DNA from: a virus
IMG/VR virus record: IMGVR_UViG_3300045988_075126
Location: 32,001-96,000 of that record
Length of the DNA stretch: 64,000 nucleotides
Direction: 5' to 3' (one strand)
The notes below the pieces were generated by a model that did not search any database, had not been told where the DNA came from, and was given only the letters and a program-made list of their open reading frames with translations. A program made the position numbers and the translations under genes. How positions within the stretch are numbered: the stretch's first letter is position 1; each line of letters opens with the position of its first letter. Below are positions 1-64,000 of the stretch, one piece after another.

Positions 1-1
1 G

Positions 2-256
2 GTTGCATTCCGATACAATGCCGACAACAAGGATAGCATCGGTTGGATTGCCCAAAGGGTTCTTCACAACACCTTCATGCAAGACCTTGTGGAGAAAGAC
101 GACAAGGGCTTCCTCAAAATCAACTATTGGTCTCCAAAGCTGATTGCCGTTGCCTTTGGTGCTATCGAGCAAGTTGACGATGAGGTGAGCCGCTTGAAGC
201 GAAGAGTGAGAGACTTGGAAAACGAAGTTGAACAATTAAAAAGTGATAGATTATGA
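2..256 (+). CDS. tail fibre/spike protein, C-terminal fragment (gene starts upstream of window)
   Basis: Frame open from the window edge to TGA 254-256, overlapping the next ATG (ATGA). The tail ...KINYWSPKLIAVAFGAIEQVDDEVSRLKRRVRDLENEVEQLKSDRL resembles the coiled-coil end of intramolecular-chaperone (peptidase S74-like) tail-fibre domains. Confidence 0.45.
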   Translation, partial: VAFRYNADNKDSIGWIAQRVLHNTFMQDLVEKDDKGFLKINYWSPKLIAVAFGAIEQVDDEVSRLKRRVRDLENEVEQLKSDRL

Positions 257-1335
257 GTTTGAACAATGGAATCATCAGTGCTCCAGTAAGCATAGATGAT
301 GTAAAAAGTGTACTTGGAGAGGGTAGCAATGACCTTGCCACATTGTGTAAGTCCACCAACATAAACATGTGGAGTAGGCATAAGCCTGTCATTCATCCGT
401 CTTTGTTTGACGAGAATGCAATAGTAGGTACTGATGGGAATTTTGGCTTTAACATACCAAAGTTTACGTCAGTTAAGGCTTTGTATGAGAATTACATGAA
501 GTACGCAAATGAAGATGGGCTTTATCCTGGCGATGAGGGTTGGAACATTCCTACAAATGGTGTAACTTACGTTCATCCAACAGGTGGCAGTAGCTCACCT
601 TATAGGCTTGGTGACTTTAAGAGTTACGATAAAAATGCTACTTGCTTGATGCACGACTTTGACATAAATACCTACACGGATGAGGAATTATCGTTTATCA
701 TTAGTATTGACAAAGATTCAGGTGGAACTCAAATTCCATTTAGGGATATTGCTACTTATAAGAATTGCTACTTTGGTGTGGCTTTTCTTAGAGACGACAG
801 CTTGGCTATCCATAGCATCCTTACATCCAACAACAAGAATGATAATTTTCTAAAGACAACATTTGTGTATCAGAATCTTGTCAATTTGTTGTATATCGCA
901 GTTCCATTTATGTCTCCGATACCCCATTTGAAGAATGCTCCAAATTTGGAAACGTCAGACAGCATCGAATGTTATCCTATCGTTGGGGTTTCTCCTATTC
1001 TGTTCTATGGCAAGAACGATACTGGTGACTATAGCAAGTATATGTACTTCGTATATCCAGACCGAGACAGCAATGGTAACGAGTGTATAAGAATATATAA
1101 TAAAAGTACAGTTCTGAATGTCGGTTATGTTTTGTACTTGTTGTATGCTGATTCAAGTTATTATAACGGATATACATTAAAAGATGGAGAATATAGAGTT
1201 GATGCAGGATATATAAGCGCAAAAAGCAATGTGGTGACGTACCTTAACAATGATTGGCTGATAAAGGGGAAATCTTATAAGCTGGTTCTCTATAGTACAA
1301 ATAACAACAAGATAGCACAAGAAATGGAGTTGTAA
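253..1335 (+). CDS. hypothetical virion protein (possible tail-fibre partner / receptor-binding)
   Basis: 360-aa ORF, translationally coupled (ATGA) to the tail-fibre-like gene. N/Y/G/S/T-rich composition. No catalytic motif seen. Confidence 0.6.
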   Translation: MSLNNGIISAPVSIDDVKSVLGEGSNDLATLCKSTNINMWSRHKPVIHPSLFDENAIVGTDGNFGFNIPKFTSVKALYENYMKYANEDGLYPGDEGWNIPTNGVTYVHPTGGSSSPYRLGDFKSYDKNATCLMHDFDINTYTDEELSFIISIDKDSGGTQIPFRDIATYKNCYFGVAFLRDDSLAIHSILTSNNKNDNFLKTTFVYQNLVNLLYIAVPFMSPIPHLKNAPNLETSDSIECYPIVGVSPILFYGKNDTGDYSKYMYFVYPDRDSNGNECIRIYNKSTVLNVGYVLYLLYADSSYYNGYTLKDGEYRVDAGYISAKSNVVTYLNNDWLIKGKSYKLVLYSTNNNKIAQEMEL

Positions 1336-1419
1336 CATCAATAATGTTAAAAATATAAAAACAACGGAAAATAACAATATAAAATTCTTTAATTATGGAA
1401 TATTTTTCTTATCTTTGCG

Positions 1420-1427
1420 CTGTTAAA
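1420..1427 (+). promoter_or_regulatory. Bacteroidota-type -7 promoter box (TATCTTTG)
   Basis: Exact TAnnTTTG match in an AT-rich intergenic region 72 nt upstream of ATG 1499. No clear -33 TTTG. Confidence 0.45.
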
Positions 1428-1498
1428 TAGATTATTATTCTGCTTTTATTTGCAAATAGAAGAATAAAATAGTTTAAACGTTTAAATTTTAAGGAATA

Positions 1499-1822
1499 AT
1501 GAAAGTAACATTTGGAAAGATGACAGAGTTCAAGCGAGAGGTTGACATCGTGAACGATTCGACCAAGATGAAGGGCAATGTTGCCGTCAGTGACGGAAGC
1601 ATTGTAAGTGTTGACAACGGTGTTGTGTTGGACGGCGACGGCAACCAGATTGCCACGTTCAGCCAGTATTCCACGGACAACTTGAACGTGAACTACAACA
1701 CCTCAGACTTGCAGAAGATGATTGATGCCGTGACAAGCATCAACGAATTTGCTTCCTACATCAAGGAGCACGTCGATGAGTTGTCGGATGGCATCGTTTC
1801 CTCTGACACCACAGAGGAATAA
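1499..1822 (+). CDS. hypothetical protein
   Basis: ORF track, 107 aa, ATG start, downstream of a promoter-like box. No motif recognised. Confidence 0.6.
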   Translation: MKVTFGKMTEFKREVDIVNDSTKMKGNVAVSDGSIVSVDNGVVLDGDGNQIATFSQYSTDNLNVNYNTSDLQKMIDAVTSINEFASYIKEHVDELSDGIVSSDTTEE

Positions 1823-1837
1823 CAATTAGCTTGGTTG

Positions 1838-1876
1838 GTGGGTACGAGGGCGGCAGTCGGTAGTGCCCACTTTCCA
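1838..1876 (+). terminator. putative intrinsic terminator
   Basis: GC-rich hairpin GTGGGTAC(1838-1845)/GTGCCCAC(1863-1870) just after stop 1822, followed by TTTCC. Confidence 0.4.
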
Positions 1877-1932
1877 ACTGAGCGAACTAACATACATTAT
1901 TTATTAATTAATTATAATAAACCAAGTTAATT

Positions 1933-2397
1933 ATGAAGAAGATTAAGACAATCGAGGCGGTCTACGCCTACAAGACATTGAAGGGCTTCAAGACAAGCTC
2001 TTTGAGTGAGGAAACCATGTTGGCGGTATGGAAGAACATGAAGGCTCTCCGTTCCATCGCCGACACCTTCGACAAGGACAAGGAGGAGGCTCAGGAGTCC
2101 TTGAAGGATGACAAGTTCGAGGAAATGCAAGGCAAGCTCAAAACCGCACAGGAGAACGAGCGCAAGATGAAGGAGGAGGGCTACACCTACACCAAGGAGG
2201 ACACAGACCTCTTGCAAGAGGTGAACGCCTACTTCGCTGGCTTCAGCAAGAAGACCATGGAATACTTCAACGAACTCGCCGACAAGGAGGTCGAGGTGGA
2301 AATCACCGAGGTCGAGGAAGCCGAGCTGCTTAAGGCTATCAAGGCTTGCGAGAAGAGCTTTGACGATATGGAGATGCTCGCTTGCATCTGCAAGTAA
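1933..2397 (+). CDS. hypothetical acidic coiled-coil protein
   Basis: ORF track, 154 aa, E/K-rich. Antisense ORF 1927-2217 looks like a composition artefact. Confidence 0.65.
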   Translation: MKKIKTIEAVYAYKTLKGFKTSSLSEETMLAVWKNMKALRSIADTFDKDKEEAQESLKDDKFEEMQGKLKTAQENERKMKEEGYTYTKEDTDLLQEVNAYFAGFSKKTMEYFNELADKEVEVEITEVEEAELLKAIKACEKSFDDMEMLACICK

Positions 2398-2579
2398 TAT
2401 TTAACAGGATAAGGATGTTCTTTATATGGGCGGCTGATTGTTTCGGTCGCCCATCCTTTTTACTTACAATCTGTAATTTACCCCCCATTTTTGAATGGCA
2501 AATCTTACAGATTGGTATTTTTGCAAAGTTTAACTCTGAAAAGTTGTGCAAAATGAATGTTTTTTTGTGCAGAATTGTT

Positions 2580-2587
2580 TATTTTTG
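2580..2587 (+). promoter_or_regulatory. Bacteroidota-type -7 box (TATTTTTG)
   Basis: TAnnTTTG match 76 nt upstream of ATG 2664. Confidence 0.35.
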
Positions 2588-2663
2588 CAGCACGTTCCTT
2601 ATTATTAAGAATGAGGAACTAAGAATAAATAATAAACACCAAAAACAAAAAGGAGAAGAATTT

Positions 2664-3215
2664 ATGACTAAAGAGGAAGAAGATGAAGTCCATCGGTTAG
2701 TTCAATCAGTCGGTGTTGTACAGTTGTCAAGAGTAATGTTTAAGGGTATGGACGTTAGCGAAATGATTAACGTAATTATCCTTGCAGGTAGAGGCTACAG
2801 CGTGAAGCTACTCACTTGGTTCAAGTATTATTGTGAAGTGATGCCTCTGTTTATCATGCTTTTTCATATTGCATGCATGGTAACATTTGCGTCTCATGAA
2901 AAAGAAATGTGCATATGGTTTAAGGAGAATTGGGTATCGGCAGCATTTATCTATTTTTCAGTTTACATCCATCCGCTTGTGCTTATAATTGCGAGCAGAT
3001 TCTTTTGGCTCTGCTACAGATGGCGTATTCCGATGATTATATACCTATTTGGGATAAATGCTATTCATATCGTATACTGGAATGTTTTTACCACCAACGA
3101 AATGGTGGAAGCTAATGTTGTAATACTTGTAATGACTATTATATTTTATGTATATGGTTTTGCCGATAAGTATTTCTCAGGCAAGGGCTGTCAAAGTTTA
3201 ATCTCTAGATTATAA
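2664..3215 (+). CDS. multi-pass membrane protein
   Basis: First ATG inside ORF 2382-3215 (the track start is TTG and runs through the promoter region). Several long hydrophobic segments (LFIMLFHIACMV, AAFIYFSVYIHPLVLIIA, VVILVMTIIFYVYGF). Confidence 0.55.
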   Translation: MTKEEEDEVHRLVQSVGVVQLSRVMFKGMDVSEMINVIILAGRGYSVKLLTWFKYYCEVMPLFIMLFHIACMVTFASHEKEMCIWFKENWVSAAFIYFSVYIHPLVLIIASRFFWLCYRWRIPMIIYLFGINAIHIVYWNVFTTNEMVEANVVILVMTIIFYVYGFADKYFSGKGCQSLISRL

Positions 3216-3219
3216 TGAT

Positions 3220-3564
3220 ATGGGAAAGTTATTTGGTTATCACACCTTGGGAGTGTTATTAAAATCGTTGTCTGACTCTTGCTTTCGAGCAGACGAGCAA
3301 GAGAAGAGAGGGGAGAAGGTAACTGCTTGCGGAATGAGTAGCGATGAGATAGAAGACCTTTGTGAGAACTATCTGCCGTATGCTCTCAACCCGATGCTGA
3401 GCACGGAGGAGGTCAAGGAGAAGCTGCATGTTTCTGATGCTACCCTTAACAGAATGGTGGCTAGGGGCGATTTGCCCAATGGCGAGTGTAAGAAGCGTGG
3501 GCACACCCGATATTGGAAGAAGTGGGATATTCTGCACTTCATTAAGAGTAAGAGAGGTAAGTGA
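3220..3564 (+). CDS. small DNA-binding protein (excisionase/MerR-type HTH)
   Basis: C-terminal segment LHVSDATLNRMVARGDLP...RYWKKWDILHF looks like an HTH_17/Xis-type helix-turn-helix. True start may be the internal ATG (MSSDEIEDL). Confidence 0.5.
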   Translation: MGKLFGYHTLGVLLKSLSDSCFRADEQEKRGEKVTACGMSSDEIEDLCENYLPYALNPMLSTEEVKEKLHVSDATLNRMVARGDLPNGECKKRGHTRYWKKWDILHFIKSKRGK

Positions 3565-3581
3565 TTGCCTCTCTTTTTTAT
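3551..3581 (+). terminator. intrinsic terminator
   Basis: AGAGAGG(3551-3557)/CCTCTCT(3568-3574) hairpin followed by TTTTTTATT, between convergent genes. Confidence 0.5.
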
Positions 3582-3586
3582 TGTTT

Positions 3587-4096
3587 TCATATTTTCAAGA
3601 AGTCTTCTACATCAATGTACTCAATTCCGAAATTCTCCGCACATTGTTTGTCGGAGTCTGAGAAGTCACCTTCTTTTCCACTAGCATCACCTATCATCAG
3701 CAGCTCACTCTTTTTCCAAGAAGAATACGACTCAAGCATTCCTGTATTTGGCTTTCTCATGCAAATCTCTGCATTTGATGGGCAATACATGGAGTTGACA
3801 AAGATGTTGCGTCCAGTATGATGGCGAAGATATTTTTGCATAAAGCTTTCAATAGCCTTAATCTTTCCGATAAATTCCTGTTCATCAACGAATTGAGGTA
3901 TGCCACCTTGGTTTGAGACTATTTCCACATAGTAAAGAGTAGGGAATGCTTCTACTATCTTATCCAAAACCTCTTTGCGGATTTTGAAATCTGTTACATC
4001 TGTAGGAAAGGTGTTTCCTGAAATAGTCTTGATTATAGTATCGTCTAAATCAATAAATAGTACTTTTTTCTTGATTGAATATCCTTTTTCTATCAT
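3587..4096 (-). CDS. HAD-IIIA family phosphatase (polynucleotide 3'-phosphatase / GmhB-like)
   Basis: HAD motifs in order: FIDLDDTI (DxDxT), SNQGGI, RKPNTGM, GDASGK..DSD. Confidence 0.75.
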   Translation of the reverse strand: MIEKGYSIKKKVLFIDLDDTIIKTISGNTFPTDVTDFKIRKEVLDKIVEAFPTLYYVEIVSNQGGIPQFVDEQEFIGKIKAIESFMQKYLRHHTGRNIFVNSMYCPSNAEICMRKPNTGMLESYSSWKKSELLMIGDASGKEGDFSDSDKQCAENFGIEYIDVEDFLKI

Positions 4097-4154
4097 ATTT
4101 TTGCTTATCCTTTATATTAATGTCATTACCTAAAAAAATGAAGTTTATAAAACA

Positions 4155-4197
4155 CAGTTGTTTTGGTGTGTCTCACCTTTTTAACAATGCAAAGATA
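4155..4197 (-). promoter_or_regulatory. promoter -7 box plus conserved leader hairpin motif (minus strand)
   Basis: Minus strand reads TATCTTTG (4197-4190), then GGTGAGACACACCAAAACAACTG (4177-4155). Upstream of the HAD phosphatase gene. Confidence 0.55.
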
Positions 4198-4245
4198 CGA
4201 CAAAACGGATATTCTTGCAAATAAATTAATGCAAATTTTGAATCG

Positions 4246-4590
4246 TTATCTGTTTTTAAAGAAATCATTAATAATTCTCGCAATAGCTTCTTGTTTGATG
4301 ATGATAGGGGCATCACCTTGATATTCTATCACTTGGCAACCGCATTCCTTCCAAAATAGAGTGCTATTTATGCGTTCTCCATCTACCAAGATCCAATCCG
4401 GATGATGTTCAAACGAATGCATCTTAGTTAGCGGAACGAGAATGAATAATTTATTCTCCATCTTGTTTACGAGTAACGACAAGTCATTATCATCAAATGT
4501 AATGATAACTCGATTTTCATTCTCAGATAGAACGTTAAAATCCTCATTAAAACGTTCATAAAGGTAATTTTTGATTTTCGAACAACTCAT
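4246..4590 (-). CDS. hypothetical protein (paralog family with 35772-36080 and 49581-49880)
   Basis: 114 aa. Shares the core LxVPLTKxHxF...VDGxRIxSxxFxK...Q with the two other ORFs. Confidence 0.65.
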   Translation of the reverse strand: MSCSKIKNYLYERFNEDFNVLSENENRVIITFDDNDLSLLVNKMENKLFILVPLTKMHSFEHHPDWILVDGERINSTLFWKECGCQVIEYQGDAPIIIKQEAIARIINDFFKNR

Positions 4591-4666
4591 ATTCTTGTAA
4601 TTTTATAGGAGGGCAGATGGAAAAATCCAAGGTCTGCCCGCCAAGTTAAACTTATAAGGAAATCTT

Positions 4667-5035
4667 CTATAATATCGACTGACAAAGCCATCCCATAAGA
4701 TAGCATGGTTCTTCGCCTTGCATATCTATTCCCAGATGGTTGCATATATGTGCTACTACATGAAACATTTCATGTGTGAGACTATTTATATACTCACCTT
4801 CAGAAGTAGACTTGCAAATGAGCACAACACTTGTTTTCTTTGAAACATTTGTGTATGTCAATCCTTTGTTTGAAGAATCGGTTGAAATGTGGTCGTATGC
4901 ATCCAATAATGGTTGCCCCTTACAATCAATGGAACTTAGTAAGTCCATAGCTTCGTCAACCTCTTCTTGATTAGCTACATGACATACAATCACATTCCAA
5001 TCGTATTTCTCCAAGTAAATTTCTTGTTTAATCAT
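4667..5035 (-). CDS. putative small HExxH metallopeptidase-like protein
   Basis: 122 aa with LTHEMFHVVAH (HExxH). No other motif recognised. Confidence 0.5.
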   Translation of the reverse strand: MIKQEIYLEKYDWNVIVCHVANQEEVDEAMDLLSSIDCKGQPLLDAYDHISTDSSNKGLTYTNVSKKTSVVLICKSTSEGEYINSLTHEMFHVVAHICNHLGIDMQGEEPCYLMGWLCQSIL

Positions 5036-5460
5036 AATACATCATCCCATGGAATGCCGATACCATTATGGTTGCAATCGGCATAAAATCTATTAAAAAT
5101 AAATCCGTCCGCTTGGTCTGGGTCATCCACCATATCCTTAATGAATTGAGCCAAAGCAGCTTCGTCCTTTAAAGAGGACTTAAAGAAATCGGCTCTAGCC
5201 ATGTTTGCGACATAGACGAAATCGTAATTGTCGGCATTCTCTAACTTTACGTTGTTGACTTTAAGAAGTTCCTCGACTGTATCTTTTTCTGTCGGTTCAA
5301 CTTTTTCGAGCTTACCAGTCGTTGCGTTTGTCTTGCGCATTAAGGTAATAGCCCAATCACACATCTTTTTATTGAAGTGCCAGCCATTGTAGCGAAGGTA
5401 TGCAATCATCCCTTCAGGCTTCATATCGTATGCGTCAAGTGGTATTTTGTATCTTCCCAT
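5032..5460 (-). CDS. hypothetical protein
   Basis: ORF track, 142 aa, 4-nt overlap with the downstream gene. Confidence 0.65.
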   Translation of the reverse strand: MGRYKIPLDAYDMKPEGMIAYLRYNGWHFNKKMCDWAITLMRKTNATTGKLEKVEPTEKDTVEELLKVNNVKLENADNYDFVYVANMARADFFKSSLKDEAALAQFIKDMVDDPDQADGFIFNRFYADCNHNGIGIPWDDVL

Positions 5461-5512
5461 AATAAAAGCTTTTAAAGGAGGTGGAGATTTCTCCCCACCT
5501 CAAAGTGTAATA

Positions 5513-5752
5513 CTAATAGCGATAACCGCCACCTCTGCGACCACCATGTCTTTCACCATAGCGGTCATCATCGTCATCATCCCAATTGTCTCGGTAATCC
5601 GGCATTGGGCTTCTGTGACCCATTCGTCCATACTTGTCATCCCCCATTTCATCAATGCAGTGCATGAGTTTACCACCATACTTAAGCATCTTCTCTACAA
5701 GTTCCGACATTTCATTTACCTTGTTTTCGGTAATTTCTATCATGTATCCCAT
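5513..5752 (-). CDS. small acidic protein with RGG/Y-rich tail
   Basis: 79 aa ending DDDDDDRYGERHGGRRGGGYRY. Last gene of a 4-gene minus-strand operon. Confidence 0.5.
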   Translation of the reverse strand: MGYMIEITENKVNEMSELVEKMLKYGGKLMHCIDEMGDDKYGRMGHRSPMPDYRDNWDDDDDDRYGERHGGRRGGGYRY

Positions 5753-5758
5753 AATGAT

Positions 5759-6277
5759 TTACTTTTTTGTATTAACTTTTTCCAAAGCCACTGACAACAT
5801 AGACTTAATATCGGTCAAAGTTCCCTTCATTCCGCTAACCTCGCTTTTGAGGTTATTGATGTCTTCTTCCTGTTGTCTGTCTTTGGCTATTTGTGGATTC
5901 AATACGGCACGCATCTTTGCGCACTCTTCCATAACCTTTTTGTGGTATGGCTCGCTTTCCACAATTTCCTTAGAATGCCGATACATAGCTTCAACTTCCG
6001 CATCCATAGCTTCACGGCTTTCAGAAACCACGAGGTTTTCCGAATTTGCAATTTGCATATTGGATGGGAGTTGTTTGAACTCCATTTGTTCATTAGGCAA
6101 TTTTACGACAACATCAACGGTAGTCTCCATTGGTTGTGGGTTGAATTGCCCAGGAGTATATGTCGGGAACTTAGGTTGTGGGTTACTGACCGACACAACC
6201 TGTCCGATTTTAAGACTTGGGTTTTCACCCTTGTCAAGCACATAGAATATGCTGTTAGGTCGAAGTCCTTGAAACAT
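5759..6277 (-). CDS. hypothetical coiled-coil protein
   Basis: ORF track, 172 aa. Overlapping + strand ORFs (5634-6245, 5873-6331) judged spurious. Confidence 0.6.
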   Translation of the reverse strand: MFQGLRPNSIFYVLDKGENPSLKIGQVVSVSNPQPKFPTYTPGQFNPQPMETTVDVVVKLPNEQMEFKQLPSNMQIANSENLVVSESREAMDAEVEAMYRHSKEIVESEPYHKKVMEECAKMRAVLNPQIAKDRQQEEDINNLKSEVSGMKGTLTDIKSMLSVALEKVNTKK

Positions 6278-6296
6278 AGCTTTGTAATGTTAATTG

Positions 6297-6641
6297 TTAA
6301 ACAATACCCGTCATTAGCTGAAGGGTGTTAGTATCTCGCTCGAACCAAAACTGATAAACTCCAGTTCCTGCAATGTCGGCTACCGTCAAAGGATTGCCGT
6401 TGAACTTAGTTACAGCTTGGGTTACGCCATTGGTCTCGAAAAGGATTGGCAGCGTATTTGTCGTACCTGTCGGAATGGCTTGATGTAGGTTCACAAAGAT
6501 AGTTCCCCTATAGTTAGCATTCACGAAGGCGTGGTTTCTGAACGAGAAAATGACATTTTCGGTGTTCACCACCACGCCTGTAGATGCGATAGCTGCCGAG
6601 CCGTTACGATTAACCCATGCAAAAGGTCTCATCCATAACAT
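6297..6641 (-). CDS. hypothetical beta-rich protein
   Basis: ORF track, 114 aa, N/T/V/G-rich. Operon position between 6660-7646 and 5759-6277. Confidence 0.55.
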   Translation of the reverse strand: MLWMRPFAWVNRNGSAAIASTGVVVNTENVIFSFRNHAFVNANYRGTIFVNLHQAIPTGTTNTLPILFETNGVTQAVTKFNGNPLTVADIAGTGVYQFWFERDTNTLQLMTGIV

Positions 6642-6659
6642 AGCAGCCTCCTTTCCTAA

Positions 6660-7646
6660 TTAACCCCAAAAGCTTGCATTGTTGACACCATTCAGACCAT
6701 ATAAGCCTGTTTGCCAAGCAACGCAATTTGGAACAGCAGTAAATGGACTGTAGCTGGTTGTAACAGTTGATGGAAGCTTACACTTGATACCATCTACCTC
6801 TTTTTGCAAGCCAGCCAACATAGCGTTGACAGGTGCTATAGCTTGACCTACAATCTGCGAAGTCATGGCAGAAGACTTATAAGTTCCATTCTCTTCACGA
6901 AGATGGTCTATCTTGTCCTGCATATCTCTGAGTTCTGCTTGGCGTTGGCCATTAACTACGGTCTGAGTACTATCTTTAATAGCATTCAAAATGTCGCATG
7001 TCTGACCCTTGGTTTCGAAAGCAACATTAGAAAAGCCTCGTTCCTGACTTACGGCTACATTGTTGATGGCATTCTGCAAAGTGCCAGTCTGCTGGCACAT
7101 AGCCAACTTGACGTTTCCGTCCATAGCCGTAATATTGTTATTTACACGGCAGCAGCAATCAGCGAGTTGTGATGCAATCTGCATGTTACCTTGCTGAAGA
7201 GCGTTGATGGTTTGCATTCCGCTCATGCCTACTTGGTTGCCCACGTTCTGAACTTGGGTTGTCAAGGCAGAGATTGCTTGTTGAATCTGTCCTTCAGTAC
7301 AATTGAGCTGAGTAGCGAGATTACTGAGTGCATTACGATTGCCACCGATAGCATCCATAAGCAAGGAACGACCATAGTCATTGTTGATTTCATTGGCAAG
7401 ACCTGCGCCATTACCACGACCACCAAAGCCGAAACCATTACCGCCCCAACCACAGAAGCAAAGGATAAAGAGCAGCCAAATGAACCAAGAACCATCGCCA
7501 TTGCCGAATCCGTTATTACCCTTCATCGCAAGAAGAACGTTTGGGTCAACGCCTCTCTGTTGGAGCAAAGGAGCTATCAAGCTCATCATTCCTCCATTGT
7601 TACCTGAACCCTCTGGATTAAAAACATAAGTTTTTGATGTCTCCAT
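6660..7646 (-). CDS. glycine-rich membrane protein with Q/N-rich coiled-coil and Cys-rich region
   Basis: 328 aa with GNG/GFG repeats flanking one TM helix (WFIWLLFILCFCGW), a CCC motif, and a long Q/N-rich helical region. Confidence 0.65.
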   Translation of the reverse strand: METSKTYVFNPEGSGNNGGMMSLIAPLLQQRGVDPNVLLAMKGNNGFGNGDGSWFIWLLFILCFCGWGGNGFGFGGRGNGAGLANEINNDYGRSLLMDAIGGNRNALSNLATQLNCTEGQIQQAISALTTQVQNVGNQVGMSGMQTINALQQGNMQIASQLADCCCRVNNNITAMDGNVKLAMCQQTGTLQNAINNVAVSQERGFSNVAFETKGQTCDILNAIKDSTQTVVNGQRQAELRDMQDKIDHLREENGTYKSSAMTSQIVGQAIAPVNAMLAGLQKEVDGIKCKLPSTVTTSYSPFTAVPNCVAWQTGLYGLNGVNNASFWG

Positions 7647-7705
7647 AAGAATAATCTTTTTGTGTTAAACCTTAATTAAACTAACTCTATGTAACGTTAC
7701 GGCTG

Positions 7706-7713
7706 CAAAGTTA
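7706..7713 (-). promoter_or_regulatory. Bacteroidota-type -7 box (TAACTTTG, minus strand)
   Basis: Reverse complement of CAAAGTTA, 60 nt upstream of start 7646. Confidence 0.4.
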
Positions 7714-7841
7714 CGAATAATAAGCAAAAGGTTTAACAACTCTATCAAACTTTCTTTTAATCGTTAATAATCAATAAGTTAAAGTGATAGGGGGTAATAT
7801 CATACTTTCGAATGCATGAAAATCAAAGGCTTGTTTGCAAA

Positions 7842-7887
7842 TTCCGTTTGCAGAAAACGAAAAATGCAAACGGAACTGCAAACGGAA
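7842..7887 (-). terminator. hairpin terminator after 7889-8506
   Basis: 12-bp perfect inverted repeat TTCCGTTTGCAG(7842-7853)/CTGCAAACGGAA(7876-7887), with a second nested copy of the arm, directly after the stop codon at 7889. Confidence 0.5.
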
Positions 7888-7888
7888 A

Positions 7889-8506
7889 TTAAGCACACAC
7901 AAACTTGAAACCAAATTTTTCAGTATAGTATTCCTCTTTAGGGTGTCTTTTTGTCTCGGAGTCATAGCAGAGAATAAACGGCTCACCCTTAGAGTAGAAA
8001 TAGTTATAAGATTTTCGCAAATACATCTTCGCATTCAAAGCCTTTGGGGAGAGTTTTCTTATTCTTAACCTTGTTTCTTGAGGCTTACCCGACAACACTC
8101 TAAGTTCGTCCATTTTGTATTGCATGTGAAGTTTTCTTCCTTTACTTGCATATCTTTCTTTATTCCAATAGTTTCTTAGAGACTTGTTTCGCTCTTTACG
8201 AATTCTATTTATCGTTTCTACATTGTGTTTTAAACCAAGCTTACTGACTTGTCCTAATATTGTAGATTGAGGAATATTCAACACTTCGGAAATTTCCCTT
8301 GCTGTCATCGTTTGGTACATGACGGAAATTTGGCTGATGGTTTCTTTACTCAACTTGTTGTCTATTTTTGTGCCACCTAAAATAGTGATATATTTATATA
8401 AGGTGTGTAGTGTAACACCAGCAGCCTTGGCTACTTTCTTTCGTGGGTAGTCATTGATGTGGACTTTAATATAGTCTATCTGTTCTTTTGTTAATCTTCT
8501 TGGCAT
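7889..8506 (-). CDS. double helix-turn-helix DNA-binding protein (paralog A)
   Basis: 205 aa. Two HTH-like units (KKVAKAAGVTLHTLYKYI; AREISEVLNIPQSTILGQVSKLG). Clear paralog of 8491-9132, including the C-terminal GEP..YD....H..EEYY..K.GF.F. Confidence 0.7.
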   Translation of the reverse strand: MPRRLTKEQIDYIKVHINDYPRKKVAKAAGVTLHTLYKYITILGGTKIDNKLSKETISQISVMYQTMTAREISEVLNIPQSTILGQVSKLGLKHNVETINRIRKERNKSLRNYWNKERYASKGRKLHMQYKMDELRVLSGKPQETRLRIRKLSPKALNAKMYLRKSYNYFYSKGEPFILCYDSETKRHPKEEYYTEKFGFKFVCA

Positions 8507-9132
8507 TCTTCATCCTCCTCAAAAGAAAATCCATATTTGTTCTTATAGTATTCTTCATTCATCCTATGAGTATTCCGGTCATAACCTATGGTGTATGGCT
8601 CACCTTCGAAAGCGAAATATCCATGCTTTGTTATGAGATTGTACTTGGCATGATATGCTTTTATAGGCATATCCGCAAATTTGAATCTTGTCTGTTGCGG
8701 AATGCAGGATATAACTCTGAATTTCTCCATCTGCATGGTTCTTTGCCAGCTTTTTACCCTTTTACTTATTGTTGCTTTCTCATACGCTTTCTTTAAATTT
8801 GCCAAACTATTCCTTTTAAGTCTTTCGATAGTTTCATTCGAATGAGTAAGCTTTAGTCTTTTTGCCGCCTTTCCTACTGTAGACGGATGACACCCTACAA
8901 TCTCGGCAATCTCTTTGACTGAATGGTTGGTGTAAAGCTTTGCAATTTGTTCATCACGCTTCTTGTTGGGTTTCGGAACAGGTCTTTTATGTTCGATTTT
9001 ACAATTGCAATCATGTAGAATCTTATACAAGAATTTCACGCTGACACCCATTCTTTGTGCCAACTTGTATCTTGGTCGTTCATTTATGTGCGCCTTAATG
9101 ATGTCTATTGTATCTTGTTCTATTATCTTCAT
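8491..9132 (-). CDS. double helix-turn-helix DNA-binding protein (paralog B)
   Basis: 213 aa. HTH-like units (YKLAQRMGVSVKFLYKIL; VKEIAEIVGCHPSTVGKAAKRL). Tandem paralog of 7889-8506. Confidence 0.7.
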   Translation of the reverse strand: MKIIEQDTIDIIKAHINERPRYKLAQRMGVSVKFLYKILHDCNCKIEHKRPVPKPNKKRDEQIAKLYTNHSVKEIAEIVGCHPSTVGKAAKRLKLTHSNETIERLKRNSLANLKKAYEKATISKRVKSWQRTMQMEKFRVISCIPQQTRFKFADMPIKAYHAKYNLITKHGYFAFEGEPYTIGYDRNTHRMNEEYYKNKYGFSFEEDEECQED

Positions 9133-9139
9133 TTTTATT

Positions 9140-9203
9140 CAGTTTTTTATGGTGTGACTCACCTGTATTTGCAAAGGTAATGAGATTTTATTGATAGAGC
9201 AAA
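9140..9203 (-). promoter_or_regulatory. promoter (-33 TTTG, -7 TACCTTTG) plus leader hairpin motif (minus strand)
   Basis: Minus strand: TTTG (9203-9200), 20 nt, TACCTTTG (9179-9172), then GGTGAGTCACACCATAAAAAACTG (9163-9140), 7 nt before ATG 9132. Confidence 0.6.
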
Positions 9204-9312
9204 TAATTTAATGTGTTATAACTTTGTTTAAGGAAATATTTAATTATTTGCACAAAAATTAATTGTGTAGTTTTCTGACTCGGCTATTTTCACATTATTA
9301 TATATAAATAGC

Positions 9313-9320
9313 TATCTTTG
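9313..9320 (+). promoter_or_regulatory. Bacteroidota-type -7 box (TATCTTTG)
   Basis: TAnnTTTG 19 nt upstream of ATG 9340. Divergent from the minus-strand promoter at 9172. Confidence 0.45.
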
Positions 9321-9339
9321 CAACAAAAAACATAAGGAA

Positions 9340-9768
9340 ATGACAGCGGAAACTATTCAATTAATACAGACGGGAATTAATCTTCTTTGCGCATCGGGAG
9401 TTATCTCCACGTTGCTGTACTATAATAGTAGAAAACGAAAGGAGGCGGCACTCGCATCACAGGAAGAGAATAAGACTATTTCATCATATGCCGATGAGTG
9501 GAAGGCTCTCTATGAACGTTCCAACGAGTCGGTCGTTAATCTTAATAGTAAAGTAGATGAATTGTATGAGGAAATCAATCAGTATCGTATTACCATACGC
9601 AATCTTAGGGATGAGAAGAACGATTTGAAGCTTGCCTTGCATGAGGCACAATGGAACAGATGCATCAAGGATGGATGCCAACTTAGAACCCCACCAAGAA
9701 AACGAGATTCTTTAGAAGCATTTGTTGAAAAAGAAGAGAGTGCTATATATCGTGACAGGGAGGATTAA
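9340..9768 (+). CDS. membrane-anchored coiled-coil protein, first gene of lysis cassette
   Basis: 142 aa. N-terminal TM (INLLCASGVISTLLYY), then a coiled coil. Precedes the holin and endolysin. Confidence 0.55.
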   Translation: MTAETIQLIQTGINLLCASGVISTLLYYNSRKRKEAALASQEENKTISSYADEWKALYERSNESVVNLNSKVDELYEEINQYRITIRNLRDEKNDLKLALHEAQWNRCIKDGCQLRTPPRKRDSLEAFVEKEESAIYRDRED

Positions 9769-9771
9769 AAT

Positions 9772-10041
9772 ATGATTAAGTATCTGAAATTACTTATACA
9801 AGTTAATAGCGGACATTCAAGCAAGGCATTCTTCTTAGTGTCCGTGACCTTGATAGGTTTCTTGATGCTCTTAGTTGTATGCTTCATCTTAGTGTGGGAA
9901 GTGGTGACTTATGGGACGATCAAGACCGATTTGATGGGGTTAAGTGCATTTGTTGGTAGTGTGGCTAGTTTGTTCGTCACGGCTGGCATTACCAAGACTA
10001 TAGGGGAACGTGGCGAACATCAAAGCGAAAAAGATAAATAG
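9772..10041 (+). CDS. putative holin
   Basis: 89 aa with two TM segments and a charged C-terminus (ERGEHQSEKDK), directly upstream of the endolysin. Confidence 0.6.
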   Translation: MIKYLKLLIQVNSGHSSKAFFLVSVTLIGFLMLLVVCFILVWEVVTYGTIKTDLMGLSAFVGSVASLFVTAGITKTIGERGEHQSEKDK

Positions 10042-10044
10042 ACT

Positions 10045-10593
10045 ATGGCAGACTCAAGTATTTTAAAACCATTCATTCTCTCATTCGAGGGTGGATATTC
10101 TAACAAAAAGAGTGACAGGGGAGGCGCAACGATGAAAGGTGTGACCCTAGAGACGTTCCGTAAAGTTTATGGTGCTAGTAAGACCGCATCGGACTTGAAG
10201 AAGATAACCGATGAACAATGGCATCACATATTCAAGAAATACTATTGGGATGCTTGTAAAGCTGACCAAATCAACAACCAGTCGGTGGCTAATCTCTTGG
10301 TTGACTTTGCTTATAATAGTGGAGTAAGCAGAGCCGTACAAAAGATTCAGACTATCGTAGGAACAAAAGCTGATGGTATCATGGGTAACATGACCTTGGC
10401 TGCTATCAATTCATACAAACAAGGCCAATGGTCGTTGTTCGATAAGTTGAAGGTGTCACGAATTGCCTTTCTCAATGCGTTTGTGAACAATGACCCAAAG
10501 CAAAGTGTGAACCTGCATGGATGGCTTCGAAGAGTTGGAAATATACAATACGGAAAGCTCGTATGTAACAACGGAAAGATAATCACTTGGTAA
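10045..10593 (+). CDS. endolysin, GH108-type lysozyme with C-terminal peptidoglycan-binding domain
   Basis: N-terminus ILKPFILSFEGGYSNKKSDRGGATMKGVT matches the GH108 EGGY..D.GG.T..G signature. C-terminal part resembles PG_binding_3. Confidence 0.8.
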   Translation: MADSSILKPFILSFEGGYSNKKSDRGGATMKGVTLETFRKVYGASKTASDLKKITDEQWHHIFKKYYWDACKADQINNQSVANLLVDFAYNSGVSRAVQKIQTIVGTKADGIMGNMTLAAINSYKQGQWSLFDKLKVSRIAFLNAFVNNDPKQSVNLHGWLRRVGNIQYGKLVCNNGKIITW

Positions 10594-10725
10594 TCTTACG
10601 AGATACAGGCTCAACTAAGGCATTAGTAAGACCATCATCCTTAATTGGGTGGTGGTTTTTCTTCACTTTTGAAATTTTGAAAAAGAGAGAGTGGGCAGAA
10701 AAATTGTTCCTATTGGTTTTATTTG

Positions 10726-10733
10726 TACCTTTG
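10726..10733 (+). promoter_or_regulatory. Bacteroidota-type -7 box (TACCTTTG)
   Basis: TAnnTTTG with ATTG 19 nt upstream, 20 nt before ATG 10754. Confidence 0.4.
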
Positions 10734-10753
10734 CACACAAAAAGGAGGTTGAT

Positions 10754-11347
10754 ATGGAGCTTAGATTTGATTGGTGGCGTTGGCTCGTTACCATATTGGT
10801 AGGTTTCTTCATCATGCTTATGATGTACGGATGCCGGACGACAAGATATGTAGATGTAGAAAAAGTGGTGCGAGACACTACGACTTATGCCCATTGGGAC
10901 TCAATTGTCAACGAAAGGGTCAAGCTTATTCGGGATAGCTTGCTGTCTTATCATTGGGAGCAGACCGAAAAGCAGGTTAAGGATTCCACTTACATCAAGG
11001 ATGATGTCAAGACAAGGGTAGATGAGAGTGGTAAGGTGCTAGGTAAGGATTCTACTCATATAGAGATTAGATACAGGGACAGCAAGGAACTATCCAAGGT
11101 TCGTGATAGCCTTATTCATTATAAGGAGATAGCAGAGCGAGCGAGTATATATAAGGCTCAGAGGGATAGCCTAAACAGAGAATTGAGTATTGCCCAGACC
11201 AAAAAGGAATATATTGAGAAAGACTTGGAGGGATGGGACTTGTTCTATTGGAAATTCGGTATGATTTCCTTTTGGGTCGTTTCCTTGATGCTGGTTACGA
11301 TGATTTTCTTTCTCACAGTAAAATATAAGAAAAAGTTATTTTATTAG
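10754..11347 (+). CDS. putative unimolecular spanin
   Basis: Internal ATG of ORF 10691-11347. N-terminal lipoprotein-like signal (LVTILVGFFIMLMMYGC), central coiled coil, C-terminal TM (FGMISFWVVSLMLVTMIFFLTV). This is the architecture of T1 gp11-type u-spanins. Confidence 0.55.
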   Translation: MELRFDWWRWLVTILVGFFIMLMMYGCRTTRYVDVEKVVRDTTTYAHWDSIVNERVKLIRDSLLSYHWEQTEKQVKDSTYIKDDVKTRVDESGKVLGKDSTHIEIRYRDSKELSKVRDSLIHYKEIAERASIYKAQRDSLNRELSIAQTKKEYIEKDLEGWDLFYWKFGMISFWVVSLMLVTMIFFLTVKYKKKLFY

Positions 11348-11398
11348 GTTGGTTTTTAGTTATTAAGGTTTTAGATTGGTTTAAGGTAACAACTTATG

Positions 11399-11437
11399 GA
11401 GCAGCTGCCAGTGATGGTGGTTGCTCTCTTTTTTTTG
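11399..11437 (+). terminator. intrinsic terminator
   Basis: GAGCAGC(11399-11405)/GTTGCTC(11420-11426) hairpin followed by TCTTTTTTTT. Confidence 0.6.
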
Positions 11438-11569
11438 TCTTGAAAATGCCTTAGAGTGTAAAATGTTAAAATTGCAAGCGACTTAATGTATTTGCGGTTT
11501 TATATATGTAACTAAAATTGTGTTGTGTGTTAAAAATGTGCAATTAGAATAGAATAACACATTAAAACC

Positions 11570-11600
11570 CTTGCAGTTTGAAAATAAATTAGTATCTTTG
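11570..11600 (+). promoter_or_regulatory. promoter of the conserved phage family (CTTG -33, TATCTTTG -7)
   Basis: ACATTAAAACCCTTGCA...(19 nt)...TATCTTTGCAGCG. Same architecture as the repeated cassettes at 15834, 22869, 52828. Confidence 0.6.
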
Positions 11601-11606
11601 CAGCGT

Positions 11607-11740
11607 GCTTTGTTGGTGCTGACACGCTTACAAGAATCAATAAGATTTTCCGTGGCGAAAGCCACATCACGATAATCCTTACCTAGATTTCGGTGTCAGA
11701 CGAATGAAGGGTAAGGATTTCTTTTATCCTTATTAGAATA
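11607..11740 (+). promoter_or_regulatory. structured 5' leader with alternative pairings
   Basis: GNRA hairpin GTGGC-GAAA-GCCAC (11652-11665). CTGACAC(11619-25)/GTGTCAG(11693-99). AATCCTTACC(11674-83)/GGTAAGGATT(11710-19), competing with TAAGGAT(11712-18)/ATCCTTA(11726-32). Confidence 0.5.
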
Positions 11741-11755
11741 AAAAGTGTTATAATT

Positions 11756-12649
11756 ATGAGGAATAGAACATTGAACATACCAATTGCAAGATTGTCTAAA
11801 GCCTTGGAGAATGAAGAGGCTTTTGAGGTGTTCTGTGCCAGCGTAATTATAAAAGAGCATTTTGAATTTTCAACTTTACATACTAAAGGAAAGCCGATTA
11901 AGGCTTTAATGAAATGTCTTCATTGCAAGTACAACACTGCAAAGAGAGTTTTCGATGCGATGTTGAAATCTAAGGCTGTTTCATATTGCGAAAAGAATGG
12001 TGTGCTTTTTTGCAAGCCATTCCGTAACAACATGAAATCTTGCTATCATGGTTACAAGGCAACAAGCGAAGACAATGTATATAAGTTGAAATATGACAAA
12101 GACCAGCCACATACTTTAAGGGAGATAAAGAAAATGCTCCGACTCGTTCTTCTAAAAAACGATGTACTTGTTCGTCAAAGGGCTACTTATAAGACTTCAC
12201 ATAAAAATTCCGTAGAGATACCGGAGAAGGAACAGGTACAGACCCATCGCATGTTTGGAAAGCGAATTGGACGTTCTAAGTCAACCGTTTCAAGGTACAT
12301 CAAGCAAATGGTGAATGATGGTGTAGTAAGAGAGAGTAAATTAGTATCTGAATGTGTTATTCCCCATTTAAATGATGTTACTGCGAAACAATGGTATGCA
12401 AAAAATCCAAAGAAAGGTCGTTTCTTTGCGTGGCGCAATGTAAAGACTGGAGAATGGTCTGGTTGGCAAACTCTCGGAAAGGTTTATACGATGAATGATG
12501 CTAAAGAAGAGCGTAAGTTTATGCACTTGCTTTGGAATCATGTACATCGTGTAACTACTAAGTTTACAAAGAAAGGAATAGGAGAAAATGACTTAATAGA
12601 AGGTAATGAGTATCTTACAAATTATATGGGTAAAAAACAAAAAATGTAA
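11756..12649 (+). CDS. putative DNA-binding regulator / replication-associated protein
   Basis: 297 aa with an HTH-like segment GRSKSTVSRYIKQMVNDGVV. Function otherwise unknown. Confidence 0.6.
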   Translation: MRNRTLNIPIARLSKALENEEAFEVFCASVIIKEHFEFSTLHTKGKPIKALMKCLHCKYNTAKRVFDAMLKSKAVSYCEKNGVLFCKPFRNNMKSCYHGYKATSEDNVYKLKYDKDQPHTLREIKKMLRLVLLKNDVLVRQRATYKTSHKNSVEIPEKEQVQTHRMFGKRIGRSKSTVSRYIKQMVNDGVVRESKLVSECVIPHLNDVTAKQWYAKNPKKGRFFAWRNVKTGEWSGWQTLGKVYTMNDAKEERKFMHLLWNHVHRVTTKFTKKGIGENDLIEGNEYLTNYMGKKQKM

Positions 12650-12722
12650 GTATTTCCCTTTTGCAACACATATATTACTTCACTTCACTATATCCTAGCG
12701 TATATGTGAGCAAGTAATAGAT

Positions 12723-12751
12723 TATAGTGATATACATAGTATATCGCTATA
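12723..12751. repeat. 12-bp inverted repeat in AT-rich intergenic region
   Basis: TATAGTGATATA (12723-34) / TATATCGCTATA (12740-51), with one T.G position. Lies between the putative regulator and the RNase H gene. Confidence 0.5.
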
Positions 12752-12760
12752 ACATAGTAG

Positions 12761-13528
12761 ATGGTTGCTTGTAGGGAAGAAAACAAACAAAAGAAAGAAG
12801 CTATGGGAGAAAGAAGACAAACAGAGGGCGATGAGCACAGAATCGTTGCAAAGCCAACTTATGAAGAGTTTGCAATGTATTGCTCGATGGCAGGTTTTAT
12901 GAAAGACAATCTAAAGTGGCTTTATGGTCGCTTCGATGATGTCGGATGGTTGCTACCAAGCGGTAAAGTCCCTAAGAAATGGGAGGATTTGGTCAAGAAA
13001 TGGAATTCCTTGAAGAACCCAAGCCAGACTTACCGCAAGCATGGTTTCAAGTTCAAGACCAAGGAAGAGAAGATGCACGACTGCTACGAAGTGTGGACAG
13101 ATGGTTCTGCGGTACTTAGGACTGATACCAAGCGAAGAAAGTATACTGGTGGTGCTGCCTATGTGATTTTACACGAAGGCAAGGTGTATAAGCAGGGAAA
13201 CTACGGAACTATAGACACGACAATTAGCCGTATGGAGCTTTTGGCAATCATTTGTGGTGTCGGTCATTGTCCACAGGGTGCGGCTGTGACGGTTCATAGT
13301 GATAGCCAATATGCACTTAAGACTTTGAGCGGTGTTTATTCTGCACACAAGAACTTAGACTTGATGGAGAAGTTTAGAAAGCATTCCGCTCATATAGCAC
13401 ACATCACTTGGCGCAAGGTGAAGAGTCACACAGGAGTTGAGTACAATGAGCTTTGCGACCGATTGGCGAACGAAGGTAGAATAGCTGCCGAGATAAAGGC
13501 AGGTTTAAGAGTAAATTCAAAAGCTTAG
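12761..13528 (+). CDS. rnhA: RNase HI fused to an N-terminal domain of unknown function
   Basis: C-terminal half has RNase H1 motifs: VWTDGSA, SRMELLAI, VHSDSQYA, KVKSHTG..NELCDRLA. True start uncertain. Confidence 0.75.
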   Translation: MVACREENKQKKEAMGERRQTEGDEHRIVAKPTYEEFAMYCSMAGFMKDNLKWLYGRFDDVGWLLPSGKVPKKWEDLVKKWNSLKNPSQTYRKHGFKFKTKEEKMHDCYEVWTDGSAVLRTDTKRRKYTGGAAYVILHEGKVYKQGNYGTIDTTISRMELLAIICGVGHCPQGAAVTVHSDSQYALKTLSGVYSAHKNLDLMEKFRKHSAHIAHITWRKVKSHTGVEYNELCDRLANEGRIAAEIKAGLRVNSKA

Positions 13529-13532
13529 AGGA

Positions 13533-14582
13533 ATGAAGATACGGACATTTCAACTTTGTGCTGGGTATGACTCTCAACTGATGGCTTTAGAGCGGTTGAA
13601 AAAGAAACATTCTGATTTCGATTACGAGTGCATCGGTTGGTCGGAGATAGAGCCAAGTGCAATAGCTTTGCATAACGCTTGCTTTCCTCATCTATCCGGC
13701 AAGAACTTTGGTGACATGACAAAGATAGATTGGAGCAAGGTTGAAGACTTTGACTTGCTGACATATTCAACACCTTGCCAGTCTGTTTCGCAAGCCGGAA
13801 AGCAGGAAGGAATAGAGGAGGGAAGTAATACCCGTTCCTCTATCCTTTGGTTCACAAGAAACACCATTATTACCAGGAGACCGAAATACCTCTTAATGGA
13901 GAATGTAGAGGCTTTGGTTCAAACAAAGTTTATCGGGTTCTTCAACAAGTGGCGCAAGGAGTTGGAATCCTACGGATATGTTAACTATGCTAAGGTGGTA
14001 AATGCAGCCGACTGCGGTGTTCCTCAGAACAGAAAGCGTGTCTTCATGCTCTCTATACGAAACGATGGTGATAAGATAGATTATCATTTTCCGAGAAAGA
14101 TAAAGCTGGAGAAACACTTAGTTGATGTCTTGGAGGAAAATGTGGACGAGAAGTACTTTTTGAGCGATGCCCTGCTATGTAAAGAGAAGTTTGTGTCAAA
14201 TGAAAGGAAAGAGCCTATGAGTGCAGCTATAAGAACTCGTTCTGAGGGGAAGTGGATAAAAGGCGAAATGCATAGTCCAAAGGTCGAGCTTGGAAAGAAT
14301 ATAGCCAATACCATTACATCTGCGAGCAAGGACTCCTTGGTTGTGCTTGGAGAGACAAGGTTGCGCATTAGGCGTTTGACTCCGAGAGAACTCTTCCGCT
14401 TAATGAACGTTGACGAAGAATACATAGACAAGATGCTTGAAAGTGGAGTGTCGAAGTCAAGTCTTCAAAAGGCTGCTGGAAATTCGATTGTCGTAGCTTG
14501 CATGGAGAGAATATTCAAGGAACTTTGGTTTTCTGAGAGTAATGTTAAGGTCGCTGATGATGGTCAGCTATGTCTATTTTAA
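13533..14582 (+). CDS. dcm: DNA (cytosine-5)-methyltransferase
   Basis: C5-MTase motifs: LCAGYDS (I), STPCQSVSQAG (IV, PCQ), LLMENV (VI), QNRKRVF (VIII), GNSIVV (X). Confidence 0.85.
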   Translation: MKIRTFQLCAGYDSQLMALERLKKKHSDFDYECIGWSEIEPSAIALHNACFPHLSGKNFGDMTKIDWSKVEDFDLLTYSTPCQSVSQAGKQEGIEEGSNTRSSILWFTRNTIITRRPKYLLMENVEALVQTKFIGFFNKWRKELESYGYVNYAKVVNAADCGVPQNRKRVFMLSIRNDGDKIDYHFPRKIKLEKHLVDVLEENVDEKYFLSDALLCKEKFVSNERKEPMSAAIRTRSEGKWIKGEMHSPKVELGKNIANTITSASKDSLVVLGETRLRIRRLTPRELFRLMNVDEEYIDKMLESGVSKSSLQKAAGNSIVVACMERIFKELWFSESNVKVADDGQLCLF

Positions 14583-14860
14583 ATATTGACGATATGATGT
14601 TTTTAAATAGTAACGAGAAAAAGGAGAAAGCAAATGCTATCTCATACAAGATAGATGAGTACATCTGGGGACGAAAGGATTTTGTTACTGATTGCCCCTA
14701 TGATGAGAAAGGCAGATATACCAATGCCATTAATAAAGTTGGTGATTTGGGCTGCAACACTTGCGAATGGCAGGTGAGGCATAACCCAAGAACGCAAGTA
14801 GTTATGTGCTCCCATCCAAAGGAGGAGAATAGCGAGGTTAAGAAACTGTTTAAGGATTAA
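14570..14860 (+). CDS. hypothetical Cys-containing protein
   Basis: ORF track, 96 aa, overlaps the upstream stop by 13 nt. Confidence 0.55.
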   Translation: MSILNIDDMMFLNSNEKKEKANAISYKIDEYIWGRKDFVTDCPYDEKGRYTNAINKVGDLGCNTCEWQVRHNPRTQVVMCSHPKEENSEVKKLFKD

Positions 14861-14865
14861 AGATT

Positions 14866-15258
14866 ATGTATAAAGAAAAGTTAAAGAAAGATTACGAGAA
14901 TGCTTGTAATGCTTACTTGAAGGCATTCTGTGAGAAGCATGAGTTTTATGGATTGGATAATCCGGAGACATATTGGATAGGAGACCAAGTTGGAGAAATA
15001 GCCAATTGCGGTGATTTTACCTTCGATATGGCTACTATTGTAACTGATATAGACAAGGATGCTCCAGAGGAAGAGTTGTTGAAATGGTATGATTATACTA
15101 TTGAAGCTAGTGAGTTCAATTTGCCTGTTCCAAACTTCGACCATTGGCTTATGGGGTGTCCTATAACACCAAGTAAATGGTTCGAGAATATGCGAGCAAA
15201 GCGTAAGGAGTTTGAGGATTTATTAAAACAAGAAAACGAAAGGTTGAAAAATGGATAG
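14866..15258 (+). CDS. hypothetical protein
   Basis: ORF track, 130 aa. Confidence 0.6.
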   Translation: MYKEKLKKDYENACNAYLKAFCEKHEFYGLDNPETYWIGDQVGEIANCGDFTFDMATIVTDIDKDAPEEELLKWYDYTIEASEFNLPVPNFDHWLMGCPITPSKWFENMRAKRKEFEDLLKQENERLKNG

Positions 15259-15529
15259 AAGTAATCTTTTTAATCATTTGTTGAGGCTATTTGATGAAGG
15301 TCTCAGTATGAATACTACCGAGCTTGAATTCGGTACACTTGAAGTAACGGCAGAGAATCGAAGCCAAGGCAAGCAAATCACATTCTTTGCAAAGGGCATG
15401 GAGGATGCAAAGCAGAAAGCTACGGAATGGCAGGTTGGTCAGATGCTCTTGAATTGTGATGACTTTGAAGAGATAGTAATGTTCTTGGCTCAAAGAAAGA
15501 AACTTAAAGCGGAAATGAAGTATGGATAA
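15251..15529 (+). CDS. hypothetical protein
   Basis: ORF track, 92 aa, 8-nt overlap with the upstream gene. Confidence 0.55.
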   Translation: MDRSNLFNHLLRLFDEGLSMNTTELEFGTLEVTAENRSQGKQITFFAKGMEDAKQKATEWQVGQMLLNCDDFEEIVMFLAQRKKLKAEMKYG

Positions 15530-15677
15530 GAATTTTAGAAGTTGCTTTTGTTGTATCCATTTCTTGGGATTACTAAATACTAGCGCAGGTAATGTTTTAA
15601 AATGCAAGAAAGGAAGCACTACGAAAGTACAAGGGAAGAGACTGACAGAAATCGCTGCAAGATGCAAAAATTACAAA

Positions 15678-15701
15678 GCGTGAGGCACACGTTAAAAACT
15701 G
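15678..15701 (+). promoter_or_regulatory. leader hairpin motif copy (CGTG variant)
   Basis: GCGTGAGGCACACGTTAAAAACTG. Followed 12 nt later by only a 10-codon ORF (ATG 15714). Confidence 0.5.
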
Positions 15702-15833
15702 AATTTGATTAATATGGTTACAAAAACTTTCAAGTGTTTGAACGCATAAAATGCAAAAATCTACTAAATGAATGGTTGTATTAATGCTTAAAGATTAAAA
15801 TACTTTAAACACGTATATAAATACATTAAATAA

Positions 15834-15915
15834 CTTGCATATTTCGAGATTTGTTTGTATCTTTGCAATGTAATTAAGAGACAAATTTAAATGGTGAGAC
15901 ACACCACAAAAACTG
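15834..15915 (+). promoter_or_regulatory. promoter-leader cassette (CTTG -33, TATCTTTG -7 at 15858-15865, hairpin motif 15893-15915)
   Basis: ACATTAAATAACTTGCA-20 nt-TATCTTTGCAATG...GGTGAGACACACCACAAAAACTG, 6 nt before ATG 15922. Confidence 0.65.
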
Positions 15916-15921
15916 GAGATA

Positions 15922-16233
15922 ATGACAAAGAAAGAAATTTTAAAACAATGGCTTGATGAACCGAAAGTGAAATATTGTGGCAAATCAAATTTCACGTTAG
16001 GTTATGGTGATGGCTGGGATTGGGTTAAAGATACCCTACGACCAGCTATCACGAAGAATGCGATGTTCCTTAGATTCTTGGAGCATGGTTTCCGTGAGAT
16101 AGAGGGATTTCTGAAATCGAAGACCGGAAAGCCAAGCGAAGAGGATTGCACCTTGTATTCTGTTGGTTACAAAGATGGGGTCAAGGATGCCATGATTGCA
16201 ATTAAGAATAGATTTGAAAAATTAAAATCCTAG
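15922..16233 (+). CDS. hypothetical protein
   Basis: ORF track, 103 aa. Stop TAG directly abuts the putative omega-RNA region. Confidence 0.6.
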   Translation: MTKKEILKQWLDEPKVKYCGKSNFTLGYGDGWDWVKDTLRPAITKNAMFLRFLEHGFREIEGFLKSKTGKPSEEDCTLYSVGYKDGVKDAMIAIKNRFEKLKS

Positions 16234-16500
16234 TTCCGGAAGCCTTTGATTAGGCTACAGCGGTTATCCATTCAATCGTCTGGAGCGGATTAGCCTCAGC
16301 CCCGAATGGAATTGGGAGCTACGTTAGGGATGAATACATAGGCACGTCAGGATGTCCGTCCAAGTTCTGACCTCTGCGGTCGATGATTAAAAGCGAGGAA
16401 ACTTGCGGTGTTGTCGGCAAGAAACCATCCTATAACATTGGCGATGGGCGCACAACCACCTTTCGAGGTGAGATTTATTTATTAATTTAAATTAATTTTT
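16234..16500 (+). ncRNA. putative IscB omega-RNA (HEARO-type) scaffold
   Basis: 267-nt ORF-free, GC-enriched segment immediately 5' of iscB. Helices AGGCTA(16252-57)/TAGCCT(16291-96), CCATTC(16268-73)/GAATGG(16304-09, pseudoknot-type crossing), GTCAGGA(16346-52)/TTCTGAC(16365-71), and CACCT-UUCG-AGGTG (16457-70). Exact 5'/3' ends unknown. Confidence 0.65.
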
Positions 16501-17748
16501 ATGATTTACGTAAGGAACAAGGAAGGTAAGGCATTGATGCCAAGCGAGCGTGGAGCGAGGATAGGTTATCTTCTTCGCCATGGTAAGGCTCATGTTGTCA
16601 GCCGTGTTCCGTTTATCGTTCAGTTGGATTATGAGAGCACCACCTATACGCAGGAAGTGAGCCTTGGCATTGATGCTGGCTCAAAGCACATAGGCGTTTC
16701 GGCTAGTTCCGAGAAGAAGGAGCTGCTTGCAGCGCAGGTTGAGTTAAGAAGTGATGTTGTGAACTTGCTTTCTGCTCGCAGGGAGTTGAGACGGACAAGG
16801 CGAAACCGCAAGACACGTTACCGCAAGGTTCGTTTTGATAACCGCAAGAAGAAAGATGGTTGGCTTGCACCCAGTATTGAGCAAAAGGTTGAGAGCCACT
16901 TGAAGGTTATCCGCTTGGTTCATAAGTTACTTCCAATTACGAAGACCACTATTGAGGTTGCTCAGTTCGATGCTCAGAAAATCAAGAATACCGACATCAA
17001 GGGTGAGGAGTATCAGCAGGGCGAACAGATGGGCTTTTGGAATGTTAGGGAGTACGTCTTGGCAAGGGATGGGCACAAGTGCATTCACTGCAAGGGTAAG
17101 AGCAAAGACCCTATCTTGAATGTTCACCATTTGGAGAGCCGCAAGACTGGTAGCAATTCCCCAAGCAATCTCGTAACGCTTTGCGAGACCTGCCACAAGG
17201 CTTACCATCGTGGAGAGTTCGACTTGAAAGTCAAGCGTGGCACTACTTTGCGTGATGCTGCGGTGATGAACATTATGCGTTGGGCGGTCTATGAGCGAGC
17301 GAAGGCAGAGTTTGGGAATGTTCACTTGACTTATGGTTACATAACTAAGCACACTCGCATAGAGAATGGTATTGCTAAGAGCCATGCAGCCGATGCTTTC
17401 TGTATTGCCAAGAACGTAAATGCAATGCGGTTGGAATTCTTCTTCATGTGCCGTTGTGTTCCCCGTCATACGAGAGCCTTGCATGTAGCGAATCCAAAGA
17501 AAGGTGGCATCCGCAGAAGCACGATAGCCTCTCATAAGATAGGTAAGTCTCGCTTCCAGCGTTTCGACATGGTGCGGTGGATGGGCGAGGAATGCTTTAT
17601 CTTTGGCAGCACGCATGGTAATGTTGTTTTGCGTAAAATTGATGGTGTAAAGGTGCATGAAACGCAAGCTGTGAACATCAAGACGATAAAGTTTTTGAGG
17701 AGATTGAGAAATAATATTTTAGTTAAAGAAATAGTTTTTATAAGTTGA
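16501..17748 (+). CDS. iscB: IscB RNA-guided nuclease (RuvC-HNH, OMEGA family)
   Basis: 415 aa. PLMP-like KALMPSERG; RuvC-I SLGIDAGSKHIGVS; Arg-rich bridge helix RRELRRTRRNRKTRYRKVRFDNRKKK; HNH CIHCKG..NVHHLESR..NLVTLCETCHKAYH; RuvC-III KSHAADAF. Confidence 0.85.
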   Translation: MIYVRNKEGKALMPSERGARIGYLLRHGKAHVVSRVPFIVQLDYESTTYTQEVSLGIDAGSKHIGVSASSEKKELLAAQVELRSDVVNLLSARRELRRTRRNRKTRYRKVRFDNRKKKDGWLAPSIEQKVESHLKVIRLVHKLLPITKTTIEVAQFDAQKIKNTDIKGEEYQQGEQMGFWNVREYVLARDGHKCIHCKGKSKDPILNVHHLESRKTGSNSPSNLVTLCETCHKAYHRGEFDLKVKRGTTLRDAAVMNIMRWAVYERAKAEFGNVHLTYGYITKHTRIENGIAKSHAADAFCIAKNVNAMRLEFFFMCRCVPRHTRALHVANPKKGGIRRSTIASHKIGKSRFQRFDMVRWMGEECFIFGSTHGNVVLRKIDGVKVHETQAVNIKTIKFLRRLRNNILVKEIVFIS

Positions 17749-17754
17749 ATTATT

Positions 17755-18045
17755 ATGGATTTAGGAAAGGCGATTAAGACAATGAGGGTAAGCAAGGGCT
17801 TGACCCAACGACAACTTGGTAAGGCTATCGGTTGTAGCGAGACAAATATGTTGTTTATGGAGACCGGAAGAACGTTTCCACGTAAGGGTAAGATTGATGC
17901 AATATGCAAGGTATTGGAGATTCCGATGTCATATTTGTTGATGTTCTCTATTACACCGGATGATATTCCGGAAGATAAGCAGAGTTTGTATACAAGCATC
18001 GTTGAGCCGATGCGTAACGAATTTATTAGGGAGTTGTTGCGATGA
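17755..18045 (+). CDS. XRE-family helix-turn-helix protein
   Basis: MDLGKAIKTMRVSKGLTQRQLGKAIGCSETNMLFMETG is a classic HTH_3 pattern. Confidence 0.75.
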   Translation: MDLGKAIKTMRVSKGLTQRQLGKAIGCSETNMLFMETGRTFPRKGKIDAICKVLEIPMSYLLMFSITPDDIPEDKQSLYTSIVEPMRNEFIRELLR

Positions 18046-18275
18046 AGAAAGGCTATTATTTTGTGGCTAAGTATGTCAAGAATGGCATAACACGAATATG
18101 TACAGGTACACAAGAGACGATTGAAGGCTATTTTGATTTCGTCAGTGCTAGTAATTTTATAGCAAAGGAACATAATGTTGATTTCGAAGACGTAATTGTA
18201 ACTTTTTGGTCTGAGATTAATTCAATAATGTTAGATAAATATAGGAAAACATTAGGAGAGCAGAAAAATGGTTGA
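18042..18275 (+). CDS. hypothetical protein
   Basis: ORF track, 77 aa, 4-nt overlap. Confidence 0.55.
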   Translation: MKKGYYFVAKYVKNGITRICTGTQETIEGYFDFVSASNFIAKEHNVDFEDVIVTFWSEINSIMLDKYRKTLGEQKNG

Positions 18276-18456
18276 ATTCGAGTACGAAGGAAATATCATT
18301 TGGAAAAATTACGACTTTCATTTTATGCCTTGTGTAGGAGATAAAGTTGTGATTAACAATCTGACATACAAGATTAAGTCTCGTGTGTTCAAGTGTGATG
18401 GGAAGATAGTTAAAGTGGTTTTAAAAAAGGTAGATAATGAAATTACGAATAGTTAA
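18268..18456 (+). CDS. hypothetical protein
   Basis: ORF track, 62 aa. Confidence 0.5.
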   Translation: MVEFEYEGNIIWKNYDFHFMPCVGDKVVINNLTYKIKSRVFKCDGKIVKVVLKKVDNEITNS

Positions 18457-18778
18457 ACATGTTTGTGCCGATGGAGTAGAAAGAGGTATATTGGAGTACC
18501 GCAACCATTGGTGGGAGAAGTGGAAGCCATTGCATCAGGAAGGCAAGCTGGCTTATGTCTCATATATGGGAACGAAACCATATAAGTCATTGCAGGAAGA
18601 GTGCTTTGATGTACTAGGATTGAATGAAGAACAGATAAAGGTGCGTGAACAGATGTTCCGTTATATCTTGGATGCAGAAGAGGTATATGTTGGTGCTAGA
18701 ATAGGCAACGAATATCATATCGGCTATGATGTTGATAATGATGAGAGTCTTGAAACGCTTAGAAATTTGGAGGAATAG
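18437..18778 (+). CDS. hypothetical protein
   Basis: ORF track, 113 aa. Confidence 0.55.
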   Translation: MKLRIVKHVCADGVERGILEYRNHWWEKWKPLHQEGKLAYVSYMGTKPYKSLQEECFDVLGLNEEQIKVREQMFRYILDAEEVYVGARIGNEYHIGYDVDNDESLETLRNLEE

Positions 18779-18780
18779 TT

Positions 18781-19077
18781 ATGTTCGGAAAGATTTTTTC
18801 GGTTAAGACCGATATTGTATATCGTAGAGAAGAGAGTTTGAATCTCTTCGATGGCAAGAAGAAACTTGATAAGGTGGTGTCTGGTCGGGTAATCAGAGAA
18901 CAAATCAAGTTGTTTGGTTTCACCATCAGGACAAAGTATTTTTATCAGATTTGCTGCCCACAAGTCAATATGAATGATACCCATGAGGTTTGCACATTGA
19001 ATAAGGTCGAGGATTTGGTTAGAACAGAGTGCTATAACAAGGTTGTTGAATATTCAAACAGAAAGCATCATGCCTAG
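18781..19077 (+). CDS. hypothetical protein
   Basis: ORF track, 98 aa. Confidence 0.55.
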   Translation: MFGKIFSVKTDIVYRREESLNLFDGKKKLDKVVSGRVIREQIKLFGFTIRTKYFYQICCPQVNMNDTHEVCTLNKVEDLVRTECYNKVVEYSNRKHHA

Positions 19078-19894
19078 TGTAAATTGTTTCAGAAGAGTCT
19101 TGTTGAATGTAGGTGGCAAGAAGATAGTCATAAGTGTTCCGAATGGAATGACCGAAACCGAAGTGAATAAGATTATGGTCGTTACTAGGGCTTATCTTCA
19201 GCAGTATGTATATGTCGAAATGGTCTTAGCAGAGTGCTTTATGCAGAAAATCGAAAAGAGTATTCTGAAGAAGAAATGCGTTAGGTTTGAAGTTAAGAAG
19301 AAGTGGGTAGACTGCAAGAAGAACCTTCGAAAGGTGGTTAAGTATTATGACGCTTATGTTCCTAATGCAGATTTTAATGAAGAATTCGCAATGACGTTCT
19401 ATGACAAGATTAGTGGAGACTTGTATAAGTTGCGAGATAAGCTTGCTTTAAGATTACAGAACTTAGGGATTGGAGAAAAATCGGGAGTTTATGCGAATGC
19501 AATCATCCTGTACAATCTGACAAACCTTTGTTTGGGAACTTATGAGAATATCATCCGTAAGTTGTATGAAGATTTGCATGTTAACTTAATGCAAGCGTTC
19601 AAGGACTTTGCCCCTATATTGGCCTTTGAAAACTCTTATGACTTCATGGCATTGGTGATGGATAAGGATTTCAAGAGATTGGCTGACCATTTGATGACTA
19701 AAGAAATTCTTTCTTATTTCGATAAGGTAAGAAAAGGTGTCTTTGATGAACAGACTTTGAATGAGGCGGCTATCAATGCAACGGAAGACCTGAAGGACGA
19801 TGAGAAGGATTTACAGCGAACTTATATAGGAATTAGTGACTTTATGAAGAGTGACTATCCTTTGGAGAGTGTGACATCTAAGAAAGCAAGCTGA
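19070..19894 (+). CDS. hypothetical protein
   Basis: First ATG (MPSVNCF) inside ORF 19043-19894, overlapping the upstream stop by 8 nt. Confidence 0.6.
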   Translation: MPSVNCFRRVLLNVGGKKIVISVPNGMTETEVNKIMVVTRAYLQQYVYVEMVLAECFMQKIEKSILKKKCVRFEVKKKWVDCKKNLRKVVKYYDAYVPNADFNEEFAMTFYDKISGDLYKLRDKLALRLQNLGIGEKSGVYANAIILYNLTNLCLGTYENIIRKLYEDLHVNLMQAFKDFAPILAFENSYDFMALVMDKDFKRLADHLMTKEILSYFDKVRKGVFDEQTLNEAAINATEDLKDDEKDLQRTYIGISDFMKSDYPLESVTSKKAS

Positions 19895-20151
19895 TGAAGA
19901 TTGAACCAAGTGAGTTCTTGCCGATAGGTAATGAGTTTCAGAAAATCTTCGGTGTAAGCTTTGGAAAGTTCATTGATATGCGGTTTCTTTTGGCAAGAAA
20001 AGAGCTGGTCTTCAACTTGCTGAAGTTCACAGACTGGCTTGAAGAACGTTATCCGGATGAGTGTTCCATTGATGGAGTGAGTTACAATGCGGTTGTCGGG
20101 CGAAAGTTTGGCAAGCGAGGTGTTAAAATGATTAAGAAGTTGATAGGATGA
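19894..20151 (+). CDS. hypothetical protein
   Basis: ORF track, 85 aa, start overlaps the previous stop. Confidence 0.55.
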   Translation: MKIEPSEFLPIGNEFQKIFGVSFGKFIDMRFLLARKELVFNLLKFTDWLEERYPDECSIDGVSYNAVVGRKFGKRGVKMIKKLIG

Positions 20152-20873
20152 AGTACATGGGTAGTAAGGCTAGAATCGTGCATGAGATATTGCCGATTAT
20201 GCTGGACAAAGAACATGATACGTTTGTTGACGCTTTCTGTGGTGGATGTAGTGTTATTGAAAATGTGCCGGACACGTATCGCAGGATTGCCAACGATAAG
20301 AATAGGTATCTTATCGAAATGTGGAAGTATCTTCAGAATGATGGGTTTGTCTTCAACCATATTAGCAAGACGTTGTATAACTTTGCACGAGACTGTTATC
20401 ATGGAAAGAATAATTACTTCACAGAAGCAGGTGTCGGACTAATTGGCTTTATGGCGAGCTTTAATGGTCGTTTCTTTGATGGTGGCTATAGCGGACATAA
20501 TGTGGTCGGCAAGAACGGAAAGGTAAGAGATTACATAAGGGAGCAGATAGAAAACACAATGCGTGATGTGCCTCTTCTCAAAGGTGTTGAGTTCTATAGC
20601 GGCAGTTATGATGAACTTGTGATACCGGATAGGAGTATAGTGTATTGCGATTTGCCTTACAAAGCTACGAAAAAGTATGATGTATCAAAGAATTTCGATT
20701 ACGAAAGATTCTATATATGGTGCATGGAAATGGCTAGAAGAGGTCATAAGGTCTTTATCAGCGAGTACCAGATGCCCCAAGAGTTCAGATGTGTTTGGGA
20801 AAAGGAAGTAACCAATTCCCTTAACCCGAATATCACAAAGAGACCAGTCGAAAGGTTGTTTACAATTGATTAG
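20148..20873 (+). CDS. dam: N6-adenine DNA methyltransferase (D12/Dam class)
   Basis: N-terminal MKYMGSKARIV (SAM-binding GSK motif) and catalytic DPPY-type VYCDLPYKAT. Confidence 0.8.
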   Translation: MKYMGSKARIVHEILPIMLDKEHDTFVDAFCGGCSVIENVPDTYRRIANDKNRYLIEMWKYLQNDGFVFNHISKTLYNFARDCYHGKNNYFTEAGVGLIGFMASFNGRFFDGGYSGHNVVGKNGKVRDYIREQIENTMRDVPLLKGVEFYSGSYDELVIPDRSIVYCDLPYKATKKYDVSKNFDYERFYIWCMEMARRGHKVFISEYQMPQEFRCVWEKEVTNSLNPNITKRPVERLFTID

Positions 20874-20882
20874 AAAGAAGAA

Positions 20883-21041
20883 ATGAAAGAAACTTATTGC
20901 TTGGAAGATACGCTTTACAACACAAAGCGTTACTTCACTTTGGAAAATGGTGTAGTATCAGGAACGGAACTTGCGCAGGAAGACTTTAATGTGTTCCTCG
21001 ACCTTGCAAGTTGTCTTGGTTATAATGTAGTGAAACTATGA
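20883..21041 (+). CDS. hypothetical small protein (52 aa)
   Basis: Below the ORF-track cutoff. ATG 20883, stop TGA 21039-21041, ATGA-coupled to the next small ORF. Confidence 0.4.
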   Translation: MKETYCLEDTLYNTKRYFTLENGVVSGTELAQEDFNVFLDLASCLGYNVVKL

Positions 21042-21199
21042 CAAGGCGAGTAAACAAGGATTGTCCGTTCACAGCAGAAGAACTGGATGGGTTCAGAGCT
21101 GCTTTGTATAGTGTGAATACATCGTTTCACTGCTGTAATGCAGCTCCGGTAGATTGGGCGGCAGGTTGGCAGCGGAATGATATAAGAAAGTCAAGGTAG
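21038..21199 (+). CDS. hypothetical small protein (53 aa)
   Basis: MTRRVNKDCPFTAEELDGFRAALYSVNTSFHCCNAAPVDWAAGWQRNDIRKSR, ends at TAG 21197-21199. Protein-like composition. Confidence 0.4.
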   Translation: MTRRVNKDCPFTAEELDGFRAALYSVNTSFHCCNAAPVDWAAGWQRNDIRKSR

Positions 21200-21640
21200 G
21201 ATTGCCATAATCTACCAAATTTCCACGTATCAAAGCCGTGTGATGCCTTGCGTGGGGGCAGGATGGTAAACTTAGGAGTCGCACGGCTTTATTTGGAAGT
21301 TTCCATATCTACAAATAGCCTATCGCTAATGGTTGTTCCCTTGGGCAGGGAAATAGTTAATACCGCATCGTAAGATGTGAACACTTAAAATTGCCGATAG
21401 CCATTGGCAAATGCCCATCAGTCAGCGACAGAAACCCTTGGGCAAGGTTGGGAATGGTGCACAGTCTTCAAATTCGCATCTGTCGCTGACAAACGGATGA
21501 GTGGCATTGGCAACTGAAAGCAATGCGACCCTCGCAAACTTGGAGCGGATTTCTTGATTAAACATTCCGTGTACTGGGTCACTGGGGAGGTATTGCCACC
21601 AAGAAGGGTTTGAATCCCTTCTCATCCACTAATTTTAAAA
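21200..21640 (+). ncRNA. candidate large structured RNA with tRNA-like 3' module (class unknown)
   Basis: No + strand ORF over 40 codons. Perfect long-range helices 21232-40/21282-90 (9 bp) and 21421-31/21480-90 (11 bp). Twin CCCTTGGGCA hairpins (21336-52, 21436-47). 3' module 21495-21628 with acceptor-like GGATGAG/CTCATCC and T-arm AAGGG-TTTGAAT-CCCTT. Confidence 0.45.
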
Positions 21641-21649
21641 GGTTAAATT

Positions 21650-21877
21650 ATGAATGAATTTTGTAAGGATTTAATTTCAAAAGGCGTTCCTAGATGGGTA
21701 GTAGAGGATGCCTATAAATTTACAATTGAGCCTTTGAAATCAACAGAAGGCTTGGTAGGAATTGATAAGGAAAATAGTGAGCTATATAGAAATGTCATTA
21801 TCGCAGCCTACATTGAGGGTGCTAGTGCTACATTGTTAAAAGTGCAAAGATATTATGGCGGTGAGGAACATAGTTAG
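21650..21877 (+). CDS. hypothetical protein
   Basis: ORF track, 75 aa. Confidence 0.55.
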   Translation: MNEFCKDLISKGVPRWVVEDAYKFTIEPLKSTEGLVGIDKENSELYRNVIIAAYIEGASATLLKVQRYYGGEEHS

Positions 21878-22094
21878 ACAATGGAACGAGGCAACTGAAG
21901 GATATTCGTACCGCTTCAAAGGTGGAGATATTTTCCTCCGGTTGGTTAAGGCTGAAGAATGTTACGAATTGCGTAACCCTATAGGCTATGGTGTTCAAGT
22001 AGTCAAGTGCAAAGACTTGGATGAAGCAGATGCTAAAGCCAAGGAAGTGCTAGAAGCGTTTTTTGATGACAAAGTTAATATAAAAGCAATCTGA
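21855..22094 (+). CDS. hypothetical protein
   Basis: ORF track, 79 aa, overlaps the upstream gene by 23 nt. Confidence 0.5.
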   Translation: MAVRNIVRQWNEATEGYSYRFKGGDIFLRLVKAEECYELRNPIGYGVQVVKCKDLDEADAKAKEVLEAFFDDKVNIKAI

Positions 22095-22096
22095 TT

Positions 22097-22366
22097 ATGG
22101 ACTTAGAATTAATGATTGATAAGATAGATTTTAATCAAGGTGCAAGGCAGATAGCCAAACAAGCCTTGGAGTTGGGAATGAAATGCCAAAAGGAATGTGC
22201 TTGGCATCCGGTAGAAGAATTGCCTGAGCACAACAGACGCATTGTCGGTTTGACCAAGGTTCGCAAGCGTTTCAAGCATCTGAATTTCATGGGTGAGGAA
22301 TGGTGGAAGAAGTTTACGGAGTCCAACGCCATCTATAAATGGGCTTATGTTGAGGACTTGATTTAA
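22097..22366 (+). CDS. hypothetical protein (DUF551-like W..V/I..LP motif)
   Basis: 89 aa with CAWHPVEELPEHNRRIVGL, similar to several other small ORFs in the window. Confidence 0.55.
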   Translation: MDLELMIDKIDFNQGARQIAKQALELGMKCQKECAWHPVEELPEHNRRIVGLTKVRKRFKHLNFMGEEWWKKFTESNAIYKWAYVEDLI

Positions 22367-22367
22367 A

Positions 22368-22733
22368 ATGAAAGATATAAAGCGTATACCTAAAATAGGT
22401 GAGGTTATTTCTTTCTTTGATGATGGTAAGGTCTGTTGCTCTAGGTTGTATAAGGCAATCATAAAGGACGTGGTTTTATATGCTTATGCACCGGATTATG
22501 TAAAGCAAGCATTCAAGACTAATTCAGAAGTGTGTAGTTGGATCTGGAATGGAACAACTGATTATTTCATTGGTTGTGTTATTAAAGAGTATGATAAGAA
22601 TGAAATTTGGTTTGCTCGCACAAAAGAAGGTGGTTGGTTTAGTTTAGATATTCAGTCCGATTGGCAAGGTGGAGTACTTGATGTAGATGGAGAATTAAAG
22701 AAAGTACTAGATAGTAATCGAAGAAATCCATAA
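22368..22733 (+). CDS. hypothetical protein
   Basis: ORF track, 121 aa. Confidence 0.6.
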   Translation: MKDIKRIPKIGEVISFFDDGKVCCSRLYKAIIKDVVLYAYAPDYVKQAFKTNSEVCSWIWNGTTDYFIGCVIKEYDKNEIWFARTKEGGWFSLDIQSDWQGGVLDVDGELKKVLDSNRRNP

Positions 22734-22756
22734 TGCTATTTTGTTTTAAATGTTTG

Positions 22757-22796
22757 CCCCATCACTATATATAATAATGTAGTGGTGGGGATTTTA
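22757..22796 (+). terminator. intrinsic terminator
   Basis: 11-bp stem CCCCATCACTA(22757-67)/TAGTGGTGGGG(22780-90) followed by ATTTTAG. Confidence 0.55.
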
Positions 22797-22868
22797 GTGT
22801 TAACGTCAGTGAATTATTAATTTATATTATTATAGTGTGTTAAAAGATAAAAGAAATACATTAAATAA

Positions 22869-22958
22869 TTTGCATGTTTCGGATATTCTTTGTATCTTTG
22901 CATCGTAGTTAAGAAACAAGGTTACTAATTAAAAAGGTGAGACACACCATAAAAACTG
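22869..22958 (+). promoter_or_regulatory. promoter-leader cassette (TTTG -33, TATCTTTG -7 at 22893-22900, hairpin motif 22936-22958)
   Basis: TTTG-20 nt-TATCTTTGCATCG...TTAAGAAACAAGGTTAC...GGTGAGACACACCATAAAAACTG, 10 nt before ATG 22969. About 90% identical to 52798-52919. Confidence 0.7.
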
Positions 22959-22968
22959 TAATAAGAAA

Positions 22969-23229
22969 ATGGAAAAGAATAATGCTTATGTAGAGGTGTT
23001 ATTAAAGATTGCTAGCCTCATGGGTAGAACAAAGGAGTCTATCCAGATGTCGTCTTCTAATACCCATACGAGTATTATGATGTTTGCCGCAAATAATAGC
23101 AAGATTATTGGAAATTGGTATTTTGATGCTTCCGATAGCAAGGAGTTGGTGGATGCTACTTTCAATAGTCTGAAGGCTTTGGTTGAGTCTCTTGAGCACA
23201 ATAAGAGCAATGACGGACAAGCAGCGTAA
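22969..23229 (+). CDS. hypothetical protein
   Basis: ORF track, 86 aa. Confidence 0.6.
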   Translation: MEKNNAYVEVLLKIASLMGRTKESIQMSSSNTHTSIMMFAANNSKIIGNWYFDASDSKELVDATFNSLKALVESLEHNKSNDGQAA

Positions 23230-23458
23230 GTACATAGAAAGTCTTATCAAGAAAGTGTTTCGTAATGCAGATTCGCAGAGCGAAATACTTTCCAGATTGG
23301 ATAGGGTTAAGATTTCAAGCCAACAAGCTTCAGTAATGATACATGCATTGAAGTTAGAGTGCAACATCGGTCGTTCCGTTCCGGCATATATGTTAATGGC
23401 AAATAATCTAAATCCAAAAATGGATGAGTTCTTTAGCATATTAGGTTATGATGAATAA
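23210..23458 (+). CDS. hypothetical protein
   Basis: Internal ATG (MTDKQRKY) of ORF 23183-23458. 20-nt overlap with the upstream gene. Confidence 0.55.
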   Translation: MTDKQRKYIESLIKKVFRNADSQSEILSRLDRVKISSQQASVMIHALKLECNIGRSVPAYMLMANNLNPKMDEFFSILGYDE

Positions 23459-23487
23459 CGGATTCGTCAAGAAGAAAAGAAGTTGAT

Positions 23488-23763
23488 ATGAAAAAGGTAT
23501 TTATGATAATTGCCGTTGCCGCCATTTTGGTAGGTTGCAAAGGTAAGGGTACAAGAGTCCAAATCTCGGATTTTGTTGACAAATTCAAGGTCGAGAAATT
23601 GTTTGTTGTTGATAGTATAACAGTGTACAGGTTTTATGACCAAGGAAATGCTATCTATTTCACTAACCGGAAAGGTAGGGTATATGCAACCCATTCCGAG
23701 TACAATCCGGTTACTCATACATACAATGACGAGGTTAACGAAACTTTATGTGAAGGAGATTGA
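23488..23763 (+). CDS. small lipoprotein
   Basis: MKKVFMIIAVAAILVGCKG: signal peptide plus lipobox (LVGC). Confidence 0.65.
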   Translation: MKKVFMIIAVAAILVGCKGKGTRVQISDFVDKFKVEKLFVVDSITVYRFYDQGNAIYFTNRKGRVYATHSEYNPVTHTYNDEVNETLCEGD

Positions 23764-23765
23764 AA

Positions 23766-23978
23766 ATGAATAAACGAAAATGCAAGAAGTTATTCTACAA
23801 GGAGAGTACTAAATGGCTTTTGAAAAGAGGTTGGACTGACGGTTATATAAGTCCTAATACTATAAAATATGTAGTAAGAAAGTTAGAAAAACTCACAAAG
23901 TTAAAACTTTTATACTACTTACATAATAAAGTTGAAGAAGATTACTTTATGATAAGGAAGGAGGTGAACAATGACTAA
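23766..23978 (+). CDS. hypothetical basic protein
   Basis: First ATG in ORF 23760-23978 (track start is TTG). Confidence 0.5.
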   Translation: MNKRKCKKLFYKESTKWLLKRGWTDGYISPNTIKYVVRKLEKLTKLKLLYYLHNKVEEDYFMIRKEVNND

Positions 23979-24159
23979 ATGGTACTCTGCAAAAGAAGCT
24001 CCAAACTACGAAGAATGGATTCTTACAGAATGGTATGATGGAGACGATGGAGGTATTAAGTACGAAGCTGATTATCTTTACTCTTTAGTTTATTGGAAAG
24101 ATTATGTAAGGAGAAACAACATCACAAAGTGGTGCTATATTAAAGATATAAAAGATTAG
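23971..24159 (+). CDS. hypothetical protein (DUF551-like)
   Basis: 62 aa. KWYSAKEAPNYEEWILTEW pattern. Confidence 0.5.
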   Translation: MTKWYSAKEAPNYEEWILTEWYDGDDGGIKYEADYLYSLVYWKDYVRRNNITKWCYIKDIKD

Positions 24160-24258
24160 GTATATGAAAGTACTTAAGAAGATTTTTTGTGAGCATATTT
24201 TCGATAATCGAAATAAAGGCTTGTAGTGTTAGTCCGAATTTAAAGAGGAGGTTTGATT

Positions 24259-24477
24259 ATGAAATTATCTGAAATAGAATTAGATTTTTTGTATGAGAAA
24301 TCTGCCGAGTTGTTTAGAGATAAAGTAAAACAACGAGGGGAAGATTATGAACATGATAATAGATGCGCTTGCCCTGAAGCAGTTCGCAGAACTCATCTAC
24401 GAACTCTCGCAAGAGAATCTATAGAAGATGTTAAGATTTTAATTGATGAACTGCGTAATAATGGTTATGAAGCTTAA
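24259..24477 (+). CDS. hypothetical protein
   Basis: First ATG in ORF 24253-24477. Confidence 0.5.
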   Translation: MKLSEIELDFLYEKSAELFRDKVKQRGEDYEHDNRCACPEAVRRTHLRTLARESIEDVKILIDELRNNGYEA

Positions 24478-24481
24478 TAAA

Positions 24482-24901
24482 ATGGTTTTAGATGATAAGA
24501 AAATAGATGAAGCCGCAAGAGGAGCAGCAGACTTGTATGAGCAAGATTTGCCTATAATGTCTTATGATGAAGACACAGAGGTTGATGGTCAGCATCATTT
24601 CTGCCAAGAGTTTGGCGCAGAGTTGTTTAAGGATGGTGTTAAGTGGACTATCAATGAGTTATTGAAGGACTTGCTTCACCCTGCTAGCGAAGTTCCTCGA
24701 AATGACAACGGAAAGATTCTTGCGTTTTCAAGAGAATTCGGTTTTAGAAAGCTCTACGATATGAACGCTATGCTTGATGAAACTTCATGTCGCACATATC
24801 AAGGAATGTGGAAAGAGCAAGTCAAATTATATCGTTTAACTGATTGGATATTCGTAGATGAATTGTTTGACTTGATTACGAAAGGAGGCAATCATGATTA
24901 A
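24482..24901 (+). CDS. hypothetical protein
   Basis: ATG just after the upstream stop, within ORF 24443-24901. Confidence 0.55.
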   Translation: MVLDDKKIDEAARGAADLYEQDLPIMSYDEDTEVDGQHHFCQEFGAELFKDGVKWTINELLKDLLHPASEVPRNDNGKILAFSREFGFRKLYDMNAMLDETSCRTYQGMWKEQVKLYRLTDWIFVDELFDLITKGGNHD

Positions 24902-25118
24902 GGAAGTAACAATGTACTCTGTCGTTTGTGACAGATGCAGAAAGACTTATGGTGTGGATGATGGCATTGACTGTTGGGTGGACATCTGTACTGCTAGAGA
25001 ACAAGCAATGGAATCCGAATGGGTAGAAATTGGCGATAAGCACTACTGCCCAGACTGCTATGAGTTTAGCTATGAGTTAGAAGAGTATGTTCCTAAAAAG
25101 AAAGGAGGCGACCTATGA
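24894..25118 (+). CDS. zinc-ribbon protein
   Basis: 74 aa with CDRC...CPDC cysteine pairs. Confidence 0.55.
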   Translation: MIKEVTMYSVVCDRCRKTYGVDDGIDCWVDICTAREQAMESEWVEIGDKHYCPDCYEFSYELEEYVPKKKGGDL

Positions 25119-25276
25119 AGATATTCACATTCGATGTTATGCTCAACGGAAGATTCGTCTGCACATTAAAGTATAAATATTGTGCGCTATTCCCCATAGA
25201 TTTTGAAGATTTAGAGAAGTTCGTCCTCAAAAAGAGACCAACTTTGAAAGGTAAGGATTTTAGAATTGCATTTTAA
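25115..25276 (+). CDS. hypothetical small protein (53 aa)
   Basis: Below the track cutoff. ATGA-coupled to the upstream gene. MKIFTFDVMLNGRFVCTLKYKY... Confidence 0.4.
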   Translation: MKIFTFDVMLNGRFVCTLKYKYCALFPIDFEDLEKFVLKKRPTLKGKDFRIAF

Positions 25277-25288
25277 GGAGTAAAGTGT

Positions 25289-25657
25289 ATGGTACAGAAA
25301 TATATAGTTGGTGATGTTGTCATGTACAACAACAAAATCATGGTTGTCAAAGAACCAAGAGACGGAAGCCACTTTGACTTATCTTGCCACAAAGAAGGAT
25401 TGGTGTACTGCTTTGTTGGTGTTGATGAAATAAAGCCAGTGCTTCTTACAGCTGCCATTCTTCTTAAGAATGGATGGAGTAAGGGACAAATATACTTTAG
25501 GCATAGTCGTATTCCAAGAATTAAACTTTGCACAGACGGCGGTATTAGTTGGTCTGTTTCAATAAATAATGATATTATGGGAGGGTATATCAGTTACGTC
25601 CACGAGTTACAGCATATCCTATTTGCTTTTAAAATCACATCAGAAATGGAGGTGTAG
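25289..25657 (+). CDS. hypothetical protein
   Basis: ORF track, 122 aa. Confidence 0.6.
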   Translation: MVQKYIVGDVVMYNNKIMVVKEPRDGSHFDLSCHKEGLVYCFVGVDEIKPVLLTAAILLKNGWSKGQIYFRHSRIPRIKLCTDGGISWSVSINNDIMGGYISYVHELQHILFAFKITSEMEV

Positions 25658-25659
25658 GT

Positions 25660-25806
25660 ATGAAAGTAATATTTATAATAGGTATAGTCTTGATTATATT
25701 TGGAGTGTACTTGTTCTTGAAAGATTTTGCATATATGCTCCAAGGAGTCATACTTATGATATTAGGAGCAGGTATATTAGGCATCAGCTTGTCTTATATC
25801 GTTTAA
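25660..25806 (+). CDS. small two-TM membrane protein (48 aa)
   Basis: MKVIFIIGIVLIIFGVYLFLKDFAYMLQGVILMILGAGILGISLSYIV. Preferred over the out-of-frame track ORF 25569-25904. Confidence 0.45.
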   Translation: MKVIFIIGIVLIIFGVYLFLKDFAYMLQGVILMILGAGILGISLSYIV

Positions 25807-25833
25807 TGTTTAACGCCTTCTGGCACAAATTGA

Positions 25834-26109
25834 TTGATTATGATTTTAAATTGTATTACAGCTATTATTATTGTGGCGATTGTTTGTACCACCATTGTCG
25901 TTAACTGCTATATCAGCAAGAAGACTGCTGATTATAAGGCGACATTAAAAAAGCGCAAGGAATTTATGTCCGATATTGGTTATTATATTAATAGAATCAA
26001 TAAGAATTTTGAGCGTATAGACGTAGAGAAAAGTGCAAGGGAGCAAATAGGCTCTGACTTGCATTTTGTCAGAGATTATATCTATAAGTATTGTGATGAG
26101 ATAGATTAA
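25834..26109 (+). CDS. membrane-anchored protein
   Basis: 91 aa with an N-terminal TM (ILNCITAIIIVAIVCTTIVV). Confidence 0.55.
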   Translation: MIMILNCITAIIIVAIVCTTIVVNCYISKKTADYKATLKKRKEFMSDIGYYINRINKNFERIDVEKSAREQIGSDLHFVRDYIYKYCDEID

Positions 26110-26137
26110 CCGCCTTTAGGCATAAATAAATAGTAAT

Positions 26138-26323
26138 ATGAAAGCAAGTGAGTTGATAGAGCATTTAAAATCTTACATTGATTTTACAGGTGGAGATTGT
26201 GAAATGCTTGTATTTGATAAAGCAGAAGGTGTTTCTTGTGGTATCGAGAATACTTCTACGGATGGTGATTATGTGTTTCTGCACATTTCATCCGATAAAT
26301 ACACAACAAAGATACCTGAGTAA
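26138..26323 (+). CDS. hypothetical protein
   Basis: ORF track, 61 aa. Confidence 0.5.
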   Translation: MKASELIEHLKSYIDFTGGDCEMLVFDKAEGVSCGIENTSTDGDYVFLHISSDKYTTKIPE

Positions 26324-26357
26324 TTACCATCCCTTATGGGATATAAATATAAGAAAT

Positions 26358-27140
26358 ATGAAGGAATTAAGAAAGAAAACATTTAAAAATGGTGTCGTGT
26401 ATTGTCTTCAGTTAGAAGATGGTTTTCTAGTTGAAACTACAGATACATTCTTGCCTTATTACACTAAAGATGCAATAGGCAGACATCAGAATAAGCTCGA
26501 CAACAATGAGCTTGGCGACCGCATGGAACGTTGGATGATAGGAGTATCTACAATGAGTGGATGTCCAGTAAGATGCAAGTTCTGTGCTACAGGCAACATG
26601 AAACGTTATCGCAATCTTACAGCAGAAGAAATCGTTGAACAGGTTGAATTTGCCATCAACAAGGCAGGTGCTGACCCAAGCAAAGCAAAAGAGTTTAAGA
26701 TAAACTATACTCGTATGGGCGAGCCATTCCTTAATATTGATGCAGTCAAAGAGGCTATTCGTGTTATTACTGAGAAATATCCTAATACCCATCATTACGT
26801 ATCAACGATTGGTATCAAGGGGAGTGATTTTTCTTTCATTAAGGGAAATATTACGTTACAGATTAGTTTGCATTCATTTGATGATAACAAGCGTAATTGG
26901 TTGATTCCTTACAAGAACAAAATGACTATTCAAGAGTTAGGTCAGATACGGACACAAAGCAATCTGAAAACAACAATCAACCTCACTCTTGTTGATACAT
27001 CTGATTTCGATGCGAAAAAGTTGGCTGAGTGGTTTGATAAGGAACATTTCTTTGTGAAGTTGTCTCCTATCAATGTGAATAACATATCAGAAAAGAATCA
27101 TCTTGGAACTGGTGTAGTAGAAGGAATTAATTTAGTATGA
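26358..27140 (+). CDS. RlmN/Cfr-family radical SAM methyltransferase core (lacks the C-terminal Cys motif)
   Basis: Internal ATG of ORF 26178-27140. GVSTMSGCPVRCKFCATG (CX3CX2C), EEIVEQV, RMGEPFLN, VSTIG, LQISLHS, LIPYKNK, VKLSPINV: same order as in RlmN. Ends before the AACGQL region. Confidence 0.75.
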   Translation: MKELRKKTFKNGVVYCLQLEDGFLVETTDTFLPYYTKDAIGRHQNKLDNNELGDRMERWMIGVSTMSGCPVRCKFCATGNMKRYRNLTAEEIVEQVEFAINKAGADPSKAKEFKINYTRMGEPFLNIDAVKEAIRVITEKYPNTHHYVSTIGIKGSDFSFIKGNITLQISLHSFDDNKRNWLIPYKNKMTIQELGQIRTQSNLKTTINLTLVDTSDFDAKKLAEWFDKEHFFVKLSPINVNNISEKNHLGTGVVEGINLV

Positions 27141-27904
27141 AAAAGGGAATTTTTAGATACAGGATTATCACGAATCTGAATTGCAACATGAATGAAAGCA
27201 CAGGAGTAAACGGAAATTGTTACTTCTGTTACCAAAAGTTCAAGTCACCGTTGCGCTTGGATAGTGATAAGATGGAGGAAACATTGAAGAAGGTTGGTGT
27301 TCTGAAAAGAGCAACTATCATGGGAGGCGAAAGCTTGCTCAATCCAGATTTGGTAAAGATTGTAAAGATAGTCAGCAACTATACATCTGATGGTATCTGT
27401 CTTGTTACAAATGGAATACTGCTTAATGAGGACATCATCGTTGCATTGAAAGATGCCGGATTAACTGAGGTTGCTATCAGCGTGTCTTCTATCGAACAAT
27501 ACGAAAGACGTAGAGACATGGCACTTCTGTGTAAGGAGATTATTCCAAACACAAGAATAAACATTCCTAAGTGCAAGGAAAGTTTGAATCCACAACTACT
27601 GGAAACAATACTATCAGATAGTTTCTATAGCATTGTATGCGAAGATTTACAGGCAAGGTATGGTGAGATAAGACTCCCAGATGGTTCTGTAAAGGTTGGT
27701 GATGACGGATATGGATTTTATGATTACAAGTGGAATGGCCATACGTTTGGAGTATTTGGCAATTATGGGAAGTACAACAGAAGCGATATTATCATAACTC
27801 CTCTTGGAAATTTCTGTGATTGGGAAAAGTATTGCAAGGCCGTTAAGAACAATGAACTTGTCAGAAGAAACAATCATATTGATGATGACAAAATTGTGCA
27901 TTGA
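27137..27904 (+). CDS. second radical-SAM-like enzyme (MoaA/SPASM-type core, atypical CX11CX2C)
   Basis: TNLNCNMNESTGVNGNCYFCY, IMGGESLLNPD, LVTNGILL. No SPASM Cys cluster evident. Confidence 0.55.
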   Translation: MKKGIFRYRIITNLNCNMNESTGVNGNCYFCYQKFKSPLRLDSDKMEETLKKVGVLKRATIMGGESLLNPDLVKIVKIVSNYTSDGICLVTNGILLNEDIIVALKDAGLTEVAISVSSIEQYERRRDMALLCKEIIPNTRINIPKCKESLNPQLLETILSDSFYSIVCEDLQARYGEIRLPDGSVKVGDDGYGFYDYKWNGHTFGVFGNYGKYNRSDIIITPLGNFCDWEKYCKAVKNNELVRRNNHIDDDKIVH

Positions 27905-28325
27905 TTTCGGAAGTGGCTATAATCCAAAGGCTGGATATAAAACTTGCGATGTAAAAACCTTTCCACAATTGGATTTTCAGTATGATGGGAAAGATGAGAT
28001 TGTCGGTCTTAGAGAAAAATCAGTAGATGTATTTTATCTAAGAAACGTTGTTCATCATATCCCAGATTTACAGAGAACTTTTACAACCTTGAAGAAGTAT
28101 CTGAAGGTAGGTGGGAAGCTAGTTATCATTGATTGCAATAAAGGTCATTATAAGACAAATGTATTTCTTGACAATTTATGGTATAGATTTGTTGGCAATA
28201 ACAACGAAATCTTTATCAGTAAACAGTATAGAGATTACATTAACGTTTTGAAAAAGTTAGGTTTTAAGCAATTATATTATAAATCATTTAAAGAAAAGGA
28301 GATTACTAAGTATGAATGCAATTAA
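27852..28325 (+). CDS. class I SAM-dependent methyltransferase
   Basis: Motif I LCIDFGSGYNP and post-I/II LKVGGKLVIID. Start ambiguous (27852, 27882 or 27885), overlaps the upstream gene. Confidence 0.6.
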   Translation: MNLSEETIILMMTKLCIDFGSGYNPKAGYKTCDVKTFPQLDFQYDGKDEIVGLREKSVDVFYLRNVVHHIPDLQRTFTTLKKYLKVGGKLVIIDCNKGHYKTNVFLDNLWYRFVGNNNEIFISKQYRDYINVLKKLGFKQLYYKSFKEKEITKYECN

Positions 28326-28431
28326 GAATCAATTGGAAAAGATGGGCTACGATTATGCAGTAGCAATCGCAACAAAGGCTGAAATTGAGAATGGAGCTGC
28401 TTGTGGCCAGCTCGCTATTATTTGTGAGTAA
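28312..28431 (+). CDS. 39-aa ORF encoding the detached RlmN/Cfr C-terminal segment (AACGQL motif)
   Basis: MNAIKNQLEKMGYDYAVAIATKAEIENGAACGQLAIICE aligns with the RlmN C-terminus ...[25 protein letters not shown] (recalled from memory). Confidence 0.55.
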   Translation: MNAIKNQLEKMGYDYAVAIATKAEIENGAACGQLAIICE

Positions 28432-28441
28432 GTAATTAACC

Positions 28442-28469
28442 ACCCTCTCCTTGGCAACAGGGAGAGGGT
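28442..28469 (+). terminator. strong hairpin (possible terminator)
   Basis: ACCCTCTCC(28442-50)/GGAGAGGGT(28461-69), 9 bp. Followed by an A-run rather than a U-run, so function is uncertain. Confidence 0.35.
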
Positions 28470-28483
28470 AAAAAGAAGAAAAT

Positions 28484-28792
28484 ATGGCAGACATGGAATT
28501 TGGAAAATGTGATATTTGTGGCAAAGAAGCTGCTTTATCACGTACATATTTCAAATATAGAATAGGTAGTTGTGAGTGTTGTGAAAGCAAATTGCGTGAT
28601 GGCTCAAAAGGTCATTTTGAGGTTGTGCATCATTGCAATAAATGCGTTCCTCATTTACCTACAGTTATTCATCCTTTATTTAAGGCTTTAGATGGTAAAG
28701 TTTACAGAGCAAATGTTACTAACGTTTTACCATTTGAAATTGAAGGTAAATACATTATCGAAGAACCAGTAATCAAGGAGGATAAGCAATGA
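28484..28792 (+). CDS. Cys-rich zinc-binding protein
   Basis: 102 aa with CDIC...CECC...HHCNKC. Confidence 0.55.
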   Translation: MADMEFGKCDICGKEAALSRTYFKYRIGSCECCESKLRDGSKGHFEVVHHCNKCVPHLPTVIHPLFKALDGKVYRANVTNVLPFEIEGKYIIEEPVIKEDKQ

Positions 28793-29304
28793 GCAAAATG
28801 AACGTTAAGGAGTCACTTCTAGATGTTGTTAAAAGCAACAACCTAGAGATACTCAAAATAGATTTATTTAACGATTTTGAGTTGTTCGTAAGAGAAGGCA
28901 CTAGGGAACGTAATGAGTATTGCAAGACTTATACAACATTAGACGATTTGGATTTTGAGGTAGAGGCTTACTTGCTGAATGATGAAGTACGTGGAATTGT
29001 ATACTGCCAAGATAAAGACACAAAAGAACCTGTGTGGATTGAACCTTGGAGTGATGAATGCTGTTCTTGGTGGCAGGTTAGCAGAGTCCCAAAGTTCTAC
29101 AAACGAAATACTTTAAATGAAGTAAAGTTATTATTAATCAGTGCTAGAAACAGGTTTCGTAGTGCTATTGATGGTGTGATGATACCTCCTGATGAGAGAT
29201 ATAGAGAAAAGTCAAAAGCATTTGAGGAACTTGAAAAAGCACTTGAAGAGTTGGAAAACGAAACTATGTGGGTAAGCAAGCCCGATAAGGAGGACAAGGT
29301 ATGA
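28789..29304 (+). CDS. hypothetical protein
   Basis: ORF track, 171 aa. Confidence 0.6.
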   Translation: MSKMNVKESLLDVVKSNNLEILKIDLFNDFELFVREGTRERNEYCKTYTTLDDLDFEVEAYLLNDEVRGIVYCQDKDTKEPVWIEPWSDECCSWWQVSRVPKFYKRNTLNEVKLLLISARNRFRSAIDGVMIPPDERYREKSKAFEELEKALEELENETMWVSKPDKEDKV

Positions 29305-29651
29305 ATTACAAAAAGATACTAACGAGATACATTCAAGGAAGGCTGTCAGAATTGTCTAATGTTGACGCTTATGAACCAAACAAGTTGGCATTAACTAACA
29401 TGTTGTGGTTTCTTGGCAAGGCAACCAGTAATGAAGTGATTGTGGCAAAGCTTAAAATCATGGATGGTGCTGATATAAAAAGAAAGAAATATCTTAGTAG
29501 GTATGATGGTAACGAATCATTATACGAGGATGATTATTCCAAGGCGGTAGGAACTATCGGAAAGGATTGCTTGACGTATTTACAAAACGCCAAAAATGAG
29601 GTGCAAGATGAAAACAAGGCAAGCCAAGAAGATTTTGAAGAGCCGGAATGA
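29301..29651 (+). CDS. hypothetical protein
   Basis: ORF track, 116 aa. Confidence 0.6.
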   Translation: MNYKKILTRYIQGRLSELSNVDAYEPNKLALTNMLWFLGKATSNEVIVAKLKIMDGADIKRKKYLSRYDGNESLYEDDYSKAVGTIGKDCLTYLQNAKNEVQDENKASQEDFEEPE

Positions 29652-29751
29652 TTATTGGTGGTCAAGAAGATATTGGTATAAGTTAGAATTTGACCAATTG
29701 CGTTTTAAAGACCACCGCATCACAAAGGCGATAAGATTAACAAAAAAGTAG
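29608..29751 (+). CDS. small basic protein (47 aa), paralog of 30142-30402
   Basis: MKTRQAKKILKS...DHRITKAIRLTKK versus MKIRQAKKIMKE...DHRLLKAMRLTQK. Below the track cutoff. Confidence 0.45.
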   Translation: MKTRQAKKILKSRNDYWWSRRYWYKLEFDQLRFKDHRITKAIRLTKK

Positions 29752-29757
29752 TAGTGT

Positions 29758-30138
29758 ATGAATATAGAATTTTTATATCTTAGTATGAGCTTTATCTACA
29801 TCCTGCTTGTTTGTTTGGATGGAGAAGATGTTAAGCCAAAATGGAAGCAATGGCTAGCTGACCAACTAGGCATCAAACCAAAGATAGAGGTTAGATACAT
29901 AAAGCCACAAGTTATTAAGCTTCATTCAAGAGTTGCAATGTCAAGCTTTGAAATGCAATATTATTGCCGTGACAAATCTGGCATGGAGCAATTGAAGAGA
30001 AGAGCAATAGAAAGTGTGTATGATGGCATTCTCCGGGAAATGAAGGCAAACGAATTGGTTTCCATTTCGCAATATAATGACATTTATAGTAATAACACTA
30101 TTTATGAGGGGACATGTGAAATTTATAAAAATAATTAG
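29758..30138 (+). CDS. membrane-anchored protein
   Basis: 126 aa with an N-terminal hydrophobic segment (FLYLSMSFIYILLVCL). Confidence 0.55.
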   Translation: MNIEFLYLSMSFIYILLVCLDGEDVKPKWKQWLADQLGIKPKIEVRYIKPQVIKLHSRVAMSSFEMQYYCRDKSGMEQLKRRAIESVYDGILREMKANELVSISQYNDIYSNNTIYEGTCEIYKNN

Positions 30139-30141
30139 TAT

Positions 30142-30402
30142 ATGAAGATTAGACAAGCAAAGAAGATAATGAAGGAAGTCTATAAAACCCGATATTGGGC
30201 TTATAGACAAGGCTATTATTGTGGCAAAACGGATGCAGGAAAGCTAGCCGGAGACCATCGTTTGTTAAAGGCTATGCGTCTTACACAGAAGTGGGAAATC
30301 CGCAAGATGCGAAATAAAATATTGAAGAAGAATCCGTTCAAACCGAGAGACCTTCGACGTAGTGTTTTAAAATTAATGAGATATGGATGTAGCAATGCTT
30401 AA
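30142..30402 (+). CDS. small basic protein
   Basis: ORF track, 86 aa. Paralog of 29608-29751. Confidence 0.55.
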   Translation: MKIRQAKKIMKEVYKTRYWAYRQGYYCGKTDAGKLAGDHRLLKAMRLTQKWEIRKMRNKILKKNPFKPRDLRRSVLKLMRYGCSNA

Positions 30403-30459
30403 TCGTAAAATTCTCGGTGTAGATTTTGAATATAAAAACTTCTAAAATGAAAAAGAGAT

Positions 30460-30897
30460 ATGGAAATTAAAGATAACAAATTAGTCCTAGACATTCCTGA
30501 AGGAATGGAAGTGGACGTTGAAAAAAGTGACTTAAAAGCTGGTGTTATAGCATTCAAAAAGAGTCCCCTCAGCTATGAGGATGTTGTATGTTCTTTAAGA
30601 GACCATTGTTTTAGACCTGTCGTATTGAATGTTACTAATTGTAATGTAGAGAAAATTGCAGCATATGATAGGCTTATGGATATAGCAAAGTACTATAATG
30701 GTGATTGGAAGCCAAACTGGAGTGATGCAGGAGAAAGTAAATACGTAATCATAGCAGGCAAATTAGGAAATTTGTTTGTAGAAACTAAATTTGAAACAAA
30801 TTATGGTGTTGTCTGTTTCCGAAGCAAAGAAGATGCCCAAGCTGTTATTGGTAATCCGAATTTCAGAAGCATTCTTGATGCTATTTACAAGGATTAA
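30460..30897 (+). CDS. hypothetical protein
   Basis: ORF track, 145 aa. Confidence 0.6.
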   Translation: MEIKDNKLVLDIPEGMEVDVEKSDLKAGVIAFKKSPLSYEDVVCSLRDHCFRPVVLNVTNCNVEKIAAYDRLMDIAKYYNGDWKPNWSDAGESKYVIIAGKLGNLFVETKFETNYGVVCFRSKEDAQAVIGNPNFRSILDAIYKD

Positions 30898-30908
30898 AAC
30901 GGTGGTTT

Positions 30909-31148
30909 ATGAAAGAAATGTTCTTTAAGAGTGTAAAGTTCCGTGAAGTTCAGCATTGGGCATTCTCGGATGAATATATAACCGCATACGTGTCGGTGGA
31001 CAATGTTCCTAAGATATACCTAAGTGTTAATACACCTCGTGACGAATATGGGTTTGCGAAAGGCAAACCAAAGCGTTACTTTAGAGTAGGGTTAGGGAAA
31101 TGGCTCACCGAACGAGCGTTTGTTAAAAAATATTTTAGTGAAGAATGA
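30909..31148 (+). CDS. hypothetical protein
   Basis: ORF track, 79 aa. Confidence 0.55.
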   Translation: MKEMFFKSVKFREVQHWAFSDEYITAYVSVDNVPKIYLSVNTPRDEYGFAKGKPKRYFRVGLGKWLTERAFVKKYFSEE

Positions 31149-31152
31149 AAAT

Positions 31153-31416
31153 ATGAAGAATAAAGACAAAATAATCAATGAGTTTCTGAGCAACTTGTGG
31201 CATGATGCAATTGAGGCTCCTGACTTGGATAGACGAATCTTGTATGTATATAAGCCTAATGGTGAGATAAATCCACCAATATATATCAGAGAGGCTACAT
31301 ACGAAAAGATACGTTGGAAGGAATGTGGTTACAAGCCAATAAATCCAGAACGGATTATTATTCGTTGGCTCTACTTGGATGAATTGTTTCCTAAGAAAGG
31401 AGGTGATAGCAAATGA
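31153..31416 (+). CDS. hypothetical protein (DUF551-like)
   Basis: ATG after the upstream stop, within ORF 31120-31416. LWHDAIEAPDLDRRILYVY. Confidence 0.5.
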   Translation: MKNKDKIINEFLSNLWHDAIEAPDLDRRILYVYKPNGEINPPIYIREATYEKIRWKECGYKPINPERIIIRWLYLDELFPKKGGDSK

Positions 31417-31586
31417 CCGAGGCAGAATTTAATAAGTTTGTACTTGTATTAGAGAACGAGGCGTTTCGGTTTTCAAGAAGCCAAAAAGAATTTAAGGAAC
31501 ATCGAGTAGTGATAGAGCAGTCTTTCAAGATAGGAGGGCTGTTCATTCTTCGAGAGTTGGAAAAGTATTTTAATCAAAAGAAGTAG
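31413..31586 (+). CDS. hypothetical small protein (57 aa)
   Basis: ATGA-coupled. Below the track cutoff. Confidence 0.4.
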   Translation: MTEAEFNKFVLVLENEAFRFSRSQKEFKEHRVVIEQSFKIGGLFILRELEKYFNQKK

Positions 31587-31590
31587 GAGT

Positions 31591-31764
31591 ATGAAAAAAG
31601 TTTCTTTGACTGATGATGAGCTAGAATTACTTATTATCGGGCTGCATTGTGTAGATAGGTCTAATTATAACAACTACGGACGATATTACGATTCTTATGA
31701 TAAAGTGTCGCAAATGAAGGAAGAACTTAGGATTAAACTTAAGAGGGAGTTGTATAATTTTTAG
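31591..31764 (+). CDS. hypothetical small protein (57 aa)
   Basis: ATG 4 nt after the previous stop. Below the track cutoff. Confidence 0.4.
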   Translation: MKKVSLTDDELELLIIGLHCVDRSNYNNYGRYYDSYDKVSQMKEELRIKLKRELYNF

Positions 31765-31794
31765 TTTTGAATAGTAGCTTAAATATATTAAGAT

Positions 31795-32070
31795 ATGGAA
31801 TTAAAGATAAAAACGAATCATGCATTACCTTGCCGTACAGAGGTATTCACAATTAACGGAAAGAATGCCGAACAAAATGATTTTGGTGATATGTATGACC
31901 ATCATGCTCAAGATGCAGAGCCTTATGCTTGTGCCGATATGCACTTTGACCCAAAGCCTCCAACAAAGGAAGTACTAAACCGCTATAATATAACGGATAA
32001 AGAATATTATGACATCTGTAACGAACTAGAAAGCGAGTTGTACGTTGGTCGTTGCGGATGGTGTATTTGA
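31795..32070 (+). CDS. hypothetical protein
   Basis: ORF track, 91 aa, ends CGWCI. Confidence 0.55.
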   Translation: MELKIKTNHALPCRTEVFTINGKNAEQNDFGDMYDHHAQDAEPYACADMHFDPKPPTKEVLNRYNITDKEYYDICNELESELYVGRCGWCI

Positions 32071-32098
32071 TAGTATTTAAGAATAAACAATATAAGCA

Positions 32099-32278
32099 AT
32101 GACAAAGGAAGAAATATTGGAAAAGGCATCTGATTTTGAGGATGAAGATGAGTTTGTGAAGTGTGATAGATTGCCGTTCACTGAGGAATGGTGGCTTTTG
32201 CATCAACTAGTGTATCATCTTGGCTTGACTTGTACCTATACAGGTCGTGGTTATATAATTGAAAAACTTAAAGATTAG
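32099..32278 (+). CDS. hypothetical small protein (59 aa)
   Basis: One codon below the track cutoff. MTKEEILEKASDFEDEDEF... Confidence 0.4.
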   Translation: MTKEEILEKASDFEDEDEFVKCDRLPFTEEWWLLHQLVYHLGLTCTYTGRGYIIEKLKD

Positions 32279-32282
32279 TAAA

Positions 32283-33059
32283 ATGGAAGCGAATGATTAT
32301 TTGAAGGCTATGCAAGCTATGGACGAATTGGATAGACTTGTAACCAGTGTTTATCCGGATAAGTTTAAGTTGGTCTGCAAGAAGCATGGAATAGATGAAT
32401 GCGAGGCGATGAACATGTATTCGTACTTGCAAAAGATGCATAAAGGTCAGTCTTGGTTAGTTAGATACAAGCCATTGGAATATCTAGAGCGTGTATTAAC
32501 TCTAGCCAGAGAAGCTTATGCGTCTTACATGAACAACGGCTTGATTCTGAGTATGGTCAATTTTGGCGATAAGTATACAAAAATACTTGTAATCTTTGAG
32601 AAAGATGGCGTGAGAAGCCAACAGGAATTTGACCTTAGAGAGCAAAGAACATATGTTGATATAGCGGACTTTATTGGAAATGGTTACACCATCGTATCTG
32701 TTATCCGTCAGTCTGACAATGTTGACAGCGAACAGTTTGTTGGAGAAAAGGATGAGCGAAGTCATAGTATTCCTATTTACGATGGTGATGTAATGCTTTG
32801 TTACGTGAACAAACCGGAATTTTGGAGTTCAGATTGGCGTAATAGCGGACTTTATATTTGTGAGAGTGGCTCATATCATAGATTGCTATACACACCGAAT
32901 AAGGGGTACGTAAGACATGGAGAGCCAGATGTAGATGAAGACTTCACCCTTGATATTGGGGAAGAATCCTTCAGTAGTTATGTTATGACTTTAGATCAGT
33001 CTTGGTATAAGTTGGGTAATGTTCATGCAGGTATAGGTTTTTTGAAGGAGAAAGAATAG
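32283..33059 (+). CDS. hypothetical protein
   Basis: First ATG (MEANDYL) of ORF 32259-33059 (track start is TTG). Confidence 0.6.
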   Translation: MEANDYLKAMQAMDELDRLVTSVYPDKFKLVCKKHGIDECEAMNMYSYLQKMHKGQSWLVRYKPLEYLERVLTLAREAYASYMNNGLILSMVNFGDKYTKILVIFEKDGVRSQQEFDLREQRTYVDIADFIGNGYTIVSVIRQSDNVDSEQFVGEKDERSHSIPIYDGDVMLCYVNKPEFWSSDWRNSGLYICESGSYHRLLYTPNKGYVRHGEPDVDEDFTLDIGEESFSSYVMTLDQSWYKLGNVHAGIGFLKEKE

Positions 33060-33072
33060 AAGGAGAGGAATA

Positions 33073-33144
33073 TCATTTCCCCTCCTTTGCCTTAATCTCC
33101 AGCTCGATAGGCTTGCCGCAATGAGGGCAGATGATAGCCGGAGA
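33073..33144 (-). pseudogene. orphan fragment of an XRE-Zn-ribbon repressor C-terminus
   Basis: Minus-strand frame SPAIICPHCGKPIELEIKAKEGK* with no start codon, preceded by a stop. Matches the C-terminus LVCPHCGKPMNVEINLKVH of 48065-48337. Confidence 0.5.
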
Positions 33145-33153
33145 TTATATAAA

Positions 33154-33172
33154 GTGAGTCACACAAAAACTG
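33154..33172 (+). promoter_or_regulatory. leader hairpin motif copy (short GTG variant)
   Basis: GTGAGTCACACAAAAACTG, 7 nt before ATG 33180. Confidence 0.5.
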
Positions 33173-33179
33173 AAAAATT

Positions 33180-33890
33180 ATGGAAATTGATAAAAGTAAA
33201 GTGTATTATTCCGTGGAGGGATTTCCTTTTAAGATTGTAAAAATGACATCAAAGTTGACTTGTATTGTTTTTGCTTTCAAACAAGGATTTATGAAAGGAG
33301 TAAGAATAGACAAGATTAACAATGTTTCTTTTCTTATAAATGGAAAAGGTTACTTTGATGTAACTACCATTGAGGAGTATTGTGATAAGTATAATTCAAA
33401 AGCGTACCAAATTTGGACTGGTATTTTATGCCGCATAGGGGTATCTGGGTATAAAGATGTGAGTGTTTGTAAGGAGTGGTTATTGTTCTCTCGTTTTGAA
33501 GAATTTCATACCAGGTGGTATCAAGAAGGTTATGCAATAGATAAAGATTTGCTTTCGGGTGATACTAAGATATATTCCCCTGATACTTGTACTTATATGC
33601 CAGGTTATTTGAACAATTCAATAACTCCCGAATTTAGTAAACGAGAATATGATTTTAAGAAATCTAATGGTATCTATTATTATGATATAGCTGATATAAA
33701 ACAACGTATTTATAGTTCCACAAAGGATGGAATTATTCACAAATACGCCATTTGTAGATGCATAAGGGTTAAAACGTATTATTCTTCGTGTTGGAAGTTT
33801 TTGCGTCCGGAAGCGAGAGAAAAGATAGAAAATATGTATCAGGTAGAACATTTAGAAAAGTATATAAAGGAACATTTAAAGGAGGATTAA
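33180..33890 (+). CDS. putative HNH-like/AP2-type homing-endonuclease-related DNA-binding protein
   Basis: Central pattern YQIWTGILCR...YKDVSVCKEWLLFSRFEEF..W...GYAIDKD....IYSPDTCTYMP resembles the Y..W..M..RC...Y.GV.VC..W..F..F..W...LDRID....Y.P.NC module of phage HNH-like proteins. From memory only. Confidence 0.4.
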   Translation: MEIDKSKVYYSVEGFPFKIVKMTSKLTCIVFAFKQGFMKGVRIDKINNVSFLINGKGYFDVTTIEEYCDKYNSKAYQIWTGILCRIGVSGYKDVSVCKEWLLFSRFEEFHTRWYQEGYAIDKDLLSGDTKIYSPDTCTYMPGYLNNSITPEFSKREYDFKKSNGIYYYDIADIKQRIYSSTKDGIIHKYAICRCIRVKTYYSSCWKFLRPEAREKIENMYQVEHLEKYIKEHLKED

Positions 33891-33955
33891 TCCTCCTTTA
33901 AATTAATTCCCATATTAATAGGTTTGCCACAAAGAAGCCAATTTAACTTGGTTGG
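33887..33955 (-). pseudogene. decayed Zn-ribbon tail, out of frame behind 33958-34281
   Basis: Minus-strand frame PTKLNWLLCGKPINMGINLKED*, shifted relative to the upstream ORF. Matches CGKPMNVEINLK of 48065-48337 but has lost the first Cys pair. Confidence 0.45.
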
Positions 33956-33957
33956 CT

Positions 33958-34281
33958 CTATTTCGTCTTTGAAGAAATTTCCAGCTTGTCAACAATAGAA
34001 CGAAGTTCTTGCAAGGAAGACGCTACAAATGTATCTCCATTTTCTGAGCGGACAAATGCACAGAAGTTAAACCTAGGCGAACACTCGCAGTAGATGTCTT
34101 CTGGGTCAACAAACAATTGCCAAGTTGGAATACCAAGAAGTTGTGCTATTTCTTCCAACCTCGCTTTTGTAGGGTTGCCATTGATAATGTTAGGGATACT
34201 TTGCTTGGTTATCCCTAACATCTTAGCAAAAGTAGTCTTTGTGATGCCTTTTTGCTTTAATATTTCTTCTAGTCTATACAT
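33958..34281 (-). CDS. XRE-family helix-turn-helix repressor-like protein
   Basis: MYRLEEILKQKGITKTTFAKMLGITKQSIPNIINGN: HTH_3 pattern. Divergently transcribed from the + strand cassette at 34445. Confidence 0.7.
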   Translation of the reverse strand: MYRLEEILKQKGITKTTFAKMLGITKQSIPNIINGNPTKARLEEIAQLLGIPTWQLFVDPEDIYCECSPRFNFCAFVRSENGDTFVASSLQELRSIVDKLEISSKTK

Positions 34282-34322
34282 ATTATATATATATTAAATG
34301 ATTGTACGAACTTATTCGTTTG

Positions 34323-34330
34323 CAAAGGTA
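34323..34330 (-). promoter_or_regulatory. Bacteroidota-type -7 box (TACCTTTG, minus strand)
   Basis: Reverse complement of CAAAGGTA, 42 nt upstream of start 34281. Confidence 0.45.
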
Positions 34331-34444
34331 CGATTAAATTACGAAAGTAAGAAGAGAATATTACTAATAAATGTGAATAAATATGGTGGTTTGAATATAT
34401 TCGTACTAACAAAGGTTAAATATAAGAAGATTTTCATACTTTCT

Positions 34445-34555
34445 CTTGGTAATATGAGAAGATATTCGTACCTTTGCAATGTCTTTAAGAGATAAAGGCT
34501 TTAAAGTTTAACTATTAATTGCTGTTATGCAGCCGAGTCGGCACTCGTAAAACGG
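34445..34555 (+). promoter_or_regulatory. promoter (CTTG -33, TACCTTTG -7 at 34469-34476) plus variant leader hairpin (34532-34555)
   Basis: CTTG-20 nt-TACCTTTGCAATG...GCCGAGTCGGCACTCGTAAAACGG (stem CGAGT/ACTCG), 9 nt before ATG 34565. Near-identical hairpin at 48602-48624. Confidence 0.6.
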
Positions 34556-34564
34556 TTTGAGGAT

Positions 34565-34903
34565 ATGACTACTTCAATTAAGAACAAGATGAGAAAGGTA
34601 ATGCAGTTGGCACATAGAGCCTATCAGTTGAAATCAAGTTCAATGTCTTGGGTTGAGTGCTTGAAACAGGCTTGGCAGGTCGTAAAGCTTGAGGCAGCGA
34701 TGAAGACCAAGGTGGTAGAGTTCTTCTTTATGAAGATGAATGGTGAGGTAAGACAAGCCTTTGGTACGCTCATCCAGAGTCACATTGACTACACTCCAAA
34801 TGGTACTGGTCATGCAGCATCAAGAGATTGCATCCGCTATTGGGATGAAGAAAAGGGCGCATGGAGACAATTCAAGGCTTACAACTTTTTGCGAGTTGCA
34901 TAA
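34565..34903 (+). CDS. hypothetical protein (paralog of 48851-49186)
   Basis: 112 aa. About 60% identical by eye to 48851-49186 (MSW.ECLKQAWQV.KL...VVEF.F.KMNGE.RQAFGTL..SHIDYTPNG). Confidence 0.7.
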   Translation: MTTSIKNKMRKVMQLAHRAYQLKSSSMSWVECLKQAWQVVKLEAAMKTKVVEFFFMKMNGEVRQAFGTLIQSHIDYTPNGTGHAASRDCIRYWDEEKGAWRQFKAYNFLRVA

Positions 34904-34943
34904 AGATATATACACGTTCTAAGGTGTTTGGCGAGGCTTTAAT

Positions 34944-34967
34944 AGGGGTGAGCCTTTAATCACCCCT
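34944..34967 (+). terminator. hairpin terminator candidate
   Basis: AGGGGTGA(34944-51)/TCACCCCT(34960-67) followed by TTAGTTT. Confidence 0.45.
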
Positions 34968-34998
34968 TTAGTTTAGGACTTTTAAATTAAAATCGAAT

Positions 34999-35211
34999 AT
35001 GTTACATTCTGAGATTGTTAGTGAGTTGAAGAACATTGGTGTACAAGTAAAACCATATAATGTTCAAGATGGCTTTATGGATATGTTCGTAAATGGTGAG
35101 GTTTACGATATGTTTGTGAAGTTTGTAAAAGAGAACAACTTAGAAGTGATATATGATAACATTCATCATTGGGATATTTTCACATGGTGTGATGCTACAA
35201 TTTGGTTTTAA
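34999..35211 (+). CDS. hypothetical protein
   Basis: ORF track, 70 aa. Confidence 0.55.
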   Translation: MLHSEIVSELKNIGVQVKPYNVQDGFMDMFVNGEVYDMFVKFVKENNLEVIYDNIHHWDIFTWCDATIWF

Positions 35212-35231
35212 TCACAAATAGAGTATAAGAT

Positions 35232-35480
35232 ATGGAGACAATTGCTAAGTGTTTGAAAGAAGTGTTCTACAAAGGGCATCATATTACCAAGGTGGAGGAC
35301 GTATTCGGTCAGGTATTCGTTCGCATTGATAATGTAGTTGAACCGGACTATGCTAGCATAGCAGAGGCGAAACGTGTAATCAATGGTAAAGCCCCAAAGT
35401 GGTTTAATGATGGTTATATGTGGGACGAAGCCAGCAAGAAAGTTGTAAAAGACCCTAACGCTTTCCGATGGGAGGAGTAA
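35232..35480 (+). CDS. hypothetical protein
   Basis: ORF track, 82 aa. Confidence 0.55.
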   Translation: METIAKCLKEVFYKGHHITKVEDVFGQVFVRIDNVVEPDYASIAEAKRVINGKAPKWFNDGYMWDEASKKVVKDPNAFRWEE

Positions 35481-35515
35481 GAAAACATAAGGTAAAGAAC
35501 TTAAAACAATTGGTT

Positions 35516-35779
35516 ATGGAAAAGTTTATTGATGGCAGTTATGTATTCGAGAAAACAAATGAGTTTCCGGATGGCTACGAAATTTGGGCGATTGGCCGAA
35601 GAAATTTCGAGCACAAAGGCTACGTACCATTGTGTGAGGTCGATGAGAACTATAACGTAAAAAGAGATACCTTGAAGGCTTTGAAAGTAAAGGATGAAGC
35701 ATTTGCTTTGGCTTTACTCTATGAAGCCGTTAAACGAGGAGTTAACAAGAAGAAGTATAACAGAATGATTAATGCATAA
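35516..35779 (+). CDS. hypothetical protein
   Basis: ATG (MEKFIDG) downstream of the upstream stop, within ORF 35468-35779. Start uncertain. Confidence 0.5.
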   Translation: MEKFIDGSYVFEKTNEFPDGYEIWAIGRRNFEHKGYVPLCEVDENYNVKRDTLKALKVKDEAFALALLYEAVKRGVNKKKYNRMINA

Positions 35780-36080
35780 GAAAATGGATGAGAATTTTCT
35801 GAATGTGCTCTATATCGAGCACACGGATAAAATAGGCGTTTTAAAGGACGATAAGGACGAAAGGGTATCGATTATCCTTGGGACGGACAAAACGCTTGTA
35901 GAACGCAAGAGAGACGGCAAAACGTACCTTCTTGTACCATTGACAAAGAACCACACCTTTGTCTGCAAGGGTAATTGCATTGATGTGGATGGTAAGCGTA
36001 TCAAGAGTGAAATCTTCTTTCGTAAGGATGGTACGCAGTGGATTGAGATCGATAAAGAAACGTTATCTAAGGTAGCGTAA
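35772..36080 (+). CDS. hypothetical protein (paralog of 49581-49880 and 4246-4590)
   Basis: LYIEHTDKIGVL...LLVPLTKNHTFVCKG..IDVDGKRIKSEIFFRKDGTQWIE aligns along its length with 49581-49880. Confidence 0.65.
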   Translation: MHKKMDENFLNVLYIEHTDKIGVLKDDKDERVSIILGTDKTLVERKRDGKTYLLVPLTKNHTFVCKGNCIDVDGKRIKSEIFFRKDGTQWIEIDKETLSKVA

Positions 36081-36098
36081 TAAAAGGAGGTTTAAGCT

Positions 36099-36356
36099 AT
36101 GAAAGTATATGTAGTAATTTCTTCGTACCAACACGGATTGGGTGAAGCTGTTGAGGTTGATGCAGAAGTCTTCGATACCAGAGATAAGGCTAGAAAGGCT
36201 ATAAGACACAAAGGAATGAACACTTTGGAGAATTACAAGCGAGTTTTGAATTGCGATGATTATCTATACAATATCTCAGATTCTTTCTTCCATATCTCAG
36301 ACAGCGAAGGAGAAACGTGGGACAATTTCGACATCGTAGAACAAGAATTAAAATAA
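36099..36356 (+). CDS. hypothetical protein
   Basis: ORF track, 85 aa. Confidence 0.55.
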   Translation: MKVYVVISSYQHGLGEAVEVDAEVFDTRDKARKAIRHKGMNTLENYKRVLNCDDYLYNISDSFFHISDSEGETWDNFDIVEQELK

Positions 36357-36363
36357 TAAAGCT

Positions 36364-36612
36364 ATGAAGATTGATGTTATCAAAAATATTATAGAAGATG
36401 CGAAGGAGTCTGGTTGCCTTGTGACAATTACACTTGTAAATGGGCAGGTATCGCATGTAAACTTCAGTAAGCAAATAAAGACGTTTACTGCTACAGATGA
36501 TGTAATCTTGGACGAAGAGGGACATCTTGTGATAATACTTGGTACGGATGGAAGTAGAGATTACATTGATAGCGATTCCGTCATTCGCATATTTAGTAAA
36601 GAAGGTGTTTAA
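36364..36612 (+). CDS. hypothetical protein
   Basis: ORF track, 82 aa. Same size and weakly similar layout to the next ORF. Confidence 0.55.
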   Translation: MKIDVIKNIIEDAKESGCLVTITLVNGQVSHVNFSKQIKTFTATDDVILDEEGHLVIILGTDGSRDYIDSDSVIRIFSKEGV

Positions 36613-36631
36613 CAATTGATTAGATAAGAAT

Positions 36632-36880
36632 ATGGATGCAGGTCATGTGAATGTGATATTAGGCGAAGCCGAGGACAAAGGTCTTAGAGGAAATATCAAC
36701 TTGGTAGGTGGAGCAAAAATAAGTTTCGACTTCAATGGTATTGGTATTGAAACATCTTTCAATTGCAATACAAAGAACAGAACACTTATGATTGGGAGTG
36801 GAAGTGCAGTAGTGTTTACACGTAAATATATTGATTGTAGCTCTATCCAGTATATTGAAGTGTTTGAACGTACAAAATAA
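36632..36880 (+). CDS. hypothetical protein
   Basis: ORF track, 82 aa. Confidence 0.55.
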   Translation: MDAGHVNVILGEAEDKGLRGNINLVGGAKISFDFNGIGIETSFNCNTKNRTLMIGSGSAVVFTRKYIDCSSIQYIEVFERTK

Positions 36881-36897
36881 TTATAGGAGACAAGAAT

Positions 36898-37182
36898 ATG
36901 AATATACTAGACTATTATGAGGTTGTCACCTCAAAGATTTTCAAGTTGGAAAGCATGAACGAGGGGCTTGTATTGATAGCACCGGAGCAGGAGGTAGATG
37001 GAGTCCGTTCCTTGATGGTGGGACTATATGTGCCAGAGCATGAACGATACAAGATGTATACTTTCCGTTCCTCTATGAACGAGGGTGAACTTGGCGACAA
37101 GTACAAGGCGATGGTCGGCACGATGGATGTGCTTAAACCGGATTGGGACAGAATTAGAAAGAAAAGACGGAAGAGGATTTAA
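36898..37182 (+). CDS. hypothetical protein
   Basis: ORF track, 94 aa, basic tail KKRRKRI. Confidence 0.55.
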   Translation: MNILDYYEVVTSKIFKLESMNEGLVLIAPEQEVDGVRSLMVGLYVPEHERYKMYTFRSSMNEGELGDKYKAMVGTMDVLKPDWDRIRKKRRKRI

Positions 37183-37367
37183 CCTCTTACCGCCTTAAGG
37201 ATGCATTCGTTGATGAAGTCACTCTTGTTTCCATCTAAAGAATTGAGGATGTCGAGTGTTTCTTCTGTGGCAGAAAAGAACATACGTTTAGCGCATTTCT
37301 TCTTGCGTCCACAGCCTTCTCTTGCACCTCCCCATGACTTGGCTGTCTTTTCTTCGTTTGTGTCCAT
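37179..37367 (-). CDS. small basic DNA-binding-like protein
   Basis: 62 aa. N-terminal KSWGGAREGCGRKKK. Convergent with 36898-37182 (4-nt overlap). Confidence 0.5.
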   Translation of the reverse strand: MDTNEEKTAKSWGGAREGCGRKKKCAKRMFFSATEETLDILNSLDGNKSDFINECILKAVRG

Positions 37368-37401
37368 ACGTTAAAAATTTGGTGGTTTGAAATAAATTTC
37401 G

Positions 37402-37458
37402 TACCTTTGCAACGAAATCCCAAGGTGGGAGGCGGTGGGCAGCACCACCTCCCTTGGA
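37402..37458 (+). promoter_or_regulatory. -7 box TACCTTTG (37402-37409) followed by GC-rich composite hairpin
   Basis: CCAAGGTGGGAGG CGGTGGGCAGCACCAC CTCCCTTGG. Inner GGTG-N5-CACC (37434-37446) resembles the leader hairpin motif. Confidence 0.4.
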
Positions 37459-37607
37459 GTTAGAATAATCTAATCGTGAATGATAAGATTTCTATTTTCC
37501 AAATCTTCAATGAAACTTTGAGAACGTTCATAAGACTTTGGGATTTCATTTTACCTACTCTTTCAGGTTTTCGGCATCCCCTTTGTAATCTCTCTTTGAT
37601 TACACTG

Positions 37608-37615
37608 CAAAGATA
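37608..37615 (-). promoter_or_regulatory. Bacteroidota-type -7 box (TATCTTTG, minus strand)
   Basis: Reverse complement of CAAAGATA. Would give a ~230-nt leader for 37179-37367. Confidence 0.4.
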
Positions 37616-37710
37616 CGAAAAATATTTGAAATATGCAAACTATTTCAAGATTATTTTAAGAAAACATGAAAATAAATTAGAGTTTTCTTGCATTTTTCAA
37701 AGGTTTTTGC

Positions 37711-37718
37711 TACCTTTG
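37711..37718 (+). promoter_or_regulatory. Bacteroidota-type -7 box (TACCTTTG)
   Basis: 28 nt upstream of ATG 37747. Confidence 0.45.
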
Positions 37719-37746
37719 CAGATGTAAACAATAAAACAATGAGCTT

Positions 37747-38151
37747 ATGAAAGTATTATCAATTCGCCAGCCGTATGCTTGGTTAATCGCTATCGGCTGC
37801 AAGACCATTGAAAACAGAACCTGGAATAGAAAGTTCCGTGGTCGTTTCCTTATTCATGCTAGCCAAGCCAAACCCGAAAAACTTGACGGATGGCAGGAGA
37901 GCGCAATGAAGAAATATTGCCAAGAGCATGGTATTGTTATTCCGGACTTCAAAGACTTGCCAACGTCAGCCATTATCGGCAGCGTAGAGTTGGATGATAT
38001 TCAATTCCATGAGGCTTATCCGGATGCGTTTGCTGAAGATTTTCAGTATCACTGGTTCTTGAAGAATGCTAAATTGTTCGATGAGCCGATTAGAAACGTC
38101 AAAGGCAAGTTGTTCCTCTGGGATTATGAGTACAATGAAGCTGAAAAGTAA
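37747..38151 (+). CDS. ASCH (PUA-like) domain protein
   Basis: MKVLSIRQPYAWLIAIGCKTIENRTWNRKFRGRFLIHAS matches the ASCH pattern SI.QPWA..I..G.K..E.R. Confidence 0.65.
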   Translation: MKVLSIRQPYAWLIAIGCKTIENRTWNRKFRGRFLIHASQAKPEKLDGWQESAMKKYCQEHGIVIPDFKDLPTSAIIGSVELDDIQFHEAYPDAFAEDFQYHWFLKNAKLFDEPIRNVKGKLFLWDYEYNEAEK

Positions 38152-38266
38152 AATAACAATACTTCTGTAATAAAAATACAAGTCGTTGAAAATTAGAGCA
38201 AAAGTATTTGTTATTCTCTAGAGTAGATAAGAATCAAATGTAAATATATTATTAAACGTTTAGATC

Positions 38267-38740
38267 ATGAAGAAGGTCTTATATTTTATTTCTTTTGTTG
38301 TGCTTTTGTTGACTAGTTGTACATCAAAGGAAAACAAAGCAGATGCCCTTATTAAGGCAAGAGGGTTTGAATGCGCCAATGTAGAGAAGTTAGAGGAATT
38401 TCAATGCAATCCTGCTTCTACCGAAATGATTATGGTTGCTTATAATAGTTTGTGGCGCAACGACTCGTTGTCTAGGAATATGCATTTGTCTAGTAGTAAT
38501 ATCAATTATGTTTGTAATGAGATACAAAGACAAGAGCAAAATGCAAAAAATCTGTTGGAAAAAGCTGATGAGATTGGCATGATTAATAATCATACAGAAT
38601 TATGTGGTTATTATGTTGTTATCTCTCCCGATAAGATTAATGGTGCGTATATAGACAAAAATAGAAAATGTACAAGGTATGAGGTCTTCTTTGATAAAGA
38701 TGTCGAACGCATCATAGGAATACATCCAATTCGTAAATAA
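38267..38740 (+). CDS. lipoprotein
   Basis: MKKVLYFISFVVLLLTSCTSKE: signal peptide with lipobox LTSC. Confidence 0.65.
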   Translation: MKKVLYFISFVVLLLTSCTSKENKADALIKARGFECANVEKLEEFQCNPASTEMIMVAYNSLWRNDSLSRNMHLSSSNINYVCNEIQRQEQNAKNLLEKADEIGMINNHTELCGYYVVISPDKINGAYIDKNRKCTRYEVFFDKDVERIIGIHPIRK

Positions 38741-38800
38741 ACGAATTAACAGGTTTAGTGTTGTAAAGTTAGTATATTGACAATTTAAATAAATGTGATT

Positions 38801-39520
38801 ATGAAGAAGAAATTAATAATTGCCATCATCGCAGCTATCGTTGTGATAGGTGGCGGCATTGGTGGTTATGTGTACCATTCTAACCAAGTGAAGGCAGAGA
38901 AGCTAGCTGATTACAAAAAGGCATTGCAGGGTTTTTATGAAGGTGAAAGAGACATGACCTATGGAATTGACTTTATCCTTACTGATTATTTAGCTAATTG
39001 GAGTGGAGCGATACATAATCAAAAAGCATTGGACAAGACAAACAAAGTGGTTGATTGTGAATCTTTTAATGATGCACTTTCAATGAGATATACATTTTAT
39101 ACAAGATTTGGTGCTTTCAACACTATTGATAGTGCCTATATAGCTTTAGGTAAATATTTAGAAACTATAAAAAACAATGCGAAAGAAGAAAATTCTGATG
39201 TAGTAAAACTTTGCGAAAAGCAGTATGAGGAGTTGAGTAATGCAATTACTATGGCAAAAGACCCAAATGGTTCTTATATGGAATTTTCTATGCAGAAAGG
39301 AAATTGTTTTCAAAAATTATATAGTACAGACCGAATATTGGCATCAAAAGGGAATGTTATAAAAAAAGATTTAGGAAGTCTGAATATGGCAGTTCATGGA
39401 GAGCTTTTTCTAGTAGATAGAAATTTAAAGACCAAGGAAGGTTATAAGGAGTATAGTAAAAGAGAGGGGATGCTTATGGATATTTCCTGGAGATTACAAA
39501 ATGTTGATTACGATGATTAG
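38801..39520 (+). CDS. membrane-anchored protein
   Basis: First ATG of ORF 38795-39520. N-terminal TM KKKLIIAIIAAIVVIGGGIGGYVY. Confidence 0.6.
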   Translation: MKKKLIIAIIAAIVVIGGGIGGYVYHSNQVKAEKLADYKKALQGFYEGERDMTYGIDFILTDYLANWSGAIHNQKALDKTNKVVDCESFNDALSMRYTFYTRFGAFNTIDSAYIALGKYLETIKNNAKEENSDVVKLCEKQYEELSNAITMAKDPNGSYMEFSMQKGNCFQKLYSTDRILASKGNVIKKDLGSLNMAVHGELFLVDRNLKTKEGYKEYSKREGMLMDISWRLQNVDYDD

Positions 39521-39559
39521 ATAGTTTTTATATAGAAGAAAAATAAGTAAACAAGACCT

Positions 39560-39594
39560 AGCCTTCTGCATGTGAATGTGGAAGGCTTTTTTTG
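39560..39594 (+). terminator. intrinsic terminator
   Basis: AGCCTTC(39560-66)/GAAGGCT(39581-87) followed by TTTTTTTG. Confidence 0.65.
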
Positions 39595-39675
39595 TGTCTA
39601 GACCTTATTCTTTGCACTTAAAGCTTTTGTGAAATCACACCTTTTAATTCATTCGTTATTCCTTTGATTATTAGC

Positions 39676-39683
39676 TAATTTTG
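39676..39683 (+). promoter_or_regulatory. Bacteroidota-type -7 box (TAATTTTG)
   Basis: 17 nt upstream of ATG 39701. No good -33 element. Confidence 0.35.
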
Positions 39684-39700
39684 CCAATAAAAAGTAAAAT

Positions 39701-42700
39701 ATGGCAGAACTAGAATTTAACCTCCGAGCGAATTTCTCCCAAATCAAGGAAGCCAAGGAAGAGCTTGAAAGATTGCGTGGTGAATTGTTGAAGACTTCGA
39801 GAGCGACAGATAAATCTGTGGTTCAAGACCTCACGGATAAATATGCTGAACAAAAGCGTAAAGTAACCGAATTAAGCGAAGCAATGGGTCGTTATGCTAT
39901 GGTAACGAGCAGCGATTATGCAAAGAAAATGCAATCTTTGACACGGGAAGTATATGCTTTTGAATTGCAAGCCGACTCGTCCAGGCGAAAGATAGAGAAG
40001 CTTTCCAATGAGATAGCGAAGATGGAAAGCAAAATGCGCAGAGGTGGTCTTGATGTAGGAACAAGCGCAATTCTTTCTGATAACATATCATCCGGCTATG
40101 CCTCGTTGAAAGACGAAAAGGCTAGACTGGAGAATCTTACTGGATTAGGCAAGCAAGCGAGACAAGAGTTACAGAATATGCAAACGGAATATGCTAAGTA
40201 TTCGGGTTCTGTGTCTCCTGCTAAGGATATGACCAATCAAATGACAAATGCATTTGCCCAAATGATTGCTGAAATGAAGCAAGCTCCTACAGTCGGTGAA
40301 GGTATTTCCTCATTGTTTGGTCGTTTGAATGGTGACGCAAGACAACTAGCTATGAGTTTAGTTGGTGGTCTGGGCTTTGAACAATTGGCTGAGCACATCT
40401 TTAACGTTCGCTCTCAATTCCAACAATTGGAGATTTCTTTTACAACAATGTTGGGTAGTGAGCAAAAGGCTGGTGCGCTTATGGATGAACTTATCCAAAC
40501 TGCTGCTCGCACACCTTTCAACATGACAGACGTTACTGAAGGCGCAAAACAACTCTTAGCATATGGAATACAAGCCAATGAAGTAAATGACACCTTGGTA
40601 CATTTGGGTGATATAGCTTCTGGCCTTAATATTCCTTTGTCGCAGCTTGTTTATTTGTACGGCACGACCATTTCGCAAGGAAGAATGTTTACAATTGATT
40701 TGCGTCAATTCATGGGTCGAGGCATTCCGATGGCCGAGACCTTGGGGCAAATTATGGGTAAGACCGTATCCCAAGTGCAAGAGGCTGTAACGAAAGGTGA
40801 AGTCGGTGCAGATCTTGTGAAAGAAGCGATTGTGAAGATGTCAAGCGAGGGCAGCAAATTCGGAGGCTTGATGAACAAGCAAGCCGAAACCCTTCAAGGT
40901 CGTTGGTCGAACATAGAAGATACGATAGACCAAGCAATCAACTCTATAGGACAAAAGACACAAGGAATCTTTGGAACAGGTCTTGACTTAATATCTTCTC
41001 TGATAGAGAATTGGGAAACTTTGGTTAAAGTTATTGGTTCAGCGGCTGTTATGGTCGGAACTTACAAAGCTGGCTTGATGGCAGCGGCAAGCATTCAGAA
41101 GGTTCAGAATGCTATGACAATGGCATCAATCACAGAGGAACTTGATTCTAAGTTAGGAGAGGCAAGAGACCAAGAAAACAACTTCCGTTCCTTAAATGGT
41201 AAAGACACCAAGCAGTATCGGGCAAATAGATACAAGGCTTTAGGTGATGCTATTGCCGATACGTCAAACATTGGTGATGATAAGACAGAGGAAATCGTTT
41301 CAAAGCAAATTGAGATGGCGAGGAACGAGGGTCTTATCACCGAGCAGATGGCTCAACAACTCCAAACAAAGCGAGATTTATTGGTTGCCCAGCAAAAGGC
41401 TGCTGATAATGAGCGCATGGAGTATGAGAACGCAAAGCGGACAAAAGAAATAGAAGAGGAAGCCGCACGACAAAAGAGAGCCGATGCGGAAATGGCTGCT
41501 GAAATTAACGCAAAGGCTGCAAAGAAAGCCACTATAGACGAGGCTAATAATACTCCTTTGGGTAAGGCTATTCTTAACACAAATGCTATAGAGGAAAAGA
41601 AAAAACTGGCAGAAGCAAGCATCGAATTTGCCAAAGAAGAGGCAAGGGAACAACATGGAATTGTAGAGGAAATCGGTGCTCAAATCAAGAAGCAAGAAGA
41701 ACTTGTAGCCGCAAAAAAGGAGCAGGTAAAGTCTTCATACCAAGATGTGATTGATTTGGGCGGTTATGATGATGGCTTTGGTGATGATTTGAAATTACGA
41801 GACCAAGCAGTAAATCAATATGTGGCTGAGCAGCAAAAGTTGAACGACCTCAAACAGAAGAGTTACGAGGCTTCTCAAAAGGCATATCTCGCAGACCAAA
41901 AAGTATTGGGTATGCAAGAAGACCTTAAAGGTGTAACCCAAGAGCTTAATCAAGCTATAGAGGAGGAAAACCGAATCTATGGAGAAACTGGCTCTAATGC
42001 GGACGAGATAAACAAGCTGGTGAATGAGGGGGTTGCGGCAAAAGAGGGCGATACGGCTGCGGTTAATGCAAATACTACTGCCAAACAAGGGAATACGACA
42101 TCTGAGAATGCGAACTCTGCGGCACGAAACGCTAATGCCGGAGCTACTACAAGACAAACTGCATCAAATGCAGCAAACACAACCACAGAGAATGTTAATT
42201 CAGCGGCTACCGGAGCGAATACGACTTCTCAAAACGTGAATACAAGTGCGAAGCAACGCAATTCCTTTGTTACAAGCATGATGTCAGTTGGTACAAAGGC
42301 TGCGACCTTGGCTCAATCGGCTTTTTCGTGGGCAACCAATGCGTTGACAACGAGCTTGCGTAGTCTTTGGGCTACTATGGTTTCTAATCCATTGACTTCT
42401 GTCATTACTTTAGTGAGCACAGCTATTTCTGTATTCTCTTTGTTTGGTGACGAAACGGAAGATGTTGCGACCAAGACTGCAAACATGGGGAATAAAGCAT
42501 CTGAGGCAAGTGCTAAGGTTCGTTCCTTGTTTGCTATCTTGGGGGCCGGCAAGGATGCGGAAAACCACAAAGAGACAATAGATGCATTGAAAAGCGCATA
42601 CGAAGAGTATGGCGTAAAGCTCGATGAAACAATTATGAAGTCCGAAAACGAAGCTTCAAAGGTACAAGAGCTGATGAAGCATAAGGAAGATTTGATAGGC

Positions 42701-45700
42701 GTTATCGAAGAGCAAACTATTGCCATGGAACATCAAAATGCCGTACAGCAAGCGTATGACGATTATAATACCAGTAAGAATTCCGCAAAGATGGATTTTC
42801 AGGAGGCAACTAAAGGCGTGCTTACAAGTGATCAAGCTGCGTTTGCCACCATTGCGGTAAAGGATGAAGATTTAGATAAACTTATCGAATTAAGCAAGAA
42901 ATATAAGGAAGTTAGAGACAATTCGGAAGAAATGTACAAACTCAACCAGCAGTATGCTTCTGTCATGGATAAGGTTTCCGAAGGTGTAATGAGATATTAT
43001 AAAAACCTTCATCTTTCTGATGAACAAATAAGAAGTATAACGGGAGCAACAAATGAATACATTTCTACTATTACCCATTCAAAGGAAGCGTTAAATGAGA
43101 GGGTTAAATCTGAGAACAAAGCTAAAGTTGCAGCGGAGAATGCTAGTAAAGAGGTAAGAAAGCTTTCAGATAGTACAAAGGAGAATGCCGAACGTAACAG
43201 GTTGGCGAAAAAGTCATTTAAGGAAATGGCTGTTGAAATGGATGAAATCCGAAAGATTTGTGAAAGAACTTATCATATGAAAATCAAGGTGGACTATGAC
43301 GATAAGTCATTGCCCGCTTGGATTAAGAATATGTCTCAGAGCCAAAGGGCAGGAAGTGCAAGAGCAAGATTGGCATGGTTGAAAACCCATAAGCCGGGAG
43401 ATACAACAAAGAAGTTTGGTGGAACTAATAAGAATTATTGGACTATTTATAATGAAAGCCGAGGGCTTCAATACAAGGGGGAAAAGGTAGAGAGTACACC
43501 AACCGAGACTGAGGCTCAGAGAAAGAAACGTCTCGCTGCTGAAGCTAAGAAAAAACGTGAAGCGGAACGTGCGGCAACTAAGGCAGAGCGTGAAGCAAAT
43601 CAAAAGGAAACGATGGCTGGTAATAAGCGCAAGGCAGAGGAGGACTATGCTAAGTCTATTTCTTCCTATTCGGAGAAAGCCAGTGATGAGTTGTCAAAGC
43701 GAAGAACGGAATTGATTAAGAATGAGACCGAAAAGGAGATTGCTCAAATTAATATGTCTTCAGACAAGGAGAAAAAGGCTATAGAGGATTCGATTGACAA
43801 ACTCGTTGAGGCTAAGAAGAAGAAAGACCAGATTGTTTGGGTAAATTCGGGAAAAGGTCGTAAAGCCAGCATGTGGAAACAGGGTAAGTCCGATGCGGAA
43901 TACCGCAAAGAGGTATTGGGCACACAAATGGTTGACGACAAGGGTAATCATCTTGGGAAGACCATTGGACAGAACTCTGAAGACCAAATTGCCTTGATTG
44001 AGAAACAGAGGCAATTAAAGCTGAAGGAAATCCAGCAAGCGGAGATAAAGGACATGTTGGATTTCATGAAGCAATACGGCAGCTTAGAACAACAACGTTA
44101 TGCTATTGTAAAAGAATACACGGACAAGATAGACCTTGCAAGAGAAAAGGGAGATACTTTTGGTGCAGCGAACGCTGAAATGGAGATGAACGACCAGTTG
44201 AAGAAGTTGAATTTTTCGGATTTCAAGGATTCTATCAATTGGGATGTTGTCTTTCAGGATATGAACCGATTGAGTATTCCTTATCTTGAAGACCTTCGCA
44301 AGAAGATGAAGGAGTTGCTTGGTTCGGGTACGTTGGAAATTGATGACATGAAAACCGTATCTGACCAAATCTACAAGATTGATGATGCGATTTCCGAGCA
44401 GAAGGATAGATGGGGATTGGTTAATGATGCAGTCCGTGAACACCGTAGGCTTATTGATGAGGCGAAGGATGCGCAAGACCGATTGGCACAAGCTAGAAAG
44501 GTGGAGTTTGATGCCAAGGCTGACAACATGAGCCAAAGGAGAAAAATCCAAGGTGTGTTTGCGGAAAGTGGGATTAATATAGATACCAGTAATATTACTT
44601 CTGCCAATAAGGACAGACTAATGGGTTCTACCAAAAATCTCAGTGTAAGCCAAACGGAGAAGTTACGTAAGCTTTTTGATGATTTGGCGGTTTCAGAGGT
44701 TAAGGTTGGAAAGGCAACAAAGGAAGTCGGAAAGGCGCAGGAAGAAGCCAAGGTAAAGCAGGATGCCGCAAAGAAGAGCTTGCACGATACTATCGAGGAA
44801 TGGGCTGAGGGTTTGAGTAAAATCCAAGAGAAACTAAAAGACCTTCCTGGGTTAGTCGATGCTTTGGGTCTCGGAAACACAGGCTTTGGTAAAGCTGTGA
44901 ATAACGGAATGGATGCATTGAACAGTGGAACACAAGCCTTTTCTGATTTTGCAAGCGGAAACTACATAGGCGCAGCTATGAATGGAATAAAAACCATTGG
45001 TTCGTTGGGCAAGATGTTCGGTATTGGTGGAGGTAATGGTGCAGAAGTTGCGAAGAAAACTGAAGAGCTGACCGAGAGCAATGACAGATTGATGTATTCC
45101 ATTGATAAGTTAAAAGAGTCTATTGACAAATCTTCCGGTTATACAGCCGTCAGCAACTATAATGCTGCTTACGATGCTCAAAAGCAGGTTAACACCCAAA
45201 CGATGGATATTCTCAAAACACAAATGGGGTATCATGGTGCACACCATTCAAATGCTTATTATTGGAATCTTTCTGCACAAGATTATGCGGCAATCAATAA
45301 GACTTTGGCACAGCAATCGGCAGTCAGAGGCGGTTATACCAATTCTTCGATAAACAAGGTTAATTCCTTGGAGGATATATACAAGCTCACTCCAGAGCAG
45401 ATGGCTGACATTCGTACACATAATGCGGATGTATGGAAGAACATGACCGACCAAGGCAAGTATGATAAGACGGAATATTGGGAGCAATATACAGAACTGG
45501 CGGGAAAACTAGAGGAGTTGACGGAGCAAATCAATGAGAATTTGACTCAAACAACCTTTGATTCGATGAAGAGTGACTTCATAAACAATCTTATGGATAT
45601 GAGCAAGTCTGCAAAGGATTTTTCTAATGACTTCACTACAATGCTCAGCCAGTCGATGCTCAACTTCGCTTTGGGAGACCTTATGAATAAAAAGCTTAAG

Positions 45701-46234
45701 CCTCTTTATGAGAGCTGGGCAAACAAGATGAAGGAGAATGGAGGAAGGCAGCTCACGCCAACCGAATTGAATAATCTTAAAGAAGAGTATGATAAGATAG
45801 TTCAAGAGGGTTTGGCTATTCGTGATAATATTGCTGATATTACGGGTTACAAGCAATCTTACGAGCAGTCCGCTTCTTCCGGTTCTTTTGAATCAATGAG
45901 CCAAGATACAGGAGAAGAGTTGAATGGTCGTTTCACAGCGGTACAAATTGCTACAGAGGGAACGTATGAGGAAACAAAGCTCATAAATACCAAGTTGGAT
46001 GCTATTGCGGCTCGTGATGGTGGCACAGAGGGTAGCTTATTAACGGCTAGCGTGAATACCATTATGGGTAATGTAGGTAATATATGGGTTGCCGTTGATG
46101 AGGGAAGAACCATTCTTGCACAAAGCTTGATGTACTTGCAGTCGATAGATGAGCGACAAGAAAGCTGGAATAAGCATATTTTACTGATGAGCCGTAATCT
46201 TGACACTATCAAAAACAAGGTGGATAGGTTGTAA
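39701..46234 (+). CDS. tape-measure-like giant protein (2177 aa)
   Basis: Contains the TMP core pattern TTMLGSEQKAGALMDELIQTAARTPFNMTDVTEGAKQLLAYGI...LVHLGDIASGL...LVYLYGTTISQGRM. Long coiled coils. An N/T/A/S-rich repeat region (nt ~42058-42260) is followed by hydrophobic segments. Confidence 0.8.
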   Translation: MAELEFNLRANFSQIKEAKEELERLRGELLKTSRATDKSVVQDLTDKYAEQKRKVTELSEAMGRYAMVTSSDYAKKMQSLTREVYAFELQADSSRRKIEKLSNEIAKMESKMRRGGLDVGTSAILSDNISSGYASLKDEKARLENLTGLGKQARQELQNMQTEYAKYSGSVSPAKDMTNQMTNAFAQMIAEMKQAPTVGEGISSLFGRLNGDARQLAMSLVGGLGFEQLAEHIFNVRSQFQQLEISFTTMLGSEQKAGALMDELIQTAARTPFNMTDVTEGAKQLLAYGIQANEVNDTLVHLGDIASGLNIPLSQLVYLYGTTISQGRMFTIDLRQFMGRGIPMAETLGQIMGKTVSQVQEAVTKGEVGADLVKEAIVKMSSEGSKFGGLMNKQAETLQGRWSNIEDTIDQAINSIGQKTQGIFGTGLDLISSLIENWETLVKVIGSAAVMVGTYKAGLMAAASIQKVQNAMTMASITEELDSKLGEARDQENNFRSLNGKDTKQYRANRYKALGDAIADTSNIGDDKTEEIVSKQIEMARNEGLITEQMAQQLQTKRDLLVAQQKAADNERMEYENAKRTKEIEEEAARQKRADAEMAAEINAKAAKKATIDEANNTPLGKAILNTNAIEEKKKLAEASIEFAKEEAREQHGIVEEIGAQIKKQEELVAAKKEQVKSSYQDVIDLGGYDDGFGDDLKLRDQAVNQYVAEQQKLNDLKQKSYEASQKAYLADQKVLGMQEDLKGVTQELNQAIEEENRIYGETGSNADEINKLVNEGVAAKEGDTAAVNANTTAKQGNTTSENANSAARNANAGATTRQTASNAANTTTENVNSAATGANTTSQNVNTSAKQRNSFVTSMMSVGTKAATLAQSAFSWATNALTTSLRSLWATMVSNPLTSVITLVSTAISVFSLFGDETEDVATKTANMGNKASEASAKVRSLFAILGAGKDAENHKETIDALKSAYEEYGVKLDETIMKSENEASKVQELMKHKEDLIGVIEEQTIAMEHQNAVQQAYDDYNTSKNSAKMDFQEATKGVLTSDQAAFATIAVKDEDLDKLIELSKKYKEVRDNSEEMYKLNQQYASVMDKVSEGVMRYYKNLHLSDEQIRSITGATNEYISTITHSKEALNERVKSENKAKVAAENASKEVRKLSDSTKENAERNRLAKKSFKEMAVEMDEIRKICERTYHMKIKVDYDDKSLPAWIKNMSQSQRAGSARARLAWLKTHKPGDTTKKFGGTNKNYWTIYNESRGLQYKGEKVESTPTETEAQRKKRLAAEAKKKREAERAATKAEREANQKETMAGNKRKAEEDYAKSISSYSEKASDELSKRRTELIKNETEKEIAQINMSSDKEKKAIEDSIDKLVEAKKKKDQIVWVNSGKGRKASMWKQGKSDAEYRKEVLGTQMVDDKGNHLGKTIGQNSEDQIALIEKQRQLKLKEIQQAEIKDMLDFMKQYGSLEQQRYAIVKEYTDKIDLAREKGDTFGAANAEMEMNDQLKKLNFSDFKDSINWDVVFQDMNRLSIPYLEDLRKKMKELLGSGTLEIDDMKTVSDQIYKIDDAISEQKDRWGLVNDAVREHRRLIDEAKDAQDRLAQARKVEFDAKADNMSQRRKIQGVFAESGINIDTSNITSANKDRLMGSTKNLSVSQTEKLRKLFDDLAVSEVKVGKATKEVGKAQEEAKVKQDAAKKSLHDTIEEWAEGLSKIQEKLKDLPGLVDALGLGNTGFGKAVNNGMDALNSGTQAFSDFASGNYIGAAMNGIKTIGSLGKMFGIGGGNGAEVAKKTEELTESNDRLMYSIDKLKESIDKSSGYTAVSNYNAAYDAQKQVNTQTMDILKTQMGYHGAHHSNAYYWNLSAQDYAAINKTLAQQSAVRGGYTNSSINKVNSLEDIYKLTPEQMADIRTHNADVWKNMTDQGKYDKTEYWEQYTELAGKLEELTEQINENLTQTTFDSMKSDFINNLMDMSKSAKDFSNDFTTMLSQSMLNFALGDLMNKKLKPLYESWANKMKENGGRQLTPTELNNLKEEYDKIVQEGLAIRDNIADITGYKQSYEQSASSGSFESMSQDTGEELNGRFTAVQIATEGTYEETKLINTKLDAIAARDGGTEGSLLTASVNTIMGNVGNIWVAVDEGRTILAQSLMYLQSIDERQESWNKHILLMSRNLDTIKNKVDRL

Positions 46235-46239
46235 TACAA

Positions 46240-46299
46240 AAGGTGTGGAGAAATGCAACTAAGCGCAGGTATGCGTCCAGATGCAAGTCTTCACACCTT
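46240..46299 (-). terminator. hairpin; U-run is on the minus strand
   Basis: AAGGTGTG(46240-47)/CACACCTT(46292-99). On the minus strand it is followed by TTTTGTATT; on the + strand no U-run follows. Confidence 0.4.
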
Positions 46300-46536
46300 G
46301 AAAGTAGCCGAGGGAAAAATTTCCCCGAGGGTTCATTTCCTAAATTTGTGAAATGAAGAAGTAAGAAGATGCTCGCTTGATAAAATTATCAAATGAGGGG
46401 TTAAGCATCATTTACCCCCATTGAAAGCAAATGGTAAGGTTTTTCACAAAGTTGTGAAAAATGGATGCAGGGCAAATCTCTATAAAATGTATTCATAGTA
46501 AGGGTATCAAATTTACCAAAAAGTGGTAAAAATAGG

Positions 46537-46544
46537 CAAAGATA
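46537..46544 (-). promoter_or_regulatory. possible -7 box (TATCTTTG, minus strand) facing the TMP 3' end
   Basis: Reverse complement of CAAAGATA. No -33 element and no downstream ORF over 31 codons. Confidence 0.3.
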
Positions 46545-46867
46545 CAAAAATCCTATTAGTCTATATTATTTATCAGTAAGTATGGGTGTCGCAAATCACG
46601 ACACCTCATTTGGCTATATGAATGTAGGTTTTAGACAAAATTGGCAAAAACCTAAGAGTCCAGTAAAAACAGGAGTGACCTAATAGGAACTTTTCCCCCA
46701 TTTGGGTGAAAACCATCGGGCTTGTTTTCTAGCTTGTTGAATGATTGGTGTTGTCTTCAAAGGTTCAATAGGACAGAATATCCGTCCTATTTATCCTTTG
46801 AAATGCAACCACAAATCACATTTGGATTGTGGAACGAACGCAAATCTGCTTTGGTTGCATCCTACAT

Positions 46868-47449
46868 TTATGGATTCTCTATTAAACTTTTTCTATCTAT
46901 TGGTGGAACAAAAACTTTCTTTTCTTCCTTTTCTTCACCAATTGCAAGAATATAATGCTTAGGATATGTTAGGCAATGAAACGTTACACGTTTTCTTCCA
47001 TAATCCCATTCTGCCTTAACCACAAACTTATCATTCCTAAAGAAAAAGCTATTATTCTGGGTGAGTATGAAATCCTCCTTTAACTTCTTCTTAATAACAT
47101 TGGTATTGATTTCTGTCAGCTCATATTTACTAGGTGATATAGGAACATAAAGCATCTTCTTGGAATCTACATTCTTGTCATCTTCATATATAGCATCCTG
47201 CATCATTAAAAAGAAACTTCTATCAATACGCCCTACATACCTATCCATCACGGCATAACCTATAGTTCCATAGACATTTGCCAACGTTACGGTATCACCA
47301 TCCATTTCAGATACATCATGTGTCTCTATATACTGCCCAAATGTCTGAAATCCTTTCTTGGGAACTACAGGCATCGCCTTGATATATTCTTGTGCCTTAG
47401 ATGGCAATGCAAGCATTATTATTACGGCAACTAACAAATCTTTCTTCAT
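46868..47449 (-). CDS. secreted protein
   Basis: MKKDLLVAVIIMLALPSKAQE: signal peptide. 193 aa. Confidence 0.65.
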   Translation of the reverse strand: MKKDLLVAVIIMLALPSKAQEYIKAMPVVPKKGFQTFGQYIETHDVSEMDGDTVTLANVYGTIGYAVMDRYVGRIDRSFFLMMQDAIYEDDKNVDSKKMLYVPISPSKYELTEINTNVIKKKLKEDFILTQNNSFFFRNDKFVVKAEWDYGRKRVTFHCLTYPKHYILAIGEEKEEKKVFVPPIDRKSLIENP

Positions 47450-47492
47450 AATCTAATTGTTTTAATTATCAATACTTGAGAGGAACGCTCAC

Positions 47493-48068
47493 CTAATTAC
47501 TTTCCAGCTTGTCAAGCAAAGCCCTAGCCTCAGCGATGGACGATGCGGAATACAACTCACCACCTTGTTTTATTAGGGCGATGAAATTATTGGCATGCCT
47601 ATCCTCTACAAAACGAACAGTTCTGTTTTCCTCTAACAAAGAAGACAAACTGACTCCTAACTTCTCGCTTGCAGCTTTTAGCTCATTGTACTTTAATTTT
47701 TTGTCACTAACATAATCCGTATTAAGAGGTGGTCGCAAGATTCTTATAAAGTCATCTTCATAAGCAGCATCGTTGCTCTCATTTAATGCGTATATACCAA
47801 ACGAATTATATTTGTTAAATGCCTTTTGAACAAGAGGCAAACAATGATATTTACCTTTCATTCCCCAATAATGTTGTTGTACACGTTTTCTTAGATTAGA
47901 TGACACACCAACATAAAAGGAATACCCAGAACCAAAAACTATTAAATATACACCATAATGCTTTGTACGATTTGGCTCATAAGGCATTAGTAACGTAAAT
48001 TTACCATTTTGGTAATCAGCTAACTTACGGAAGCCCGATAACATTATATTTATTTCCATAAGAGTCAA
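47493..48068 (-). CDS. GIY-YIG homing endonuclease
   Basis: YGVYLIVFGSGYSFYVGVSSNLRKRVQQHYW...: GIY..YVG..R..H signature. 191 aa. Confidence 0.75.
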   Translation of the reverse strand: MTLMEINIMLSGFRKLADYQNGKFTLLMPYEPNRTKHYGVYLIVFGSGYSFYVGVSSNLRKRVQQHYWGMKGKYHCLPLVQKAFNKYNSFGIYALNESNDAAYEDDFIRILRPPLNTDYVSDKKLKYNELKAASEKLGVSLSSLLEENRTVRFVEDRHANNFIALIKQGGELYSASSIAEARALLDKLESN

Positions 48069-48337
48069 TGCACTTTTAAATTGATTTCTACATTCATAGG
48101 CTTACCACAATGAGGGCAGACTAAAGAAGTGCCCTGCTGGTCGTTTTCGAAGAACGAACAAATACTTATCTGCATAGCATCTGCAAGCCTTTGAAGTGTT
48201 TCAACTGTAGGGTTGGCACTATTCACTATTCGAGACATAGAAGACTGTTTTACCTCACGCCCCTCTATCTCCTGCATTTTGGCTCTTAATGATTCCAGAG
48301 TCCATCCATTATCTTTTATCGTTTTCTTTATATTCAT
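48065..48337 (-). CDS. XRE-type HTH protein with C-terminal zinc ribbon
   Basis: Start moved to MNIKKTIK (48337), because the -7 box lies at 48372-48379 inside the track ORF. HTH-like core and CPHCGKP ribbon. Confidence 0.6.
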   Translation of the reverse strand: MNIKKTIKDNGWTLESLRAKMQEIEGREVKQSSMSRIVNSANPTVETLQRLADAMQISICSFFENDQQGTSLVCPHCGKPMNVEINLKVH

Positions 48338-48371
48338 ATATACATTACTTATATGTGTTATTAATTTGGTG

Positions 48372-48379
48372 CAAAGATA
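48372..48379 (-). promoter_or_regulatory. Bacteroidota-type -7 box (TATCTTTG, minus strand)
   Basis: Reverse complement of CAAAGATA, 34 nt upstream of ATG 48337. Confidence 0.45.
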
Positions 48380-48511
48380 CAAAAAGTTATTGAAACAACA
48401 AAGAAAATAAGCAAAAATATGATTTTAAAGTGTTTTTTTTGTGAATATATATGAATTTCAAGCGTTATTTGTTAAGAAACATCAAAATATCGCATAAAAG
48501 TGATATTTTAT

Positions 48512-48624
48512 TTTGTTATATCACATAAAAGCGTTATCTTTGCATCGTGATTAAGAAACAAAGGTCACAATAACATTATTAATTTAGTTGAGGTTGCACC
48601 TCCGAGTCGGCACTCGTAAAACGG
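48512..48624 (+). promoter_or_regulatory. promoter (TTTG -33, TATCTTTG -7 at 48535-48542) plus variant leader hairpin (48602-48624)
   Basis: TTTG-19 nt-TATCTTTGCATCGTGATTAAGAAACAAAGGT...CCGAGTCGGCACTCGTAAAACGG, 9 nt before ATG 48634. Confidence 0.6.
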
Positions 48625-48633
48625 TATAGCAAT

Positions 48634-48816
48634 ATGACTACTTCAATGATAAGAAGAAACTTGATTCAGAAGTTCGTTATGATAGAGTTCGTAAGCAACA
48701 GGATAAACACCCAAAAGGACGTTGATAGAATGTTGAATATGATAACAATAAAGCTCAATATGAACAACGATGAGGCTAAGAGCTTCTTGCGTGAGAGCAT
48801 CGGACTTGCAAAGTAA
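48634..48816 (+). CDS. hypothetical protein
   Basis: ORF track, 60 aa. Confidence 0.5.
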   Translation: MTTSMIRRNLIQKFVMIEFVSNRINTQKDVDRMLNMITIKLNMNNDEAKSFLRESIGLAK

Positions 48817-48850
48817 GTAATTTAAGTTTAACGTTTAAAATTGAAAGATT

Positions 48851-49186
48851 ATGGCTACTACATTTAAGAATATGATGAGAGAAGTGATGAATATGGCACA
48901 CAGAGCCTTTCAGCTTAAAGGTGCTTATATGAGTTGGGCAGAATGCTTGAAGCAAGCTTGGCAGGTTATCAAGCTGAAGGCTCGCATGAAGAAGCAGGTC
49001 GTTGAGTTCTATTTTCAGAAAATGAATGGTGAGATTCGTCAGGCTTTCGGCACTTTGATGGAGAGTCATATTGACTACACTCCAAACGGCAAGGGTTACG
49101 CTTGCAAGGACTGCACAAAGTATTGGGATGAAGTTAAGGGCGAGTGGAGACAATTCAAGAACTACAACTTGATTAGAGTTGCTTAA
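48851..49186 (+). CDS. hypothetical protein (paralog of 34565-34903)
   Basis: 111 aa, collinear similarity to 34565-34903. Confidence 0.7.
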   Translation: MATTFKNMMREVMNMAHRAFQLKGAYMSWAECLKQAWQVIKLKARMKKQVVEFYFQKMNGEIRQAFGTLMESHIDYTPNGKGYACKDCTKYWDEVKGEWRQFKNYNLIRVA

Positions 49187-49219
49187 CAAGGTTATTAAGG
49201 ATTTAAAAAGAAACTAGAT

Positions 49220-49519
49220 ATGAGTGCAAAGATTATCGTGATGCAAGGCAACATGGTTGCAACCATCGAAGAGACGAACAAGGACGCATTTATCAAGCGT
49301 GGAGAGTATAAAGAGACCGAGCTGGACAAACGCAAGCGTGAGGTCGATTTCCTGATTACAAGCATCGCAAACCGCTACGAAGTGACATTCAATCACAAGG
49401 TAGAGCTGAAGGAAAGCCGAAGCATCAAGAAAAGCGAGTATTTCGATAACATCTACTACGTTACCGAGAATGCATTGAATAAGCTGAAAAAGCAATACTC
49501 ATACGAGTGTGATTTGTAA
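49220..49519 (+). CDS. hypothetical protein
   Basis: ORF track, 99 aa. Confidence 0.55.
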   Translation: MSAKIIVMQGNMVATIEETNKDAFIKRGEYKETELDKRKREVDFLITSIANRYEVTFNHKVELKESRSIKKSEYFDNIYYVTENALNKLKKQYSYECDL

Positions 49520-49526
49520 TAGATTT

Positions 49527-49547
49527 CGTGAGGCACACGCTAAACTG
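49527..49547 (+). promoter_or_regulatory. leader hairpin motif copy (CGTG variant)
   Basis: CGTGAGGCACACGCTAAACTG, 33 nt before ATG 49581. Confidence 0.5.
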
Positions 49548-49580
49548 CACCGGACTTTGAACATTAAATATTTAAGAGAT

Positions 49581-49880
49581 ATGGATAAGAATTTGAAGGA
49601 TGCTCTTTACGTTGAGCATGATGGCAAGATTGGCGTTTTAAGCTCAGATGAGCGCAAGGTGGTATCACAGGTTATCGGTACGGATTTGACGCTTGTGTAC
49701 GACAAGAAAGAGGGTGATACATACCTTTTGATACCATTGACCCGAAACCACAAGTTCGAGTGCAAAGGTAGCCACATTATCGTGGATGGAAAGCGGTTCG
49801 ATTCTGACATCTTTTTCCGCAAGGATGCTTGCCAATGGATTCAGATGCAATCTAAAGAAATGCTATCAATGGTAGCGTAA
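49581..49880 (+). CDS. hypothetical protein (paralog of 35772-36080 and 4246-4590)
   Basis: Internal ATG (MDKNLKDALYVEH) of ORF 49509-49880. The upstream part of the track ORF covers the leader motif. Confidence 0.6.
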   Translation: MDKNLKDALYVEHDGKIGVLSSDERKVVSQVIGTDLTLVYDKKEGDTYLLIPLTRNHKFECKGSHIIVDGKRFDSDIFFRKDACQWIQMQSKEMLSMVA

Positions 49881-49890
49881 CAATATATAA

Positions 49891-49926
49891 GGTGAGGCAC
49901 ACCGAAACAACTGCACATTATCTTTG
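49891..49926 (+). promoter_or_regulatory. leader hairpin motif copy followed by a -7 box (TATCTTTG 49919-49926)
   Basis: GGTGAGGCACACCGAAACAACTG (49891-49913), then TATCTTTG. A 25-codon Arg-rich ORF (49954-50031) follows. Confidence 0.45.
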
Positions 49927-50067
49927 ATGTTTAACAATTAAATTCCGTGAGCAATGGAAAGAAGAAGTAATGTGCAGCATCGTGCCACAATGGTTGGTCG
50001 TGCTGGCGAGGACAGAAGTCCTCCAAAGTAAAACAAACGTTAATGTTTTAAACAAAACACTAAAGCG

Positions 50068-50099
50068 TTTGCAAGTTAAAGAAAATAGCATTAACTTTG
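50068..50099 (+). promoter_or_regulatory. promoter (TTTG -33, TAACTTTG -7)
   Basis: AACACTAAAGCGTTTGCA-20 nt-TAACTTTGCAGCC. Same family layout as the other cassettes. Confidence 0.55.
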
Positions 50100-50240
50100 C
50101 AGCCGAAATAACAAGGTTGTGAAGTAAGGCGCACGACTGACTGACATTTGAACAATTTTACAAAATAAATATTTTCATTAGCTCCAAGCGTGGAGCTTCG
50201 TCATTCCGTTCATCGCCTTACATAAGTGGACGGTTGACAC

Positions 50241-50287
50241 AAGCCCTGTCCGCTCTTACCACATTAGCGGATGGGGCTTTTCGTTTC
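50241..50287 (+). terminator. terminator-like hairpin inside the leader of 50332-51210 (possible attenuator)
   Basis: AAGCCC-TG-TCCGCT (50241-54) / AGCGGA-TG-GGGCTT (50266-79), followed by TTCGTTT. Lies between promoter 50092 and ATG 50332. Confidence 0.45.
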
Positions 50288-50331
50288 CACCACAGCCAAA
50301 TATAATTATTAACAATTTAAATTTTAGGTAA

Positions 50332-51210
50332 ATGACATTAGAATTTAACAAAACTGATGTAAATGTAGAGGCTTTACCAGTAGTCTCAGAGTTCCTTAAC
50401 AATGAAAAGAGAGGTATTGAAGTTGTAGAGATTATCGAGCATGACGGCAAACAAGCCGTGAACGCAAGGGAGCTGCACCAAAAGTTGGGCAGTAAGCAAG
50501 ACTTTTCAACATGGATTAAAAATCGCATAGAAAAGTATGGATTCGTTGAAAATCAAGATTTTGAAGTTTTCCACAAAATTATGGAAAACTCAAATGGTGG
50601 TCGAAGTCGTATTGAGTATGCCTTATCTTTGGATATGGCAAAGGAGTTGTGTATGATTGAGAACAATGAGCAAGGTAGATTGTTCCGTAAGTACTTCATC
50701 GAAGTCGAGAAAGCTGCCAGAGTCAAGTACGAGCAGGAGAAGCTGGACAAGAAGGCTTCCGATTCCTTTGACATCAAGCTGAAGTGGTTGAACTTTCTTC
50801 CTGGTTATCTGAACCTCAGCGATGTTTCCAAATTGGCGATGGCTAAGAAAATTGCTGAACCATTAGGGTTGCCGACACCTGATTATGTGAGCGCACCGAA
50901 TGGTGCAAAGCATTCCGCTACGGAGTTATTGAAATCTCATGGTGTAGGCTTGTCTGCTCGAAAGTTCAATGAGTTGGCGGTAAAGGCAGGATTATTGAAA
51001 CTAAAAGAGCGCAAGGGTACGAACAAGGTACACAAGTATTGTGAGATTACCAAGAAAGGATTGGCTTATGGTGAGAACGACATCAACGAGAAGAATATGA
51101 ATCAAACACAACCACATTGGTATGATTCTAAATTTGGGGAGGTATTGGAAATCATCGGCTACAAGTCTTCCAGGCAAGTAGATATGTTTGCAAGCGGTGA
51201 GACACACTAA
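50332..51210 (+). CDS. antirepressor-like protein (AntA/ORF6N-type N-domain)
   Basis: VNARELHQKLGSKQDFSTWIKNRIEKYGFVENQDFEV matches the phage antirepressor N-terminal pattern. 292 aa. Confidence 0.65.
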   Translation: MTLEFNKTDVNVEALPVVSEFLNNEKRGIEVVEIIEHDGKQAVNARELHQKLGSKQDFSTWIKNRIEKYGFVENQDFEVFHKIMENSNGGRSRIEYALSLDMAKELCMIENNEQGRLFRKYFIEVEKAARVKYEQEKLDKKASDSFDIKLKWLNFLPGYLNLSDVSKLAMAKKIAEPLGLPTPDYVSAPNGAKHSATELLKSHGVGLSARKFNELAVKAGLLKLKERKGTNKVHKYCEITKKGLAYGENDINEKNMNQTQPHWYDSKFGEVLEIIGYKSSRQVDMFASGETH

Positions 51211-51218
51211 GACAACTG
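51196..51218 (+). promoter_or_regulatory. leader hairpin motif copy overlapping a stop codon
   Basis: GGTGAGACACACTAAGACAACTG spans the last codons and the TAA (51208-51210) of the antirepressor gene. Confidence 0.45.
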
Positions 51219-51245
51219 TAGTAATATTGATATATAATCGAGAAG

Positions 51246-51281
51246 GAGGGGAATGCGTGATGCACTCTCCTCTTTTTTTTA
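51246..51281 (+). terminator. probable intrinsic terminator
   Basis: GAGGGG/CTCCTC stem followed by an 8-nt T-run (51272-51280). Confidence 0.45.
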
Positions 51282-51339
51282 TGGTGATAGTTTTTGTTTT
51301 TCACAATATAGATAAGTGTTGTTAAACTGAGTGCTAATT

Positions 51340-51371
51340 TTTGGTAGAGTGGAATATAATAGCTATCTTTG
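51340..51371 (+). promoter_or_regulatory. promoter (TTTG -33, TATCTTTG -7)
   Basis: TTTG(51340-43)-20 nt-TATCTTTG(51364-71), 27 nt before ATG 51399. Confidence 0.55.
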
Positions 51372-51398
51372 TGGTCGAATATTAAAACTTATAAGGAT

Positions 51399-52295
51399 AT
51401 GAAGATATTAGAACCGAAATACGAAATCCTATCCCAAGGTGAGGGTATGGATGGAGTTTACAAGCAGATAGAGCTATGTGGTCGCACTTGCTATGCGTCA
51501 ACTATGAAGATAGACAAAGACAGCGCAAAGCCTTTCGTTGAGCGTATGATGAACTCAACGCACTATGCTGTGTTGGAGCATGGAACAATCTATCTCCATG
51601 TTGCTTACGATAACGAGTTCTTTGTACCGGAGTCTTTATTGGTCAAGCACTATCGTGAGAACAAGTATTCCAAGGTGATGCAGATAGGTAACGATTACTA
51701 TATTACGACCAACTACAGAGTGATAGTAGAGAATGAATGGTTTGATGATTTGGACTATATCTGCGAGCCTACGGAATGGCATGAGAAGCGAATAACCGTC
51801 CGCTTTACTACTCAGATTGCGGTAAGTAGAGAGGCTAACAGACATCGTGTAGATTCCGTAGCGGAACAAAGCACCCGATATTGCAACTATAGTAAAGATA
51901 AGTTCGGAGGAGAGATTGCTATCAACAAGCCAAAGTGGGTTAGCGAAGATTATGCGGTTAATCCATCGTCTTTTGATGGTGGAACATTTGTTGACCTATC
52001 AAAGAACATCGGTAGTTATGAGCATTGGAGTCCGGTAGAAAAATGGTGGTTTGCCAATAGAGTATGTGAAATGATGTATTTGTCTTTGGTTAAGGATGAT
52101 GGTTTAAAGCCACAAGATGCGAGAACTATTCTTCCTCTTGATACCAACACGGAGTTGATTCATACCGCATTCGTGAGTGATTGGCTTCATTTCTTCGATT
52201 TGCGATCAAAAGGAACTACTGGAAAGCCTCATCCAGATATTGAGGTCTTGGCAACCCCATTGATGAATGAGTTCAAGGAACGAGGTTTGATTTAA
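51399..52295 (+). CDS. thyX: FAD-dependent thymidylate synthase ThyX
   Basis: ThyX signature SREANRHRVDSVAEQSTRY (RHR...S..QS.RY). Start moved to the ATG downstream of the promoter. Confidence 0.85.
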   Translation: MKILEPKYEILSQGEGMDGVYKQIELCGRTCYASTMKIDKDSAKPFVERMMNSTHYAVLEHGTIYLHVAYDNEFFVPESLLVKHYRENKYSKVMQIGNDYYITTNYRVIVENEWFDDLDYICEPTEWHEKRITVRFTTQIAVSREANRHRVDSVAEQSTRYCNYSKDKFGGEIAINKPKWVSEDYAVNPSSFDGGTFVDLSKNIGSYEHWSPVEKWWFANRVCEMMYLSLVKDDGLKPQDARTILPLDTNTELIHTAFVSDWLHFFDLRSKGTTGKPHPDIEVLATPLMNEFKERGLI

Positions 52296-52301
52296 TCGCT
52301 T

Positions 52302-52772
52302 ATGAAGAAGAAAGCCAAGCAAATAGCCAATGTGATGAGCAATGACTCTTTGGAGGTTGTTGCTCAGATGATTGTTGATGAGGCTAAAGGTGTGCGCTAT
52401 GAAGTGTATGCTGATGGCTCTAGTAAGAACAACAAGTGTGGTTGCGGTTGGCTTGTGCTTCATAAGGGAGCGATTATCAATAGTGGGAAATATACATTTA
52501 TCACAGCCAAAGTGAACGATTCGGTGAGAGCCGAAATAAGGGCGGTCATTCAAGCATTGGGTGATTGCCCTCCTTTGTGTTCTGTTGATGTATATGTGGA
52601 TTGCCAAGTGGCTATAGAGAGAATACAGGCTTGCAAGTTAGGAGACTTACAGCCTATATATAATAAGGTAGCGAAAGGCAAGGTGATAAGATACCATTGG
52701 GTTAAGGCTCATAGAGGTAATATGTATAACGAAATGGTGGATTCTTTGGCTTTTTCTGCTACAGAAAGTTAA
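52302..52772 (+). CDS. rnhA: RNase HI
   Basis: VYADGSS, VRAEIRAVIQAL, VDVYVDCQVA, HWVKAHRGNMYNEMVDSLA: RNase H1 D-E-D-(H)-D order. Confidence 0.75.
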   Translation: MKKKAKQIANVMSNDSLEVVAQMIVDEAKGVRYEVYADGSSKNNKCGCGWLVLHKGAIINSGKYTFITAKVNDSVRAEIRAVIQALGDCPPLCSVDVYVDCQVAIERIQACKLGDLQPIYNKVAKGKVIRYHWVKAHRGNMYNEMVDSLAFSATES

Positions 52773-52827
52773 TTTTGTGCCTACATATATAATAAGCGTT
52801 AAAATATAAAAGAAATACATTAAATAA

Positions 52828-52918
52828 TTTGCATATTTCAATAATTCTTTGTATCTTTGCATCGTAATTAAGAAACAAGGTTACTAATTTTAAAAGGTGA
52901 GACACACCGTAAAAACTG
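52828..52918 (+). promoter_or_regulatory. promoter-leader cassette (TTTG -33, TATCTTTG -7 at 52852-52859, hairpin motif 52896-52918)
   Basis: About 90% identical to 22839-22959. GGTGAGACACACCGTAAAAACTG sits 9 nt before ATG 52928. Confidence 0.7.
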
Positions 52919-52927
52919 TGATTCGTT

Positions 52928-53149
52928 ATGAATACTAGATTGAGTAAGAAAGAGACAATGGTTTATGGCAACATCGGAGTGATGGCTGACGTAATCGGAG
53001 GTAATAAGTACTTCACTTTTGCAGATTTGTATGATTTCGATTTGGATAATACCAAGGATGAGTTGAAAGAAATATTAAATTCTTTGACCGAAAAGGGTTA
53101 TCTGAAGAGTTTTAATGATTTCGATAAAACTTATCGAGTTTTGAAGTAA
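52928..53149 (+). CDS. hypothetical protein
   Basis: ORF track, 73 aa. Confidence 0.55.
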   Translation: MNTRLSKKETMVYGNIGVMADVIGGNKYFTFADLYDFDLDNTKDELKEILNSLTEKGYLKSFNDFDKTYRVLK

Positions 53150-53157
53150 GAACAATA

Positions 53158-53178
53158 AAGGGGATATAAAATCCCCTT
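53158..53178 (+). terminator. hairpin terminator candidate
   Basis: AAGGGGAT(53158-65)/ATCCCCTT(53171-78), 9 nt after the stop. Confidence 0.4.
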
Positions 53179-53195
53179 ACATTATAAATTTAGAA

Positions 53196-53216
53196 CGTGA
53201 GACACACGTAAAACTG
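53196..53216 (+). promoter_or_regulatory. leader hairpin motif copy (CGTG variant)
   Basis: CGTGAGACACACGTAAAACTG, 10 nt before ATG 53227. Confidence 0.5.
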
Positions 53217-53226
53217 TATTGAAAAA

Positions 53227-53310
53227 ATGAAAAAGGTATTCACGATTGAGAATGCATTAACGCTTTTGTTTGCTCTTGAAATAGTATCATTAATATTTTT
53301 TCTAGGATAG
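53227..53310 (+). CDS. hypothetical 27-aa hydrophobic peptide
   Basis: MKKVFTIENALTLLFALEIVSLIFFLG. Called only because it sits at the canonical distance from the leader motif. Confidence 0.3.
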   Translation: MKKVFTIENALTLLFALEIVSLIFFLG

Positions 53311-53315
53311 GGCTT

Positions 53316-53534
53316 ATGCAGATTAAGTTTGGTAAGATAAAGTTTACTGCGGCTAAGTCTGAAAAAGGATGCCGTTTTGATGCTTGCTACAAAGGTGAGC
53401 ATGTGGCTTTTGAGAGTGAAGATATGTCTTTGTATGATGATGTCTTTTCTGCTAATAATAGAAGAGCAAAGGCTGCAAAGAGGGTGATTTACGAGAATAT
53501 AAAGCACAAGTATTATGAATGTCATAGAGATTAG
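53316..53534 (+). CDS. hypothetical protein
   Basis: ORF track, 72 aa. Confidence 0.5.
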   Translation: MQIKFGKIKFTAAKSEKGCRFDACYKGEHVAFESEDMSLYDDVFSANNRRAKAAKRVIYENIKHKYYECHRD

Positions 53535-53949
53535 CGACTTTAACGCTGCTGATGAATTTGTTGTTGAGGCAATGATGCATGATGGCAAATTCAAGGTAAT
53601 AGGCAAGGTTATCACGGATAATAATCTTCTGAATGATGATGATTTGGAAACCATCTGGGATTATGCCAACTGGGAGACGAACGGCTATGAAAAGATGGTT
53701 GTCTCTAATGGAGTGTACAAAGGCTTGAAAGCATTCAGCGATGGGCGTTTGTTCTATGTTATCACAGATGATGAGACTGGAGTGGTAAACGACAATATCA
53801 TGGTACGTAAGCATTACGATGTCAACAATGGCTATTATATTAAGTCTTCAAGGTTACACAAGGAGCTATCCAAGGATTTGTGGTGCTTCGGTAGCCGTGA
53901 GACTATTGAGAACGAATATAAGTCTAACCCATTTATTTGTGGTAAGTGA
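53515..53949 (+). CDS. hypothetical protein
   Basis: ORF track, 144 aa. Confidence 0.6.
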   Translation: MNVIEISDFNAADEFVVEAMMHDGKFKVIGKVITDNNLLNDDDLETIWDYANWETNGYEKMVVSNGVYKGLKAFSDGRLFYVITDDETGVVNDNIMVRKHYDVNNGYYIKSSRLHKELSKDLWCFGSRETIENEYKSNPFICGK

Positions 53950-54203
53950 TGGCAAAAAAGATTAATCATGTTAAGCCTTCATTTATTGAAGGCGGTGAAG
54001 TCTGGCATGATATTGATAAGTTCCCGATGCTAGACCATACAATTCTAGTAGAGTTGCAGGTAAAAGGCTCAGACGGATTGATTTACCGGACGCAAGATGT
54101 ATGTGTTGAGCGTGCGGATAGGTTCGTACCTACGATGTCTTTTGTTCCTAAGCGTTGGGCGTACGCAATAGACTTAGCTCAATGTAAGCAACTTGAAGGA
54201 TAA
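53946..54203 (+). CDS. hypothetical protein (DUF551-like)
   Basis: 85 aa. VWHDIDKFPMLDHTILVEL. Confidence 0.55.
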   Translation: MMAKKINHVKPSFIEGGEVWHDIDKFPMLDHTILVELQVKGSDGLIYRTQDVCVERADRFVPTMSFVPKRWAYAIDLAQCKQLEG

Positions 54204-54232
54204 AAACAAAATACAAAATTAAGAATTAGCAT

Positions 54233-54583
54233 ATGGAAGAATCAAGAGGTGTTTACACATTACCTGTCTTGTATAATGAACAAAGTGGTAGAAATGAAGG
54301 TGTATGTGTTAGAAGTGAACTTGGAGTAGTTGTTGCAATTGACAATGAAGATGAGTTTAAAGGTGTTTTTTCAAAGGATGGTGAGATTGATGTATTCAAG
54401 CAGTTACTATCACAAGAAGTGTATCGTTTCAACACAGAACACCATGCATTCCCAACTGAACCTTTGATTTCTTACAAGATGGATGGCGACATTATCTTTG
54501 ATTTCGTTGAAGTAACAATCGGAAAGATGTATGGCGGTTATGTTTATATCGTGCATTACAACTTTGCAAGCACGGCATCATAA
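54233..54583 (+). CDS. hypothetical protein
   Basis: ORF track, 116 aa. Confidence 0.6.
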   Translation: MEESRGVYTLPVLYNEQSGRNEGVCVRSELGVVVAIDNEDEFKGVFSKDGEIDVFKQLLSQEVYRFNTEHHAFPTEPLISYKMDGDIIFDFVEVTIGKMYGGYVYIVHYNFASTAS

Positions 54584-54598
54584 TAAACAAGTTTGATT

Positions 54599-54733
54599 AT
54601 GACAATAGTAAGAGAAAGATTAAAAATTGTGGCTCAGATTGAGGTGCTGGAAGATATTGCTATTGATTATAGGGGAAAGACTATAGATAACATCATCCAA
54701 CAGCTAGAAGCGAGGTTGACTGCGTTGAAGTAA
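54599..54733 (+). CDS. hypothetical small protein (44 aa)
   Basis: Fills the gap between flanking genes. Helical composition. Below the track cutoff. Confidence 0.35.
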   Translation: MTIVRERLKIVAQIEVLEDIAIDYRGKTIDNIIQQLEARLTALK

Positions 54734-54757
54734 GTTCAAGTTTGAAATTAAAAGTCT

Positions 54758-55114
54758 ATGAGTGGAGGACGTTTTGATTATGCTCAGTATAGGATTGCTG
54801 ACATATATACAAAGATAGAAGATTATGTTGATGGTCATCCGTTGGATGAGGAAGACGAAAGATGCTTTCTCGAAGACCGATGGTTAGAAGAGGATGAAGA
54901 CAAGTATGTTAGAAAACATCATCATACGATGCCTAATAGATATGGCTTATCTAAAAAGACTATCAAGGAATTCAAAAAGGGTATTGAACTTCTGAAGAAA
55001 GCTCAGGTTTATGCCCAAAGAATTGATTGGCTTCTTTCCGGTGATGATGGAGAAGATAATTTCCATCTACGTTTGAAAGAGGATTTGGCAAATTTAAAAA
55101 GTAAGAAAGGATAG
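54758..55114 (+). CDS. hypothetical protein
   Basis: ORF track, 118 aa. Confidence 0.6.
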   Translation: MSGGRFDYAQYRIADIYTKIEDYVDGHPLDEEDERCFLEDRWLEEDEDKYVRKHHHTMPNRYGLSKKTIKEFKKGIELLKKAQVYAQRIDWLLSGDDGEDNFHLRLKEDLANLKSKKG

Positions 55115-55117
55115 ATT

Positions 55118-55615
55118 ATGAGTTGGAATTATCGCTTAGATACACCTATGATGCAATTAGCTGAAGAGGTGAACAAGAAATATGATACTGATGCAGGTAA
55201 GATGCTTCTTTGCACTTATCTCTTCATGGTATCAAGTGAAGAGGTCAAGGATAAGAAGGCATTCTTCGATTGGGTAGAAGAATTGAGTAAGTCTAGCAAG
55301 TGTGATGCGGTAAGGGAGTACGTGAAAATCAACGGAAAAGCCGATTGGCTGCATGGTGGATTCAGTAAGCCGATTTACCGACACTATAAGGGCAATTTCT
55401 ATGAGTACCTTGGTGAGGTTACTGATAGCGAGACTTCTGAAGCTAAGGTTGCATATCAAGCAGTGTGCGGACAGCATGAGGTTTGGGTACGACCAAAGGA
55501 AATGTTCTTTGGAAATGTTGAGGTTGATGGTAAGTCAGTTCCTCGATTTGATAAGGTAGATTTAAAAGACTTAGAGAAACAAACCGAGAAGAGCAATGGA
55601 CAGAAAAAAGATTAA
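55118..55615 (+). CDS. hypothetical protein with C-terminal DUF1653-like segment
   Basis: YRHYKGNFYEYLGEVTDSETSEAKVAYQAV.G.HEVWVRPKEMF resembles the DUF1653 pattern. From memory. Confidence 0.55.
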   Translation: MSWNYRLDTPMMQLAEEVNKKYDTDAGKMLLCTYLFMVSSEEVKDKKAFFDWVEELSKSSKCDAVREYVKINGKADWLHGGFSKPIYRHYKGNFYEYLGEVTDSETSEAKVAYQAVCGQHEVWVRPKEMFFGNVEVDGKSVPRFDKVDLKDLEKQTEKSNGQKKD

Positions 55616-55922
55616 GAGCTTGTTAGGTCTAGCAATCTTGCGAGTGAATGAAGTCGTACCAGATTTCGAAGACTTGGATAAGGTTCTTCCTTTGCTAGAA
55701 CAAGCATATGATGAAGCGGATAAGTCGGATTGGATTTCTGTAAAGGAGCGTTTGCCGGAGTTTGAAGAAGAAGTTCTTGTTACTAATGAAGAGAATAAGG
55801 AAATTTGGTTTTGTCATCGAAGTAATAACCCGTCAGTAATAACCGCAGAGTATAAGTTTTGTAATTACATGTTGATGCCAGTAACGCATTGGCAAGATAT
55901 TAAAAAGTTGGATAATGGCTAA
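55596..55922 (+). CDS. hypothetical protein (DUF551-like)
   Basis: 108 aa. DWISVKERLPEFEEEVLV. Confidence 0.55.
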   Translation: MDRKKIKSLLGLAILRVNEVVPDFEDLDKVLPLLEQAYDEADKSDWISVKERLPEFEEEVLVTNEENKEIWFCHRSNNPSVITAEYKFCNYMLMPVTHWQDIKKLDNG

Positions 55923-56448
55923 TAAACAGACGATAAAACCAAAGGTAGTTCCCTTTGAGATAGCCAAGTTTCTGAAGGAGGTTGGCTATGATGAGAAGAT
56001 AGCCGAATTTTGGGCTTATGCCAGCCCTTGGACAGCAAAGGGTGGTGTTCGTAAGGGTGGAAAATATAGTGAGCATTATGGCAGTTATATTGCTTACTCA
56101 AATTCCGAGTGGGAGAAATCCAATATTGAGTTTTCTGCTGCCTTAAAGTTGAATAGTAAGCATCCGGCAATATCCGCTCCAAGCTATGATATGGTGTTAG
56201 ATTGGCTTTTAGAGCATTTCGGTTACTATATTTGTGTTGCAAACATTTCGAAAGGTAAGTTTTGTTGGCAAACTACATCATGGTGTGTAGAGGAAGGCTT
56301 GTGTCATACGGATGGTAAGGAATATTCCAGTAGATACGAGGCAATGGATGCCGCTTTCAAGAGTATCTTAAAGGCTCGCATTGAGAATAAAGATAACGAG
56401 GTAATCAAAAGACTTTCGGAGGAAATACAAGATGGAAAGACTTTATGA
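55915..56448 (+). CDS. hypothetical protein
   Basis: ORF track, 177 aa. Confidence 0.6.
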   Translation: MANKQTIKPKVVPFEIAKFLKEVGYDEKIAEFWAYASPWTAKGGVRKGGKYSEHYGSYIAYSNSEWEKSNIEFSAALKLNSKHPAISAPSYDMVLDWLLEHFGYYICVANISKGKFCWQTTSWCVEEGLCHTDGKEYSSRYEAMDAAFKSILKARIENKDNEVIKRLSEEIQDGKTL

Positions 56449-56767
56449 TACTTTTGTACACGCAATAATGATGAAGTTAGAAGCTCGTTTATGTTCTGAA
56501 CTCGAATGTGTTTATAAGAATATAACAAACAAAATTGTTGAGAAGAAAGGTAAACTCACCAACGAAGACGTAATTGAGTTTCAGAAAAAACTACAGGAGG
56601 TGTACGACACGGATGCTGATATTCGTGAACAGATTATTGGTATTAAAGATTCCAAGAAGTGCATCTTAACTAAAGAAGCATGTGAAGAGTTAATAAAGAG
56701 ACTTAGCGTGATTAATATAAAAGAAGATGAACAAGCAAAGAATGATAGAGTGGGTATCCACTTGTGA
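56432..56767 (+). CDS. hypothetical protein
   Basis: ORF track, 111 aa. Confidence 0.55.
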   Translation: MERLYDTFVHAIMMKLEARLCSELECVYKNITNKIVEKKGKLTNEDVIEFQKKLQEVYDTDADIREQIIGIKDSKKCILTKEACEELIKRLSVINIKEDEQAKNDRVGIHL

Positions 56768-57101
56768 TACAGGTATCTCTTCAATGACTATGTGGAGTGC
56801 ATTGATGGGTGTAAAGCGAAAGAAAGATTTGAATATTCCTAAAGACAATAGTGACTTCCGTAGATGCTATGACATGGTAGAATACGGACACGTAACCTTG
56901 GATGAGCTACAGGTTGTAAAGAAGCAATATTCTTGGTTTGCTCCTTTTGTTGATAACTGGAAGGAATTGTCTCTTTTGTTTGAAGAAGAGCTGGCAAACG
57001 CTTGTATATGCGTATTCGTCAGCTATGTGAAGAGTCAGATGCTATCCGGTATGAGAAAAAGGGAGAACTTTATTATGAGAGGAATTTTTGGTATAATATA
57101 A
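56727..57101 (+). CDS. hypothetical protein
   Basis: ORF track, 124 aa. Start uncertain (41-nt overlap with the upstream gene). Confidence 0.5.
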   Translation: MNKQRMIEWVSTCDTGISSMTMWSALMGVKRKKDLNIPKDNSDFRRCYDMVEYGHVTLDELQVVKKQYSWFAPFVDNWKELSLLFEEELANACICVFVSYVKSQMLSGMRKRENFIMRGIFGII

Positions 57102-57120
57102 CACAATAATCAAATTAAGA

Positions 57121-57945
57121 ATGAAGAAAATTATCTTAATGTTTTGTTTTGCGATACTCGGCATGAGTGCGCTTACAAGTTGTCATTCGGTTTCTCCCGA
57201 TGCAGACGAAGAAGCCGTAATCGTAAAGAAGCCTTGGTTTATTGGGCATGGAGGTGTTGAACAGCAAGCAGTGCAGACTGGTCTCACTTGGTGTTGGTGG
57301 TCAACGAGTGGTTATTACTTCAAGATTGTTCCAGTCCGTCATGAGATTACCTTAGATGATTTGTTTAGTGACGATAACACGCCACTTGACTTCCATACTG
57401 TAATCATTACTCAGATTGAGCAAGGCAAGTCCCCAATTCTTTTGCAGAATTATGGAGAGAAATGGTTTGATACTAATCTCAACAATTATTTCTGCAATCT
57501 GGTTCGAGACCATATTTCTCAGCATTCCCCATTTGACTTGATGTCGAATCGGCAAGTGCTTAATCAGATTGACACCAAGATACGCAAGCAGATGCAGGAC
57601 TATGTGAATGCTCTATCAAAGAAAAAGCAGATGCCTATCATCATAAAGGAGGTTATCATTGGTAAAGCTACACCAAACAAGGAACAGCTTAATGAAATGA
57701 ACCGCACGGCAAAGGTCGTGCAAGCCAAGCAGACACAAGAACGTGAATATGAAGTGCAGATAGCAAGAGAAAAGGCTGAGCGACAAAAGGCAAAGGCAGA
57801 TAAGGCATATATGGAAGAAATGAACCTTTCCGCTGGTCAGTTTATCAACCTTAAGTGGATTGAAACAGTAGCAAATAAGCAAGGAGCAAATATTGATGTT
57901 ATGGTTGGCCCTGCTGAAAGCATGTGGAATATAAGACGCAATTAA
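57121..57945 (+). CDS. lipoprotein, possible SPFH/band-7-like domain
   Basis: MKKIILMFCFAILGMSALTSCHS (lipobox LTSC). C-terminal charged coiled coil (QTQEREYEVQIAREKAERQKAKADKAY), typical of SPFH proteins. Domain call tentative. Confidence 0.55.
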   Translation: MKKIILMFCFAILGMSALTSCHSVSPDADEEAVIVKKPWFIGHGGVEQQAVQTGLTWCWWSTSGYYFKIVPVRHEITLDDLFSDDNTPLDFHTVIITQIEQGKSPILLQNYGEKWFDTNLNNYFCNLVRDHISQHSPFDLMSNRQVLNQIDTKIRKQMQDYVNALSKKKQMPIIIKEVIIGKATPNKEQLNEMNRTAKVVQAKQTQEREYEVQIAREKAERQKAKADKAYMEEMNLSAGQFINLKWIETVANKQGANIDVMVGPAESMWNIRRN

Positions 57946-57971
57946 TTAATTTATAAATCAAGTAAACAGAA

Positions 57972-58325
57972 ATGAATAAAGACAAATTAAAGGTCAGTTT
58001 TGAGATTGATCGTTACAAGGTGATTGGTATGCTCTCACGAAATTGTGAGAATGCTGAAGAGTACAATGAGATTATGGGTATTCTTGAAGACAAGAATGAG
58101 TTTGTGCGTGATGCGAATGGTAACGAGGAGCTTGCAAGCCGCATTTGCAATTATGCTTTAGACTCTATCTTGGTTGAGAATCCAGATTTGGCTCTCCGTA
58201 AGCGTTTGGATAAGGAACAGAAAGGCGAGGATGCTCCTGATGTTTCAAATGTTATCGAAATTAAAGGTGATGACGCAAAGAAACTTGTAGAAACCCTTTG
58301 CGGTATTCTCCGCAAGGATAAGTGA
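57972..58325 (+). CDS. hypothetical protein
   Basis: ORF track, 117 aa. Confidence 0.6.
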   Translation: MNKDKLKVSFEIDRYKVIGMLSRNCENAEEYNEIMGILEDKNEFVRDANGNEELASRICNYALDSILVENPDLALRKRLDKEQKGEDAPDVSNVIEIKGDDAKKLVETLCGILRKDK

Positions 58326-58364
58326 TGTGAAATTCATCAAAAGAATATAAATAAACACTAAAAC

Positions 58365-58538
58365 ACTTGCAGGTATAAGAAAAAATGCTTATCTTTGCAT
58401 CGTGTTTGAAACAGATGGTCTTCAGAGAGGTCGCTTCTACCATAATAAGTCAAGACTTAGGAGTTTACGGCATGGTTTATAGATTACCCAGCCCAGCTAG
58501 ACTATAACAAGGAAACTCTTATTAGGGTGAGAGACCCT
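58365..58538 (+). promoter_or_regulatory. promoter of the tRNA cluster (CTTG -33, TATCTTTG -7 at 58390-58397) and leader with hairpin variant
   Basis: AACACTTGCA-21 nt-TATCTTTGCATCGTG. AGGGTGAGAGACCCT hairpin (58524-58538) lies just before tRNA-Glu. Confidence 0.55.
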
Positions 58539-58542
58539 AGAT

Positions 58543-58615
58543 GCTGCATTAGACAAGTGGTTAAGTCGCCAGCTTTTCACGCTGGTATTCAAAGGTTCGA
58601 ATCCTTTATGCAGTA
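58543..58615 (+). tRNA. tRNA-Glu: tRNA-Glu (anticodon TTC)
   Basis: Manual cloverleaf: acceptor GCTGCAT/ATGCAGT, D-loop with GG, anticodon stem CCAGC/GCTGG, loop TTTTCAC, T-arm AAAGG-TTCGAAT-CCTTT. 73 nt, no encoded CCA. Confidence 0.8.
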
Positions 58616-58621
58616 CTAAAT

Positions 58622-58692
58622 TGCCCTATGGTGTAATGGCAACACTACAGGTTTTGGTTCTGTCATTAGTGGTTCGAATCCACTTGGGGCAA
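58622..58692 (+). tRNA. tRNA-Gln: tRNA-Gln (anticodon TTG)
   Basis: Acceptor TGCCCTA/TGGGGCA (U1-A72), D-arm GTGT/ACAC, anticodon stem ACAGG/TCTGT, loop TTTTGGT, T-arm AGTGG-TTCGAAT-CCACT. 71 nt. Confidence 0.8.
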
Positions 58693-58722
58693 CGAGGAGG
58701 AATAGGAGTATGTTCCACAAAT

Positions 58723-58807
58723 GGTGCGATATTCAAGCGGTTAAAGAAGATTGACTGTAAATCAATTCCCATAGCGGGTTCGGTGAGTTCGAATCTCCCT
58801 TGCACCA
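58723..58807 (+). tRNA. tRNA-Tyr: tRNA-Tyr (anticodon GTA), long variable arm
   Basis: Acceptor GGTGCGA/TTGCACC, anticodon stem ATTGA/TCAAT, loop CTGTAAA, 16-nt variable region, T-arm GTGAG-TTCGAAT-CTCCC (one mismatch). 85 nt. Confidence 0.7.
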
Positions 58808-58829
58808 CAAGTACTTTTGTCATATTACA

Positions 58830-58902
58830 AGGAATGTAGCTCAGTAGTAGAGCACTTGGCTTGGTAACCAAGGGGGCGTTGGTGCAAATCCAACCATTCC
58901 TT
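58830..58902 (+). tRNA. tRNA with 8-nt anticodon loop CTTGGTAA (Thr-GGT-like with an extra U; identity uncertain)
   Basis: Acceptor AGGAATG/CATTCCT, D-arm GCTC-AGTAGTA-GAGC (no GG), anticodon stem CTTGG/CCAAG enclosing 8 nt, T-arm GTTGG-TGCAAAT-CCAAC (atypical T-loop). 73 nt. Confidence 0.55.
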
Positions 58903-58905
58903 TAC

Positions 58906-58977
58906 GCTTTCGTAGCTCAGTGGCAGAGCATAGGATTTTTAATCCTAGGGTCGAAGGTTCGAATCCTTCCGTTGGCA
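58906..58977 (+). tRNA. tRNA-Lys: tRNA-Lys (anticodon TTT), imperfect acceptor stem
   Basis: D-arm GCTC-AGTGGCA-GAGC, anticodon stem TAGGA/TCCTA, loop TTTTTAA, T-arm GAAGG-TTCGAAT-CCTTC. Acceptor GCTTTCG/CGTTGGC has two central U.U mismatches. Confidence 0.55.
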
Positions 58978-59159
58978 CAATGATACACAAGAAGAGAGCC
59001 GTGATGTTTGTCCTATTGGAATCTCGGACATCTTTCAACGGGTAAACGTAGGAAGCAGATGGGACGAATAAAGTTGCGAATAAGTCTATGAACTAGGGAG
59101 ACAAGCGGAATGGTTCTCTTTTGTGTTTCGTTTGATGGTTTTACGAAAATTAGAAGAAT

Positions 59160-59429
59160 ATGAAAAGTCCGCTAAGAATGGCAGTCGCTTTAGAGAAGAA
59201 TAATAAAGTATATCCGAAAGATGTACGGAAGTTCTTGATGGGATTGTACGCCACGCTGCATTTGACAGATAACGCAACGGCTAAAGATATGGAAAAGGTG
59301 GTTTATTATGCTTTTCGGAATGGCTATCTGCTAGGTGTTAAGTCTGAAGGTGGTGATGACCAAAAAGCGTATGACAGACTGCCGGATTTGGGAGTAGAAG
59401 AAGATATTGGTGATGATTTAAGAAGATAG
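59160..59429 (+). CDS. hypothetical protein
   Basis: ORF track, 89 aa. Confidence 0.55.
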   Translation: MKSPLRMAVALEKNNKVYPKDVRKFLMGLYATLHLTDNATAKDMEKVVYYAFRNGYLLGVKSEGGDDQKAYDRLPDLGVEEDIGDDLRR

Positions 59430-59463
59430 TTGATAAAATTGGTAATTAGTTAGTAAAGTTTTT

Positions 59464-59497
59464 AGGCTTTGGTGTGTGAACATCGAAGCCTTTTTTA
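59464..59497 (+). terminator. intrinsic terminator
   Basis: 11-bp stem AGGCTTTGGTG(59464-74)/CATCGAAGCCT(59481-91) followed by TTTTTT. Confidence 0.7.
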
Positions 59498-59588
59498 TAT
59501 ATAATAAGGTATATAAAGAGGGTAATTGTTAATAAAGTGCATATATCAGTTACCGTAAGTTAAATATATAAAGAAAAACATTAAAATG

Positions 59589-59716
59589 CTTGCATGTTTC
59601 AAAACTTATTTGTATCTTTGCATCGTCAATCAAGATAAGTTGGTTGATTTGCCGAGTGACAAGTTTCACTCAATAAGGTGAGAGCGACACCAAGGGGTAA
59701 GACCCGAAACAACTAG
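59589..59716 (+). promoter_or_regulatory. promoter-leader cassette (CTTG -33, TATCTTTG -7 at 59613-59620; hairpins 59653-59670 and 59677-59691)
   Basis: ACATTAAAATGCTTGCA-20 nt-TATCTTTGCATCG...GAGTGA..TCACTC...GGTGAGAGCGACACC...GAAACAACTAG, 11 nt before ATG 59728. Confidence 0.6.
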
Positions 59717-59727
59717 CACAATTGATT

Positions 59728-60657
59728 ATGTCTAAGCAGACTGGTTTTTCATTCGCAAGTTCAAAGAAGTCATTAATTGAGACTATTGACGAAATAAAGA
59801 AGTCAAAGATGCCTCGCAACGAAAAGATTGTTGCATTGAAGGCTTGCGGTCTTCGTGAGAAAGAAATCTCCGATATGTTGAAGGTCTATGTACCTAGCGG
59901 CTCTACTTCAACGAGATTTGTTTATACATTCGGTGTTGAGATTGAATGTGTTCATGCCGAGCGCAATGCCTTGATAGAGGCAGGTCGTCAGAATGGTGTT
60001 GATATTCATTCTGAGGGTTATAACCACACCGATAATAAGAGCTATTTCAAGATTGTTAGTGATTCTTCTGTTGGTGGTGATGTTGACCCTAACGAGGTTG
60101 TTAGTCCGGTATTGAATGGCAATACAAATGGTATGGCAACTTTGAAGAAGGCTATTAAGTCTTTGGATGCTGTAGGTGCAAGAGTTAATTCTACTTGTGG
60201 TCTTCACGTTCATATTGGGGCAGCAAAGTTGACAGGTGAGCAGTATGTTAACGTTTTCAAGAATTATCAGAAACTTGAAAGATTGATTGATAGTTTCATG
60301 GCTCCTTCAAGAAGAGGTAATTGCCGTTGGGCAGCCAGCTTGCTTGACAAGGATTTCTCTAATTGCCACGGCAATTACGATATTAGACGTAATGTATTTC
60401 ATGGAGATAGATATTACAAGGTCAATGCAGAGAGCTATGCACGTCACAAGACTATCGAATTTCGCCAGCATCAAGGTTCAACCAATTATAAGAAGATTGA
60501 AATGTGGGTTAAGTTCTGTGCAAAGCTTGTCGGTTGGTCTCGCAACAATGTCTTCACTAGTGAGGTTATGAATATCGAAGATATACCTTTCTTGAATAAA
60601 GAAGAGAAGGCTTTCTTCCAGAGCCGTAAGGATGCATTTGCAGCCAATAATAATTAA
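59728..60657 (+). CDS. amidoligase (glutamine-synthetase-like COOH-NH2 ligase, Amidoligase_2 family)
   Basis: FGVEIECV, VVSPVL, CGLHVHIG, IEFRQHQGS: the conserved blocks of the phage/bacterial amidoligase family. First ATG of ORF 59722. Confidence 0.7.
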   Translation: MSKQTGFSFASSKKSLIETIDEIKKSKMPRNEKIVALKACGLREKEISDMLKVYVPSGSTSTRFVYTFGVEIECVHAERNALIEAGRQNGVDIHSEGYNHTDNKSYFKIVSDSSVGGDVDPNEVVSPVLNGNTNGMATLKKAIKSLDAVGARVNSTCGLHVHIGAAKLTGEQYVNVFKNYQKLERLIDSFMAPSRRGNCRWAASLLDKDFSNCHGNYDIRRNVFHGDRYYKVNAESYARHKTIEFRQHQGSTNYKKIEMWVKFCAKLVGWSRNNVFTSEVMNIEDIPFLNKEEKAFFQSRKDAFAANNN

Positions 60658-60734
60658 TTAATGTAGTCCTAGGGCTTTTACCCTAGGACACAAATAAACC
60701 AAAGTATTATTAAGAAAAAAGAAAGGGTAAAGAT

Positions 60735-61268
60735 ATGTGTGTTGTTATTGTATGTCCGAAAGGTGTTGCTTTGCCATCCGTAGATGAGCTGAAGGCTGCA
60801 TATATGAGAAATCCAGATGGTTGTGGGTTCGTGAGCGAGTCTGACCATTACAAGAGTTTGCATTTCTCTACATTTATCCGTAGATTGATGAAGCGAGATA
60901 TAAATGAAAATGTAATCATACATTTTAGATTTGCTACTCATGGTTCTGTTTGTGTCAAGAATTGCCATCCATTCTATAAGGCAGGTTATTGGTTTGCACA
61001 TAATGGAGTGCTCCCGATTTGCTCCGAGCATGATAAAACGGATAGTCAGATTTGCTTTGAGCGTTTCATTTATCCTACTATCAAGAAATATGGTTGGGGT
61101 TCTAATGAACATATGAAAGAAATGAATAAATGGACAGCTCATGGTTCTAAGTTTGCAATGTTGCATAATGGTGAGATTGTGAAGTCCGGTAAATTCATAG
61201 AGCGTGATGGACGGTTTTATTCTAATTTGAATCATTTGGGTTATATGCGAAATGTTATAAACTTTTAG
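60735..61268 (+). CDS. class II (Ntn, YafJ-type) glutamine amidotransferase
   Basis: Starts MC (Cys2 nucleophile). FRFATHG, NCHPF, WFAHNGVL blocks. Confidence 0.7.
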   Translation: MCVVIVCPKGVALPSVDELKAAYMRNPDGCGFVSESDHYKSLHFSTFIRRLMKRDINENVIIHFRFATHGSVCVKNCHPFYKAGYWFAHNGVLPICSEHDKTDSQICFERFIYPTIKKYGWGSNEHMKEMNKWTAHGSKFAMLHNGEIVKSGKFIERDGRFYSNLNHLGYMRNVINF

Positions 61269-61302
61269 ATGATTAATGTTTAGGTTCTTTTTATTCGACA
61301 AG

Positions 61303-61337
61303 CGTCAGATGTCCGTGAGGATGTTTGGCGTTTTTTC
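61303..61337 (+). terminator. intrinsic terminator
   Basis: 12-bp stem (four G.U pairs) CGTCAGATGTCC/GGATGTTTGGCG with a GTGA loop, followed by TTTTTT. Confidence 0.55.
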
Positions 61338-61424
61338 GTTATATGCGAGTTTAATTTTGTATTACCACTAGTTATACGATTTCATAATAAAATAGCCTTA
61401 AATCGCTTGTAAATGCCATTATTG

Positions 61425-61446
61425 CTCACTTTTAGGCAAAAGTGAG
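61425..61446 (+). promoter_or_regulatory. perfect 9-bp hairpin / inverted repeat upstream of the head-module promoter
   Basis: CTCACTTTT-AGGC-AAAAGTGAG, 43 nt upstream of the -7 box at 61489. Confidence 0.4.
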
Positions 61447-61488
61447 ATACTTGCAAATAGATTAGTGTATTAATTATTCTTTTCGTAT

Positions 61489-61496
61489 TATCTTTG
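61489..61496 (+). promoter_or_regulatory. Bacteroidota-type -7 box (TATCTTTG)
   Basis: 28 nt upstream of ATG 61525. No -33 element at the canonical spacing. Confidence 0.45.
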
Positions 61497-61524
61497 CACT
61501 AGTTTTAACAAATATATCGAAAGA

Positions 61525-62382
61525 ATGAAAGAGAAAATTTTCCAGTTACTAAAACAAGAGTATAAGTCTCTTGGGTTAGGTGATGAAGTTCTTCAGGCAC
61601 ATGCCGAAATGCTTGATAAGATGGGGCTTGTTACTGATGACAACATCGAGACAGTGGTTGCTAGTCAAAAGGATTTTTTGGAGTCCTTGCAAAAGGACAA
61701 TGACCGCAGAGTTACCGATGCCAAGAAAAAGTTCGAGGAGGCGCAGAAGGCTAAAGAAGATGCTGAACGCAAGGCTGCTGAAGAGGAAGCTAAGAAGAAA
61801 GCTGAAGAAGAAGCCAAGAAAGCCGCTGAGGAAGCCGAAAAGAAACGCTTGGAGGAATTGGCAAAGAAAAACGAAATGCCGGACTATCTCAAAAAATACT
61901 TTGAAGAGCAGGCAGCAGAGAAGAAAGCTTCTGAGGAAGCAAGAACCAAGGAACGTGAAGAGTTCAAGAAACTCGTAGAGACCTTGACTCAAAAGAACAC
62001 CGACCAAACCAAAGTCTACAACGAACAGATGGAGGCGCAAAGCAAGACCATCAAGGAATTGCAGGATACCATCCAAAAGCAAGCTGAGGAGGCTAAGGCT
62101 AAGGAAGAGGCTGCTGCTAAGGCAAAGGCAAAAGCAGACCACGATGCGAAGATTTTATCGAAGGCTAAGGAGTTGGGCATTCCCGAAAGTCGTATTAACG
62201 AGGGTTTCACTTTGAGCGATGATGCCACAGATGAGACCATCGAAACATACCTCTCTAAGGTAGCGAACAACTACAAGGCGTTGCAACAACCACAATTCGG
62301 GGGCAGCTATCGTGCTAGCGAGGGTGAGCCAACAAAGGAGGACGTTGACAATGTAGCCGCATCATTAGTTCAGTCACTTTAA
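61525..62382 (+). CDS. putative head scaffolding protein
   Basis: 285 aa, extreme E/K/A coiled-coil centre. Positioned two genes upstream of the capsid gene. Confidence 0.55.
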   Translation: MKEKIFQLLKQEYKSLGLGDEVLQAHAEMLDKMGLVTDDNIETVVASQKDFLESLQKDNDRRVTDAKKKFEEAQKAKEDAERKAAEEEAKKKAEEEAKKAAEEAEKKRLEELAKKNEMPDYLKKYFEEQAAEKKASEEARTKEREEFKKLVETLTQKNTDQTKVYNEQMEAQSKTIKELQDTIQKQAEEAKAKEEAAAKAKAKADHDAKILSKAKELGIPESRINEGFTLSDDATDETIETYLSKVANNYKALQQPQFGGSYRASEGEPTKEDVDNVAASLVQSL

Positions 62383-62394
62383 AAATTGAAAAAC

Positions 62395-62847
62395 ATGAAT
62401 CAGGAATTGAAGACTACGAAAAAGCAAATTGTCTTTGGTGAGGATTCCGTCATCATCCAGAAATGGGAAGGCGACATCAAGGGCGGTCGTGCTTTGGATT
62501 GGACAGGCGTAAAAGATGAAGTTCTTTACGCAGGTCGTGTTATCGTGACAGATGGTAAGGGAACTTACAAGCCATTGCCTATCGAAACTGGCAATTATAA
62601 GGAATTGGGCACTACTAGTGACCCATTGGAACATTACAAGTATGCAGGTGTTCTCTATCGTTCCATTCTGAACGGTGAGCCAGCGGCAATTATGACTGCT
62701 GGACAAGTAAACAAGGTAGCAGCTAAGGCTGCAAATGGTGCAGACTATCCGGATGCATTCCTTACAGCTATGCCAAAGATTGCTTTGGTTAGCGATGAGG
62801 ATGCTAACAAGTTCGATGAGTCTGATGCAACTATGGACAAAGACTAA
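62395..62847 (+). CDS. putative head decoration / accessory capsid protein
   Basis: First ATG of ORF 62386-62847. Its position between scaffold and major capsid matches the lambda D-E arrangement. Confidence 0.45.
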   Translation: MNQELKTTKKQIVFGEDSVIIQKWEGDIKGGRALDWTGVKDEVLYAGRVIVTDGKGTYKPLPIETGNYKELGTTSDPLEHYKYAGVLYRSILNGEPAAIMTAGQVNKVAAKAANGADYPDAFLTAMPKIALVSDEDANKFDESDATMDKD

Positions 62848-62864
62848 AAGGAGGAGGATAACAG

Positions 62865-63953
62865 ATGGAAAAATCACTTTATTTTCAGTTGGTCAATAAA
62901 TACTTCCCACAACTTGTTGCAAGTGTAGTAGAGAAGTTGAACGGCAAGTATCAGACCACATTGACCTATATGTACCGAGACCACTTGACTAATACCTATA
63001 GTCAAGACGGACGATGGGCATCAATTACTGCGGAATACACACGAGTTGCTGCTGACGTTGTATCAATGGATGCGGAACTTCCATTGAAGAGCCGTGACAA
63101 GGTATCAACCGCTGAGGGTCAAATCCCAAAGGTTGGTATGAAACTCTACATGTCAGAGAAGCAGCTTAAGGATTTGGACAACATGATTGCGCAACGTTTG
63201 CCTCAGCCACAGATTTTGCGTAACTTGTTTGCAGACCTTCCTCGTTGTATTCAGGCGGTTTACGAGCGTATTGAAGATATGTTCCTCAGTGAGTTGTCAA
63301 CAGGTGTAGCTTTGGCTACCCGTTCAGGTGGTACTGGTGTTCGAGTTGATGTTGGCTTTGCCGAGAAGAACAAGTTCGGTCATGGCACTAAGGCTTGGGA
63401 CGCAGAGGATGCAACCCCACTTGACGACATCCAATTGGTTTACGACAAGGCGATGGAAGACCAAAATACCATCACTACTTGTTATCTTGACGATTACACA
63501 ATCAAGTTGCTTGGTAAGAACAAGCAGGTTCGTGCTCAGTTTGCCTTCAATCAAGGCATTGCGATTAATAGTGATAGCAATATTCCTATTTTGAGCTTAG
63601 AGCAAATTGCTTCTATCTTCAAGAACAAGTGGCAGACTAACTTGGTACGTGTAGCCCGTACGATCAAGACCGAGATTAACGGCAAGAAGGGAACACACAA
63701 CCCTTGGGCTAAGGGTCACATGACCTTTACTTGCTATGACAATCTTGGTGATTTGTTCTGGACTAACGTAGCCGAAGCTACAAGACCAGTTGCAGGTGTA
63801 ACTTATCAGTCAGCCGATGAGTATATCTTGGCTAGCCGTTATTCTACCAACGACCCACTCCGTGAGTTCACCAGCTCACAGGCAATGGTTGTTCCTATCT
63901 TGAATAACGTTGATGCCATTTACTCTTTGGACTCAACACAAGCAGTAGGTTAG
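62865..63953 (+). CDS. major capsid protein (HK97 fold, lambda gpE-like size class)
   Basis: 362 aa. Head-module position after the scaffold and decoration-like genes. No sequence motif verified. Confidence 0.6.
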   Translation: MEKSLYFQLVNKYFPQLVASVVEKLNGKYQTTLTYMYRDHLTNTYSQDGRWASITAEYTRVAADVVSMDAELPLKSRDKVSTAEGQIPKVGMKLYMSEKQLKDLDNMIAQRLPQPQILRNLFADLPRCIQAVYERIEDMFLSELSTGVALATRSGGTGVRVDVGFAEKNKFGHGTKAWDAEDATPLDDIQLVYDKAMEDQNTITTCYLDDYTIKLLGKNKQVRAQFAFNQGIAINSDSNIPILSLEQIASIFKNKWQTNLVRVARTIKTEINGKKGTHNPWAKGHMTFTCYDNLGDLFWTNVAEATRPVAGVTYQSADEYILASRYSTNDPLREFTSSQAMVVPILNNVDAIYSLDSTQAVG

Positions 63954-63957
63954 GCTT

Positions 63958-64000
63958 ATGAGAGGTGAGGTAATTAGTCCGTTCCGTGACAAGTTCCATT
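63958..64000 (+). CDS. hypothetical protein, 5' fragment (runs off window)
   Basis: ATG 63958, open to the window end (MRGEVISPFRDKFH...). Confidence 0.35.
   Translation, partial: MRGEVISPFRDKFH

Follow-up and report, generated by a model that had tools for sequence, protein, structure and literature searches.

RlmN and Cfr, to our knowledge the only characterised class-A radical-SAM methylases, methylate C2 or C8 of A2503 in 23S rRNA or of A37 in tRNA. Their chemistry needs two cysteines in one chain, of which Cys355 of RlmN is the methyl-carrying cysteine and Cys118 resolves the enzyme-substrate adduct. Parts of such an enzyme had been recognised in a viral DNA of 64,000 nucleotides (the window; positions 32,001 to 96,000 of IMG/VR record IMGVR_UViG_3300045988_075126), in which, according to the original prediction, an RlmN/Cfr-type gene was split in two with a second radical-SAM gene and a methyltransferase gene in the gap. 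The follow-up analysis leads us to think it probable that the region is a conserved four-gene phage operon whose centrepiece is a class-A (RlmN/Cfr-type) radical-SAM enzyme in naturally split form. Its elements, in coordinates of the window, are the following.

26358..27140, + strand: large subunit of 260 aa, predicted RlmN/Cfr-fold radical-SAM core (profile matches, AlphaFold model, Foldseek)
26541..26543, + strand: Gly62 codon, which takes the place of RlmN Cys118 and lies 7 residues ahead of the first cluster Cys (PDB-chain alignment)
26562..26585, + strand: CX3CX2C [4Fe-4S]/SAM motif of the large subunit (C69, C73, C76; CPVRCKFC, residues 69-76)
27137..27904, + strand: rSAM2, predicted second radical-SAM enzyme of 255 aa (Pfam Radical_SAM, 2.7e-13)
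27141..28311, + strand: stretch present in this lineage, where it replaces a ~20-nt spacer, and absent in close relatives
27182..27229, + strand: rSAM2 cluster motif C16-X11-C28-X2-C31 (family alignment A7)
27882..28325, + strand: predicted minimal class I SAM-dependent methyltransferase (Pfam; phrog_5399, 1.4e-26)
28312..28431, + strand: small subunit of 39 aa, corresponding to the helix, strand and Cys loop with which RlmN/Cfr end (joined-ORF profiles, fused relatives, model)
28402..28404, + strand: Cys31 codon of the small subunit, counterpart of RlmN Cys355 (AACGQL alignment)
28442..28469, + strand: 12-bp G+C-rich hairpin just 3' of the small ORF (free energy -23.9 kcal/mol, z -4.4)

The radical-SAM core and its separate cysteine loop

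The collinearity of the large ORF with RlmN/Cfr, first read from conserved blocks, is borne out by profiles. Pfam Radical_SAM matches the ORF with E 3.3e-11 (44 bits against a cutoff of 29.5), the RlmN model TIGR00048 aligns collinearly with E 1.3e-22 over model positions 103-300 of 355, the eight top NCBIfam matches are RlmN/Cfr-type methyltransferase models and the five best of six matches in a PDB sequence search are RlmN or Cfr. The scores nevertheless lie far under the family cutoffs, with 80.2 bits against an equivalog cutoff of 290 for TIGR00048 and the large ORF alone, and 53-66 bits against cutoffs of 468-550 for the Cfr models, with the large ORF alone or joined with the small one. 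The N-terminal RNA-binding domain is missing, as alignments begin at model position 102-103 of 355 or at RlmN residue 97-117 and only 56 residues, modelled as three strands and a loop, precede the RlmN-alignable part. The CX3CX2C motif is invariant in two family alignments (A1, A5). Homologues of the large subunit number 2134 at E<=1e-10, and among the 120 closest ones listed almost every protein has a length of 260-262 aa.

As originally described, the large ORF ends (...EGINLV) upstream of the catalytic-Cys tail, and the motif resides on the 39-aa ORF, which reads ...GAACGQLAIICE and carries the tail motif GAACGQL. Joining both ORFs extends the TIGR00048 alignment to 342 of 355 positions and raises the score from 80.2 to 87.9 bits, while the CfrAB alignment extends to 337 of 338 positions and from 56 to 65.8 bits, so that the small ORF completes the models in the way that had been anticipated; AACGQL thereby falls on AACGQL of solved RlmN chains. 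By itself, the small-module profile retrieves no RlmN chain from the PDB sequences and no Pfam family, and its matches to the C-terminal 30-40 residues of fused relatives reach 25.8 bits at most. Homology of the small module is thus assigned on the combination of concatenation, fused relatives, structural model and naming by JGI, which calls several of the at least 2823 related proteins, mostly of 39-50 aa, RlmN. In 46 distinct versions of the peptide the core GYDYAVAIAT..EI..GAACGQL hardly varies, Cys31 is invariant in all small modules and the other cysteine, C38, is not conserved. Across phyla, the peptide is more conserved than its enzyme. With 5971 synonymous versus 2026 nonsynonymous codon differences among 36 distinct DNA versions, the small ORF is under purifying selection.

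The AlphaFold model of both ORFs, predicted as an artificial single chain with fused relatives as guides, reaches pLDDT 91.6 and pTM 0.91, and docking in trans is extrapolated from it; from the single sequence of the joined ORFs pLDDT is 37. Within the model, the small-ORF part forms a helix (259-271), a strand (274-277) and the loop with Cys291. RlmN or Cfr structures fill Foldseek ranks 1 to 10 (E 2.7e-15 to 1.5e-8, TM up to 0.71), with the next family at E 3e-4. Sequence comparison and modelling together identify the 260-aa protein as the predicted [4Fe-4S]/SAM core and the 39-aa protein as its RlmN-like last helix, strand and Cys loop.

The glycine noticed at the position of RlmN Cys118 is confirmed as well: Gly62 aligns with residue 118 of the RlmN 4pl1 C118A chain, and Gly is invariant at this position in diverse phage homologues. 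Gly at -7 and a C-terminal Cys tail in one chain occur together in 0 of 24 cluster representatives. The Cys118 equivalent is also absent in many fused relatives (30 representatives), so its loss is not specific to the split and alone predicts no trapped adduct. In the family alignments neither subunit has a second conserved Cys, the large subunit possessing only the cluster ligands and a non-conserved C16. This residue inventory, with a single conserved Cys in the microprotein, would suit a sacrificial co-substrate, which is consumed as the methylene bridge persists and leaves the 39-aa peptide covalently on the target base, and RlmN C118A structures (PDB 5hr6) do carry such a cross-link. Splitting would then let the core turn over with the peptide used stoichiometrically, and the tandem copies of the module or of its Cys loop that occur in several lineages would make sense if dosage or another thiol were required. 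Neither the consumption of the peptide nor its stoichiometric use is a reading that we favour, and we consider both rather improbable: the many single-chain relatives without a Cys118 equivalent would have to be suicide enzymes, which is unlikely for so big a group, and resolution of the adduct might come from a different base or thiol.

Distribution and age of the two-gene design

That an intact RlmN-like gene has been cut by a mobile two-gene cassette, leaving two inert fragments, was one of the readings offered originally, and it can point to the distance of 1.17 kb between the parts in the window, to the variable presence of the stretch among close relatives and to the 8-nt sequence AGTATGAA at both its edges. 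Two separate ORFs are, however, present also in relatives in which the cassette is missing, and a splitting of the gene by the 1.2-kb insert is not supported. The large and small genes are separated by a spacer of 21-27 nt in 37 of 80 close-relative viral loci, and the small ORF lies near the large gene in 42 of 44 genome-derived loci. Separate genes are found in Kehishuvirus tikkala, Moorella phage MTATph1, Vibrio phage D479, Pectobacterium phage Arno18 and Yersinia phage P778, and both are kept in phages of Bacteroides, Moorella, Vibrio, Pectobacterium and Yersinia as well as in many metagenomic contigs. The same split in unrelated phages, a common end position in every large subunit examined, among them eight of eight aligned diverse ones, and the purifying selection on the small ORF all argue against a disrupted pseudogene.

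The stretch itself speaks in the same direction. It is carried by 40 of the 80 related viral loci, with all four genes intact and 94-100% conserved, and its boundaries are the gene ends, namely the large-gene stop and the small-gene start (alignments A2, A3); the four-gene order is kept down to 39% identity. AGTATGAA is not rarer than chance, with 6 occurrences of the 8-mer versus 4.1 expected. The repeat AAGAATCA, which had been proposed as the junction, has to be given up on three counts: 6 copies in the window versus 5.7 expected indicate chance, it lies ~40 nt inside the large gene and away from the boundary, and both of its copies are within coding sequence that is also conserved in relatives without the middle genes. 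No intron RNA family was detected in 25800-29000 and neither transposase nor integrase in the gap, which encodes the two conserved enzymes only. A DNA-level search of phage records returned no relative of the region. A locus of 96% identity occurs in the assembly of Segatella copri strain HF1825, which makes this species the probable host of what is a gut phage. Inert fragments of a broken gene are, on this evidence, the least credible of the explanations, with hardly any probability left to them.

The two-gene design is old and is kept in thousands of phage sequences, which leads to the prediction of a working split enzyme, the two-piece reading that had been listed among the original options, rather than a broken gene. 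Joining of the ORFs by stop-codon readthrough or frameshift was considered and rejected, since the spacer varies between 21 and 27 nt without keeping the frame. Most loci consist of the large gene and the peptide without the middle genes; the small module is N-terminally fused to the core in two relatives (P0123, P0146) and present in tandem copies in two others (D479, P0369). The four-gene module is accessory, being gained, lost and deleted among close relatives. The hairpin 3' of the small ORF, after which a U tract is absent, is probably the 3' end of the operon transcript and as such a putative terminator.

The middle genes and the NAD-salvage neighbourhood

The content of the gap is as first described, a radical-SAM gene with the motif C16-X11-C28-X2-C31 and a class I methyltransferase. 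The start of rSAM2 overlaps the stop of the large gene (ATGA), and the protein falls into two halves, of which the N-terminal one is viperin/MoaA-like and the C-terminal one family-specific. MoaA and viperin profiles cover residues 9-122 only, with 51 bits against 231-325 and 41 against 180, respectively; PADLOC reports the viperin-like N-terminal match alone (pVip models, 4e-13), and the nearest solved relatives are viperin chains. In the rSAM2 family of 98 proteins the first cluster loop is CX3, CX5 or CX11 (alignment A7), a variation that makes CX11 a lineage-specific loop insertion in the canonical motif. The methyltransferase ORF is open from TTG 27804 or ATG 27852, with ATG 27882 as the likely start, and homologues start ~6 aa before the IDFGSGYNP motif; its 3' end overlaps the start of the small ORF. 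Methyltransf_11 (29.9 versus 21.2), _23 and _31 exceed their cutoffs, the glycine-rich motif I IDFGSGYNP is present and PADLOC adds a weak mad2 match.

Both genes accompany the pair in all long-enough loci examined, bar one deletion variant. The identity of rSAM2 at the partner loci ranges from 39 to 97%, the gene order is usually kept and one locus (L256) has a distant form of rSAM2 (hhalign 98%, E 1e-13). The comparison also brought up one fusion, in frame, of the methyltransferase to the small module (L149, L150). The earlier suggestion of a multi-enzyme SAM module is thereby supported and extended, and sequence comparison identifies rSAM2 and the putative class I methyltransferase as conserved partners of the pair and not as an accidental insertion. 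Second radical-SAM genes also stand beside permuted relatives (L145, P0146); their relationship to rSAM2 is detectable only at the generic core, and they were not counted as this partner.

Such company raises the question whether the 39-aa protein is itself the substrate, a RiPP-like or cofactor precursor tailored by two radical-SAM enzymes and a methyltransferase, as PqqA and MftA are precursor peptides. The small ORF adjoins exactly these genes, multi-copy versions exist and the methyltransferase-peptide fusion could be an enzyme-substrate fusion. On the other hand, the peptide shares homology and collinearity with a part of RlmN/Cfr that is both structural and catalytic, its conservation beyond that of the enzyme across phyla is unlike the typically hypervariable RiPP cores, profile scans of the window's four proteins revealed no SPASM, RRE or peptide-recognition domain, and the majority of loci offer the large gene as sole companion. 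A role as tailored precursor is therefore very unlikely.

NAD depletion is a major antiphage strategy, and the pair has its place within or alongside an NAD-salvage operon in 11 of 44 genome-derived loci, compared with 0 of 35 loci of distant RlmN-like homologues (Fisher p 0.0009, with a control that is a convenience set taken mostly from bacterial chromosomes). The pair, in some lineages with all four genes, occurs in or beside NAD operons in at least eight divergent lineages; it lies inside them in two loci (L258, L226), and L256 has an NrtR-like regulator in addition. The window has no NAD gene and no neighbour with recognisable function, Pfam on ten window neighbours yielding an unrelated D12 DNA methyltransferase only. 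Band_7/SPFH neighbours are seen near some relatives and are absent from the window. The window's tRNA cluster is 30 kb away from the operon, and reading position 37 of the phage tRNAs gave no informative result. A literature search gave nothing relevant on a phage RlmN-like enzyme or on a radical-SAM link to NAD reconstitution, and a term search of the NARP3 paper found the words 'radical' and 'methyltransferase' both absent.

Proposed chemistry and comparison with known systems

For a working split enzyme, the microprotein would dock onto the core via strand addition, and Cys31 could be S-methylated by cluster-bound SAM in the RlmN way or, in the four-gene versions, by the dedicated methyltransferase. 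The 5'-deoxyadenosyl radical would take a hydrogen from the S-methyl group, and the resulting thiomethylene radical may then add to a purine or pyridine ring at an sp2 carbon. Because there is no second conserved cysteine, resolution of the adduct must differ from RlmN; a second microprotein might achieve it, as might an external thiol or a base other than Cys, or the adduct might alternatively persist.

As for the substrate, canonical methylation by an enzyme with split architecture, of A37 of host or phage tRNAs or of A2503 of 23S rRNA, agrees with RlmN and Cfr being the nearest characterised enzymes, with the tRNA genes of the phage and with a two-Cys single-chain homologue in the tRNA gene cluster of Stenotrophomonas phage ANB28. 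The RlmN N-terminal accessory domain is missing, however, the tRNA cluster lies far off in the window, the recurrent neighbours are NAD-salvage genes rather than tRNAs and rSAM2 resembles NTP-acting enzymes, which makes such a target unlikely, though by no means negligible; a purpose such as the tuning of translation or the blocking of anticodon nucleases is doubtful to the same degree. A nucleotide, possibly NAD or a precursor, is the more likely substrate than rRNA or tRNA, given the absent RNA-binding domain, the partner from an NTP-acting clade and the recurrent NAD-salvage operons. More specifically, and only tentatively, the microprotein may be a trans-acting methyl or methylene carrier with which the core C-alkylates a nucleotide cofactor (NAD(P), NaAD or a related adenine or pyridine nucleotide), whose pyridinium or purine ring could, in chemical terms, plausibly undergo a Minisci-type addition. 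If so, the product could be a peptide-nucleotide adduct or a dinucleotide so modified that immune NADases can neither use nor destroy it, and the viperin-like enzyme and the methyltransferase would extend the pathway; a detachable catalytic cysteine loop as co-substrate would represent a new enzymological principle and the operon a new branch of phage NAD counter-defence.

Compared with phage NAD gene sets (NARP1/2/3; NAMPT, NMNAT, NadE, PncA, NAPRT), the pair is located in or beside such operons, a link by gene neighbourhood only; its recurrence there suggests that phage nucleotide or NAD biology includes a radical step so far overlooked. With viperin, pVip and MoaA, rSAM2 shares the N-terminal ~100-120 residues including the cluster loop and the GGE SAM motif. 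It differs in the half-length match under all cutoffs, in a cluster loop that has grown to CX11 and in a family-specific C-terminal half (CEDL..GRYG, W..YC) containing another three invariant Cys.

Closer to the large subunit are single-chain RlmN-like proteins of Stenotrophomonas phage ANB28, Salmonella phage Arash and Bacteroides phage Versailles, together with three further proteins (P0160, P0183, P0173), which share ~300 aa, the absence of the RlmN N-terminal domain and 30-42% identity. Their C-terminal tails match the small-module profile but are fused, and none has Gly at -7; one group retains the Cys118 equivalent (GGGCGQLW tail), and another is without it (GSNCGQ or AACGQA).

With RlmN and Cfr themselves (PDB 3rfa, 5hr6, 6fz6, 9p0p) the split enzyme has in common the fold, the CX3CX2C core, the GEP, STxG and QxSxH blocks and the AACGQL loop ending the same helix-strand-loop unit. 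Here, in contrast, the Cys loop is supplied in trans on a separate 39-aa product, Gly stands for Cys118, no N-terminal RNA-binding domain is present, the score is 88 bits against a curated cutoff of 290 and the genes are phage-encoded, often in NAD-salvage operons. The comparison outlines a large natural family in which the predicted methyl-carrying Cys loop is a separate microprotein, permutable, duplicable and fusable to a methyltransferase, and in which the second cysteine is missing; thousands of ignored or unnamed ORFs of 39-50 aa are probably enzyme subunits. Such a split family provides a ready-made system in which the mechanism of RlmN and Cfr can be dissected and at the same time hints at a chemistry different from theirs.

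The locus and its phage

Four ORFs on one strand, with ends that overlap or abut, fill positions 26358-28431 of the window:

26358-27140, same strand: large radical-SAM ORF, 260 aa
27137-27904, same strand: second radical-SAM ORF (rSAM2), 255 aa, its start overlapping the large-ORF stop in ATGA
Open from 27804/27852 to 28325, same strand: methyltransferase ORF, about 147 aa, with ATG 27882 the likely start, judging from its homologues
28312-28431, same strand: small ORF, 39 aa, its start overlapping the methyltransferase end

Downstream of the small ORF lies a G+C hairpin of 12 bp (free energy -23.9 kcal/mol, z -4.4), and no group I or group II intron or other RNA family was found in the region. 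The 57 nt after the small ORF (28431-28487), strong hairpin included, are 96.5% identical to part of MT835610, an unrelated human gut phage contig and the only hit when the region was compared with the phage collection at the DNA level. The window belongs to a tailed phage of ~110-135 kb which has genes for tape-measure and major head proteins as well as for five tRNAs. As a copy of the four-gene locus (96% identity for the large gene, 100% for the small ORF) is held by a phage-sized contig (L216, NZ_JANDWX010000006.1, 135,577 bp) of the Segatella copri HF1825 isolate assembly, S. copri is suggested as the host. Amid clustered tRNA genes for Glu, Gln, Tyr and Lys, one ARAGORN tRNA call (58829-58903) has the four-base anticodon tggt; it could be frameshift-suppressor-like or a miscall. 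Elsewhere the window encodes:

13533-14582: DNA methyltransferase
16501-17748: HNH endonuclease
20148-20873: D12-class N6-adenine DNA methyltransferase
59722-60657: amidoligase, adjoining the tRNA cluster

The radical-SAM core and its separate cysteine loop

As the original prediction had stated, the large ORF is collinear with RlmN and Cfr, although profile matches cover model positions 103-300 of 355 only and score far under curated cutoffs. The family C-terminus had been assigned to the 39-aa ORF, and joining both ORFs indeed extends the alignments to the model ends (TIGR00048 to 342/355, from 80.2 to 87.9 bits; CfrAB to 337/338, from 56 to 65.8 bits), with AACGQL of the small ORF falling on AACGQL of solved RlmN chains. 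Folded in silico as one artificial joined chain with an alignment of 63 relatives (pLDDT 91.6, pTM 0.91), the small part is predicted to contribute a helix (259-271), a strand (274-277) and the Cys291 loop. The ten top PDB matches of this model are RlmN (6fz6, 4pl1, 3rfa, 5hr6) and Cfr (9p0p) at TM <=0.71, followed as the next family by spore photoproduct lyase (E 3e-4, TM 0.45).

By itself, the small-module profile has no match in PDB sequences or Pfam; in single-chain relatives its matches fall on the final 30-40 residues, at the C-terminus every time (P0183 25.8 bits, P0173 24.3, P0190 23.1). It retrieves at least 2823 proteins, mostly of 39-50 aa, several carrying the JGI name 'adenine C2-methylase RlmN'. 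Among 36 distinct DNA versions of the small ORF, synonymous codon differences exceed nonsynonymous ones (5971 versus 2026), with changes concentrated at third positions (7283; first 1294, second 977). The small module acts as a unit of its own. In the homologues P0123 and P0146 it is fused ahead of the core, a circular permutation. Vibrio phage D479 (L003 3300-3581) and P0369 carry it tandemly doubled in one ORF, while in P0370 the Cys loop alone is doubled, giving two catalytic-type cysteines.

The predicted glycine in place of Cys118, the adduct-resolving cysteine of RlmN, was recovered as Gly62, aligned to residue 118 of the C118A RlmN chain. Cluster representatives were sorted by the residue 7 positions ahead of the first cluster cysteine (-7).

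Table. Residue at -7 and C-terminal Cys tail in the same chain
Gly: 24 representatives, 0 with tail; one with an N-terminal module
Cys: 23 representatives, 18 with tail (motif GGGCGQLW)
Other: 37 representatives, 30 with tail (GSNCGQ or AACGQA)

The alignments of both subunits hold no second conserved cysteine. The metagenomic homologue P0122, an otherwise typical large subunit, has an intein-like insertion of ~340 aa inside its CX3CX2C motif.

Phage records were searched by tblastn with the large protein, and a homologue of the small ORF was sought downstream. It lies shortly downstream in Kehishuvirus 'tikkala' (crAss-like, Bacteroides), Moorella phage MTATph1, D479, Pectobacterium phages Arno18 and Wc4 and Yersinia phage P778, and in the phages found in this way both parts are, without exception, annotated and translated as separate ORFs. 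All eight diverse large subunits aligned end at the same position; of 2134 homologues (E<=1e-10), nearly all of the 120 closest listed measure 260-262 aa, and inspection of seven sequences, the longer or closest ones, shows ends in ...EG[VI]NLV or NLK. Among 80 related viral contigs, 40 show the window arrangement with four intact genes (94-100% identity), 3 are deletion variants, and in 37 a gap of 21-27 nt separates the large ORF from the small one downstream, a spacing that keeps no reading frame and thus rules out readthrough fusion.

The split is ancestral and conserved. The headline of the original prediction, an RlmN/Cfr gene split by a 1.2-kb insertion, was wrong, since the ORFs are also separate in relatives without the middle genes (rSAM2 and methyltransferase). 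The junction repeat AAGAATCA does exist, but is meaningless: the window contains 6 copies where 5.7 are expected, and the repeat sits within conserved coding sequence and is also present in relatives without the middle genes. A pseudogene is excluded by the conserved split, the intact genes of the 40 contigs and the synonymous-dominated small ORF, and two alternatives listed with the insertion, a two-piece enzyme and a multi-enzyme SAM module, proved right.

Natural deletions in L198 (window 27620-30141) and L050 (27101-28779) take the small ORF plus part of rSAM2 or the large-gene end, so the module is dispensable in some genomes. In close relatives the start of the large gene is joined to an HNH endonuclease ORF or directly adjoins one (L006, L007 5001-6317; L001 2455-3672), and a Band_7/SPFH gene lies just upstream in these and in Kehishuvirus; both features are absent from the window.

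The middle genes as partners

The C-X11-C-X2-C motif described for rSAM2 was found as such, and since the first cluster loop is X3, X5 or X11 across the family alignment, X11 is an insertion that lengthens this loop of the canonical motif. The methyltransferase is likewise of class I, over Pfam cutoffs. The nearest characterised relatives of rSAM2 are viperin, pVip and MoaA, matched in the N-terminal half only; all three act on nucleoside triphosphates.

Its 98 detectable homologues (39-97% identity) are accompanied, in all examined loci of sufficient extent, by the large and small genes and a methyltransferase homologue, the sole exception being the L198 deletion. The converse fails, as many loci hold only the pair of large and small genes. 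Gene order is large, rSAM2, methyltransferase, small in most rSAM2 loci; L200 has the small gene first, followed by large, rSAM2 and methyltransferase, and L206-L208 scatter the four across a few kb. In L149 (4253-4792) and L150 (1867-2406) the methyltransferase and the small module form an in-frame fusion of 179 aa, a Rosetta-stone link between the two. Relatives whose large genes are 91-93% identical occur with and without the middle genes, the boundaries being exactly the large-gene stop and the small-gene start. The middle genes are partners of the pair and not an accidental insertion; as the flanking genes are conserved, homologous recombination between co-infecting phages could have added or removed them.

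NAD-salvage neighbourhoods and proposed chemistry

In the window no NAD gene was found, and the neighbours of the module have no recognisable function. In relatives, NAD-salvage operons repeatedly enclose the pair:

L147 and L226: nicotinamidase, NAPRTase, NUDIX, four-gene module, NadE, NAD kinase, NMNAT-like, CinA
L151: NUDIX, NAMPT, module
L258 (3272-8890): NAPRTase, nicotinamidase, NadE, large, small, NMNAT/NUDIX, NAD kinase
L256 (4430-10741): NrtR-like NUDIX/winged-helix regulator, one 184-aa ORF, large, small, nicotinamidase, methyltransferase, distant rSAM2, NMNAT, NadE

With the distant rSAM2 (hhalign 98%, E 1e-13), L256 has all four components inside its operon. In a uniform tblastn test, NAD genes lay within 6 kb of 11 of 44 genome-derived split-family loci and of 0 of 35 loci of distant RlmN-like homologues, the latter a convenience set (Fisher p 0.0009). 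Our literature search found no paper that connects phage NAD reconstitution with a radical-SAM enzyme, and no description of a split RlmN-like enzyme.

The locus represents a conserved module of two, often four, genes on an RlmN/Cfr-fold core, with the cysteine loop as a separate microprotein. The microprotein would dock on the core by strand addition and carry the methyl group on Cys31, the counterpart of RlmN Cys355; alternatively, it may be a consumed peptide or a peptide substrate. Radical chemistry would proceed as in RlmN as far as adduct formation, whereas adduct resolution would differ. As for the substrate, a nucleotide, possibly NAD-related, is more probable than rRNA or tRNA, although it may be RNA.

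The split RlmN/Cfr-type enzyme is widespread, unannotated and mechanistically provocative. Unlike RlmN, the module has neither the resolving cysteine nor the RNA-binding domain, and its catalytic cysteine loop is a microprotein of its own.
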